Source: the human T2T-CHM13v2.0 reference genome, Homo sapiens. Taken from it: a DNA stretch of 64,000 nucleotides. This document shows positions 1-64,000 of the stretch, piece by piece. The notes beneath the pieces are model-generated. The model made no database searches. It was not told the DNA's origin and saw nothing but the letters and a program-made list of their open reading frames with translations. Numbering within the stretch: position 1 is the first letter of the stretch; each line of letters begins with the position of its first letter. The DNA is taken from the NCBI RefSeq assembly GCF_009914755.1, contig NC_060928.1; one strand, given 5' to 3'. The translations under genes were made by a program, and so were the position numbers.

Positions 1-133
1 CACAGGGCAGGCGCTGGCATCAAAGCCATGACTCACAGAAGGTCCCTTCTCAGGAGGGCCAGACTCAGAACACAGACCCTTTATGGGTTCGGGAAATACT
101 AGATATTGTAGAGAAAGCTTGAGATCTTGGAAA

Positions 134-350
134 CTAACATTTATTGAGCACTTACTGTCTTCCAGGCACTGTTCTCCATGCTTCATAGATAGAAACAAGG
201 TCCTCCTTGTTTAAGGCATTATTCCATTTTGCAGATGAGGAAACTGACACAGAGAGGATTCTGGTGACTTGCCCAAGGTCACAGGTGATTAACCATGTGG
301 CCAAGAGTCAAACCCACTAGTTTGCCTTCAAAGTCCAAGATCTAACTATG
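134..350 (-). mobile_element. MIR SINE
   Basis: aacatttattgagcacttact ... attttgcagatgaggaaactgacacagagag ... gacttgcccaaggtcacag is the reverse complement of the MIR core; ends approximate. Confidence 0.8.
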
Positions 351-383
351 ACATCAAGACACTGTCCCTTCAGTGCCCTCCCT
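288..383 (+). repeat. Left copy of 96-bp direct repeat flanking the LTR5
   Basis: attaaccatgtggcc...cagtgccctccct; 95/96 identical to 1361-1456. Confidence 0.97.
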
Positions 384-385
384 AA

Positions 386-1360
386 TGTGGGGAAAAGAAA
401 GAGAGATCAGATTGTTACTGTGTCTGTGTAGAAAGAAGTAGACATAGGAGACTCCATTTTGTTCTGTACTAAGAGAAATTCTTCACCTTGAGATGCTGTT
501 AATCTATAACCTTACCCCCAACCCCGTGCTCTCTGAAACATGTGCTGTGTCCACTCACGGTTAAATGGATTAAGGGCTGTGCAAGATGTGCTTTGTTAAA
601 CAGATGCTTGAAGGCAGCATGCTCGTTAAGAGTCATCACCACTCCCTAATCTCAACTACCCAGGGACACAAACATTGCGGAAGGCCGGAAGGCCGCAGGG
701 ACCTCTGCCTAGGAAAGCCAGGTATTGTCCAAGGTTTCTCCCCATGTGATAGTCTGAAATATGGCCTCGTGGGAAGGGAAAGACCTGACTGTCCCCCAGC
801 CCGACACCCGTAAAGGGTCTGTGCTGAGGAGCATTAGTATAAGAGGAAGGCATGCCTCTTGCAGTTGAGACAAGAGGAAGGCATCTGTCTCCTGCCCGTC
901 CCTGGGCAATGGAATGTCTCGGTATAAAACCCGATTGTATGTTCCATCTACTGAGATAGGGGAAAACCGCCTTAGGGCTGGAGGTGGGACATGCGGGCAA
1001 CAATGCTGCTCTGTAAGGCATTGAGATGTTTATGGGTATGCATATCTAAAGCACAGCACTTAATTCTTTACCTTGTCTATGATGCAGAAACCTTTGTTCA
1101 CGTGTTTATCTGCTGACCTTCTCTCCACTATTATCCTGTGACCCTGCCACATCCCCCTCTCTGAGAAACACCCAAGAATGATCAATAAATACTAAGGGAA
1201 CTCAGAGGCCAGGATGGATCCTCCGTACGCTGAACGCTGGTCCCCTGGGCCCCCTTATTTCTTTCTCTATACTTTGTCTCTGTGTCTTTTTCTTTTCCAA
1301 GTCTCTCGTTCCACCTAACGAGAAACACCCACAGGTGTGGAGGGGCAACCCACCCCTTCA
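386..1360 (+). mobile_element. HERV-K(HML-2) solo LTR (LTR5 family, LTR5_Hs/LTR5B-like), 975 bp
   Basis: Starts TGTGGGGAAAAGAAAGAGAGATCAGATTGTTACTGTGTC and ends GGGGCAACCCACCCCTTCA; TATAAAA near 923, AATAAA near 1184; short internal tandem duplication (cggaaggc) near 678-694. Confidence 0.97.
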
Positions 1361-1456
1361 ATTAACCATGCGGCCAAGAGTCAAACCCACTAGTTTGCCT
1401 TCAAAGTCCAAGATCTAACTATGACATCAAGACACTGTCCCTTCAGTGCCCTCCCT
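1361..1456 (+). repeat. Right copy of 96-bp direct repeat flanking the LTR5
   Basis: attaaccatgcggcc...cagtgccctccct directly after the LTR terminal CA. Confidence 0.97.
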
Positions 1457-3354
1457 CTCAGGCTCTAGTACGAGCCACTGGGGCCTCAGCAATCCAGGAC
1501 ATGCTTATATGCTTATTTCTTCTCCAAGTGTGTGTTGTTCTCTTTGCCGCTGGAGATATATCTTACTCTGCCTTATATTCTACTTATTTACTCACTAATC
1601 TCATTTCAAACATCCCCCTCTCCACCTCACCCCGAATCCAAAGTAGAAGGGCATGGCCTCAAGTCTAGGGACCACACCGTTTGAGGCTGGACACATGTGC
1701 GACTCTGGAACCTGTCTTTCTAATAAGCTTACCAAGTAATCCTGATGGAAATCTTCACCCTAAGTCACCACCTCGACAACTAGGCGTCTCAGAGATGAAA
1801 GCCAGGGCAGAGGGAGACTCTTACCTACCCCTTGGGAGATGGAGAAAGACACAAGAATCCTAAAAGCAGCTGTGGCTCCAGCATCTGGGAAGGGAATGGG
1901 ACAGAAAGTGCCTCCAAGATGGACTCTGTCCTACTCTTCTTTCAATCCCCAGACCTTAACACTGGGCATGGCACGTAGTCGGTGTTTAGTAAGTGCCTGC
2001 TGAGCAGCTTGTTTCACTCATGGCACCATCCCTGGCAGGGAAAGAAATAGCAGCAGAGTCACCAATGCATGTAACCTGCCTGCAGCAAGAAGTGCCCCAG
2101 ACAGGAGGCTGCAAAGCTTTAGAGCAGGGCCTTCAGCCTAATCCAGGTAGGTGGGTGGAAACCAAACACAGCCTGCTCCAGAGCTACAGGGCAAGTGCTG
2201 GCGTAGAAGCCAAAATATGTTATTTCCTTGTGCGGTTTCATGAGACTAGGCAAATCAGCACAGAACCTGGAAGGATCCCAAGTGTACCACTCTTCCTCTC
2301 TGTATTAAGTGTCCTGGAGCAAGAGCAAGCTGCTGTCACTTTGTGAGCTAGATACATACTTACTAACTTTCAAGATAAGTACAGGGTGCTCCTGAAACAC
2401 ATACTGTAAGAAAGGGAAGGGGGATGATGAAGAAGGTGACATACTTTGCAAGAGGCCAGAGGACCCACTACCAATATTCCAAGTCAAAGAAAGCTTTGGA
2501 CAACAGATGGGATTTCTTGAGCTATTTGAACAAAGATGTTAATTCATATCTAATCCCTCCATTGCCTCATCTTCTAAGTCCTGTCCCACTCCAATTACTC
2601 CTGCACAAAGCTACCAATACAAGGGCCCCAAATTCTTCCTTTGTCAAATCATGGGCTGCTCAGATCCCAAGTGGCTGCCAGTACTAACCTCAGGCCCACG
2701 CTTCAGGTTACGCCCTCCGTCACATCCACAATAGACACCTTGACCCTGGTGTTTCCAAAGGGCTCCCTTCAAACATCTACTGCAAGCACAACACACCACA
2801 TGTACACTTTATCTTGGTTTTTTTTTGCTAAAGGACAGGCAGAGAGCTAAGCCTCCAGCACAGCAGCTGGAAGGATTAAAGGCTCAGATGCTGAGAAGGC
2901 CCACTTTCTGGTAATTCCACCAAACCTCAGCCCAGGACAGAGAGAAACTGCCAAGGGAAGAACTATGAACAAACAGGCTCTCCAACTCCCTCAGTGACAA
3001 AGCAGGGGAAGGGAAATTCCCAGTGAAGTGAAACATAACTGCTCACCGCAGCAAAGATGGGAGACAATGACTTGAGATAGACAGCAACTGCAGTTGCACT
3101 TCCAGATTTCTTTACATCTTGCTCCAAAATGTAGGTCCCTCTGAAGTTTTAAAGTACATTTTAAGAAAGTATTAATATCTCACTAACTATGAAATACTAG
3201 AAACTGATTAAAGTCAAGTCAAAGAGGAAGAGTTTTTTATCTCGGGTTTAATAGGTTGTGCCAAAAACAGAAGCTCTGAGTATTTACCAGCTAAACCCCA
3301 CTAGGTCCGAGAGCCACTGAGAGTAGCATCTGTCTCGGGATAAAATGGGGTGTT

Positions 3355-3465
3355 TAGTTGAAATGCAGACTATTAATGGACCTAATTTCTGGGATGAAAC
3401 CCATTAATCTGCATTTTTAACAAGCTTTCCTGGGGACTGATCCTTCAAACAAAGTTTGAGAACAG
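3355..3465. mobile_element. MER5-type hAT-Charlie fragment
   Basis: aaatgcagac...aatctgcatttttaacaagc...aaagtttgagaac motifs. Confidence 0.55.
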
Positions 3466-3701
3466 TTCTGTTCCTGGAGTACTCTGATCCTGGAGTACCC
3501 GCCTAGTCAATTCATGTCACTTTCCAAGGACACTTCAGGCTTCCCAAACACATTGGAAAATAACACATGTAAGGTGAAAGCTCCCCAAATGCCCTTTTCA
3601 TATTGCTTTGAATTGATCTACCCCAGCTGCTGTGCAGGTCCCTGGCTTATTTCTGTATCCCCAGAGCCTGGAACACAGTTGGTACTCAATGAAGAATTGC
3701 T

Positions 3702-3737
3702 ACCAGCCTGGGCAACATAGAGAGGCCCTGTCTCTAC

Positions 3738-3769
<32 letters not shown>

Positions 3770-3902
3770 AAATTAGCAAACGTAGTGGTGCACAACTGTA
3801 GTCCCAGCTACTCGGAAGTCTGAAGCAGGAGGATTACTTGAGTCCAGGAAGCTGAGCCTGTAGTGAGCCATAATCATACCACTGCACTCCAGCCTGGGCG
3901 AC
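3702..3902 (+). mobile_element. Truncated old Alu (AluJ-like) with an expanded middle A-run
   Basis: ccagcctgggcaacatag...ctctac(A)~30...tgtagtcccagctactcgg...cactgcactccagcctgggcgac. Confidence 0.85.
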
Positions 3903-3966
3903 CTTACATGATTTTGAGCCTGGAGTCCAGAGAACTGCATTTCAATACTGGTTTAAAAGCAAATAT

Positions 3967-4288
<322 letters not shown>

Positions 4289-4756
4289 TCACCTTCATTT
4301 CTTCTTTTCTTCTTTTGATGGAACTTCTCAGAATCTTTCTTTTTAAAGAAGAGCTTTGTAGTGGATTTTTGTCATCTGGAGTGCTTTTGGCGGGGGCATG
4401 GGGGATACCCAACTTCTGAGACCACGTTTGTGAGCTGGGTGGGAGGCAGCCCTGCCTTGCATTGTGAGGTCAGCTGAGGCGCCCAAACTGTGTCCTGGTG
4501 GAGCTGAGCCATGCTGGGCCAATCAGAAGCTTTCTTCTGGGCCTGGGCCTGCGCACTCTGAAGCAGGACAGTATCTAATTCATTCCAGCAATGATGGCAG
4601 CAATGCCAGTAGCCACATCCAGGGTCCTGTTCTGGCAGCCGCAGCCACCCACCCATCAGGGGTCCTGTGGCATGTCCTAGATTCCTAAGCCTGGCTAGCC
4701 AGCCTTGCTGCCACTTACCTAAGCCACCCAGGGACCATCCTTTCAAGAAGTCCTTT

Positions 4757-5329
4757 TATATATATACATATACATATATATATGTATATGTATATATATT
4801 TTTTTATTATACTTTAAGTTCTAGGGTACATGTGCACAATGTGCATGTTTGTTACATGTGTATACATGTGCCATGTCGGTGTGCTGCACCTATTAACTCG
4901 TCATTTACATTAGGTATATGTCCTAATGCTATCCCTCCCCACTCCCGCCACCTGACAACAGGCCCCGGTGTGTGATGTTCCCCTTCCTGTGTCCAAGTGT
5001 TTTCATTGTTCAATTCCCAACAAACGGTGCTGGGAAACCTGGCTAGCCATATGTAGAAAGCTGAAACTGGATCCCTTCCTTACACCTTATACAAAAATTA
5101 ATTCAAGATGGATTAAAAACTTAAATGTTAGACCTAAAACCATAAAAACCCTAGAAGAAAACCTAGGCAATACCATTCAGGACATAGGCATGGGCAAGGA
5201 CTTCATGTCTAAAACACCAAAAGCAATGGCAACAAAAGCCAAAATTGACAAATGGGATCTAATTAAACTAAAGAGCTTCTGCAGAGCAAAAGAAACTACC
5301 ATCAGAGTGAACAGGCAACTTACAGAATC
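4757..5329 (-). mobile_element. 5'-inverted (twin-primed) L1PA insertion
   Basis: Minus-strand L1PA 3' end (ttttttattatactttaagttctagggtacatgtgcac, ~4799-5017) joined to a plus-strand ORF2 piece ([29 protein letters not shown], ~5018-5328); TSD caagaagtccttt at 4744 and 5330; tail decayed into a TA/TATG repeat. Confidence 0.92.
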
Positions 5330-5550
5330 CAAGAAGTCCTTTATCTGATAAAAATTACCCCCGACTCAGCTTCCACTGTTTTAACAAAGTATCTTGACCC
5401 TTAACAAATCTCAGAAATAGCTCTTTGCTCCCTGAAAAACCTATTTCCTTTATATTTTAAACAGTACCAACTTGGTTTAAAGTTTTCAGCTTGTCCTCTG
5501 ATGCATTTGTTCACCTCATTGTACTAAAACACAAAGAAACTGTCTCGTAT

Positions 5551-5622
5551 AAAAATCAGAAGGAAGTTTAGAAATCAGAAAGAAGTTTAGAAAAGTTTAG
5601 AAATCAGAAGGAAGTTTAGAAA
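5551..5622 (+). repeat. ~20-bp tandem repeat (aaatcagaaggaagtttag), ~3.5 copies
   Basis: Repeated units read directly. Confidence 0.85.
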
Positions 5623-7390
5623 AAAATTATGGAACACATGAAAAAAAAAACAATAAACTAAAGGGCACTGCTGAATAGACAGACAACAGCAACAGTAAGG
5701 GGGCTCTGGTCCCCCTTACTAACTCTGCCAAGATGACAGTTGTTTGAATTCTCCAACCCTTCTTCTGCTCCTCTGTCAAAGGAGGATTTCGCATAGGGTT
5801 CGCAGGCTAGCGATCTAATAGGTAAAGCACCTGGCACGCAGCTGGAAGGCTATCTGGGGTCTGTCTGCTTCTGCTAGCATCAATACTCTGAGCTCAACTC
5901 CACCGGGGCTCCTAGGATAACCGGGACAGAAAGGACGGTGAGAAAAGAAAAACGAGTAACATCACACAAGTTGAATCATATGAGGTTGACGATATTCACA
6001 TCTTCCATCCAAAAAACCGACAATTTCTTATGATTCAACCCAACATATCGCAGCGGTTGTTCGTGTCGCATGAGTCTCGGGGGGCACTCAAGAACTACGA
6101 TCGTGCACTTGCTTTCTTAACAAAGAACAGCTGCCGCCCTCAGGAACTCCAGCAAACCTTTCTCCAGAAAGGTCAGTCGCCTTAGCGGGCTCCAGGAGCA
6201 ACCTGTTGCAGAATGAAGCCTGGGGCGCCGGCTTCCCCGCCCTTTACCTCCAAACCACCTCCAGGCCAAGCCCCCTCCAGGCCTAGCTCCCTTCTGGGCG
6301 GAAGCCTCTCGCGAGCTGCGGGACACAAAAGAATGAGCGGCGGGGCGGGCGCGGGAAGCCAAGAGACTCCAGGAATTCGCAGCCGCGCAGGGGAGGGGGT
6401 TGCCGGAGTAACTTGGCTGCTCTGAGCGCGTCGGCGCCAGTTCCCCGCCGCGGCCCCTGTTGGGCACCGATCGGGGGCGATCTTGCCAGAGAGAAGGGGT
6501 TCTGGAGCTAGTTCCTCCCTCCGATCCGACTCCCTGCCCCTCCAGACACGGGCTTTCGGGGAAACTGATCCCGAGCCTCTGACTTTCTACAGCCGTGAAG
6601 CTCCTGGTCTGTCCACGCTCCTCTTTGTTGTCCGGTCGGCGTGTTCTGGCAGGGTGCGCCTTGAGCACCCCAGTTCTCCATCTAGCGATAGCCGCGGGTC
6701 CCCGCGCATGCAAGCAGAAGGGCCGTGGAGCGAGAGGCTGGGAAGGTGCTTCAAGCCAGGGGTGCATGCTTTCTCCCACGGACGCGGGGAGATGGCCTCG
6801 CTTTGTACCCCCATATCCCTACTCCCGCTGTGGTCGGCTGCACAGTGTTGGCCCATTTCCGCACTCAGCCAGGGAAGCTCAGCGCCTCACGTCCCCGGGG
6901 CCATCCCTAGAGTTTCCTTTACCGCAGACTCGTTCCCAAGACCCTGGCGAGTCTCACCTCGGTCACCGTTCTCCCCGAGAGCGAGTCCGAAGTCTCTGGG
7001 GCCCCGGTCCAGTTCGCACACTCACCTCCGACTCCCGCTCCGGAACCACGGCCGCCGGCTACCCCCACCCCCGCCCCCATCCCCAGTGGATGGAAAGAAG
7101 ACCCAAGCGGGGCGTCGCGGGCCACCACTCAGACTAAAAAGTTTGGGTTGGACGGGCACCGGCACCACCACGCTCTCCCCGCAGTTCCTCTGGCCCCCAG
7201 CCGCTGTCCGGGCCCGCACCACCTGCTGAGGGGCCAGGGAGGCGGCGCAGATGGCTAGGGTAAGGGGGGCGCAGAGCGAACCCGTCCACTCCTCACTGTA
7301 CACCCCCAGTACAGTGGAAGGAGTGCGCTCAGCCCCGCGCCTGGTCAGCAGATGCCTCTCTCGCTCCGGGATGAGGACCCAGCTACTCAC

Positions 7391-7455
7391 CGTGCACCCG
7401 GCTCCCGCTCCTGCTCCCGCCCTAGTCACCGCTGCCGCCGCCCTTCCCTTAGCTC
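7391..7455 (-). other. PROM1: Second alternative non-coding first exon (PROM1 exon 1B-like)
   Basis: Minus strand ...GCCGGGTGCACG|GTGAGTAG donor at 7391/7390; TATA-like CATAAATAA at 7476-7484, about 25-30 bp upstream of the inferred TSS. Confidence 0.65.
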
Positions 7456-7703
7456 GCCAGGCCCTGGCTCGTGAATTATTTATGACCCGGCTTCTGGGAC
7501 CACCGCGACGGCTTTCGGAGAGCCCGCCTCCCACTGCCGGCCGCGGAGGGGCTCAGGCGGCGCTGCGGCCGGACCCTCGGACGTGGCGGGAGGCAGGAGA
7601 AAGGCCCGGGTGCCCGGGGGGACCTGTTGCGGCTTCCTCTGTCCCGGACGGGGACCTAGGTATGGAGCCGCCGTAATGGAAAGGATTCCTTAAACATACT
7701 CAC

Positions 7704-7805
7704 CGCGGCGGGAGAGCTGAGAGCATGGCCAGGTGCCGCGTGGGGATCTGCCTCAGTCACTTAAAGATCGCGAAACCCGAGCCCTGGACGCACTCTGATT
7801 GGACC
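7704..7805 (-). other. PROM1: Upstream alternative non-coding first exon (PROM1 exon 1A-like)
   Basis: Minus strand ...CTCCCGCCGCG|GTGAGTATG donor at 7704/7703; CCAAT at 7798-7802; TSS end approximate. Confidence 0.7.
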
Positions 7806-8698
7806 GGCTGAGCTGCTTCGCCACGTAGCCCTGGGGCGCCCACCAGCACCTGGACAGCATCCATTTCCTGTAGAGGTGCCTGCTCAACCCCCTGCACTCC
7901 CTTCTTGCAACGCTTGCGCCTCTTTTACCCCAGCAGAGTCCCTTACTTAGAACGCAGCTACCCTCCTAAAAACTCTCCTGTCTCATCCCGGCCGCATTAG
8001 ACCCTTCTGTTGCCTAATCCCAATGCAATTAAAAAAACAACAACAACAAAAAAAAACAAAAAAACAAAATCATTTGGATCCTTAGTGTGCAGCAGTAGCA
8101 ATGCTAGTGGCTGAAGCGGTTGAAAAACAGCATAAAGCCATATTCGCTCCCATGTGTACACACAGGCATCTGCTATAACGTGAAGCCACTGCAACTTCTT
8201 TTCTCACTGCCTATTGGTCTTCCCGCTCTGTGAGTTACAACTCACCCTCGGAGTCTTCACCTTGCTACTTAGCTGAGTGGTGGAAACCTGTCAGAAGTAA
8301 TCACTCGGTGTCTAAGTGTCCTCACCAATTTGCACTTCACTCTTATTCACCACTTCTTATCTTGAATTGAGAATACTGTACTCTCCGGCAGGCAAAAAAA
8401 AGACTTAGGGAAGAAATGCACCTTCAGGATGGTGTCTAGCATACAGCAGGTGTTTAATACATGTTTGTGATATGGATAGACAGATGAAAGGATGGATGCA
8501 CAAGCTACAAATGAATGATAGACAGGAACATTAAGTCAGTACCTTTTTCTTTTTACCCCAGAATCTAACATAAAACAGGTACTGGAAAATAAGCATTTTT
8601 TGTTTTTAATAGTTAGATTGATCTTGAGTGTGTATATTTCTAGACAAGAAATGTTAGTTCAGAAAACTTCCAAAAAGTACAGTAGGACATGGCAAGGT

Positions 8699-9036
8699 TA
8701 GATGGTTTGGCTCTGTGTCCCCATCCAAATCTCATATTGAATTATAATTCACTGGGAGAGGGACCTAGTGGGAGGTGATTGGATTATGAGGGCGGATTTC
8801 TCCCTTGCTGTTCTCATGATAGTGAGTGAGTTCTCAGGATATCTGATGATTTAAAAGTGTGTGGCACTTCCCCTTTGCTCGCTCTGTCTCTCCTTCTGCC
8901 ATGTGAAGATGTGCTTGCTTTCCCTTCTTCCACCATAATTGTAAGTTTCCTGAAGCCTCTCTGGCCATGCCTACGGTACAGCCTCTGAAACCCAGTCTCA
9001 GGTAGTTCTTTATAGCAATGTGAGATCAAACTAATA
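8699..9036 (+). mobile_element. MaLR LTR (MSTA-like)
   Basis: atggtttggctctgtgtccccatccaaatctcat ... ccagtctcaggtagttctttatagcaatgtgag. Confidence 0.88.
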
Positions 9037-9234
9037 TGGGTGGAAAACAAATCTCTTCTAATCAGGGCAGATTTCCCCTCTGCAGCCCCTGCAGGTCAGA
9101 AGTTTCTGGTTGAACATCTGCTGGGGTCCCATAAACCTTCTCCTAGATAGCACTTTTAGGCTGGAGCTAGCAAAAGAGGTGATTTCTCAAAGGAGTGGGT
9201 CCTGATCTCCGTCAAAGTTTGGTCCCGCCTCTTT

Positions 9235-9320
9235 TAATCGCTGTGACTTTGGCTGCTTAATATTTCTCTGAGCCTCAGTTTCCTGGTCTGCAAAATGAAG
9301 ACAATTATAACTCACAGGGC
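9235..9320 (+). mobile_element. MIR core fragment
   Basis: ctgtgactttgg...ctctgagcctcagtttcctggtctgcaaaatg. Confidence 0.65.
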
Positions 9321-9366
9321 TCATTTTCATTCCTAATAATATCAACAACAATAGTATCAGTAGAAA

Positions 9367-12300
9367 GGGGTGAAGCAAGATGGTCAAATAGAAGGTTTGA
9401 CCACCCACCCCCCACCCCGGCTAGGAACACAATTTAACTGCTATCTACACACACAAAAAGCACCTTTATAAGAACCAAAAATCAGGTGAGTAACCACAAT
9501 ACCTGGTTTTAATTTCATATTACTGAAAGAGGCACTGAAGAAGCCAGGAAAGACAGTTTTGATTTGCCAATGCCGCCAGTCCTCCATCCCCCAGCAGCAG
9601 CAGCCTTGTGGCTTGGGAAAGGGAGAGTGCAGTGATTGGGAGACTTTGAATTGAACTCAGTACTGCTCTGTCATAGCAGAAAGCAAAACTAGGCTGAACT
9701 CAGCCAATTTCCCTCAGAGGAAATAGCCCATACCAGTGGTGAAAACTTGAGTTTCAGTAAAGTGCTCTGGGGCCCCAAATAACCTTAAAGGCAGCCTAGG
9801 CCACAAGGACAGCAACTCCTAAGCAAGCCCAAATGCTGAGCTCAGAGCCAGTAGACTTGGAGGGCATGCGACTTACTGAGACACCAGACAGGGGAGCTAA
9901 GGGAGTGCTTGTGACACCCCTACCCCAACCCCAGGTAGTGCTGTTAGTGTCTCTTCATCACTGCATGCCCTTTTCTAGCACTCATGCCTCTTTTACCCCA
10001 GCAGAGCTCTCTACTTGGAATGCAGCTACCCTCCTAAAAATGCTCCTCTCTCAAAAACTCTCAGCCACATTAGACCCTTCTGTTGCCTAATCCCAATGCA
10101 GTTAAAAAAACAAAACAAAAATAATCATTTGGATCCTTAGTGTCTGCATCAGTCCCAATGCTAGTGGCTGGAGTGATTAAAAACAGCACGAAGAGACCCA
10201 TTCCTTCTGCTTGAAGAGAAGAGGGGGAAGAGTAAAGAGGACTTTGTTATCTTGAATATCAGTTTAGCCACAGTAGGACAGGGCATCAGTCTGAGTCATC
10301 AGACCCCCATCCCAGGTCCTAACTTGTGGATAACATTTCTAGACACATCCTGGGCCAGAAGGGAAACTGCTGCCTTGAAGGGAAAGAAACAGTCTGGGCA
10401 GGACCCATCACCTGTTGGCTAAAGAGCCCTTGGGTTCTCAATAGCCAGAAGCAATACCCAGGTAGTACACTGTGGTTCTTGGGTGTGACTCTGAGATCTG
10501 CTGGTTTCAGGTGAGACCCAGTATATTCCCAACTGTGGAGGCTAATGTGAGAGACTCCTTCTGCTTGACAAAAGCAGAAGGAAAAGTAAAGAGGATGTTT
10601 TCCTTCCCCTTAGGTACCAGCTCAGCCACAGGGAGGTAGAGTACTAAGCAGGCTCTTGGGGTGGTCTTCAATGCCCAGACACCAATGAATATCCAAAAGC
10701 TTCCAGACCACCCAGGAAAACATGACCTCACCAAACAAACTAAATAAGTCCCCAGGGAACAACCCTGGAGAAATAGAGATATGTGATGTTTCAGACAGAG
10801 AATTCAAAATCAATATCTTGAAGAAACTCAGAGAAAATTAAGATAACACAGAAAAAGAATTCAGAATTCTATCAGATAAATTTAATAGAGATATTGAAAT
10901 AATTTTAAAGAATCAAGCAGAAATTCTCAAGTTTAAAAATGCAACTGACATACTGAAGAATGCATCAGAGTCTTTCAATAGCAGAATTGATTAAGGAGAA
11001 GAAATAGTGCACTTTTAAAGACAGGCTATTAGAAAATACAGTCAGAGAAGACAAAGAAAAAAGAATAAAAAATAATGAAGCATGCCTACAAGATCTAGAA
11101 AATTACCTAAAAAAGCAAATCTAAGAGTTACTGGCCTTAAAGACAAGGTCGAGAAAGAGATGGGGTAGAAAGATTATTCAAAGGGATAATATCAGAGAAC
11201 CACTCAAACCTATAGAAAAGTATCAATATCCAAATACAAGAATTGTATAGAACACCTAGCAGATAAACCCAAAGATGACTACTCCAAGGCATGCAATAAT
11301 CAAATTCCCAGAGGTCTAGGATAAAGGATCCTAAAAGCAGCAAAAGAAAAGAAAGAATTAACAAACAATGGAGCTGCAATACATCTGGCAGCAGACTATT
11401 CAGTGGAAACCTGACAGCCCAGGAGAGAGTGGCGTGACATACTTAAGCTGCTGGAGGGAAAAAACTTTTACCCTAGAATAATATATACAGCAAAAATATT
11501 CTTCAAACATGAAGGAGAAATAAAGACTTTCTCAGACAAACAAAAGCAGAGGGATTTCATCAACACCAGACCTGTCCTACAAGAAATGCTACAAGGAGTT
11601 ATTCAATCTGAAAGAAAAGGATGTTAACAAGCAATAAGAAATCATCTGAAGATATAAAACTCCCTGGTAATCGTAAGTACACAGAAAAACACCGAATGTT
11701 ATAACACTGTAACTGTGGTGTGTAAACTACTCTTATCTTAAGTAGAAAGACTAAATGATGAACCAATCAAAAATAATAACTACGACAACTTGTCAAGACA
11801 TAGACAGCACAATAAAATATAAGGAGAAACAACAAAGAGTTTAGAAGCAAGGGGAGGAAGTTAAGGTGTAGAGCTCTTATTAGTTTTCTTTGTTTATGTA
11901 ATCAGTGTTAAGTAATTACTAACATAAAATAGTGGGTTATAAGAAGATAGTATTTGCAAGGCTCACGAGAACTTCAAGTCAAAGAAACACAATGAATACA
12001 CAAAAATAAAAAGCAAGCTATTAAATCATACCACCAGAGAAAATTACCTTTGCTAAAAGGAAGACAGGGAGAAATGAAAGAAGGAAGAGAAGACCCCAAA
12101 ACAACCAAAAAGCAAATAAAGAGCAGGAGTAAGTCCTTACTTATCAATAATAATATTGAATTAAATGGACTAAACTCTGCAATCAAAAGACATAGAGTGG
12201 GCGAATGGATTAAAAAATAAGACCCATTGGTCTATTGCCTACAATAAACATATGTGACCTATAATGACACAAATAGACTGAAAATAAGGAACATAAAAAG

Positions 12301-12968
12301 ATATTCCAAGCCAATGGAAACCAAAAAAAGAGCCGGAGTAGCTATATTTATATCAGACAAAACAGACTTCAAAACAAAAACTATCAGAAGAGACAAAGGT
12401 CATCATATAATGAGAAAAGGCTCAATTCAGTAAGAGGATCTAACAATTGTAAATGTATATGCACCAAACCCTTGAGCATCTAGACATATAAGGCAAATAT
12501 TATTAGAGCTAAAGAGACTGCTAGACCTCAATACAATAACAGCTGGAGACTTCAACATCCCACTTTCAGCTTTGGACAGATATTCTAGACAGAAAATCAA
12601 CAAAGAAACATCAGACTTAATCTGCACTGTAGAATGAGCCTCATAGATATTTACAGAACATTTCATCCGATGCCTGCAGAATAGACATTCTTTTCTGCAA
12701 CACATGGATCATTCTCAAGGATAAACCATATGTTAGGTCAAATCAAGTCTTAAGACATTTTTTAAAAACCTGAAATAGCATCAAGCATCTTCCCTGACTA
12801 CAGTGGAATAAAACTAGAAATCAATAACAAGAATGATTTTGGGGACAGATACCCCATTTACCCTTATGCCTTATTACACATTGCATGCCTGTACCAAAAT
12901 ATCTCACATAACCCATAAATATATGCACCTACTCTGTATTCACAAAAATTTTAAATTAAAAAAAAAAC
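9367..12968 (+). mobile_element. Old L1 (L1MA-type): 5'UTR, decayed ORF1 and ORF2 endonuclease region, then a large internal deletion to the last ~125 bp of the 3'UTR
   Basis: ggggtgaagcaagatgg start; colinear with the L1 at 16244; jumps at ~12840 to ggggacagataccccatttaccc...aaaaattttaaattaaaaa. Confidence 0.9.
9941..10187 (+). repeat. Diverged direct copy of 7868-8131 inserted in the L1 5'UTR
   Basis: Shared gcctcttttaccccagcagag, gcagctaccctcctaaaaa, cattagacccttctgttgcctaatcccaatgca, atcatttggatccttagtgt, caatgctagtggctg. Confidence 0.93.
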
Positions 12969-12989
12969 AGAAGTAGTGAGAGTAACACC

Positions 12990-13185
12990 CACACTTAACG
13001 AGCATTTACTATGAATGAGGCGCTGGGCCCAGTGCTTTAAATGAATTATTTTATGTAACCTTAGCAACAACAGCAGTTTGAGATCATATTATCTCTATCA
13101 TAAAGATAAGGCTAAAATAGGTTCAGTAACCTGAGGTCACCAAGGTAGTAAGTCAAGCACTAAATTTGAACTCAGATCTGGCCCA
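12990..13185 (-). mobile_element. MIR
   Basis: gagcatttactatg...agtgctttaaatgaattatt...aggtcaccaaggtagtaagt...tttgaactcagatctg. Confidence 0.6.
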
Positions 13186-15589
13186 TGATCACCAATGCAC
13201 CAGAAGATAACATAAAACCTTTTCAGGCCACTGCCACATTGGATTGAAATGGGTGGCTATCTGCCTTACGGTAGGGCACCAAATGCTTCAACTGTTTTCA
13301 CCCATTTCCATACCATATACCAACATCTCCACCTGGACCATTGTGGTTGTTCAATAAGTGAGTGAATTAATAATAAACATAGAACACAATATTATGACCT
13401 AGTCTGGGCAGCCTTTTGCAGGCAGTGACAAGACCTAAGGATTTGTTCCATTCAATTCCACTTGGAACTCTCATTCTACAATCCAGCAATTTAGCTCAAC
13501 TGAATGCCTATGTCATTTGTTACATGCAAGGCTAGAGGGTGAGATGTTTATTCCGACACACACACTCAGAGTCATTAGATGCAAAAGCTTAGATGTCCCT
13601 TTCTGAAATTACTGCTCATTTTTCCTGCCCAGATGAAATCTAATCATGAAATAGCATGATGTTCTAGAAAGAGAACTGGACTGAGAGCCAGGAGATTCAT
13701 TCAGGCTCCATCAGCTGCCAACATGGGCCCTGGTAAGTCAGCAACCTTCCTGAGCCTTACACTCCTCATCAGCACAATAGCTGTGCTCAGTGACCACATG
13801 GGCTAGCGGCTGAGGAAAGGTTTTAGTTATTTTTCTCTGAGTCACTAAGACTAAAACAAAATAGGTTTGTGCTCAAATTATTCCAATTAACCTAATAATT
13901 TCTACCATGAATAACCATGCTTTAAAAAAAAAATTATGTGTTTGTATAACCAACACACATGGCAGGATATGACCCTGAAAGAAAGAGAGCTGTGTCATCT
14001 CATCACATGCTGCTCTGTTCTCTTAAGACTGAAATTTGTGTACCAGATAGTCAAGGAGAGAGGGAGAAGAAAGGAGAAGAGGAAGGAGAAAGAGAGAGAG
14101 GGGGATTGAATAGCTTCATGCAAGCCACAGTTGTCCTGTAAATATTTAACTTCATGAGTTCCTGTTCCTCTGGTCTTTTTGGTTTTTTTTTTTCCTTCCT
14201 TGCTCTGCACTTGGATACCAAAATAGCATTGCTGGTGTTTAATAACCAAAAGCCAGGAAAACATTCTTCTTGTACTTCAAGCACCTTCAGGTATGATTCG
14301 TAACTTGTCATCAAACCCATTCCACACTAACTCAAAGGCAGAGGAAGAAAACTTCAATCCAGCTTGAACAAAGGGGAGGAAAGGGCAAGATGGAGCCTCA
14401 GAGCTTGGATTCGGAATGTGAAAGCTGGGGAGCAGTTGGAAAATTCAGTCACACGTTGATGGGGGCTGTGAAGAGTAGTTTTATCTTTCACGAGTCAAAA
14501 TCTGGTTTTCAATGATCATTTCAAATAAAGTTCTCATCTCTAGAGCCAGCTTTCATCTGTGCGTTTCCCTCTGACATCATTTTTAATATGCGCCAACTCC
14601 AATGGGGCTTTGTAACTTACCTTTAGTAACCATGTGGAAAAAAGGAGAGCAGCACAAAAAGCATCCGGGTACTTTCTCTCACTTGCTCCAGGAAGGGGAG
14701 ATTCCATCCACCGAAGTGCTGTGGAGGGATTGCTGAAGCGGGCAGCCAGGAGAATTCCATAATTTCTGATTCTATAGTTGTCAATTTTTATCATAATCCA
14801 TAAAAGTTTCACCCAACAACTTACAATTTATAGAACAGCAAAACATATGTCAATGATAAGCAATGTTTTACCTTTCTGGGAATAATTACTATGACTAGCT
14901 TTCTCTAAAGACTTATTAATTTGCCCTTATTCCCATCATCATCTGAAAGTACGTATTAAGCATCTGTTAGTCAGTCATTCCATCAGTAATATTCACTCTG
15001 CACCTATTATAGGTCGGAGTTAGGGACTCTAGTTACTGAAATGACCTCTGGCCCAGAACATACATGTGAAAATAAACTTTTTATCAAATGCTGTCTTTTT
15101 TTCATACTGACCCCTTGCATATTTACCCCATGTGAAACATTTTTCTTAAAAGCAGTCTCTGCAAAATTCTCTTCTGCTTCATATTTTATCTGCTACCTGA
15201 GCTACAATCAGATATTTTAAACCCAGAAAACCTCATGCTAATTCAAGCACTCTTCCTTTTTGCCAGAGCAATCAAAGTGTTAAATTATAGTGCCAGCCAG
15301 CCACTTATATACAGAAGTGAAAAAGAATAGCAATTTTTATATAGTGGGAAAACCATGGGATGTGAAGGTCAAACAGACCTGGGAATGGGTCCTAGCTCTG
15401 CTATTCCATTCATTCTCTCATTCATTCACTTACTCATGCATTCAACAGATGTTGATTGTGTCATTTCTGCAGGACAGACTGAGCAAAGAGATATGGCAGA
15501 GAAGAAAACAAAGCCCCCTGCCCTCCCAGAGATTATCGTCTTACAGAGGAGAGCACTAAACCAGCCACCAAATCTATAGGCATGTCACT

Positions 15590-15735
15590 GTATAGCCTTA
15601 AATAAGTTCACCTTAAATACTTCAGCTCTCTGAATTTCAGTCTCCTCACCTATAAAATAGAGGTCTTGCAAAGATTAAATGAGGTTATATATGTGTAATA
15701 CCTGGCACACAGTAGGCAATAAACGGTAGCTATTA
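15590..15735 (+). mobile_element. MIR
   Basis: tcagtctcctcacctataaaatag...gattaaatgag...cctggcacacagtaggcaataaa. Confidence 0.7.
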
Positions 15736-16027
15736 TTTCTGCTCTATTTCTTTGTCAAACTCTCTGTCACTCCCACCACATCCTCTTTTTAAAAATTTTT
15801 CCAGTTTCCTAAATTAATAATACAGGGCTATTGAATCCACAAGCTAAATCTTCATTTCACAAATATTTACATATTACATCTTGAGGATTTGGAAGGTTCC
15901 AGGCTAGAAAGATCTAAGGAGCTAGAAATATGCTGTAAGCCTGTAAGCGGGACCATCTAAGGGAATTACTCTCTATAATTACCCTCTAGGAATCACTGGA
16001 GTCTCGAAAGGTGAGTGCCTTGATTGT

Positions 16028-16070
16028 ATTTCGATTGGCTAGGCTATATTTCAATTGGCTAGGCTATATT
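16028..16070 (+). repeat. 20-bp tandem duplication (atttcRattggctaggctat x2)
   Basis: Read directly; one mismatch. Confidence 0.85.
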
Positions 16071-17819
16071 ACAATTCTGCAAGAGTAGAAGTTAAATTTT
16101 AGAAGACCGATAGCAATGCTAATGAATGTTCTCCAGGAGGTATCAATTCATCTCTACCCTGTAGAAAAGATCCCAAACATAGAATTTTATTGCCCTATAG
16201 GATACTGAAAAGTTTTACATCTATTAGAAAATATTCATTTCAGGGGGCAGAGCAAGATGATCACATAGAGACCTCCACTGATCACCACGGGAACACCACA
16301 TTTTAACAACTATCTGCATATAGAAAAGCACCTTCATGAGAACCAAAAATCAGGTAAGCAATCACAGTGCCTGGTTTTAACTACCTATCACTGAAAGAGG
16401 CACTGAAGAGGGTAGTAAAGACATCTTGAATCACTTATGCCACCCCCCAACATCCCTCAGAAGCAGCCATGTAGCATGGAGAGAGAATCTGCACATGGGG
16501 GAGAGAGAGCACAGTGGCTGGGGGCTTTGCATTGATCTCAGTGCTGCAAAGAGCAAGAGCGGAGAGGAAAACCATGCTGAACTCAGCCTGCGCCTACCCA
16601 CAGAGGGAGCATTTGGATCAGACCTAGTCAGAGGGGAAGTGCCCATCCCAGCAGTTGGAAATTGAGTTTCTAGGAGAGCATTGCTACTGCAGGCTAAAGT
16701 GCTCTGGGGTTCCACGTGAACTTGAAAGGCAGTCTAGGGCACAAGGACTGCAATTTTTAGGCAAGTCCTGATGCTGTGCTGGACTTAGAGACAGTGGACT
16801 AGGGTAGAGCATGATCTAGTGAGACACCAGGTAGGGTGGCAGGGGGAGTGCTTGCTCCACCCCTCTCTCAATCCCAGGCAGCGTAGCTCACAGCAACAAA
16901 AGTGACTCTCCTTCTGTTTGAAGACAGGAGAGTGAAGAGTAAAGAGGATTTTGTCTTGGATCTTGGATACCAACTCAGCCAGAGTAGGACAGGGCAGTGG
17001 GCAGAGTTGTGAGGCCCCCATATCAGGCTCTAGCTCCCACAGGACATTTCTAGAAACACCCTGAGCCAGGAGGGAACATGCTGCCTTGAGGGGAAGAATC
17101 CAGTCCTGGCAGGATTCATCACCTGTTGATTAAAGAACTCATGGGCCCTTAATAACCAACAGCGATATACAGGTAGAAAACTTGCTTCTTGTGTGAGACT
17201 CTGAGACGTCCTGGCTTCAGGTATCAGGTAGGTCACAGTGGAGGAGAGCACCAAACAGTCTTTGGGTACCTGAGTCTAGGCCCAGGCACTTGGACAGCAT
17301 TTATAGACCTGCCATGGGCCAGATGAAAGCCCACTGCCCTAATGGGCAGTATTCACCACAAGCTGAATGAAAAGCCCTGGGCCTTAAGTGAACATCATTG
17401 GTGGCCTGGCAGAGCTCCTTGTGGGTCAGTGGTGGTGGTGGCCACAAGGAGAGGTTGATCTGCCTCTGAGAGCAGGAAGGAAGAGGGAGAAGGACTTTGT
17501 CTCATGGTTTGAGTAGCAGTTTAGCTACATTAGAATAGAGCACCAGATGGATTACTAAGGTTTTTGATCCAATCCCTGGCTGCAAGACAGTATCTGTGGA
17601 CCCACCCAGGGCCTGAGGGAGCTCGTTGCCCTGAAGTAAAGGACACAAGCAAGGCTAACTTCACCAGCTCCTGATTGTAGAGCCCTACGGCCTTGATTAA
17701 ACATAGATGGTAGCCAGGTAGTGGTTACATTAGGCAGTGGAGAAGACCCAGTCCAGTCTCAGTGGTGGTGGCCACAGGAGTGCTTGTGTCACACCATCCC
17801 CAATATCCAGGCAGGTAAG

Positions 17820-17937
<118 letters not shown>

Positions 17938-18579
17938 CCATAAGCTTGGGAAAAAGTAAGGAAAGAGAACAAGAGTCCCTGCATGGTAATCCAGAGAATT
18001 CTTCCAGATCTTATACAAGACTACCAAGGTGGTACCTCTACAAGTCTGCAAGAATCATAACATTACTGGGCATGAGACCCAAGTCACTTTGAATAACTGG
18101 AAAGCATTCCCAAGAAGGATGGGCACAAACAAGCCCAGAATATGAGGACTACAATAAAAACCTAACTCTTTGATTCTCAGACACCAGTGAACATCCACAA
18201 GCATCCAGACCATCTAGGAAAACATGACCTCATTAAACAAACTAAATAAGTCCCCAGGGAACAACCCTGGAGATACAGAGATATGTGACCTTTCAGACAG
18301 AGAATTCAAAATAACTGTCTTGAGGAAACTCAAAGAAAATTAAGATAACACGGAGAAGGAGTTCAGAATTCTATCAGATAAATGTAAGAAAGACATTGAA
18401 ATAATTTAAAAGAATCAAGAAGAAATTTTCAGTTTAAAAATGCAATTATCATACTGAAGAATGCATCAGAGTCTTTCCACAGCAGAATTGATCAAGGAGA
18501 AGAAAGAAATTGTGAACTTGAAGACAGGCTATTTGAAAACACACAGAGGAGACAAAAGAATAAAGAATAAAAAACAATG

Positions 18580-19533
<954 letters not shown>

Positions 19534-22500
19534 AATGAAGTATGCCTACAAGATCTAGAAAATTACCTAAAAAAGACAACCTAAGAGTTATTGGCCTTAA
19601 AGAGGAGGTAGAGAAAGAGATAGGGGTAGAAAGATTATTCAGAGGGATAATATCAGAGAACTATCCAAACCTATAAAAAGGTATCAGTATCAAAGTGTAA
19701 GAATGTTAGAGAACACCAAGCAGATTTCACCCTGAGAAGAGTCCCTCAAGGCATAATCAAACTCCCAAAGGCCAAGGACAAAGAATCCTAAAAGCAGTAA
19801 GAGAAAAGAAACAAATAACAGACAATGAAGTTCCAATACATCTGGCAGCAAGCTTTTCAGTGGAAACCGGACAGGCCAGGAGAGAGTGGCATGACATATT
19901 TAAAGTCGTGAAAGTCAAAAACTTATACTCCAGAATAGTATACACAGCAAAAATATTCTTACAGCATGAAGGAGTAATAAAGACTTTCCCAGACAAACAA
20001 GTGCTGAGGAATTTCATCAACATCAGATCTGTCCTACAATAAATGCTAAAGACTTCAATCTGAAAGAAAAGGACATTAATGAGCAATAAGAAAAATCATC
20101 TGAAGATACCAAACTCACTGGTAATAGTAAGTGCACAAATAACACGGAATATTATAACACTGTAACTGTGGTATATTAACTACTCTTAAGTAGAAAGACT
20201 AAATGATGAATAAATAAAAAATAATAACTACCACAACTTTTCAAGACATAGACAGACAATGAGATATAAAGAGAAACAAAAACTTATAAAGCAGGGGGAT
20301 GAAGTTAAGGTGTAGAGTTTTTATTAATTTTCTTTCTGCCTGTTTGTTTGTTTATACAATCAGTGATAAATTGTCACTAGTTTAAAATAATGGGTAATAA
20401 GACAGTATTTGCAAGCCTCGTGGTAACTTCAAATCAAAAAACATACAACAGATACACAAAAAATAAAAAGAAAGGAATTAAATCGCTAGAGAAAACTGTC
20501 TTCACTAAAAGGAAGACAGAAAGGAAGGAAAGAAGGAAGAACGACCAAAAAAACAAAAAAACAAAACAAAACAACAGGCAGCAAATAAGAAAATTGCAGG
20601 AGTAAGTCCTTACTTATCAATAATAATGTTGAATGTAAATTGAGTAAAATATCCAATAAAAAGTCATAGAATGGCTAAATGGATTTTTTAAAAAGATCCA
20701 AGAGTCTGTTACCTATGAGAAACACACTTGACTTACAAAGATACTCAGACTGAAAATAAAGGGATAAAAAAATGTATTCCATGCCAATGCAAACCAAAAA
20801 AGAGCAAGAATAGCTATACTCATAGCAGACAATATAGGTTTCAAGACAAATACTATAAGAAGAGACAAAGAAGGTCACTATATAATGATAAAGGAATCAA
20901 TTCAGCAAAGGATAAGACAATTATAAATATATCTGTATGTACCCAACACTGGAGCACTGAGATATATAAAGTGAATATTATTAGAGCCAAAGAGAGAGAT
21001 AGACCTCAATACTATAATAGCTGGAGACTACAGCATCCCACTTTCAGCATTGGACAGATCTGCCAGACGGAAAATCGACAAAAAAACCATCGTACTTAAT
21101 CTGCACTAGAGAACAAATGAACTTCATAGATATTTACAGAACATTTCATGCAATGGCTGAAGAATATACATTTTCTCCTCAGCATATGGATCATTCTCAA
21201 GGATAAATCATATGTTAGGTTACAAAACAAATCTTAAAACACTAAAAAAAAAAAAACCCTTCAAATAATATCAAGCATCATCTCTGACCACGGTGGAATA
21301 AAACTAGAAATCAATAACAAAAAGACTTTTGGAAACTATACAAACACATGGAAATTAAACAATGTGCTCTGGAATGACCAGTGGGTCCATGAAGAAATTA
21401 AGAAGGAAGTTGAAAATTTTTTTGAAACAAATGACAATGGAAACACAACATACCAAAACCTATGGGATACAGTGAAAGCAGTACTAAGAGGGAAATTTAT
21501 TGCCATAAGTGTCTATATCAAAAAAAGAAGAAAAACTTCAAATAACCTAACAATGCCTCTTAACTAGAAAAGCAAGAGCAAACCAAACCCAACATTAGCA
21601 GAAGAAAATCAGTAATAAAGATTACAGCAGAAATAAATATAATTGAAATGAAGAAAACAATACAAAAGATCAACAAAAATAAAAAGTTGGTTTTTTGAAA
21701 AGATAATCAAAATGAACAAATCTTTAGCCAGACTAAGAAAAAAAAGAGAAGACTGAAATACATAAAATCAGAGACGAAAAAGGAGACATTACAACTGATA
21801 CTGCAGAAATTCTAAAGATCATTAGTTGCTGCTATAAGCAACTATATGCCAATAAATTGGAAAACCTAGAGGAAATGAACAAATTCCTAGACACATAAAA
21901 CTTATCAACATTAAGCCAGGAAGAAATCCAAAGCCTGAAAAGACCAATAACAAGTAACAAGACAGAAGCTGTAATAAAAACTCTCCCAGTAAAGAAAAGC
22001 CCAGAACCCAATGGCCTCACTGCCAAACATTTAAAGAACTAATACTAATCCCACTCAGGCTATTCTGAAAAGTAGATGAGGAGGGAATACTTTCAAACTC
22101 ATTCTATGAGGCCAGTATTATTCTGATACCAAAACCAGACAAAGACACATCAAAAAAAGAAAACTACAGGCCAATATTATTGGCAAATATTGATGCAAAA
22201 ATTCTCAACAAAATACTAACAAACCAAATTCAACAATACATTAAAAAGATCGTTTATCATGACCAAGTGTGATTTATCCCAGGGTTGCAAGAATAATTCA
22301 ACATACACGAATCATTCAATGTGATACATCATCATATCAACAGAATGAAAGACAAAAACCACATGATCATTTCAATTGCTGATGAAAATCATTTGATAAA
22401 ATTCAACACTGTTTTGTGATTTAAAAAAAAAAACCTTTAAAAAACTGGAAATAGAAGAAACATACCTTAACATAATAAAAGCCATATACAACAGACCCAC

Positions 22501-23558
22501 AACTAGTATCAGACTGAATGGGGATAAACTGAAAGCCTTTCCTCTAAGATCTGGAACAAAAGAAGGATGTATATTTTCACCACTGTTATTCAACGTAGTA
22601 CTGGAAGTCCTAGCTAGATTAATCAGACAAGAGAAAGAAATAAAGGGCATCCAAACTGGAAAGGAAGAAGTCAAGTTATCTGATTTTCAGATGATAGGAT
22701 CTTTGGAAAAACCTAAAGACTCCACTAAAAAACTATTAGAACAGATAAACAAATTCAGTAAAGTTGCAAAACAAAATCAACATACAAAAATTAGTCACAT
22801 TTCTATATACTAATACTGAACAATCTGAAAAAGAAATTTAAAAAATGATTCTATTTACAACAGCCAGAAACAAAAATTAAATTCCTAGGAATTAACAAAA
22901 GAAGTAAAGGCTCTCTACAGTGAAAACTATAAAACACTGATGTAAGAAGTGGAAAATAGCACACAAAAAATGGAAGATAATCCATGTTCATGGATTGAAA
23001 GAATCAATATTGTTAAAATGTTCATGCTACCCAAAGCAATCTACAGATCCAATGCAATCTCTATTAAAATATGAATTACATTCTTCAAAGAAATAGAAAA
23101 AAAATCCTAAAATTTATATGGAACCACAAAAGACTCAGAATAGCCAAAACTAGCCTGAGCAAAAAGAACAAAACTGGAGGCATTACATTACCTGATTTCA
23201 AATTATACTACAGAGATATAGTAACCAAAATAGCATGGTAATGGCATAAAAATGGACACACAGACCACTGAAACAGAATAGAGAACCTAGAAACAAGCCC
23301 ATATACCTAAAGTGAACTTGTTTTTAACAAAGATTCCAAGAACAGACACTGCAGAAAAGACAGTCTCTTCAATAAATGGTGCTGAAAAAACTAGATATCC
23401 ATATGCAGAAGAATGAAACCAAACCCATATCTCTGGCCATACACAAAAATCAAATAAAAATAAATTAAATACTTAAATCTAAGACCTCAAGCTATTAAAC
23501 TACTATAAGAAAACATTGGAGAAACTCTCCAGGATATGGGATTAGGCAAAGATTTCTT

Positions 23559-23853
23559 CTTTTTTTTTTTTTTCTGAGACAGTGTCTTGCTCTGTCACCC
23601 AGGTTGGAGTGCAGTAGCGCGATCTCGGCTCACTGCAAGCTCCGGCTCCCGGGTTCACGCCATTCTGCCTCAGCCTCCGGAGTAGCTGGGACTACAGGCG
23701 CCCGCCACGACGCCCGGCTAATGTTTTGTATTTTTAGTAGAGACGAGGTTTCACCGTGTTAACCAGGATGGTCTCGATCTCCTGAACTCGTGATCCGCCC
23801 GCCTTGGTCTCCCAAAGTGCTGGGATTACAGGCGTGAGCCACCGCGCCCAGCC
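23559..23853 (-). mobile_element. AluY inside L1 ORF2
   Basis: gcaagctcc..gggttcacgccattct and ggatggtctcgatctcc diagnostics; CpG-rich; TSD aaagatttctt. Confidence 0.95.
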
Positions 23854-24098
23854 GTAAAGATTTCTTGAGGAATACCCCACAAACATAGACAACCAAAGCA
23901 AAAATGGACAAATGGGATCACATCAAGTTAAAAAGCTTCTGCATAGCAACGGAAGCAATCTACAAAGTGAAAAGACAACCCACAGAATGGCAGAAAATAT
24001 TTGCAAAGTACCCATCTGACAAAGAATTAATAACCAGAACCACTTTATAGTAAAAATATCTAATTGTCCAATTAAAAATGGGCAAAAGATCTGAATAG

Positions 24099-24246
24099 TG
24101 TGGGTGTGGTGGCTCATGCCTGTAATTCCAGCACTTTGGTAGGTCGAGGCAGGTGGATCACTTGAGCTCAGGAGTTTGAGACCAGCCTCAGCAACATAGT
24201 GAAACCCTGTCTTTATTTCTGAATAATAATAATAATAATAATAATA
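24099..24246 (+). mobile_element. Alu left monomer (FLAM-like) with (AAT)n tail
   Basis: gtggtggctcatgcctgtaattccagc...gaaaccctgtct; TSD aaagatctgaatag. Confidence 0.88.
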
Positions 24247-26009
24247 CAAAGATCTGAATAGACATTTTTCAAAAGAAGACATACAAATGGCAAACAGGGA
24301 TATGAAAAAGTGCTCAGCATTGCTGATCATCAGAGAAATGTGAATCAAAATAACAATGAAGTATCATCTCATTCAAGTTAAAATGGCTTTTATCTGAAAG
24401 ACAAGCAAGAAACATTGATGGTGAAGATGTGGTGAAAAGGGAACCCTCATACACTGTTGGTGGGAATGTAAATCAGTACAACCACTATGGAAAACAGTTT
24501 GGAGGTTCCTCAAAACACTAAAAATAAAGCTACCGCATGATCCGGCAATCCCACTGCTGGATATATACCCAAAAGAAAGGAAATCGGTCTATCAAAGAGA
24601 TTTCTGCACTCTCACATTTGCTGCAGCACTGTTCACAATACCCAAGATTTGGAAGCAACATTAAGTATCCATCAAGAGATGAATGGATAAAGAAAATGTG
24701 GTTCATGTATATAATGGAGTACTATTTAGCTATAAAATAAATGAGATCCTGTCATTTGTAGTAACATGAATGGAACTGGAGGTCATTATGTTAAATGAAA
24801 TAAGCCAGGCACAGAAAGGCAAACTTCACATGTTCTCACTTATTTGTGAGTGCTAAAAATGAAAACAATTGAACTCATGGAGATGGAGATCAGAATGATA
24901 GTTACCAGAGGCTGAACAGGGTAGTGGAGCAGGGAAAGGGTGGTAAGTAGGGATGGTTAATGGGTACAAAAATTAGAAACAATGAATAAATCTAGTATTT
25001 GCTAGCACAACAGGGTGACTATTGTCGAAAGTAATTTAATTGTACATTTTAAAATAACTAAGAGTATAATTGGATTGTTTGTAACGCAAAAGGATAAATG
25101 CTTGAGGGGATGGATAGCCTATTTACTCGACGTGATTATTACACATTGCATGCCTGTATCAAAGTATCTCATGTACCCCATCAATATAGACACCTACTAT
25201 GTACCCACAAAAATTAAAAATTAAAAAATTTAAATATTCATTTCAGAATCCCCAACTGCTTGTATAAATGTTTGTTCTTCAAATTTCCCTTTGAACCAGT
25301 CTGGTCATAACATCTTACTGGTTCCTTCATTCATTAATGAGTTGAGTAAAATCTTTGACTTGTGTTCAGTGTATATTTGCATGAAAGTCTTGTTTGTAAT
25401 TCCTTGAAAATAATAATTTAGAAGCCTTAATGGGGCTTATAATCTCTAGGGATGCAAATAGCAAATTGTAAACATTTTGCATTTAATTTGTAGTTAAAAT
25501 TTGAACAAACACTGGAAAGGTGAAATGCACGGCTACCTCTAAACCTTTCAAGAGACTCTCTTATTGATCTGGGATTATAATAGCCCTTTAGCTGGGACAC
25601 AGGTGCTGCCAGCTTCACACCAAAGATTCCTATCGAGTGTTCTTCTGATCTCCCAACAGCAATACCATTTAGAGCAAGCTTTGACTCAAGGCTCCAAGGA
25701 ACTGCTAGAGACAAAGGGAAATATTAAAAGAGCTAGATTCTAATAAATTCCTTTTGACCGCTGAGAACACAGAATGATTTGTTGCTTTTTCATTAACAGG
25801 GACGAAGTTCTTGAAGATCAAGGAAAGTGGGAAGTAAGTTCAAATGTTGACAAAATATCCATCCTCAGAATTTAAATAGAACTCCCCTGCCCATGAAGAT
25901 CAAGACCAGGGAGCATTAAGGCAGGGAGCATAAGGCTGGATGGAGTATATTTGCAGAAGCTGTGCTTGGAGAGTGAATAAAATAGTGAGACTGCCTAATG
26001 CTTTCCAAC

Positions 26010-26090
26010 CTGGGTTTAATAGCATCCCTAGATTCAACCCCATGAGTGGCAACATCTCTCACTCCCGACTGTGACAACCAAATATGTTCA
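26010..26090. mobile_element. MER20-like hAT fragment
   Basis: agcatccctag...ctgtgacaaccaaatatgt. Confidence 0.55.
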
Positions 26091-27589
26091 AAACCTAGGG
26101 TTTCATTTTTTTTAAAGTCACAGGTGAAATGATCGAGTTCAGGCAGAATATTATCAGATATATTAAGCAAGGGGTCCCTGGCGGCTGTTCTGGCAAATGC
26201 TAAGGACTGTGGTCATGAGCTGAAGCAGACTTCCCTGTGCATCCAACCTACTTGACCCAGTTATGGTACCTACCTGGCCCTGTGGGCAGGTGAGTTTCTT
26301 CTGGTTACAGGATTTTTGCAGTTGATAGATACTTGTTTTCTCCTGTAATCTTCAAAACAAGCCAACTGGGTAGATATTATTAGCTCATCGGGCGGATGGA
26401 AGAGTTGAGGTACAGAGAATACGTGATTTGCCCAGAGTCACGGAAGGGGCAGACCAGTGCTCAAAGCTCTCAGAATCCTCATCGGGACCCTTCCTACTAC
26501 AACACAGAAGAGAAGGTTTGTACTGCCCAAGAAGGTTTGTACTGTACAGAGAGAAAGAAAAGGCTTTTGTGGGAAACTTGGACTTCACTATGGTGGGTAA
26601 TTAAGCTTCTAATCATACAGACCTCTTAGTTGTACACCCTGACAGCCAAGACAGCAAGAGTAAGAAGTGCATAAGGACGACGCTGGGGAGTTCTCACATT
26701 TATGCCGTATCACCCCCAGTGACAGTTTGCCCCAGAACAATTACAAAGTGAACTGTTTCAGGGATTGTACTCGCCTCCTTGTATTCCTCACTTGGACGTT
26801 TGCAGCACACGGGGCTGGATGCTTGTTACGAATGTAGCCCAGCACTTGCCAAAACTCCAAATTTTACTCATAAGTTTGATTGAGCATAGAAGCACTTAGA
26901 AAGAAGAATAGAAGGACTATTAATAAAATATCCTATGGACTGAATGAGAAATTGCTTAGCAGATGATAGCCTTCAATAAATCCCAGAGGAAAGCAGAGGC
27001 AATAAAGTGAAATTATAAGCTCTTTAAGCAGACAAATAAATGTAGCAACAGCAAAAGTTGTCTAAAAGATAAATGAAATATATCCACGGGGCAGTTTTTT
27101 GTCCTTGTTGCTGTCATTTGTCGACTATCTACCATTTCTCAGGCATGGAGTGAAGTAGTTTCCATACATTCTGTTATTTAATTAAACCCTCATAGGGTGC
27201 TGTTTTTATCCCCATTTTCCAGAGAAAGAAATTGAAGTTTGCAGAGCCAGGCTCTACACTGTTATTTCTATAGTAAGAGGAGCAGTAGAGCAGTTACCCT
27301 TTGTCCGGGAAACCATTGCTCTAATCACCTTACACACATATTTCATTTAATGTTTAAGATAATCCTAGGAAGTAGGTATTATCCAGCAAACCAAATAGAA
27401 GCACACTGAGTAACTGTTATGCACCAGGATGGTGCGAGGTGGTGGGAATACACCAGTAAACAGTCCCTGCCCTCACAGAACTCACAGTTTAGAAAGAAAA
27501 GTAGGCATTAACAAACACTTTCAGATGCGGTGAGTGTTACATACGCGGGCATATCCATAGATGTTATGAAACTATATAAAATGATGTCT

Positions 27590-28018
27590 GTATTCGTTTC
27601 CTGGGGCTGCCATAACAAAGTACCACAGACTGGGGGGGTTTAAACAACAGAAATGTATTGTCTCACAGTCTGGAGGCCAAAATCAAAGTGTTAGCAGTGC
27701 TGGCTCCTCCTCAAAGTGGTGAGGGAGAATCTGCTCCAGGATTCTCTCCTAGCTTTTCGTAGCCCCAGATATTCCTTGGTTTTTAGATGGAATTCTCCCT
27801 ATGTCTGGCCATCGTCTTCCTTGTGTACACGTCTGTCTCTGTATCCATGTTTCCCTCTTTATAAAAGCACACCAGTCAGAATAGATTAGGGTCCACCCTC
27901 ATGACCTCATCTTAACTTGCTCATCTGCAATGACCCTATTTCCAAATAAAGTCACATTCACAGGTACTGGCATTGGGACTCTAATATCTTTTAGGGATAC
28001 ATAATTCAACCAGTAACA
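27590..28018 (-). mobile_element. MLT1 (MaLR) LTR
   Basis: tgtattcgtttcctggggctgccataacaaagtaccacagactggg ... ccctatttccaaataaagtcacattc ... aattcaaccagtaaca. Confidence 0.88.
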
Positions 28019-29473
28019 GTGTCATTATTATAGATGGAGTAATTGATGCTCGGAGAAATTGACCTGTCTAAGGTCATCCAGCTGACAAGTGGTAGAAGTG
28101 CAATTCTGACTTGGATCTGACCAGTCCTGGAGGCCAAACCTTTAACAACTATGCTAAACCAGCTATCAAGGAGACAAGTCTTAAAGTGCTTCAGAAATTC
28201 TTGCTCAGTGATTACCTCTGTGGACACAAAATCATTCATTCTTTTATTCATCCAACAGTTATTGAGCATCTACAGTGTGCCCATGCCAGGCTTGGTGCTA
28301 GCATTTGGGATCTATCCATGAAAAAAACAATAATCCCTGACCTCAACATTTACACACAGTCGCTAGAAGTTGATAAGTGCTCTAAAAATAGAGAAGAAAA
28401 GAATGAAGGAGAGAGCTTTGGAAGCATTACAGCAGGGCTCACTGAGAAAGGATTTTGGGTTGAGTCCTGCACGGGGTGAGGAGTGAGCCAGGTGGTGAGG
28501 ACAGAAGACAACCAAAGCCAGGCCCTAAGGCAGGAGCAGGCCTGGCCTGTTCAAAGAGCTCCCAAGAGGCCAGATGAAGTAACTGAGTGTGGATAACTGG
28601 CAGAAAAGACCTGCTTGCTCAAAGTCAAAGCCAATCAATGGCTAATGTGTTTTCAAATCCCACCTCCTGCTTCCAAGATGGAAGGCCTTACCGTGAAAAT
28701 ACAGGTGGCGATGTGCAGACCTAGGGCTGGAAGTAAAGACATTTTCTCCAGGAGCTTTCAGTGAGCATTTGGTCTGTGACAGCCAGGCTCTCTCCTTGAC
28801 ACTTACGGACATAGAGGTGACTTCAACCCCAGCCCCAGAAACTTTTTGTTTGGACCTGGCTGCTTACAAACTGTAGGTACTCAATTAAACTCTATTAAAT
28901 GGCAAATAATGATAGTGGTTAGCAAAATGCAAAAGGAACAACAACAAAAGAAACCTGGATCTATCTGAATGTGACAAAGTAATGATCATAAGCCTAAGGA
29001 AACAAGGCCTTGGAAAACTGAGCTGAGGTTAGAGGATTTTAGAGATTAACTGAGTTACAAATTTGCAGAAGGTTAACATTTATATGCATGTCATTCTGCA
29101 TGTTTCAGGAGCCATTTAATACTGTCAAGAAGTACTAAAATGCATAGACCTAAAAAAAGGATTTGTTGCTTTCAGAGATACCTAATTTGAAGATGGGTTA
29201 AAAAAAAGAAAACAAAGTAAGTAAAATTAACATTGAATTCTAAGGAAAAATTCCCTGGTAAGGAGACCTAGAGATGGAAGGAATGCTAATGAACATTGTA
29301 AGGGTACACTGAAGTCAAATTTAAGTCAGTAAAATTATTAAAGCTGGGTAATAGGTATCAGGGGTCTGTTTGGTGCAGGTTTGAAAGTTCCCATCATAAA
29401 AAGGTAAAAAGAAAAGGGAAGAAAAAAGTTAATGGCTGGAATGCTGGAAAATGGAGGTGGCACCAGAGCCCCT

Positions 29474-29802
29474 TGTATTAGTCCATTTTCATACTGCTAT
29501 GAAGAAATACCTAAGACTGTGCGATTTATAAAGAAAAAGAGGTTTAGTGGACTCACAATTCCACATGGCTAGGGAGGCAAAGGTATGTCTTACATGGCAG
29601 CAGGCAAGAAAGCGTGTTCAGAACTGGCCTGCATAAAACCATCAGATCTCATGAGACTCATTCACTATCATGAGAACAGCACAGGAAAAACCCATCCCCA
29701 TGATTCAATTATCTCCCTTCGGATCCCTCTTATGACAAGAGGGAATTATGGGATCTACAATTCAAGATGAGATTTGGGTGGGGACACAGCCAAACCATAT
29801 CA
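29474..29802 (-). mobile_element. THE1 (MaLR) solo LTR
   Basis: tgtattagtccattttcatactgctat ... gagatttgggtggggacacagccaaaccatatca; 5-bp TSD cccct. Confidence 0.93.
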
Positions 29803-32800
29803 CCCCTTAACAAGCTGCAGGGAGGGTGTGCTGGAAGCAGGGTGCAAACCCAAGGGCTGGGTGAATCCAGAGTAAAGACCAGAGTCAGCAAGCAAGCAGA
29901 GTGCTGTCATTGATATGCTCAGCCATTTTCATCACATGAAGTCTTATGGAAGGAAAATGTCAAATACTCAAAGGCTTAATGAATAAAGGATGGCTTTTAT
30001 TGGCCAGGCAGCAACAGGGTCTCTGGGGTAGACCAACTTGGGTTCAAATCTGATTCTGACACATCTAACTCCATATGTCATCTTGAACTTCTTATACTTA
30101 ACCTTCTACGAGCCTCCATTTCCTCAACTGTAAAGTAGAACTAATAATGGTAGCACTGCTGGGTGGGTGTCATGAGTCTTACATGAGACAAGGCATGCAT
30201 GGCACCTGCACAGCAGAGGGTTCCAGTAAGAGTTGGTGCTCTCCTCCTGACCATTCAACCTCTGATTGTATTTAGGGCAGCACAAGGATCCTTCCTTAGA
30301 AGGATCCTTGCTCCCTGCCATCCTACAGGTCTATAACTGGTTAGATAAACCAGATAATGTAATATCATAAAGATGCTAGAGGCACGGATCATAGCGCAGC
30401 TCTGACTCCACCCCAATCCCACCCCTGAGAGAGGCAGCTCTTTGGTAAAATTGTGCAGGGAAGTACAAAAGGGCCTCAGTCTCCCCACAGCTTGTCCTCA
30501 CAATAAAACACAGTCCAAATGCATCCTAGATGGGGCCAAATACATTCCTAAAAGTGAAACCAATTTAGTATTTTCCTTCTGCCATTTAAAAAAAATACAA
30601 GTTTGTTCCTTCTCCAGAGTTCTCTATTTTAATTAATAACTTCAGTCTCCCAAGAGGAAAATTCAGCCTCATCTATGGTATTCGTCATGTGGATCCAACC
30701 ATGCAACCCCTTTTCTTGCTGGGGACCCCCCATTTGTGTAGAGTAGCAGTGGGACACAGCTACTCACTTTTCACCACAAAAACCTAACAATCGTCGTTCC
30801 ATGCACCTGTCACACACCCAAGCATGACCCTTTCAAGGCCTGGCTCGTTGGCCACTTCTGCCCGGGACTTTGTCCCTGGAGTGTGTGATGCAGGACATGA
30901 GGCCAATCAGACATCAGAGTAGCGGCAGGGGTGGTGGTGTGGGTGGTGCCAGGTGCCAGCAGTGGTGTCCTGATCAGGCTGTACCTGACCTGGAGTGCTG
31001 ATTCCGAACTGCAGCCTCCTGACAGGGCCAGGAGCCATCCAATACCCTTTGGATATATTCCTCTTCTGAGTATGATTAGCCAGAGTTGGCTGCTGGTGAT
31101 CCCTGATTGATTAACACACCACCTTCAACATTGCCCTCATCTTCCTTTTGTAATCCATCCCCTCCTCTACAGTCTCATGGTGGCAGTGCTAACTCAGCCA
31201 CTCGTGTACTGTGTGGACTCATCATACTCCATGTACTGTGTAAAGTCCCTCAAAGTCGCAGCTCATTGCTCACTCACTGGGATTAAGGGGAGGCAAGTGA
31301 TTTGCCATGCAAGTACAGGTTCAGATCCTGTCTGTATGTTAAATTCGAGGCATGTGTATCATGGAGCTTGAGGCATAAATATGGATTTTTAAAATATTGC
31401 ATTAAGTATTATTTACTATAATTAATGAGCTATTTGGGAACGCCCTTAAATTTTGTGCTGGCCCTTGAGTGACTATGCAATACTGATCAAGACCATAGCT
31501 CATCCACACGCTTTCCTTCCTTCACTAAACAAACTCTTCAGAGCATTGCTTTGCATCCAACTGTACTAGGCTGTAAGGATGCAGAGGTAATTAACACCAA
31601 GTCAGGCCTTCAAGAATGTCATTTGTCTAGTGGGGGGGAACAAATCAATGCCACTTTGAATTCTACATGCACCAATAAAGGGAGAGTACAAGATAAGCAT
31701 GCCCATAAGGCAGGAAGTCTCAGTTCAACCCCGTATGAAACCTTCCAGAAAATGTTTCCCAGGGCTATGATGCTCCAGCTAACTCATTAGAATGAAAAGT
31801 GTGTCCGATGAAGAACAAGGCTAAGAGGAGAGGTGCCCTGGGCAGAGGAGTTAGCACACACAGGCGTGTCCAGATTCAGTCAGTGGTATGGTGGGGCTGG
31901 ATCGTGTGGGCTGGGACATAATGTTGGTAAAAAATGAATAATGATAGAGGAATCTAGAGCAGTAAGTTGGAGGGGCTTGGGATGTGGAGGCGCTCACATG
32001 CCATGCTGAGGAATTGGGACCATCTGAAGGCAATGGGGAGACATTGAGGATTGTAGAGGAAGAAATGATTGACATTAGCTGTAAGAAGATTACCCCAGAA
32101 GGAGGGTTGGGGAGGAGAAAGGTGTGGGGAGAGAGGAGCCTGACAGGAGTCACCCAGGTGGGTACTCAGGGCTGGTTCATGGGCTTGGCATTTTGGAATA
32201 ATCCATTAGGTTTAACCTCTTCTTGTGCTGCTTCTTTCCCCCTAGTTGCTGGCAAGCAAAGTGCAACTATTATATGTAGCAACTGTCCACTGGCCTCAAC
32301 ACCCTGGGTCTACAAAATAAGGTCTCCTTTACACTTACATCCCAGCTAGAAAGACTCCATGCCCTGCCCTCCTCTTGCCTCAGCAGGAAATCAAGTGCCT
32401 CTTACAGCACCTATGCAGCATTTCTGGGGGTCCCCCACCACTCAGGGCCTGACATGTTCTTAGGCTCTAGCTCTGATGGTCATGGCCAACAAAGCCACCT
32501 GATGAGGCCCTTCCACTGCCCCTGCTGACCGAGCCCATCCTGAGACACCAACTTCCCTGCCACCGCTATCTCCAGATTCTTCCAGAGCCCTCAAAACTTG
32601 GAGCTCCAGGGACTGCTGCATAGATCTTGGGAGAATGGCCTTCTCCCCCAAGCGGGGCTATAATTCGGACTTCAAAATGGCTATGCACGTTCCTAGAAAT
32701 TCCTAAGAGTCCCAGGAAGTGTTTCATTAGCTTCAAGATCTTACCCCTCAGATGAGAAGGATGCTAATATTCGCATCTCCCATGGGAGTGGCGGGGCAAA

Positions 32801-33607
32801 GCCTCTGCCCCGTCTCCCCCATTGTCTTCCAGGACCCATGCCCGAGTTTTCGTCTCCATCCAACTGAGAGCTAGACTTTCCCAACAGTGTTCAGAGCATG
32901 TTTGCTTCTTGGAGCCATGGTCTCAAATGCTTCCACCTCAGAAGACCTCTAGTGTTCATTTGCATAGCTGGAGGCTCACTGGGGTGGGCAAGATTTTCAG
33001 AAAAACAATGGGACAATCTGAATATATCCAAATGTCCACTTCTTCCAGAGACATGTCAGCTTTAAGTTGCTCTCCCCACTAGGTTTCCAAGAGCCAGGCC
33101 CAGCGCGGGTGAAGACTGTGTGTTTCCCCAATGCCCTAAATGTTGTCTGCCAGAGGGAAGCTTCCATGAAGCCTGAGACAGACATGGTAGGAAGCTCAGC
33201 CCAACGTGATGGCCCCGAAAGGTCCATCTCTTGGGTGTTTCATTTTGGGCCGTTCCCCTTTCCTCTGATCCACATCACTGAAATTTTAGATTCCCATGAA
33301 ATGTAAATTCTGCAAGGGCAGGCGTCTTGATCTGTTTTGTTCACTAAAATATCCCAGGAGCCTAGAAGTGTGCCTGGCACAGAGTTGGAGCACAATAAAT
33401 ATGCATTGAATGGGTGAGTGCCTATTCTCAGTAAGCAGGTTGTGTAGTGAAAAGAATATGGGATAAGCATCTAAACCTGGATTCAAATCTGGCTCTGCTA
33501 CATGTTAGTTGAGTAGTCACTTTAAACCCATCACTTTACCTCTCTGCACCTAAGTTTCCTCATCGGAAATGGGGACTATAGCTGTATTTTAGAAAGAAGT
33601 GAGGTAT

Positions 33608-33890
33608 AGGCTGGGCTTGATGGCTCACGCCTGTAATCCTAGCACTTTGGGAGGCTGAAGAAGGCGGGTTGCTTGAGTTCAGGAGTTCAAAACCAGCCTG
33701 GGCAACATGCCAAAACCCTGACTCTACCAAAAATACAAAAATTAGCTGGGCATAGTGATGCACTCCTCAAGTCCCAGTTACTCAAAAGCCTGATGTGAGA
33801 GGATCACCTGAGCCCAGGAGGTCAAGGCTGCAGTGAGCCATGATTGTACCACTGCACTCCAGCCTGGGTGACAGAGCCAGACTCTGTTAA
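33608..33890 (+). mobile_element. AluJ inserted into a MIR
   Basis: Dimeric Alu with gagcccaggaggtcaaggctgcagtgagc; MIR halves on both sides; degenerate TSD aagtgag..ata. Confidence 0.9.
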
Positions 33891-34183
33891 GGAAGGAAGG
33901 AAGGAAGGAGGAGGAAGGAGGAAGGAGGAAGAAGGAGGAAGGAGGAAGGAGGAGGAAGGAGGAAGGAGGAGGAAGGAGGAAGGAGGGGGAAGGAGGAAGG
34001 AGGGGGAAGGAGGAAGGAGGGGGAAGGAGGAAGGAGGGGGAAGGAGGAAGGAGGAGGAAGGAGGAAGGAGGAGGAAGGAGGAAGGAGGAGGAAGGAGGAA
34101 GGAGGAGGAAGGAGGAAGGAAGGAAGGAGGGAGGGAGGGAGGGAGGGAGGAAGGAAGAAAGGAAGGGAAAGGAAAGGAGGGAA
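33889..34183 (+). repeat. Pure-purine (GGA/GGAA) expansion replacing the Alu A-tail
   Basis: About 295 nt of G/A only. Confidence 0.95.
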
Positions 34184-35049
34184 ATAAAAGTGAGACATAC
34201 ATTAACACACAAAGAAAATGAAATGTGACTGTAGTGTGAAGTATATTGTAGGTGCTAACAGATATTTCTGCCCCTCTTTCCTCCTTCCCTTTCTTCTACA
34301 AATATTATTGAACACCTTCTATGTGTGTAGGCATCAAGCCAAGTGTTCAGGACACAGCAAGACCAAGATAGTGGAGGGAAAAGTTTACTGTCTAGTTTGG
34401 GAGATGGATAAAAAAATCTGGAAACAAATAAACCAAACAAATCATTTCAAAAAGTGCTCAGAACTATCTGCCCATGTCCAGATTTTAATCGAAGTGGAAA
34501 TCTCTTTTGTTCCTGACCCATGGGCCAATGCTGGGTGCTAACTGGGGTCAGGGGCTGGAGGTTCTAGGCCTGACTCGGCCCTTGACCAGAGATACACAGA
34601 CTTGGGGAACTACCTAATACTTCCAGGCCTCAGCTTCCTCATCCAAGGGCAGAATCTCTGAGATTCTTCTCATGGTCCAGTGGTCTGTGATTCATTTTTT
34701 TTCCCCAGGGTCAGCACTATATTGGAGTAAGTTTGTGATTTGTAGGGAGCTTAATATTTTAATTTATGAAAGGACCATTAAATTCCTTGCTAATAGACAC
34801 TGTCATGCTGCTCAGCAGCTTCGTTAGCCAATCCATCCTGAGTCTTAAATTAAAGCCAGGAAACCCCAGGGTGTCACTCAGTGTTAATGTCTTGAAAGCA
34901 TTAAGAGGTTTATAGGAGCTTATATTAAGCTTCCCAGCCACCTTCCTTCTTGAGTCAGCTTCCATTCTGCTCCAGCTTTCTAGATGCCACTCAGAGCAGC
35001 CCATGTTGGCAATGACTTTGATGGTGGTGTTTCAAAGACATTTTAAGTA

Positions 35050-35386
35050 CAGTCATGTGTTGCTAAATGATGGGGATATGTTCTGAGAAATGCATTGAAG
35101 GCTATTTTGTTGTGCAAACATCACAGAGTGCACTTACTCAAACGTAGATGGTCTAGCTTACTACACACCTATGTATATGGTATAGGCTATTGTTCCTAGA
35201 CTACGAACTTGGACCGCATGTCACCGTACTGAATACTGTAGGCCACTGTAACACATGGGTAAGTATTTGTGTATCTAAACATAGAAAAGGTACGGTAAAA
35301 ATATGGTATTATAATCTTATGGGATGACCAAGGTGTGTATATGTGGTCCATTGTTGACTAAAATATTGTTATGTGGCACACGACTG
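35050..35386. mobile_element. Tigger3a (MER7-type) MITE
   Basis: TA|cagtcatgtg...cacacgactg|TA inverted termini with TA TSD. Confidence 0.88.
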
Positions 35387-35800
35387 TAACTGTGCACTGT
35401 AGAAGGCATTGCTCTGCAACAGCATGTCCTAGATGTTTTCGTGATATGACAAGTATGTTATACTCAGGGTCAGCTCTAGACAAAAATGTGGAGTATGCAT
35501 AGGAGGAAGAACATGGACTTTGGGGCCAAACAGACGTAAGTTGAAGCCTATGTCCGCAGTATCTTGTGCGATCTTGGACATGTTTTTTCATCATTCAGAA
35601 TTCCAATTTCATCATTGACAAAGTGGGAATAACAGCACCTATTTTACATGGTCATTGTAAGGATTTTATGGAAAGGACAGAGCTGGTGCTCAGTAGATTG
35701 GGGGCCTCTTAGAAGCTGCACCTCCATGTCACTCTCTGGAGTCTCTGCTCCCATCTGCTTTCCCCACTGTCCACCCTGGGTATGCAATCTCTGCCTCTTC

Positions 35801-35878
35801 CTCATTTTCCTGTGTCAGACATGAGCCTTTGAGGTATTCCTCGTTTTCCTATGTCAGACATGAGCCTTTGAGGTATTC
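35801..35878 (+). repeat. 39-bp tandem duplication
   Basis: ctcRttttcctRtgtcagacatgagcctttgaggtattc x2, two mismatches. Confidence 0.93.
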
Positions 35879-36401
35879 AGAGATTTGGGGGAACTTTTCT
35901 CTCTCCTTAGCCCCAATCCTAGCACTGGAAATGACTTAGGCTCAAGCATCGCCCCATCCTACCAGCCACCTGCACATGAGAAAAAGGAGATTCCAGGAAG
36001 TTGTGTGCATGGAGTGTTTTATATCAGAGGAGTTAAAAGCGTGTGTTCTGGAGGTATATTGGCTGTGATTTATGGTCTATGTCCCCTTGATGAGTTATCT
36101 GACTTCTCTGTATTTCCGTGCCATCATCTGCATATTATGGCTAGCACCTAATACAGCATAACACTGTGAGGATCAAATGAGTTAATACACACAGAGCTTT
36201 GCCCAGCAACTAACATGTATTATTTCCAACAAGTATTTATTGAGTGTCTGCCCCATGATGGCTGGTGTCTTTTCTACTGTCACCGTGTCAGTCAGTGGGG
36301 AACAAGTGATTAAATCCCAGGTCTCTGACTCAAAACTGACCCTCTTCCCAGAGTATGCACATTTCCTCTTTCTTCCCTCCCCATCTTTCAAGCAGGAAAA
36401 T

Positions 36402-36632
36402 GGGGAAGAAGGAAGGAAGGAAGGAAGGAAGGAAGGGAGGGAGGGAGGGAGGGAGGGAGGGAGGGAGGGAGGGAGGGGAGGGGAGGGTGGAGGGGAGGGT
36501 GGAGGAAAGGGGAGGAGGGAGGGGAGGAGGGAGGGGAGGGAGGGAAGAAGGGAGGGGAGGGAGGGAAGAAGGGAGGGGAGGGAGGGAAGAAGGGAGGGGA
36601 GGGAGGGAGGGAGGGAGGGAGGGAGGAAAGGA
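36402..36632 (+). repeat. (GGAA)/(GGGA)n purine-rich low-complexity repeat
   Basis: Read directly. Confidence 0.95.
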
Positions 36633-37144
36633 ACAGGTATAGGATTTAAACCTGCCCAGCATGCTCTCCCTCCTCCTCTGGGTTCAACTGAGCCTGAGCT
36701 CACTTCCATTGAGTGGAAGACAATGGATTCTATGGGGGTTTCTACATTTGATGTTCATGTCTACCTTTATCACATAGTGTGTGTAGACTCACACTCTCCC
36801 CTCAACCACAGATTCTTCATTCAGAATGGTCCAGTTCCAGTTACTGCACAGCTGATAGAGACAGTGAGGCTGGGAGGAAACAGGACAGATTTCACATCCA
36901 GGGCAGAACAAATGATTTCCTCCCTCTCATTCATTTGCCCGTTCTTTCATTTAAGAAATACTGACTGACTCTGTGTCATATACTGTGTAGTATTTCATCT
37001 AACCCTCATGAACCACACAATGATGGAGGCATCGTCCCATTTGCCAGATGAGAAAGCTGAGGTTCTAGAGGTAAGGAAATGGCAGAATGAGAATAAGTCT
37101 GTCTCCCTTGGTCTAGCACTGGATCATTATTGATCAAGCACTGA

Positions 37145-37579
<435 letters not shown>

Positions 37580-39376
37580 TAGTGATAAGAAGGTGGGGTT
37601 AGTCGATCAGTTACCCCTATCTGAGGGTGCCAACTCCCTGCCACGCACTACTCTTGGGGCGGGTCATCACTCATGTGGTGTTCTTGGAGCACCTTTTGCT
37701 CCAGTGTAGGCACCACAGTTTTCTGTGCAGAAGCAACATTGCCCTGATGCACTCTTGTGTTTCAGAAGGAAAAATACCAGCCAGGGATGCAGAGGGCTGG
37801 GTCTGGTTCCACCTCTACCACCTACCAGATGTGTGACTTCAGATAAGCTGATTAACCTCTCTGAGCTTCTGCCTCTCCTTTCAGGAGTTCTGAGAGTGTC
37901 CTCATCTCTGCTTGTGCTCCTTTTGAGTGTTCCTTAATTTGCACTTGGTCAAAGTTTGTCAGGGCAGAGCTATTTACAGTTGTCCAGGAAGCAGAACTTT
38001 CCGTGAAAGTTCTGGAGACTTCCATTCATCCCTCAAAATAATTCGCGTAAATAAATATCAGGCTCAGATGCAAAGTTTCTTTTTATAATAGAGAGGAGAC
38101 ATTTGAGAAGGAACTGTTGCTGTGCTGAAATAGCCACTACAGTCATGTTTTTGCCTCCTCTTTGACCTTTCTGTTCTGGGAAGCTCCTTTGGAAAGGAGT
38201 CCCTTAGAAATGTATTTCCAAAACTTATTTGGTGATAAGATTCACCTGGGACCCTTGAATAAACAAACAAATAAACAGAATGAGAATCCCAGGTTCATCT
38301 TCTGGAGCTGTGATTCTGCAGGTTCAGGTGAGTATTCTTACAAGTGTCCCCAGGCCTGGGTAATTCTTGTGGTCAGATGGACTGGGGGAGCCTTTGCAGA
38401 TCCTGGAGCCCTGGAAATGAACTCAGCGTCCAACCCTGTCATTTAATAGTTGGGAAAACCGAGAACCAGAAAAACTGAATGTCTTACTCACCAGCTGTCA
38501 CCAGCTGAGGCTAAACTGAGCCTTGAGTTAAGGTCCAGGGGCCAGGAAGAAGTTGGAAGCAGGAGTTTGATCCTTGATCTGCCCGCTTAGTAGCTGTGTG
38601 ATGTTGGCAAGTATTCTGTTCACCTCACAAAGTATTCCTTGTCAAGGGTCCAGATATTCCGGACGGTCGTGGTGCCATCAGGTTTTTGGGATTGTGCACT
38701 TGGCTTAAGTGCTGACGGGTGAACAAGAGAGAAGTTGACCTGGCCTTGGTGACTGGAGCCCAAAGAAAGAGACCAAAAAGAGCAGGTACTCCCAAAAGTG
38801 AGCAGTATGACCAAAGTAGAGGGGGGAACCCTAGGCTGTACGAAGCCCTACCCAGGCTGGTCTGCGAGAGGCAGGAGTGGCTTCCCTGAGAAACAGAAGG
38901 TTGAAGATGGTTAAGGTGACCAGGTCTTAGCCAGATAAAGAAGTGGAGGAGAACATCGCAGGCATCAGGGAAATGCACACGGGCCAGGTAAGTACCAGAA
39001 ACACGGTCTCGGGTGGAATCACCAAGTAAGAGAGAGAGAGAACAGAAGGCAACTCCATGGTAGCAAGGTAATGCAGAGGGAGGCTGGTGCAGAACGTGCA
39101 GGATCTCGTGGCTGCCCGTGTATATGTTCCATTTAAAGGCAGAGCGAAGTCACCCGAGGATCCAGGAGAGGGTCATGGTGCCATCAGATTTTGGAGGCAC
39201 ATTTGTGAGCTGAGAATCATCATCTGAATATGGCGGGGGGTGGGGAGTTCCTGATTTGCCTCCTGCTTTCTGACCCCTCTGTGGTCTAATTCTCCACCCA
39301 GTGTCCCTAGCAATGCTTTCATAATGGAAGCCAAATCCTGTCACGTCTTTGCTCAACTGCCCTGACGGTTCCCATC

Positions 39377-39764
39377 TGATATAGTTTGGATGTTTGTCCC
39401 CTCCAAATCTCATGTTGAAATGTGATTCCCAATGTTGAAGGTGGGGCCTACTGGGAGGTGTTTGGGTCATGGGATGGATCATTCATGCATAGTTTGCTGC
39501 CCTCCCAGCAGTAAGGAATTCATGTGAGATCTGGTTGTTAGAAAGAGTCTGGGACCTCTCCACTTCTCTCTTGCTTCCTCTCTCACCTTGTGACATGCTT
39601 GCTCTCCCTGCTTCCACCATGATTTTAAGCTCCTGAGTCCTCACCAGAAGCAGATACTGGTGCCGTGCTTCCCGTACAGCCTGCAGAACTATGAACCAAA
39701 TAAACCTTTATAAATTACCCAGTCTCAGGTATTTCTTTAGAGCAACACAATACAGATTAACACA
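39377..39764 (+). mobile_element. MSTB-like MaLR LTR
   Basis: tgatatagtttggatgtttgtcccctccaaatctcatgttg ... cccagtctcaggtatttcttt...aacaca; TSD ccatc/ctatc. Confidence 0.9.
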
Positions 39765-42700
39765 CTATCTCATTCCTTACTCAGCACAATGTGCAAAGTG
39801 CCCAGTGTGGCTTGTAACTATCTGTCCTAAGCCCCAACACCCACACCTTCCCCTTTCTAACTGGACACCAGTCGCGCTGGCCTCCCTCAACATCAGGCAG
39901 CCTGCCTCTCGAGACCTTTGCACTGACTGCTCCCCATGCCTGGGGGCAGAGGGGTAAGCCCCAGACACCTCCACAGCTCCCTCACTCCCCAGGCCTTTCT
40001 CGACTGCCTGCCACTCGCTGACCGAGCAGCTCAGCTTTCCTTTGGTGCACTCACACCTGTCATCACTTACACGCATTTGCCCAATTCTTTCCTGAATGCT
40101 TGCCCATTAGAAGGTAAGCTCCATGGCAGCAGGAACTTGGGTCAGTTTGCTTCTGCTCTCCCCATGGTCTGGCACAGAGCCACCAGCCAATAATATTGTT
40201 GGGTCAATGGCTGAACAATACCTACCTTGAATGTTTATTGAAAAGCTTGAACAATAGAATTACTATACACATAGCACTAGTTGCAGTACGTGGTCAGTGA
40301 GTAGAAGCTTCCTCATTTCTTTCTATTGCATCCTCCCTTCCAGACTTACAATTAGAAGTTATTTGCAGGACATCAGTCACCCCTGGGTCCCCAGCTGACT
40401 GCACTAAACCCTCTGCCCTGCCTGCCAGCACCTGGCTCTGTCCTTGACTGAGCTTGTTGTTTGCATTTATCTTGTGTTAGCTTAGCTGTGTCCCTAGGGA
40501 AGGAGATGTTGGGGGGATGGGGGAGTGGCAGGGCTGGGGGTGTGCAGTTACTGTACAGTGCGTTGGGATGGTTGGGAAGCTGGTGCCTCTCAGATCCAGT
40601 CATTGCTCTGGTTCCTCTGGACCCTGTGTGATCAGAACCTAGAGGTGGTCATCACACCCATGTGACACCAACTGCATGCCAGAGCACGTAATGAATCAGG
40701 ACCATTGTGCAGGGACAGAAAAAACAAAGCCTTCCTTGAGCCTTGACTAACAGGTTCTTCTCCACTGACCCCAGCACAAATAGACTGTGCTCATCTGGAT
40801 GTCTCTGGCAGTGTGGACTTGGGATCATGCACAGAAACCTACTTTCCTCCCCACTTCCTATAGCATGGCTTGAGATTCCCAGAGTTAGCAAGGCTGTTTG
40901 TAGTAGAAAGGCCCAGATGACCATCTGAGAGGGCTTTCTCCTCATTCTTTCTTTACGTACAACTCACATTGACTCAAATAATAAATGGAGACATTTGCAA
41001 GCTTCTTTGAGAAGGCAGCATTGCAAACTGTCAAGGAGTCTGATACCTAGTTCAAGATGTTTAACCTGAGAGGCTCCTGGATCGCTAAGGGATTTGGATG
41101 TGGGCCCTGAACTTGTATGCAAAGCGTGGGTCTATTGTGGATATTTGTGGAAAGAGGGTCTGCTGCTTTTCTCAGATTCTGAGAACCAACCTGTGAAAAC
41201 GTCTGGCCTAGAGATGAGAAATGACTCACCTGACTCACAGCATCACTGGCCGCCCAGCCTCCACCTCCATGTCTGCTGCTATCCACAACCTGTGTCTGTG
41301 AGGTCGTTGGCACTGTTGAGAACAAATGATGAGCAAATAAATAACAGCAAAGCCAAGGACTATGAAAACCAAGCTTAGGGAAAAGAAAATACATCAACAC
41401 GTTAACCATGATTGCCTCTATGAGCAGTGGGGCAAAAATCTTTTTCTTTTTTCTTCTCTATTTAATTTTTGTGTATTTTCCAGATTTTCTATGAAAAAAC
41501 ATTTAAATTTAATTATCATCAAGAGGAAAACTTTAAGAAAAACAAATAACTGTAAATATATAAATGTAGCTCCATCCAGCCCTTCTTTATATAGTTTTTT
41601 AGGGTTTTTAAAAGGGTTGCTATTGTTCAAAGTTTATAGGTTAGATATTTTGGGAATCAGCTTTTCTGGGGAAAAAAAGCATGAAAGTTTTAGAATGCAT
41701 TCATTTTCTCTCTGGAAGCATTTAGTTGAAGAAGGAGTTAGTGGACATGCTTTAAAGGACAATTTTCATGCTCTGATATATTCTATTAAACGGCAAGCTG
41801 CATCCATTGGAAAGATGCCTTTTTACGATTAGTTTTGATATGGCAAAGATTTTGGTTCACTTAACTATTGTAAAGTTTTACTCCTTTAGGGACCAAGCTA
41901 AATTCAGTGAGCTACATTTGCCCTGAGATACCACACCAGGGTAGCCCTCTATTTTTCTACATTTTAGCTTCAATGGAGGTTTTCAAATATGAATTCTAAA
42001 CTGTTGCTTCAGCTGATGAACTCAAAGTGACAGCTATTAAACTCACTATTTATAAGATTTCCTAGAATAAATTTAATCGTCATAGGAATACTTGCAGTCA
42101 GCTGTCACTGTTGCTATAAATACCTCTCTTGCCTTCTCAAGTCCCAAGTGAGCCAACACTAGCTCTGGCCTCAAGACAAAAAGTTAACTAGGTATCACTA
42201 ATTTATGTGACCTCACCGTAGTCAATTGTTTTGATTCACCTGGGGTAGTTCTCTGTGTAGTTTAGACTCTCTCCACACAAAAAGACTATATAAAAGTATT
42301 CTCATCCTCATGGAGAAAGGACACATGGCTTCTATTTACCCTTTGGCATGTTAAAACCAGGCTTCCAAATCTATGCCTGATGTGTAGCTATGCTGTCTAC
42401 TAGAATCCCATCTTGAATCTGTAGGGATAAAAATAATTTTAATGAGTATAAGCCATTTTGTCTTTAAATATATAAATCTGACTTCAAACCCTGGTTCTGC
42501 CTGTCAGTAGCCGTGTAACCCTGGGCAGCTCACATAACTTCTCTGACCATCCTCTGCAAAACAGGGATGGTAATACACTTCAGTAAGATTGCTGGGAGGG
42601 TTTTTGGAAATAAAGTATATTATCGCATTATTACCACAGTGTATAGCATACAGCACACATTCAAATTCATTTCATTTTCCCCACCTAATTCTCAGAGAAT

Positions 42701-42798
42701 AATGTCAATTTTATTCAATTAAGCAAACATTAATTGGGCATTTGTTATGTGCAAATTACTAGAGATACCAGCACTTCATTCATGCCTGTAAGAATCCT

Positions 42799-43122
42799 AG
42801 CCAGGTGCTGTGGCTTGCACCTGTAATCCCAGGGAGGCTGAGGCGGGAGGCTCGTTTGAGGCCAGGAGTTCAAGACAAGCCTGGGCAACATATGGAGACC
42901 TTGTCTCTGTTAAAAAAATAAGAAAAAACTTAGACAGGCTTGTGCCTGTAGTCCCAGCTACTCAGGAGGCTGAGTAGGGATGATGCTGGAGCCCATAATT
43001 TGAGACTGCAGTGAGCTGTGATCATGCCCCACTTTACTCCAGCCTGGGTGACAGAGTGACAGAGTGAGACCCTGTCTCAAAAAAAGAAAACAAAAGCAAA
43101 AACAAACAAACAAACCAAAAAA
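42799..43122 (+). mobile_element. AluJ
   Basis: Dimeric, diverged Alu with an A/C-rich tail. Confidence 0.88.
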
Positions 43123-43607
43123 CCTCCCTATCTTCCAGGGAGGATAGAGCCTTTGTCCTTTTTTATGTCTTAATTACATCAGATTGTAAAAATGCCTTAA
43201 TCAAACTATCAAGAAAAGGTTCTGGGATCCAAGGAAAAGGAATATTAGTTTCACCTGGTATGATTTTACAAACAAGGTTACAGAGCCTTCAGTTAGCCCT
43301 TGAAGGATGAATAAGTTCTGGCCTTAAAGAGGAGTAAGATTTTGGAAAGCTGAGAATGAAGAGGGAACAGTAAGATGCAACAGCAAGAGCACAGCAAGGA
43401 AGAATAAATGTATGGAGTGGAGTCAAAGAATCCTCTGAAGGGACAGATCTTGGGAGAAATGAGCAAGTAACAGAAAGATAGCGGGACAGATAGGAGAAAG
43501 GGCCAGGTGGAAATAATCGTGGCTTTTCACCATTGCATCTGGAGTGTCCCCACTTCTTGACGCAAAAGTCTTAGAACTGTAGTAGAAGCTAAGTTGACAC
43601 CTGTTGT

Positions 43608-44030
43608 CTTCATTCACTCAACAAATATTGATTGAAACTTCTATGTGACAGGTCCTATTTGAGGTGCTTGGAAGTCAACAGTGGTCAAGACACAGTTCCT
43701 GTTGTCATGGTGCTTACACTCCACTGTGGCAAACAGACAATAAAGAGAGAAACAAATAAACATACTGTAGAATATAATTGTAGGAAATTAGTGTTGTGTA
43801 GTAAGAGAATGTGTAAGGGATAGGTAAGAGTTGTTCTTTTCCATGGGGTGGTCAGAGACCTCTCTCTCAGATATTTGAGAGGACTTGAGTAAAGTGAATA
43901 CCCAAGGGAAGCACGTTCCAGGCAAAGTACAGTGCAAAGGCTGGGAAAAAGGGGCCGGCTTCATGTGCTCAGGCAACAGCAAAGATGCCTGGATGGGTCC
44001 AACGCAGGGCTAGGAAATGAGACCAAAGAG
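43608..44030 (-). mobile_element. L2 3' fragment
   Basis: ttcattcactcaacaaatattgattga ... gttccaggcaaagtacagtgcaaagg. Confidence 0.65.
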
Positions 44031-45900
44031 ATATGGAAGAGCACTGATAAGGTTTCCCAACCCCAAGTTCTGTAACCCACTCTCTGCTCCTGCTCTGACT
44101 CTTGGAGTCTGGAGTTTAAACCTAGGCTTTCTGGGACAGATTCTCTTGGCTCCCTGCTGGCTCCCTCTGTCCTTACAAACACCCCTGACCCTCGGCACAC
44201 AATCCTTGACCAGTCTTTGGGCAGAAAACCCACTGAGAAGGGCTTCAGTCACTGGGGTGGCTCTGCCTCCCTCACTGGCATCCTGATCAAATGCTCCCCT
44301 CGATTCTCCAAGGTTGGCAGCAGCCAGGGAGATTCTCCACCATGGGAGGGCCTTTCCCTCGGGGACCTCACTAGTGTCATCGTATCCCTGGCATGGCGAG
44401 GCTTGCCTGTTCTTTAAACTCTGATCTATACCTGAACACAGACTCTTCCCTCAATTTGCCCCAACCCAAATGAGATCAAACCCGATTGTTTAGCAAGATT
44501 TTACAGAAGACCTAAACATAAACAGAGTAACTGACAACTGCCCACTGCTGCCCACGGCTGCTCTCAGAACCTCAAGGCTGCCCATAGCTGTCCCCTGCCT
44601 GGCTCAGCCTTCTCCAGGGCCGTGGCCACCGCCTCCATCACCCCCATCACCTGGCACCCCTCCTCTCTATGCCTGGGAACTCCTGGGGTCCAGATCCACG
44701 AGAAAGGAGCCCACAGAGAAGAAAGCAGCAACTTCTACCAGCCTAAGGCCCACCTCCAAGCTACTTCCTGTCCCAGCATTCTACCCTTCCTGCCTGATTG
44801 ACACTGGGAACAGCCACTCTCTGGGGAGACACTGCCCAGCACCCTGGAAGCTTGGAATCCCCCTCAGTCTCATCAGAGCATCAGAGCAGTGTCCTCTCAG
44901 GGTCATTCCTGAGATCACAGATATCCCCACAGGAGGGTTTCTCATGGCCCCATTTGGTGCACTTGGATTTGGTCTGTCCCTGCCCTGAGCTGCTTAGGGT
45001 GGGAACTTTCACCTGGTCTGGCCCCTCAAACATCAGCTCAGCTCATCAGCACCACGCAGCACTGAGAGTCAGGAGCCTGGCAAGGCAGCCTTCCTGCCCA
45101 CACTCTGCCAGGACAGATGCTGCATCTTTGGGAGGCAGCTTTGGGGCAGAGTGGACTCACAGAGGGTTTCTTGAAGACCTGCTCAACTCAGGGTGGGGAC
45201 ATGGTTCCTTTTACCCATCGGGATCTGGCTGAGGAACTCTGACCCTATTTACAAGACAGATTCTAAAGTCAGTGGTGCAGAGTAGTGCAAATTCAAGTGG
45301 GATATGAAGGGAATGGAGCCTGAATGAGTTGCCAGGAGAACAGAGACAGAGAGAGGTCATACTGCATTACATAGTTGTATACACCAATATTGAGTATATG
45401 TAAACTTGGTAAAGAAGATACAAGAGCAAACTTTAATTCAGACATAGAGGCTGTGATTAATTCTGATTTCCAAGATGAAGGGCCATTGCTGAGGAATGGA
45501 GGTGGGGGGTTGAAATGCAGATTGGCTGACTCTGGGCCTGGGAGTTTGGTTACTTCAACAGACTGCTTGTGAAATGAAGAGGTCTGAAGCATGAGGAAGA
45601 GAAAACAGGGTCTGGAAGAATTCACCCAGCCGGGGTGCCCTATGACATTTTATGCTGAGTTGGGACCACTATGACATTTTATGCTGAGTTTACAGCACAT
45701 GTCCCTCCCAGAGTGTACAGTGGAATCATCTGCAGTAGGGTAGGGAGTCACCCAGCAAAAATCCTATGTGAGTTGCTTCTATAACCCAGGCAAGATGAGG
45801 ACAAAAAATGTCCCCGAAAGGAAGCCTCCCTTTCCTCTAGGAGAGTGACATTTATGAATGCTTACCCATCCCCGATTTCCTGTCATCATTGCAGCTACCC

Positions 45901-47052
45901 TGTTACGGGCTAACTGGTGTGCCCCAAAACACTCATACATTGAAGTCCCAATCCCCAGTACCAGAGAATGTGACCTTATTTGGAGACAGGGTGTTTATAG
46001 AGGTAATTTGTTTAGTTAAAATGAACTCATTATGGTGAACCCTAATCCATTATGGCTAGTGTCTTTTTAAAAAGGGAAAATTTGGACACAGAGACAGACA
46101 TGCAAAGAAGGAAGACAATGTGAAGAGACACAGGGAGAAGGCCACCTACAAGCCAAGGAGAGAGGCCTGGGACACATCCTCCCTCAGAGCCCTCAGAAGG
46201 AACTGTTGCAATCTAATCACTCCTTAGTTCAGCTAGGTCCAAGTTCTTGACATGCAACCAAGAAGAGTAAGGCACGTGGCCACCAGAGAGTGAGTAGAGC
46301 GGAACAGAGTTTTATTAAGCAACAGAAAATATCTCAGCAATGAGAGACAATCCAAGGAGAGTTAACAAAAATGGGGATGAGTTCCGGGTCTTTATGTGGC
46401 AAAGACAAGGAAGTCTTCTGTGGGTTCTGCCCACGTGGGAGGGGTAAAGTTCCCCCTTGGGGATGTTGCATCTGTGCAGGCCAAGATGAGAACATTTTTA
46501 TTGTCCTCATCTTTCCTGGGTGGTAGAAGCAACTCATGAAGGATTTTTGCTGGGTGGCTCCCTACCCTATTGCAGGTTATCCCACCATACATTCTATGAG
46601 GGGTTGGCCATAGTGACTTCATCTTGGTTATCACTCATGAGTGCCTAAGTGAAACATACATCGGGGAGAAGGGAGGGGGAGGGCTAAAACACAATGCTAA
46701 TGGCATGTCAATGACATTATAATGAGCTGGGTTAAGTTAAGGACTTTTAGGTTAATTCATTGCGCCTGCACCTAGGTTGGCACAGTCCCTTCTGAGCAAC
46801 ATCCTGGCATTAGAGGAAATTCTTAACCACATTTCTTTCCACCAGCAACAGGGGTAGCGCAGGCGCTGTCCCACGGGTATTTTTCCACTCCTGAGACCTG
46901 CCCTCTCTATCTGGCTAACCAGCCTCTAACTGCCTTCTCTCTCAGAACCAACCCTGCAACATCTTGATCTCAGACTTCTGGGACAATACATACCTTGTTT
47001 AAGCTACTTGGTCTGTGGTACTTTGTTACAGCAGCCCTCAAAAACGAATCCA
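45901..47052 (+). mobile_element. MLT1 (MLT1B-like) LTR split by an ERV1 LTR
   Basis: tgttacgggc...gaatgtgaccttatttggagacaggg...ccctcagaaggaac [insert] caaccctgcaacatcttgatctcagacttc...ctttgttacagcagccct. Confidence 0.88.
46204..46944 (-). mobile_element. ERV1-class solo LTR (family not assigned), 741 bp
   Basis: TG...CA termini; 4-bp TSD gaac (46200-46203, 46945-46948); minus-strand AATAAA near 46311-46316. Confidence 0.82.
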
Positions 47053-48534
47053 CACTCTGTGAGAGAGGAGTTATTATCTGTTTTGCGGATGAGGACACTG
47101 AGGCTCAGAGAGGTTGGATGTTCCCCTCAAAGGCCCTCATATCCAGTAAGAGGCAGGGATTTTGGCTTCCATGAAATTTTCCACTGCACTGAGCTGCTCC
47201 TCTCGAGGCAGTGAGAGGTTTGGGGTCCCTGGGGTTTTCCCACACCTGGCACAGGCTGCACTCTCGCGCTGTAAACAGAGAAGGCTCTGTAATTAGGATT
47301 ATTCTCCACTCTTCTGTGGTTAGGTAACAATGCTGCCAATTATCTCCCTGGTGCTTACATGGGACAGAGCACCTGCCTCTCTGAGGGGGTGCCAGGATCC
47401 CATTCCTGGCAGCCAAGAGGATGAAAGGCCCAGCAGTGTGTTTCCTTGTTTACACTGCAAAGCTGAGGAAAGCCTTGGTTGTGAGGCACCAGCTCTTTCA
47501 ACCCGAGGAGCCCTTCACCCACCTCAGCCTCTCACACCTCTGGGAGCCAGAGGCTGGGCTTTTATTTCCCCCTTTCACAGACAAGGAAACCCAAGCTCAA
47601 GGAAGCAGAAAAACTCACCCAAAGTCCCCCAGCTAGTTACTGGCAGAGCTGAGAGGCAAACACAACCTTCTGTTGTCTCTCCATAGAATTCATCTAGTAA
47701 CCATTACTGAGCACTTGCTGTTTGCACTGAGGAAGGCGTGGAAGGATGTAATCATGAACCAGCCTTTCTACACCATCTGGAGGTGTCTCCTCTGAGTGTC
47801 CTTAAGGCTGCCTTACCAATTTGGTTTCTCAAAAGTGTTGAAACGGAATCAGGGTGCTCCTATGTCAGATGCCCCAAGACCCACATGCCCTGAGGCTACA
47901 AGGCAGGTCTGATGCGACCACAGTACCTTGCCAGCTTGTGCGGAACAGGCTTTTCCCAAGAGGCAGCAAAGCGAGGAGAAAATTCCAGGTCAGAAGATTG
48001 CTCCGGACATCCAGGTTCTATTCCCTATTTCAATTTCAATAATGCCGTGAGAGCAGCTTTCCAATTTTTTGCTCAGTGAGGGTCGGGGGTAGCAGGTTTG
48101 AAAGATGGAGGCGGTTTAAGGGGGGAAATGATTCACCTTTAATGTCCACATTACAGGTAAAGAATTTAATGATTATGTTCAGAAACAGGCACATTTATTC
48201 ATTCCCCCATCCTGCTGGGCCCTGAAGGGACTGTTGCCAGGATGAAGACAGGATTCTGGGCTCTGAGCCATCAGTGGAGTGGAGGATGGAGGTAAAAGGC
48301 AGGCCCAAGAAAAGGGCTGCAAGGCGCCAAGGGACCTGATGAGTGCCTCCTCCTCCTCAGGGGTTGTGGGACCACAGACGGAGGGTCCGGCCCCTCCCAG
48401 AGGGTCAGGGAAAGCTTCAGCAGGGGAAGTTCTCAAATGAACCTTCTCCCTGGAGGAGGATGAAAAGGAAAGTTACTTCCAGTGCATCAAGTCACTGAAT
48501 AGGAATTAGCTACCTGCATGACCCCACCCCCCTC

Positions 48535-48810
48535 TCTTTTTATTTTTATTTTTTTTACATTGAGGTGAAATTCACATAACAAAAAATTAACCATTTAGAA
48601 GTGAACAATTCAGCGGCATTTGGCATTTTCACAGTGTCGTGCAACCACCACCAGTATCTAGTTGCAAACTTTTCATCCTCCCAAAAGGAAACCTGTTCCC
48701 CTCAAGCAGTTGCTTCCCATTCCCCCGCCAATCCCTTGACAATCACCAGTCCGCCTTCTGCCTCTATGGATTTACCTCTCCTGGGTATTTCAAATAAATG
48801 GAATCATTCA
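48535..48810 (-). mobile_element. L1MB-type 3' end
   Basis: ttttttacattgaggtgaaattcacataac...gtgaacaattcagcggcattt...tctatggatttacct. Confidence 0.8.
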
Positions 48811-51800
48811 ACACCCCCTTCTTAACAGCATGCAGAGCATCAGGCTAAGGGCTGGATTGGGGTTTCTGTTTTTGTATATTTCAACCACTGTTGAGACCAT
48901 TTTGTGTGTGAAAATCAAAGTTACACATTCTGTGGTAGAAAACCTGGAAATGGAGAAAAGTCCAAAGATGAAACTTAAAATGACAAATTTCACTCTGTTA
49001 TTACCTTATTTATAGAAAGATAGATAGAGCATATTAACTATGCTAATACCTCAGAGACACACCTTCCATTTTCCCCCTTGCGCAAAGGTGGATGGGCAAA
49101 TAGGCTGCTGTGTGCCCTGGACTGGTTTCTTAAACTCTCTGTATCTCATTCCCTCACCTGTAAAATGACGATGTGAATTGTACCCACTTCATGGGTTTAT
49201 TGGGAGGATAGAATGGGTGAAAATGGTGTGAGCCACAGAGCAGTGCAGCACACATCAGTTATCATGTTTTTCTGTGCAACTCAATGACACGAGGCTTGTT
49301 ATATCTCCAGAGGAAGAAATTGAGGAGTCAGGAAGGTGTGAAGTAACTTGCCAAATGACAAAAGAAAGCAAAAATTCTTTTCTGAGTACCTCTATGTGCT
49401 AGGTCATTATTGTTGGCCCATTTACCAGAGAGGGAAATTGAGGCACTGAGAGGTTGAGAGTGTCCCAAGTCACTCAGCTGTTTCAGGGCAGAGCTGATTG
49501 ACATGGCAGGCTTTGTATGTTCCTCCATCCCGCCCCACTGCCTTTTCCTGTGTGACAATGCCCCTTGTCTGTGACTAAGAGTCACCCGGCCAGGGCCTCT
49601 CACCTCTGGGTGGTTCCAAGCATCTGCTTCTGCCTTCCTGCTTGCCCAAGGTTGCTGTTTACCTCTTCTCTGGCTTCTCACTGTGGTCATCTCCCGGCTA
49701 TAACTGCAGGCACTCTTGCAGTGCTTCCAGGAAGCAGAGGCAGGGGCCAGCTCTGTGGAAACAGGTGTGTTGGTCCCTGAGTTTCTGTCCTCAGAGTGTT
49801 TCAGGCACTGCTCTGAAGCTTCACAGGGCCCTCAGGCGATCCCAGGCCAAGAGACACTGTCAGTGTCAGATACTGAGCCTGCCCTTCCAGAAACCTCTCA
49901 TATAAGCCTCTCAACTCTGCCCTGGGAGAAGGGTTAGGCCCTCAGAAATACAGGAAAAAAGCCTCGAGGCCTTGTTGAGCAAGGAAGACACTGTCTATCT
50001 CAGGTCTGGCTTCTCATCCAGAGATGCCAAGAGCTCAGGGTGGTTGGTATTTGGTCCTGTAACCAAAACAATGTGATCAGCCTGTAGGGCATTCCCCGAG
50101 ATTCCACAGGAGGGCCACGAGACTGCAGCATTTTCCCAGGATGCTAATTAAAAACACGGAGACCAACATAGCATCATAAATAATTCAACTTGGAGAGCCC
50201 CAGGGACCCAGGGTCCATGCTATTGCTCAAATCCCTCCAGAGCAGGCTGGTTCTTGCAGTTCTTCATCTTTCTAAAGAGCTTTTGGAGATGAGGGCACTT
50301 CCTGGTAGGCAGCTGCTTCCCAGTCCCTGGGAACCCCAGGACTAGAGGCCCATATAGCTGCCTGGGTCCCGGCATCCCCAGGGACATGAGAACGTTCACT
50401 GACTAAGCCCACCCTGGTGGCACCGCCAGCTTGGCCTGTAACTTGTCAAGTGGGAGTTGAGTCTGGAGGCAAAATTCCCTCTCCTCAGTGAAATTTCACA
50501 GCATCCACTTGGCATGATATTGGGCAGGCCATCTGCTTTCTGAGCTCCCAGCAGGTCCACAGGTAAATCCTGTATGAGACCAGCTTCCTGTTGTCATCTA
50601 TGATCTTCTGGGACTCAGCTGGCATTGCTGGTGGGCTGCACGCCCTGTTACCCCCATCAGCTGAAACTGTTAAGTTGCCATTGCATCTGCCTGAGATCAT
50701 GGTTTTGAGAGGTAGTGGAAACAGGTGTCAGGATAGACCTTAGTACTGTTTGTTCTGCATTCTCTAGCATCATCATCTTCACCTTTGTCCAAGGTAAACA
50801 TTTACTGAGTACCATTCTGCTCAATAAGCTGAGCCCTTTATAAGCAAAATAGCATTTCATCCTCCCCCACACTCATGAGGTATATGCTGTCATGATCCCC
50901 ATCTCACAGAGACCCACTGGGGTTCACAGAGCTTAAATGCACTGCCCAAAGTCACACCTGGTTGGTTAGTAGCGGGCCAGGGGTCAAGATCAGGCAGGCC
51001 GACTCCAAAGCCCACAGTCCTGACAAAGGCTGCTAAGATCTACCAGTCATGGGATGGTCTGTAGGATTAATAATCTGTGGTAGGAAGAAGAAGATATATA
51101 CAGACTGTGAGGATGAGACAGGATGTTTAGTTCCAAAGCAAAAACCTTCTCAACTAAAAAGAAGAATATGAAGGAGGAACGGCAGATAACAGCAGAAACC
51201 ATGGGGAGACTGACAACAGGGCTCAGCTTCCCAGTGTGAGAGCTTCTTAACTGTAGACGGGTCAAGGGGTGACTTTGATGCACACTCGATGTGCTCACCT
51301 GGGTCCCCTCTTCTGCCTCTTCCTCCCCTCAAACTAGATATAAGGTAGATCCCTGGTATCTATAATTTAACAAGCCATGTATTAACCTGCCATTTTCCTG
51401 AGCTAAGAATTTGAATGACAAACAATGATGGGTGAAATCAGCCTCCCAATCAAAATAGTTTTATGTCATATAACCTAAAAGTTTAACAGTACACAAATAC
51501 TGACTCCTTTCCTTTTCAGATGCTTGCCTAAACTTTTCCCTTGTTTATTGTTTATCTCTGTTTTCAAAATGTACATCTCTTTTCCGATATATACTTTACC
51601 CTGTTTACTATTATTCCATCTGATTTCAATGTATATACTTATGATGCTTGTCAAACATGCATTGCATGCTTATTTACTTGTAAGCACCAGGACCTGCCTC
51701 CAGATGTATCTCAAAACACAAAACAAGAAACTTTCTGGAAAGGTGCATGTGTAGGGTGGGTGGAATCCTGAGTTTCACTCATGTATAAAACAGAACCTAC

Positions 51801-53521
51801 AACCTGAGAGGACCAGTCACTTGCCTTCTGGCTGCTGGATAAAAAGCCCACACTTCTTCCAGCATGCACAATTTTTGTGCGACAGCTAAAGTGTTATCTC
51901 AAAACATTTTATGTCAGCGATTGTTCCACAATAACTCCATGGGGCTATTGTACAGAGTCATTGACAAGTGAATGTGCTGAGCTGCCTGCCCAGCGCCCAC
52001 ATCTCGACTTAGGTGCTTATTCCTTAGCATGCTTGTTGTCACTGATGTGAAATATACTTGGTGCATTTTAGAGGAAATGTACATGCTGTAGTGGTATTCA
52101 TGAATTTAGGAATTACAGATACTTCGGAAGCTATCCCTTGAGATGTCAGGTATCCACTAGGTGATGAGATAACTGGCATATGTAGAATTACTATTCTGTG
52201 CCAAATCGATAAGGAAACCCTGTTGGTGTTATGGGTATGGCCTTGACAATGGAGAAGATTTGGAGCTCCCACACCAGGTAGACCTGTGAAACATGTGATG
52301 TTTCCTGCGGCCTCTGAGAGGAGTGAACCCCTGCCCACCCAATCCCCTTCCTAGACCTTTCTGAGCCAACAAAAAAACTCACCTGAAACACCTTGAAACA
52401 TCTGTTATTCGTGACCCACGACGCTGGTGCTGGTCCAGGCCTCAAACTTTGAGTAGCTGTGGCTCAAACTAATTTTAGTTGCATGCTTTATTACTTGCAT
52501 CCAAAAGCATCCTATCCAATCAGTGCTTTTGGTGGGTATGTGACAAAGAATATTTTTACTTTATATTTACAAAGCTCTGATACAAATATTAGTTCACTTG
52601 ATCCTCACAACAGAACTAGGAGGTAGCCTATTTTGCAGAAGAGCAAACTAAGACTTAGAGAATTGCATTTGTCAGAATACTTCTTCTTGCAAGTGACAGA
52701 TAACTAACTCCAAAGAAATTTAAACACAAAAGAGAAGCTGACTTAGGTATCCAGAAAGAATAGGGGCAAGCCTCTGGCACAGCTGCATCCAGTGACTCAA
52801 GTTATTTTTCTAGGGCTTTGTTAATTTTATTCTTCTCTACTACCGACCAGCTTTCTTCAAGAAGTAGAGAACCTGACCATTAGCAACCCAAGGCTGCTAT
52901 CTCGTCCTATAGGATTCAGACTCCAGAGGAGAGTATTTTCACCTGCCCAGTGTCCACATACAAAACCCCTTGAACCATTTACAGAGGGTAAGAATGGATT
53001 GGACACAGTGTGAATGATTTGGAAAGGCCCTTGATAGACAGGCATGAGATTACGTGGCTTACATTAAGGTGGAAGAGGGGGAGGTTATAGAAAGCAGTTG
53101 GATGTGCGTAAGTTGGGATATTTTCATGTAAATATATTTTAAAATCAGAAGAAAAATACTTTATCAGAATTCTTATTGCAGGGTCTGAGCCAGAAAATGG
53201 GATCCCCGTGGCTGTAGCACTTATTTGATCCTACAGCTTGTAAATGTACATTATTACCTCCTCCACCAGATTACAGGGACACTGACAACAGGAAACATTT
53301 CTTTCATGTATTCATTTACTGAACAAATATTTGTTGCCCTGCTGTGGGCCTGGCTCAGGGAATGTCACTGATAAGGCTGAGTCTGTTTTGATTAGGAGGT
53401 CTTATCTGAACAGCTGGCCTTTCTGTGTGCCTGGTGTCCTAGGAGAGGCAGCCTTATAGCTGAAAGAACCACTTCATCACATTCTCCTAAAATAGAAATG
53501 TATGTGATCACAGTTTTGCTA

Positions 53522-53525
<4 letters not shown>

Positions 53526-53573
<48 letters not shown>
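53526..53573 (+). repeat. (CA)24 microsatellite
   Basis: Read directly. Confidence 0.97.
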
Positions 53574-53574
<1 letters not shown>

Positions 53575-53810
53575 CAGTTAAAGAGTTTCACTGCAAATAC
53601 CTTAAACAGATATTGAGAAGGAAAGAAAAGGAGAAAAGATGCTGAGAAGGCCACTAGCTGTGTCTGCCATGATATATATTTGTAATAAGATGTTCTCATA
53701 TTGAACCTAATGTTTTCGAAACCTCAATACAGAGAATTGGAAACACATTAGTATTTTTACATACAGGCAGATAAGGCAGACTTTATCTTTGGGCAAAGAC
53801 GATACATTGA

Positions 53811-54134
<324 letters not shown>

Positions 54135-54779
54135 TGATTATGTGAAGACACTGTAAAAAGACTCCTATAATCTAACACAAAGACCAAGACCTCTTCTGAA
54201 CTGAAGAAATTCTGAATGAAGTTTTGCTAACCATAGGCTGCAAAATGATACAGGTGGATGTGTTCATTGATAGAGAGTTGCATTGCTTTGAGGATCAGGT
54301 TTGATCTGTCTCTTTGGGGTCCAGGACTAAAAATATCTGAATCTGGCAAGGAGAAATGGCAAAAGACTGTCATCTTGTTTGGAGACCAAGTAGGTCAGAG
54401 GTAGGTGTGGGGCTAAGGAGAGCCCATCTGAGAGGGATTGGTCCCTCAAGGCGGGACTCAGCCTCTGGATCTGGGAGCCATGATACTTTGTGTCCTGTTT
54501 AAGTGGTTTGTTTTCTTTTTCTATTTTTAATTACCTTCTGAGGATATTGCCTACAGGGATATTTTATTAACTCTTCCAGTCTTGAGTCCACTGTGGTCTG
54601 GGGATTAGGGAGGCAGGATCCAGGCATGGGAAAGCTTCTGCTGTGAAGTAGTGAGAGAACATCTGCAGAGAGTGAGCAAGGCCTGAAGGGAGGTTGTTAT
54701 TGAGGTGACAATACACATGAAAGACATATTTTGGAACATGTTGGTGTCCCTCTGGGACCCCTCGGAGAGACTCTGTTAA

Positions 54780-55229
<450 letters not shown>

Positions 55230-55641
55230 TAGAGAACTTGGGAATAGCCAGGCGTATACTAGGGGTTCATAGAAGTTTGACTTTGGTCTCAGTGTTTTTC
55301 CAGATATACAGTTCCATTTAACCTTGGCCTTTGGAAGGCTCAATAGCCAAATGCCCACCTCAATGTCATATCTGGCACCTTTGAGCTATTATAAACATTC
55401 CTCTTATACTTCTACTCCAGGGAAAGGCTGAAATCTGTGTGCATGCAATGAAAACTGAGATGCACTAGAAATTTTGGTGGGATCTTACTGTCTTGAAAAC
55501 CAATTACCTAGCTTTATTACCACATTTCTAGATCCAAAATTTAAGGACACATTTGTCTCAGAGCATCGTATAAAGTGTCAAGTCCATGCAAAAGTATAGG
55601 AAATTTAAAACTGCAAGAAAGGGCAACAATCTTAAGAGCAC

Positions 55642-55951
55642 ATTTTTTTTTTTTCTTTTTCTTTTTTTTGTGACAGAGTCTCGCTTTGTCGCCCAAGGCT
55701 GGAGTGCAATAGCGCGATCTCGGCTCACTGCAACCTCTGACTCCCAGGTTCAAGGGATTCTTGTGCCTCAGCTTCCCGAGTAGCTGGGATTATAGGTGCC
55801 TGCCACTACACCTGGCTAATTTTTGTATTTTTATTAGAGATGGGGTTTCACCATGTTGGCCAGGCTGGTCTCAAACTCCTGACCTCACGTGATCTGCCCG
55901 CCTCGGCCTCCCAAAGTGTTGGGATTACAGGCATGAGCCATTGTGCCTGGC
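55642..55951 (-). mobile_element. AluSx-like
   Basis: Dimeric Alu with a poly-T start. Confidence 0.92.
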
Positions 55952-55959
55952 ACTTTATA

Positions 55960-56710
55960 AAATATTCAGGAAGTATTTTCTTTCTTCCTTTCCAATCTGT
56001 ATGCCTTTTCTTTCCTTTTCTTGTCCCATTGCTAGGTCTTCCAGTATGACATAGGAGTGAAGAGAAGTTGTCTTTGTCTTATTTTCCATCTTAAAGAGAA
56101 ACCATTCAGTCTTTTACCATAGTATGCTGTTAGCTGTAGGATTTTTAAAGAAAATATTACCTTTACTGTGTTAAGGAAGTTCTTTTCTAATCCTAAATAT
56201 TTGAGAATTTCCATCATGATGTGACTATATGGGTTTTCTTATTCCATCTGCTAAAAATTACATCCACTGATTTTTAAATGTTGAACTAGCCTTGCATTTC
56301 TGTAACCATATATATATTTATGTATATATGGTTTTGATTTTGCCAATATTTTGTTAAGGGTTTTTGCATCTATATTCATGGAGAAATATTTGGTCTGTAG
56401 TTGTTATTTCTTGTACTGTTTTTATCTGGTTTTGATAGTAGGATAATATAGCCCTCTTAAAATGAGTTAGGGAAGCATTTCCTCTGCTTCTGTTTTCTGG
56501 AAGACGTTGTGGAGAATTGGTATTTTTTTCTTCAAATGTTTTGCAGAATTCACCACTGAAATTCTAGTGCTTTACTTTTTTTAAATTTTAATTATCCGTT
56601 TGATTTTTCAATAACTATAGGTCTATTGAGATTATCTATTTCTCCCATGTTAGTTCTTATAGTCTCTTTCAATGAATTAGTTTATTTTATCTAAGTTATC
56701 AAAGTTGTGT
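55960..56710 (-). mobile_element. Ancient L1M ORF2 fragment
   Basis: ttgaactagccttgcatt, tttgcatctatattcatg, aaaatgagttagggaag, agaattcaccactgaa motifs. Confidence 0.75.
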
Positions 56711-57919
56711 GGAAGTATCTTCTTCAAGTGCTCAAAACATTAGTTTATGAAATTGCTTCCATGAAATTGCATCAGCGTCATGAACCAAATTTTCCTGTCA
56801 AGGAGGTGAGGAGGCAGTAAGTCATGACCTTAGTTGCTTACTAAAAATGAAAGGCGTTTGAGGAAAGCCTGATAATTCATTGACAACATTACCATCAACC
56901 ACACCTTACCATTCCTAGGAGAGCTGGCCAAACGGATCTTCCTCTATCAATAGCGGGAAGTGGGTATCTATTTGGTATTAACAAACATGCAAATTAGTGA
57001 TTTAGGAGCCACACAGCCCCTGATGATGAAGACACATGATTCCTACACTATAATTTCAAGATGTAACATTGAATACTAAGTTGTTTTAACAATAACAAAT
57101 TTTAAATTAATATATTTGGGATAAAATATCAGATTTATTTTTTCATTGCATAACATCAATCTATGATTATAATATTCACTTTTTGCCTTGGCTTTGACCA
57201 GAGACAGATTTTACCATTTGCCAATTTGGAATCTGGTCAAATGCATATTTACCGGGCACCTCTAGAATATACATGCATGGACACACACACACTCCTCATA
57301 ATCTCAATGTCTCCAAGCCTCACCAGGCTGTATTTATAATCACATTGAGAATAATGCCTGTGGCTTGCAAGTAGTTCTTCTGTTTATATACTAGGCCCTT
57401 TGCATCCCAAAGTGCATGTTAGTTGGGTCACAGTGGATTTATAAACACAACCTCACAGAGCATTTGCAGATCCCCAGTGCTCCTGTGTGGTCCCCAATCT
57501 TGAATCTGACTTGTTTTGTCAAAATCCCACTTCTCTTTTGAATTCTCTTGCAGGGTGCCCACAGCACTCTTGGTAGCTGTGTAAATTCATTCATCTCTCA
57601 GTTCGTAGAAAGACAAGAGAATCACAGTTGAAGTTTGTCTGCAATGTTTGGGACTCATTTCACATCTGTATCATTCAGGGCTTATAATTAGCTTTCTTGT
57701 CTCTAAGCAAACACTAAACAGTGGCTTAAACAAAATCGATGTTTATCTTTATCTTATGTAAATGGAGTCTGGAGGCGGACTGCTCAGGGCAGAATGATGA
57801 CTCCATAGCCATTGTGGATTTGGTTTCTATTTTTTTGCTTCCTCATTCTGTTGTACCCTCAAGGTCACTACCACATCCAAGAAGGCTGTTGGGGCTTCAC
57901 AATATCTGCACTGGGGGTC

Positions 57920-58175
57920 ATGCTACTGTCTGAATGTTAGTGTCCCCTCCAAACTACATGTTGAAATTCTAGCTCCAAAGGTAATGGACCTCCTAAAGGC
58001 TCCACCTCCTAATACCATTACCCTGGGGGTTAGGAGCCATCATGAATGGGATTAGTGCCCTGATTAGGTCGTGGGGGGCAGAGCTACCATAAACAGGATT
58101 AATGCCTTGATAAGAGAGACCCCAGGGAACTTGCTCACCCCTTCCACCATGTGAGACACAGCTAGAAGGCACCAC
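57920..58175 (+). mobile_element. MST-type MaLR LTR fragment
   Basis: tgctactgtctgaatgttagtgtcccctccaaa...catgaatgggattagtgcc...ccatgtgagacacagctagaaggc. Confidence 0.7.
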
Positions 58176-59506
58176 ATGACAGCAATATGGAGGCAGAAAA
58201 GAAGTTAAGACCAATTAAGATGGAAGACTGATGGTCACATAGGTAGAATCAGGAGGTCCATGGGGTAGATAGATGTGGCCCTGCTGATGATAGTAGGTGT
58301 GGACTTGCTGCGATATCCACGTGGTGCAGCCACAGCTGGTCAGAACAGCCACCTTAGAAGCCTCAGCTGAAAAGTACTGCTTGAAGGCACAAGAGAAATC
58401 CAGCATGTCTAGAGAGGAGAAAAGACACAGAAGAAAACTCTCCCTGGGGGTACATCCAGGTTTGAAGGGCAGAGGGGAAGTATAGCAAATGGAACCAGTG
58501 AAGAAGACAAAGAAACAGCAGCTGGAGAAATAGGGGCAAAGTAGGGCAGTGTAGAATGGCCAAGATCCAGGGAGGAGCATGGCTGGAGGGAAAGGGAGAG
58601 AGAAATGGAGCGGAAGCACCGAGAGCTCGAAGTCAAATGGAGCAGACAACGGCAGAGCAGGCCAGTGGGTCTAGTGTTTAGAAAGCCACTGGCGCCCAAA
58701 GAGGGTGTTTTTTTTTTGAGGTATAACCAGTGGGACAGATGGTAGTGTCTTTAAGTCTAAGTCAAAATGAGTAATTAAAAAAAAAAGAGTCAGCTGTGAA
58801 AGTAATTTTGAAGGTTATAGCCAGCCCTTGCATTTGCATGATGCTTGGTGCTTTCCCAGCAGGACAAGCTCCATAATTTGCAGGGCCCAATACAAATCAA
58901 AATGTGGGACTCTTACTGAAAAATTAAGTATTTCAAGACAGTAACAGAACATTAAAATAAGGGCAGAGTCATTCTGAGTCTGGGGCCCCATGCAACTGCA
59001 TAGATTCCACACACCCATGAAACCCACTTGCTTCCAAGCAGTTTTCCTCTACTCTTTAATTTCAGAGATGAGTTCTGGAGATGGAAAAATCCATATGATT
59101 CATTTGGGATAAATATCTTTCTTGACTTCTCAGCATGGAACACCCTTCTTACTTGGGGGATAGAGGGATTTCCCATTGTGTTCATCCAGGTGAGAAGCAT
59201 GATTCCCTCTACTAGGCAAATCCTCTCCCAACCCCGAGCAACCAGGTTTAGCTAATTAGGTGCTTCTTCCCAGGATTTTGAGTCTTGAGGGAGAAGTGCA
59301 AAGATGCAGGATTATTAGAGACAATTTCCTGTGGCGGTGGCAGAATGGAGAGGCCATGGCAGAGGTGAGGGTAGGGCAGGAACAGCAGTGAGTGTCCAGT
59401 GGAACCCAGGGGTAGTGTCCCATCCCATATTTCCCTGGGACCTGCTTGGGCATTCTCTGCTGCTGAGCCTTTCTTGACTGTTGCCCATTCTCCACATACA
59501 AGTTTA

Positions 59507-60086
59507 TGTTGGGGAAAGGGTCCCTAAGACCACCCTTGAGCTTAGTAATTCACTAGAAGGATCACAGAACTCAGCAAAGCTGTCATGCTTACAGTTTTGA
59601 TTATTACAGTGAAAGGACACAGACTAAAATCAGCAACAAGAAGAGGCACGCAAGGCAGGGTCCAGGGATAAGCCTCCAATTGTGCTCTCCCAGTGGCATA
59701 TGTGGACAGTGATTACCTCTTTCAACAATGATGTGTGGTAACACAATGTTGGCAATGCTGATGTGTAGCAACACAAGTATTGCCAACCAGTGAAGCTCAC
59801 CAGAGCCTTGGTGTCCAGAGTTTTTGCTGGAGGTCAGCCATGTAGACACAGCTGACAACCCACATGGCTGAGATTAGTATCCAGTCTCTCCAGAGGTTGA
59901 ACTGTGGTCCCAGGGCCCCACCATAAATCACAATTCTAGCATAGCCTATATGACATAGTCCAAGACCCCCGAATAAACAAAGACACTCCAACTCGGCAAA
60001 ACATTTCAAGGGCTTAGGGCTTACCCCTCAGAAGTAGGGATAGAAGCCACACCTTTCTTTGGGCAAGATAAATCCTTCACTGCACA
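59507..60086 (-). mobile_element. MER21-family LTR
   Basis: tgttggggaaagggtccctaagaccaccc...gaactcagcaaagc...ttattacagtgaaaggacacag...gggcaagataaatccttcactgcaca. Confidence 0.75.
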
Positions 60087-61279
60087 CCAAGCCCTCTTCA
60101 CCTGCTTTCTCATCCAAGCCCTGGGTTCTCCAAACCCTTTCTTAGGAAGCCCTTCCAAAGAGTACCTGGATACTCTCAATACCTCCTGAGGTGGACACAG
60201 CAGATACTGTGATCTCTATTTTTCCAATGAGCCAACAGAGGCCCAGAGAGATCTAGGAACTTTCCTGAAGTCACATAAGTTGATGTAGGGCTCACATGTT
60301 CTGAAACCTACCCCAATGTCCTTTTGATTCCACCCAGCTGTCAGGGATGTAATTGCTGTAACAGGCTAGCAGCTGCCCAGGAGGAATCGGAGTCACTGGA
60401 AAGGTCAGAAGACTGAGGTTGGCTGAACTTCATCTCAAATATTTGGGGATCTGAATTTTTTAAATTCCTCATAAGCCTGATGAAATTAACCCAGGGTTTG
60501 CCCTCCAACAGTATTCTAAGGAGTTTTGTAGATAAATAGGGCTTTCTGTAGATTTTTTCAAACGTCCAATGTTAAGACATTTCTCTATGTTAGGAAGGTG
60601 GCCAGACTTTCCAGGAAACATGGCAAAACCAAAGGGCATCCCTACATCCATGGAATGGAAAACAAGCCTTTATAACCAATAGGTGACATCCCTAAGCGAT
60701 TATCCCCCACCGTGACCCAGAAGTAAAAGTCCTTTGTGGTGGGCAAGGCTTGTCTCCTAGCCAGGGAACAACTTACCCCAGCCCTACCGCCAGCTGCTCC
60801 CATCTGCTGCCAGGAGCCCTGGGAAAGAGATGGTCACTAAGGTAACTACAAGACACTGAGGGTTGGGCAGACATAGACACACAGCAGCTGCCACTGCTGG
60901 GCTCACAGCCCGTGCCCTGCTCTGGAGGGACCCCGGAGGCCTTCTGCCAGCTGAGGCCTCAGACCTGGGGCACACAGGGCTGCCTAGAGAGAGGTGCTTT
61001 GAGAACCTTCTTGGTCTCCGTAGTGTTCCTGCAGATCATAGATCATGGAGACATCTCTTCCAACTGGGAGACTGAGGCCAGGAGCAGGAACTGACATTTA
61101 ATAGCAGAGCTCAGACTTAAACTCAATGGTCCTGACACCAACTTGAGAGCTCTCCACTTTAGAGGTGACCTCCTGATGCGATGAGCTCTCCAGGATCCCA
61201 AAGAAAGGGGTTGAATACGGCTGCAAGGGATGATGCAGAAATACCTCATTCACTCACTCAGCAAACATTTACCAACTGA

Positions 61280-61640
61280 AATCAGTGTGTTGACAGGGAC
61301 AGGACTGTGGCCCCTGTATTGAGAGGATCTAGTGGGAATCTCTTCTTGCCTCTTCTGGCTTCTGGTGGCTTCAGGCAGCTCCAGGCATCCTTGGTTTGTG
61401 GCTGTGTAACTCCAAACTGCCTCTGACCTCACACAGTCTTCTCCTCTGTGTCTCCCCACATTCTCTTCTCTCAGGAGGACACTTGTCATTAGATTTAGGA
61501 CCCAGCTTAATCCAGAATAATCTCAACTCAAGATCCTTAACTTCATTATATCTTCAAAGACCCTTTCCCCAAATAAAGTCAGATGCACAGATTTTAATGG
61601 ATGTATATTTTGGTGAAGGGGCACCATCCAACCCACTGCC
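61280..61640 (-). mobile_element. MLT1 LTR fragment
   Basis: cttgcctcttctggcttctggtggct...ggacacttgtcattagatttaggaccc...ccctttccccaaataaagtca. Confidence 0.75.
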
Positions 61641-61744
61641 CCCACCCTGTGTTAGGCTGTTTTAAACCCTGGGTGCTACAGAAAACACAGCAGACAGGGC
61701 CTGGTTCTCTGAAGTTTATAATCCAATGAAGAAAAGACAATCTA

Positions 61745-62095
61745 CAGATGGTCACCAACTTATGATGGTTCAATTTAGAATTTTTTACCCATAAGAGGAT
61801 CCAAAAGCAATATGCATTTAGTAGAAACAGTACTTCAAGTACGCATACAACCATTCTGTATTCACTTTCAGTACAGCACTCAATACATTACATAAGATAT
61901 TTAGCACTGGATTACTAAATAAGCTTTGTGTTAGATGATTTGCCTAACTGTAGGCTAGTGTAAGTGTTCTGAGCATATTTAACATAGGCTAGGCTAAGCT
62001 ATGATATTTGGTGGGTTAGGTGTATTAAATGCATTTTCAGTTTACAATATTTTTAACTTATGATGGGTTTATGGAGATGTAACTGTGGGCATCTG
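61745..62095. mobile_element. Tigger4 (MER46/Zombi-type) MITE
   Basis: TA|cagatg...catctg|TA; gtagaaacagtacttcaagtac and ctaggctaagctatgat motifs. Confidence 0.85.
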
Positions 62096-62387
62096 TATAA
62101 TTTAATGTAGTTTCAGGTAATGATAACTACTCAGAAGAACAGTTACAAAGGGCAAAGCAAGACTGGGCATGGAGTGGGTTCTCTTTTAGATGAAATGGTC
62201 ACAAAAGCTCTCTTGGAAGGGGTTTCGGATGGCTCAGCTCACTTGCACATGCGCCAGTTTCCACCTATCCAAGTTCAGGGACCTGGGAGACAACAGTATA
62301 GTACCGAGGAAAGAGCAGAAACTTGGTAGCTTGTCTTTCGTTGCGCTTGCATTGGAGGGGCACGACATTTCCTGCAGTCCTTGTGGC

Positions 62388-62648
62388 TGTAAGCTGAAAA
62401 TGCATTTACTACACATAACCCACCAGATACCATAGCTTAGCCTCGCCTACCCACGCTCAGAACACTTACATTAGCCCACGGGGGGCAAATCATCTAAGCC
62501 TATTTGGTAATCAAGTGCTAAATATCTTATGTAATGTATTGAATGCTATAACTGAAAGTGAAAACAGAATGGTTGTATGGGTACTTGAAGTACTGTTTCT
62601 ACTAAATGCATATGGCTTTTGCATCATCTTAAAGGTGAAAAATCCTAA
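62388..62648. mobile_element. Inverted, terminus-less copy of the Tigger4 interior (61775-62046)
   Basis: Its reverse complement aligns along ~260 bp of the upstream element. Confidence 0.85.
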
Positions 62649-63029
62649 TATCTGCTAGTAGCATGCATGAAAGGAAATGGCAGCACTTTGGAACTGCAGT
62701 CATTGGAACCTGGACTTTCAAGACTGCCATTTACCAAGGGTTTTCTATGAACGAGGCACCTCATCCACCAACCAGGATGCTGAATGGAACTTCTCCATTG
62801 AGATTTCCTGAGTCCCCAGAAGTGAAGACAATGGGTTCTCACACATTTTAAAAGGAGGCGTTAGACACATGACCACAGAAATGCCCAAATCTGCAAAAAC
62901 CTGTGACCCTTGCTCACCGCTCACTTCCAACCTACACAAGAGATAAGAAATTCAGAGAAGATTGATCAGAGAAAGCTATCCCTTAAAGCAAATGCACAGA
63001 TGTGGAGCTTGTGACAGTGTTTGTCCTCC

Positions 63030-63190
63030 TTTTTATTATTTTTAGAGGCAGAGTCTCGCTGTGTCACCCAGGCTGGAATGCAGTGGCACAATCATAGCTC
63101 ACTGCAGCCTTGAGCTCCTGGGCCCGAGGGATCCTCGCAGCTCAGCCTCTTGAGGAGCTGGGGCTACAGACCCACACCATTGTGCCTAAC
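63030..63190 (-). mobile_element. Alu right monomer (FRAM/AluJ fragment)
   Basis: gaggcagagtctcgctgtgtcacccaggctggaatgcagtggcacaatcatagctcactgcagcc. Confidence 0.85.
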
Positions 63191-63789
63191 TTGTTTCTCC
63201 TTCTTTTCTGAGAGGAAAGAGAAAAGCCAGGGCTCCTCATCCTAAATGAGGGGAAGGGGCAGGAGAATCTCTGGGGAGGGGAAGGGGTGTCCATGGGCCA
63301 GTCTGGTTTCTGACTACGTGCTGAATGTCTCCTAAGCTGCTAAACTGTGCACCCAGGGCCACTACAAGGCCAGAGCAGAGTGCAGTGACAATGCTGGGTG
63401 ACACCTTGGCCTCCTGAACTTTGGAGGTCACACACTAGAGTCAGCTTTTTTCCTGAAGATGTCCAGGATGCATGAGGAGGATGGTCAGGCAGCCTGGGGA
63501 GCAGCCTGCACCCCCAGAGACTGGCTGGGCAGAGGGAACACCAAGGAAGGGGCCGGACTAGAGCCACCCTGGAAACAACCCTGCCCAAGCAGGCTGCCTG
63601 GCAGAACTCCAGGGCGGGCCCCTGGGGCGGGAGATGAAGAGATGAGAAGGAGCTGGGAGAGGTCAGAACAGAGGGTGCATCTATCATGCCAGCAGGCCCC
63701 AGGTGGGGGCAGGGGTGGAAGTGAGGCTAGTGGATATCTCTGAAGAACCCACAAAAGGTACCTCTTGGAAGAGAGAAAAGAAAGAGGGC

Positions 63790-64000
63790 TGTTATGGGTT
63801 GAACTGTGTCCCTCAAAAAGATGTGTTGAATGAATTCCTCACCCCTAGAACCTGTGAAGGTGACCTTATTTGGGAATGGGGTTGGGGCTGATGTAATCAG
63901 TTAGAATGAGGTTGTAGTGGACCAGGGGGGGCCCTTAATCCAATATGACTGTTGTACTTATCAGAAAAGGGAAATTTGGAAACAGACACAGAGAAGAGAG
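63790..64000 (+). mobile_element. MLT1 LTR 5' part, cut by the window end
   Basis: tgttatgggttgaactgtgtccctcaaaaagat...gtgaccttatttggga...taatccaatatgact. Confidence 0.85.

What the first reader, a model, noticed from the sequence alone, without database searches (positions are those of the whole stretch)
288..1456. HERV-K solo LTR with a 96-bp target duplication and a retained AA at the U3 end: fossil of an aberrant, one-ended integration
Seen: 288-383 and 1361-1456 match at 95/96 nt (one TG/CG difference). The right junction is clean (CA|attaacc), while the left junction has two extra bases (AA, 384-385) that are not in the duplicated target. Established: HML-2 integrase normally makes 5-6 bp TSDs and trims 2 nt from each viral end. 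As I recall, the HML-2 polypurine tract ends ...GGGGGAAA directly before the LTR TG. Long duplications arise experimentally when only one viral end is joined by integrase, and rare long-TSD HML-2 LTRs have been reported, so the class is not new. Inference: the U5 end was integrase-joined and the unprocessed U3 end (AA-TG) was joined by host repair synthesis. The 96-bp repeats could also allow precise excision by recombination, restoring an apparently empty allele.
Basis: partly seen in the sequence, partly recalled or inferred. Interest (0 to 1): 0.8.

Follow-up and report, generated by a model that had tools for sequence, protein, structure and literature searches.

The report
Known HERV-K LTR with 96-bp duplication
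A HERV-K solo LTR in the PROM1 gene is flanked by a 96-base duplication and two leftover viral bases, which fits a half-failed retroviral integration, but this exact locus and its duplication are already published.

Summary
Window 288-383 and 1361-1456 match at 95/96 and occur nowhere else in the genome. They flank a 975-bp HML-2 LTR5_Hs (386-1360, TG...CA), with AA at 384-385.

This is not the normal pattern. All 29 closest LTR copies have 5-6 bp duplications directly abutting TG...CA: 27 exact, 2 with one mismatch.

AA is the dinucleotide that precedes the 3' LTR in 28 of 29 HML-2 proviruses, as ...GGGGGAAA|TG. The U5 side lacks the viral TC. Of 25 LTR starts preceded by non-A+AA, only this one has the AA outside a short duplication, polypurine tract or tandem repeat.

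Best reading, about 0.6: integrase joined the U5 end and host repair joined the full-length U3 end after about 96 nt of synthesis. Experimental aberrant HIV integrations look like this.

The locus is not new. Kahyo 2017 lists it with the 96-bp repeat and the "two nucleotides", crediting Mamedov 2004. Macfarlane and Badge 2015 already tie long HML-2 repeats to aberrant integration. Only the reading of the AA appears to be new. The ortholog test could not be run. Interest is low.

The parts
288..383 (+). Left copy of the 96-bp duplicated host target (has TG at repeat positions 10-11)
   Evidence: D1, reference copy; this 96-mer occurs only here and at 1361-1456 in the whole genome. The same 96-nt sequence is printed in Kahyo 2017 Table S4.
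384..385 (+). AA between the left repeat and the LTR. It is read as the terminal dinucleotide of the U3 end of unintegrated HML-2 linear DNA.
   Evidence: sequence; 28 of 29 proviral polypurine tract/3' LTR junctions read GGGGGAAA|TG; 0 of 29 related solo LTRs carry extra bases. [quoted passage not shown]
386..1360 (+). HERV-K(HML-2) LTR5_Hs solo LTR, 975 bp, TG...CA, U3-R-U5 on the + strand
   Evidence: full-length alignment at 93.5-95.7% identity to 29 other copies. Subramanian 2011 supplement lists HML2.LTR233, hg19 chr4:16078280-16079255, LTR5_Hs, 975 bp, estimated age 9.26 My (7.3-11.22).
1359..1367 (+). Clean U5 junction, CA|ATTAACC. The viral TC that follows CA in a provirus is absent.
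   Evidence: sequence; locus L087 reads ...CCCCTACA|TC|TGGTGCCC (a single provirus).
1361..1456 (+). Right copy of the 96-bp duplicated host target (has CG at repeat positions 10-11)
   Evidence: 99% to the left copy.

Best explanation
This is a germline fossil of a one-ended (half-site) HML-2 integration.

Integrase 3'-processed the U5 end and joined it to the top strand just before ATTAACC. The U3 end was not strand-transferred by integrase. The free host 3'-OH at the nick was extended for 96 nt, copying the target a second time. The full-length U3 end, still carrying the AA that lies between the polypurine tract and the LTR's TG, was then joined to it by host end-joining or repair. LTR-LTR recombination later reduced the provirus to a solo LTR.

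Shown: the structure, the viral identity of AA, the clean U5 end, and the contrast with normal copies. Inferred: the order of events, which enzymes joined the U3 end, and that the empty site had one copy of the 96 bp.
For: Structure:
- 96-bp direct repeat, 95/96, unique in the genome.
- In 29 of 29 closest LTR copies a 5-6 bp duplication abuts TG...CA with no extra bases: 27 exact, 2 with one mismatch. The anomaly is therefore specific to this locus.

Viral origin of AA:
- 28 of 29 proviral junctions read GGGGGAAA|TG; the other reads ATA|TG.
- The base before AA here is T, not the viral A, so exactly two viral bases are present. That is the length integrase removes.

U5 end:
- CA abuts the host directly, with no TC.

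Surveys in this genome:
- 25 sites have non-A+AA before an exact LTR start. They are 20 short duplications that include the AA, 3 polypurine tract variants, 1 tandem repeat, and this locus.
- The mirror survey (LTR end + TC + non-T) found 8 sites, none with TC outside a short duplication; 1 was unresolved.

A natural mirror case:
- The 21q21.1 provirus has a clean 5' LTR junction, a 3' LTR truncated at position 256, and a 450/450 identical duplication in the same topology.

Experimental precedent:
- Varadarajan 2016 (passages and supplement read) reports aberrant proviruses with one normal end. [quoted passage not shown]
- Its supplement includes rows such as 'Normal / 3 bp deletion / Duplication 95 bp' and '2 bp insertion / Normal'.
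Against: - The empty ortholog was not examined. Kahyo 2017 gives the preintegration state of this locus as 'n.d.', and Mamedov 2004 could not be read.
- AA could be a chance filler, at about 1 in 16.
- Retained AA does not prove that 3' processing failed, because a processed end can be refilled.
[quoted passage not shown] I see none between the viral ...ATT-3' end and the host bases after CCCTCCCT.
- In the experimental tables, long duplications also occur with both ends 'Normal'. A long duplication alone therefore does not show which end failed.
- The TC at the U5 end rests on one provirus.
Confidence: 0.6

Rival explanations
1. Integrase joined both ends, but in two uncoupled half-site reactions 96 bp apart with the usual 5' stagger. 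Gap repair made the 96-bp duplication. The unpaired 5'-AA flap of the plus strand was ligated in rather than removed, and became fixed after replication or mismatch repair.
For: The duplication has the same topology as a normal target duplication, only longer. Experimental aberrant proviruses with both LTR ends 'Normal' and duplications of 36-3700 bp exist. According to Kahyo's footnote, only this locus among the long-repeat loci has extra bases, so clean-ended long duplications occur in HML-2.
Against: Flap retention is not seen in any of the 29 normal copies, nor at any other AA-preceded LTR start. It needs an extra rare step on top of an already rare uncoupled integration.
Confidence: 0.15
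2. One-ended integration is correct, but the AA is not viral. It is an untemplated filler, or a filler templated from elsewhere, added by end-joining at a U3 end that happened to be trimmed exactly to TG.
For: End-joining often adds 1-3 nt. The supplement of Varadarajan 2016 lists insertions of 1, 2, 3, 5, 10, 32 and 60 bp at aberrant ends. The junction 9-mer CTCCCTAAT (378-386) recurs inside the LTR at 642-650, so it could have served as a template.
Against: It needs two coincidences: trimming by exactly the integrase-like 2 nt, and a filler that matches the viral dinucleotide (about 1 in 16). A junction word of 9 nt or more recurred in 79 of 2000 random-flank controls, so that match is compatible with chance and was noticed post hoc.
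Confidence: 0.07
3. Normal integration followed by a later rearrangement: a 'pseudo-TSD' made by recombination between pre-existing duplicated segments (the alternative model in Kahyo 2017), or a secondary duplication of the flank.
For: Kahyo 2017 raises this for all putative long repeats whose empty site has not been validated. One entry in their list, 4q32.1, turned out here to be a tandem duplication and not a target duplication.
Against: No 5-6 bp duplication abuts the LTR, with or without the AA: the flanks are CCCTAA or TCCCT on the left and ATTAAC on the right. The 96-mer has no third copy in the genome. The repeat boundaries coincide exactly with the LTR end on the right and with LTR+AA on the left, which a later independent rearrangement would have to hit by chance.
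Confidence: 0.08
4. Integrase-independent capture of linear viral DNA (or an LTR-containing fragment) at a staggered chromosomal break, with host repair joining both ends.
For: The U3 end is a full-length blunt-type end.
Against: The U5 end stops exactly at CA and lacks the TC found before the primer-binding site. A host-joined end should be full length or randomly trimmed.
Confidence: 0.05

Closest known systems
This same locus as published: hg19 chr4:16078281-16079255, 4p15.32 (Kahyo et al. 2017, BMC Genomics 18:487, Table 2 and Table S4, crediting Mamedov, Lebedev and Sverdlov 2004, J Gen Virol 85:1485)
   Same: Same solo LTR. The same 96-nt repeat sequence is printed with N at the one variable position. 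Footnote d notes two nucleotides between the repeat and the LTR.
   Different: The parts of Kahyo 2017 that I read (the whole main text) do not say what the two nucleotides are or which end failed. I could not see Mamedov 2004, so it may contain this reading.
HML-2 provirus at 21q21.1 with a 450-bp flanking duplication (Kahyo 2017; Macfarlane and Badge 2015)
   Same: Same [repeat]-element-[repeat] topology, with one clean integrase-type junction and one aberrant one.
   Different: There the U3 (5' LTR) end is clean, and the right end is a 3' LTR truncated at position 256. The repeat is 450/450 identical and the element is still a provirus.
HML-2 solo LTRs at 7p21.2 (250 bp) and 16q23.1 (61 bp) with long duplications (Mamedov 2004; Kahyo 2017)
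   Same: LTR5_Hs solo LTRs flanked by long direct repeats. For 7p21.2, a single-copy empty allele was sequenced in humans.
   Different: Kahyo's table marks no extra nucleotides for them.
Experimental aberrant integrations of HIV-1 (integrase inhibitors or integrase mutants) and ASLV vectors with one bad end (Varadarajan et al. 2016, Retrovirology 13:71; Oh et al. 2006 and 2008, and Varadarajan et al. 2013, as cited there)
   Same: One normal end and one host-joined end, with host duplications of tens to thousands of bp and occasional 1-3 bp additions at the aberrant end.
   Different: Those are cell-culture events of a lentivirus and an alpharetrovirus under drug or mutation. This is a spontaneous germline event of a betaretrovirus-like virus. 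The identity of the added bases is not given in the table I read.
Chimpanzee Pan2Ap HML-2 provirus with 15-18 bp direct repeats (Macfarlane and Badge 2015)
   Same: Direct repeats that are too long, attributed in print to inefficient integration, with host enzymes suggested by analogy with the RSV vector work.
   Different: The repeat is much shorter, and the passages I read mention no retained terminal dinucleotide.

Membership tests
HERV-K(HML-2) LTR5_Hs solo LTR | Full-length sequence similarity to HML-2 LTRs | tested here: met
   Positions 1-975 align at 93.5-95.7% to 29 other copies; 2541 first-look candidates genome-wide, of which 40 were scored. Listed as LTR5_Hs HML2.LTR233.
HERV-K(HML-2) LTR5_Hs solo LTR | TG...CA termini, with no adjoining polypurine tract or primer-binding site (solo state) | tested here: met
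   The LTR runs from TG at 386 to CA at 1360. The left flank is host sequence plus AA only, with T rather than the viral A before the AA. The right flank is ATTAACC, not TC+TGGTGCCC.
HERV-K(HML-2) LTR5_Hs solo LTR | 5-6 bp target duplication abutting the LTR | tested here: not met
   None is present. A 96-bp repeat plus AA stands in its place, against 29 of 29 relatives with 5-6 bp duplications. This fails the mark of normal integration, not the identity of the LTR.
One-ended (aberrant) retroviral integration product | One junction of normal integrase type | tested here: met
   The U5 CA abuts the host directly, with no TC.
One-ended (aberrant) retroviral integration product | The other viral end is abnormal (truncated or with added bases) | tested here: met
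   +2 nt (AA) at the U3 end, equal to the viral terminal dinucleotide.
One-ended (aberrant) retroviral integration product | Long duplication (or deletion or inversion) of flanking host DNA | tested here: met
   96 bp, 95/96. The experimental range includes 36, 66, 95, 152 and 178 bp, up to kilobases.
One-ended (aberrant) retroviral integration product | The duplicated segment is single-copy in the preintegration allele | not testable with these tools
   No primate genome or human empty allele was available. Kahyo 2017 lists 'n.d.' for this locus, and Mamedov 2004 is not held.
One-ended (aberrant) retroviral integration product | Short homology at the aberrant junction ('usually, although not always') | tested here: not met
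   The viral 3' ...ATT does not pair with the host bases that follow CCCTCCCT (CTCAGG). The source itself calls this feature non-obligatory.
Pseudo-TSD from pre-existing duplicated segments (Kahyo 2017 alternative model) | Further or pre-existing copies of the repeat, plus a normal short duplication next to the LTR | tested here: not met
   Only two copies exist in the genome, and no short duplication is present. Pre-existence in outgroups was not testable.

The most novel reading that the evidence does not exclude
The AA is the preserved 5' terminus of the plus strand of HML-2 linear DNA. In this complete human genome, the two motif-limited surveys (25 U3-side and 8 U5-side candidates) found no other HML-2 LTR that keeps an unintegrated-end dinucleotide. 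If so, the locus is physical evidence of where the HML-2 polypurine tract primer was cut, exactly 2 nt before TG. It would also show that in this germline event integrase joined the U5 end and host repair finished the U3 end.
Probability: 0.55. Interest if true: 0.35.

Novelty: already known. Interest (0 to 1): 0.2.

Why it matters
Little is new. The locus, its 96-bp repeat and the two extra bases are in print, and so is the link between long HML-2 repeats and aberrant integration.

The small gain is interpretive. The two bases match the viral terminal dinucleotide, which shows which end failed and gives a natural germline counterpart to the drug- or mutant-induced aberrant integrations seen in culture.

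Two side results may help curators of HML-2 catalogues. The published '206-bp TSD' at 4q32.1 is a tandem duplication, not a target duplication. The 21q21.1 provirus is a clean mirror-image case.

The LTR lies antisense within alternative 5' exons of PROM1 and under two RefSeq enhancer features, so it may matter for PROM1 regulation. That is a separate question and I did not test it.

Tried and rejected
- **A second 'AA plus long repeat' locus.** The pattern hit at C4:164.01 Mb (4q32.1, Kahyo's '206-bp TSD') looked like one. The sequence shows a tandem duplication of a 284-bp unit (78 bp of LTR start + 206 bp). The AA there is part of the unit and the repeat is not a target duplication. Rejected.
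- **A structure-prone target.** The 96-nt target folds no better than shuffles (z = -0.89; 31 of 200 shuffles fold as well). No notable inverted repeats bracket the site.
- **Microhomology or a templated origin for the AA.** The junction 9-mer recurs in the LTR, but 79 of 2000 random-flank controls do as well. I treat it as chance.
- **A mirror survey for retained TC at U5.** 8 sites, none outside a short duplication, 1 unresolved.
- **Papers not held.** Mamedov 2004, Varadarajan 2013 and Oh 2006.
- **Literature searches.**
  - No paper linking this LTR to PROM1 appeared among the 15 of 30 listed.
  - A search on hg19 and estimated hg38 coordinates found only Kahyo 2017 as relevant.
  - A search on interpretation of the dinucleotide found nothing in the listings.
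  - Three papers that cite Mamedov 2004 (PMC8781664, PMC4612461, PMC4422153) add no detail on this locus; PMC10742618 and PMC6298018 cite only other papers by Mamedov.
  - PMC9148063 had no passage on long target duplications.
- **Not done.**
  - The 7p21.2, 16q23.1 and 6p25.2 loci were not examined.
  - No ortholog comparison was possible.
  - PDF supplements of Kahyo 2017 (figures of the repeat alignments and models) could not be read.

Full report
**Observation**

The window reads ...GGTG [ATTAACC...CCCTCCCT] AA [TGTGGGG...CCCCTTCA] [ATTAACC...CCCTCCCT] CTCAGG....
- The repeat finder gives two 96-nt copies, 288-383 and 1361-1456, at 95/96 identity and 1073 nt apart. The one difference is TG against CG.
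- The bases outside the copies do not match, so the repeat is exactly 96 nt.
- A whole-genome search with the 96-mer returns only these two places: 2 matches from 2 candidates.

**What lies between the copies**

- Positions 386-1360 (975 bp) align over their full length with HML-2 LTRs elsewhere in the genome. There were 2541 first-look candidates, 40 were scored, and the best foreign identity was 96%.
- For 29 other copies fetched with flanks, the alignment runs from 1-4 to 975 at 93.5-95.7%.
- All 29 are solo LTRs that begin TG (three have a mutated first or second base) and end CA.
- Of these, 27 have an exact 5-bp (10) or 6-bp (17) target duplication directly against the LTR. The other 2 have a 6-bp duplication with one mismatch. 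None has extra bases.
- The supplement of Subramanian et al. 2011 lists this element as HML2.LTR233, LTR5_Hs, 975 bp, with an estimated age of 9.26 My (7.3-11.22) (I saw only the passage around the hit).
- One difference in 96 bp between the two copies gives a point estimate of 4.3-5.2 My, with a 95% interval of about 0.1-29 My. This is compatible but uninformative.

**The AA**

I located HML-2 proviruses through the Pfam HERV-K env domain: 489 candidates, 150 scored, 30 loci kept.
- 29 of the 30 loci reach the start of the 3' LTR.
- In all 25 whose alignment starts at LTR position 1, the preceding bases are ...AAAAGGGGGAAA|TG.
- Of the other 4, read by eye, three also have AA and one has TA.
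- At the locus the base before AA is T (host CCCT), not the viral A. Exactly two viral-type bases are present, which is the number integrase normally removes.
- At the other end, one provirus (L087) reads ...CCCCTACA|TC|TGGTGCCC, so a full-length U5 end would carry TC. A second provirus (L086) has a deletion there and was uninformative.
- The locus has CA|ATTAACC, so the U5 end is cut as integrase cuts it.

**Is the AA special? Surveys in this genome**

- The 26-nt LTR-start motif, with up to 2 mismatches, occurs 1584 times, against 0 for the reversed control.
- Requiring non-A+AA before an exact 20-nt LTR start gives 25 sites. After fetching flanks (and for two loci already held), they sort as follows:
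  - 20 have a 5-6 bp duplication that includes the AA (14 exact, 6 with one mismatch; three of the six are paralogous copies of one insertion).
  - 3 are polypurine tract variants.
  - 1 is a tandem repeat (4q32.1, described below).
  - 1 is this locus.
- The mirror survey (LTR end + TC + non-T) gives 8 sites: 6 exact short duplications, 1 with one mismatch, and 1 proviral 3' LTR whose other flank I did not fetch.
- Within these motif-limited surveys, this locus is the only LTR that keeps a terminal viral dinucleotide.

**Comparators**

- **21q21.1.** The 5' LTR abuts the host cleanly (...CCAGG|TG). The 3' LTR stops at position 256 and is joined to the start of a 450-bp segment that is 450/450 identical to the segment ending at the 5' LTR. 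This is the mirror image of the present case: a good U3 end, a truncated right end, and the same repeat topology.
- **4q32.1.** Listed by Kahyo 2017 with a '206-bp TSD'. It is a head-to-tail duplication of a 284-bp unit made of the first 78 bp of an LTR plus 206 bp of other sequence. It is not a target duplication.

**Mechanism**

Varadarajan et al. 2016 (I read passages of the Background, Results and Discussion, and the whole supplementary tables) describe aberrant HIV-1 proviruses.
- One end and its junction were normal.
[quoted passage not shown] - They attribute the second junction to host polymerases and recombination, after integrase has inserted only one end.
- Their tables include 'Normal / 3 bp deletion / Duplication 95 bp', 'Normal / 1 bp insertion / Duplication 178 bp' and '2 bp insertion / Normal / Duplication 1 bp'. 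They also include several 'Normal / Normal' entries with duplications of 36-3700 bp.

The present structure (+2 nt at one end, a normal other end, a 96-bp duplication) falls inside that spectrum. My reading, at about 0.6:
- Integrase joined the U5 end.
- The nicked host strand was extended by 96 nt.
- The full-length U3 end was joined by host repair.
- The provirus later collapsed to a solo LTR.

Three caveats apply:
- A processed 3' end refilled by a host polymerase gives the same sequence, so 'unprocessed' is not proven.
- There is no microhomology at the aberrant junction.
- The empty site has not been seen.

The rivals are:
- two uncoupled integrase joinings with a retained 5' flap (0.15);
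- a non-viral filler that happens to be AA (0.07);
- a later rearrangement or 'pseudo-TSD' (0.08), disfavoured because no short duplication abuts the LTR and no third copy of the 96-mer exists;
- integrase-independent capture (0.05), disfavoured by the exact CA end.

The target itself is not structure-prone (z = -0.89).

**What is known already**

- Kahyo et al. [quoted passage not shown] They print the 96-nt sequence, which is the one in this window.
- Reference [13] is Mamedov, Lebedev and Sverdlov 2004, which I could not read.
[quoted passage not shown] They do not name 4p15.32.
- Kahyo 2017 also discusses recombination between long repeats as a way to regenerate an apparently empty allele.
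- In the library searched, I found no paper that identifies the two nucleotides as the viral terminal dinucleotide (listings only, except for the papers named above). Mamedov 2004 and the PDF supplements of Kahyo 2017 remain unseen and may bear on this.

**Verdict**

The finding is an already-published locus of a known class. The only apparent increment is the reading of the AA. Interest is low (0.2).

Noticed in passing
L063 (G000:C4:164010200-164011700, minus strand), the 4q32.1 HML-2 fragment: Kahyo 2017 lists a '206-bp TSD' here. The sequence is a tandem duplication of a 284-bp unit (first 78 bp of an LTR + 206 bp), followed by antisense-looking internal sequence. It is not a target duplication.
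   Followed up: partly
L084/L085/L054 (G000:C21:16920400-16929850), the 21q21.1 provirus: The flanking duplication is 450/450 identical. The 5' LTR junction is clean, and the 3' LTR is truncated at LTR position 256 and joined to the start of the repeat. This is a mirror-image one-ended integration. The 5' LTR end runs into non-primer-binding-site sequence, which indicates an internal deletion (L086).
   Followed up: partly
window 156-388, 156-2027, 156-2031 (minus strand) and 156-1591: According to the hub's annotation, alternative PROM1 5' exons run antisense through the LTR. One model starts at 388, three bases inside the U3 edge. All share a GT splice donor just past 156 (AC at 154-155 on the + strand). 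Two RefSeq enhancer features (156-873, 874-1591) cover the LTR. No paper linking this LTR to PROM1 appeared among the 15 listed of 30 hits.
   Followed up: partly
window 378-386 and 642-650: The 9-mer CTCCCTAAT spans the left junction (host CTCCCT + AA + T of the LTR) and recurs inside the LTR. The truncation point of the 21q21.1 3' LTR lies immediately before the same internal motif. Random-flank controls reach 9 nt or more in 79 of 2000 trials, so this is probably chance.
   Followed up: partly
L078 (G000:C13:32459359-32460535) and L081 (G000:C23:25494087-25495260): Both are HML-2 3' ends with variant polypurine tracts (GGGGGCAA and GGGGGAA before TG). Their LTRs carry an internal deletion and stop at the AATAAA-proximal site, followed by an A-rich tail. 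They look like polyadenylated, retrotransposed copies rather than integrated proviruses.
   Followed up: no
L069 (C3:132.80 Mb), L071 (C7:7.02 Mb), L077 (C11:67.75 Mb): Three LTRs share near-identical flanks on both sides (ATCAA|...|ATCAG). This is one insertion copied by segmental duplication to three chromosomes.
   Followed up: no
L097 (G000:C19:54995344-54996427): An LTR5-type LTR is inserted, with a 5-bp duplication (TCAAC), into an older HML-2 LTR of opposite orientation.
   Followed up: no
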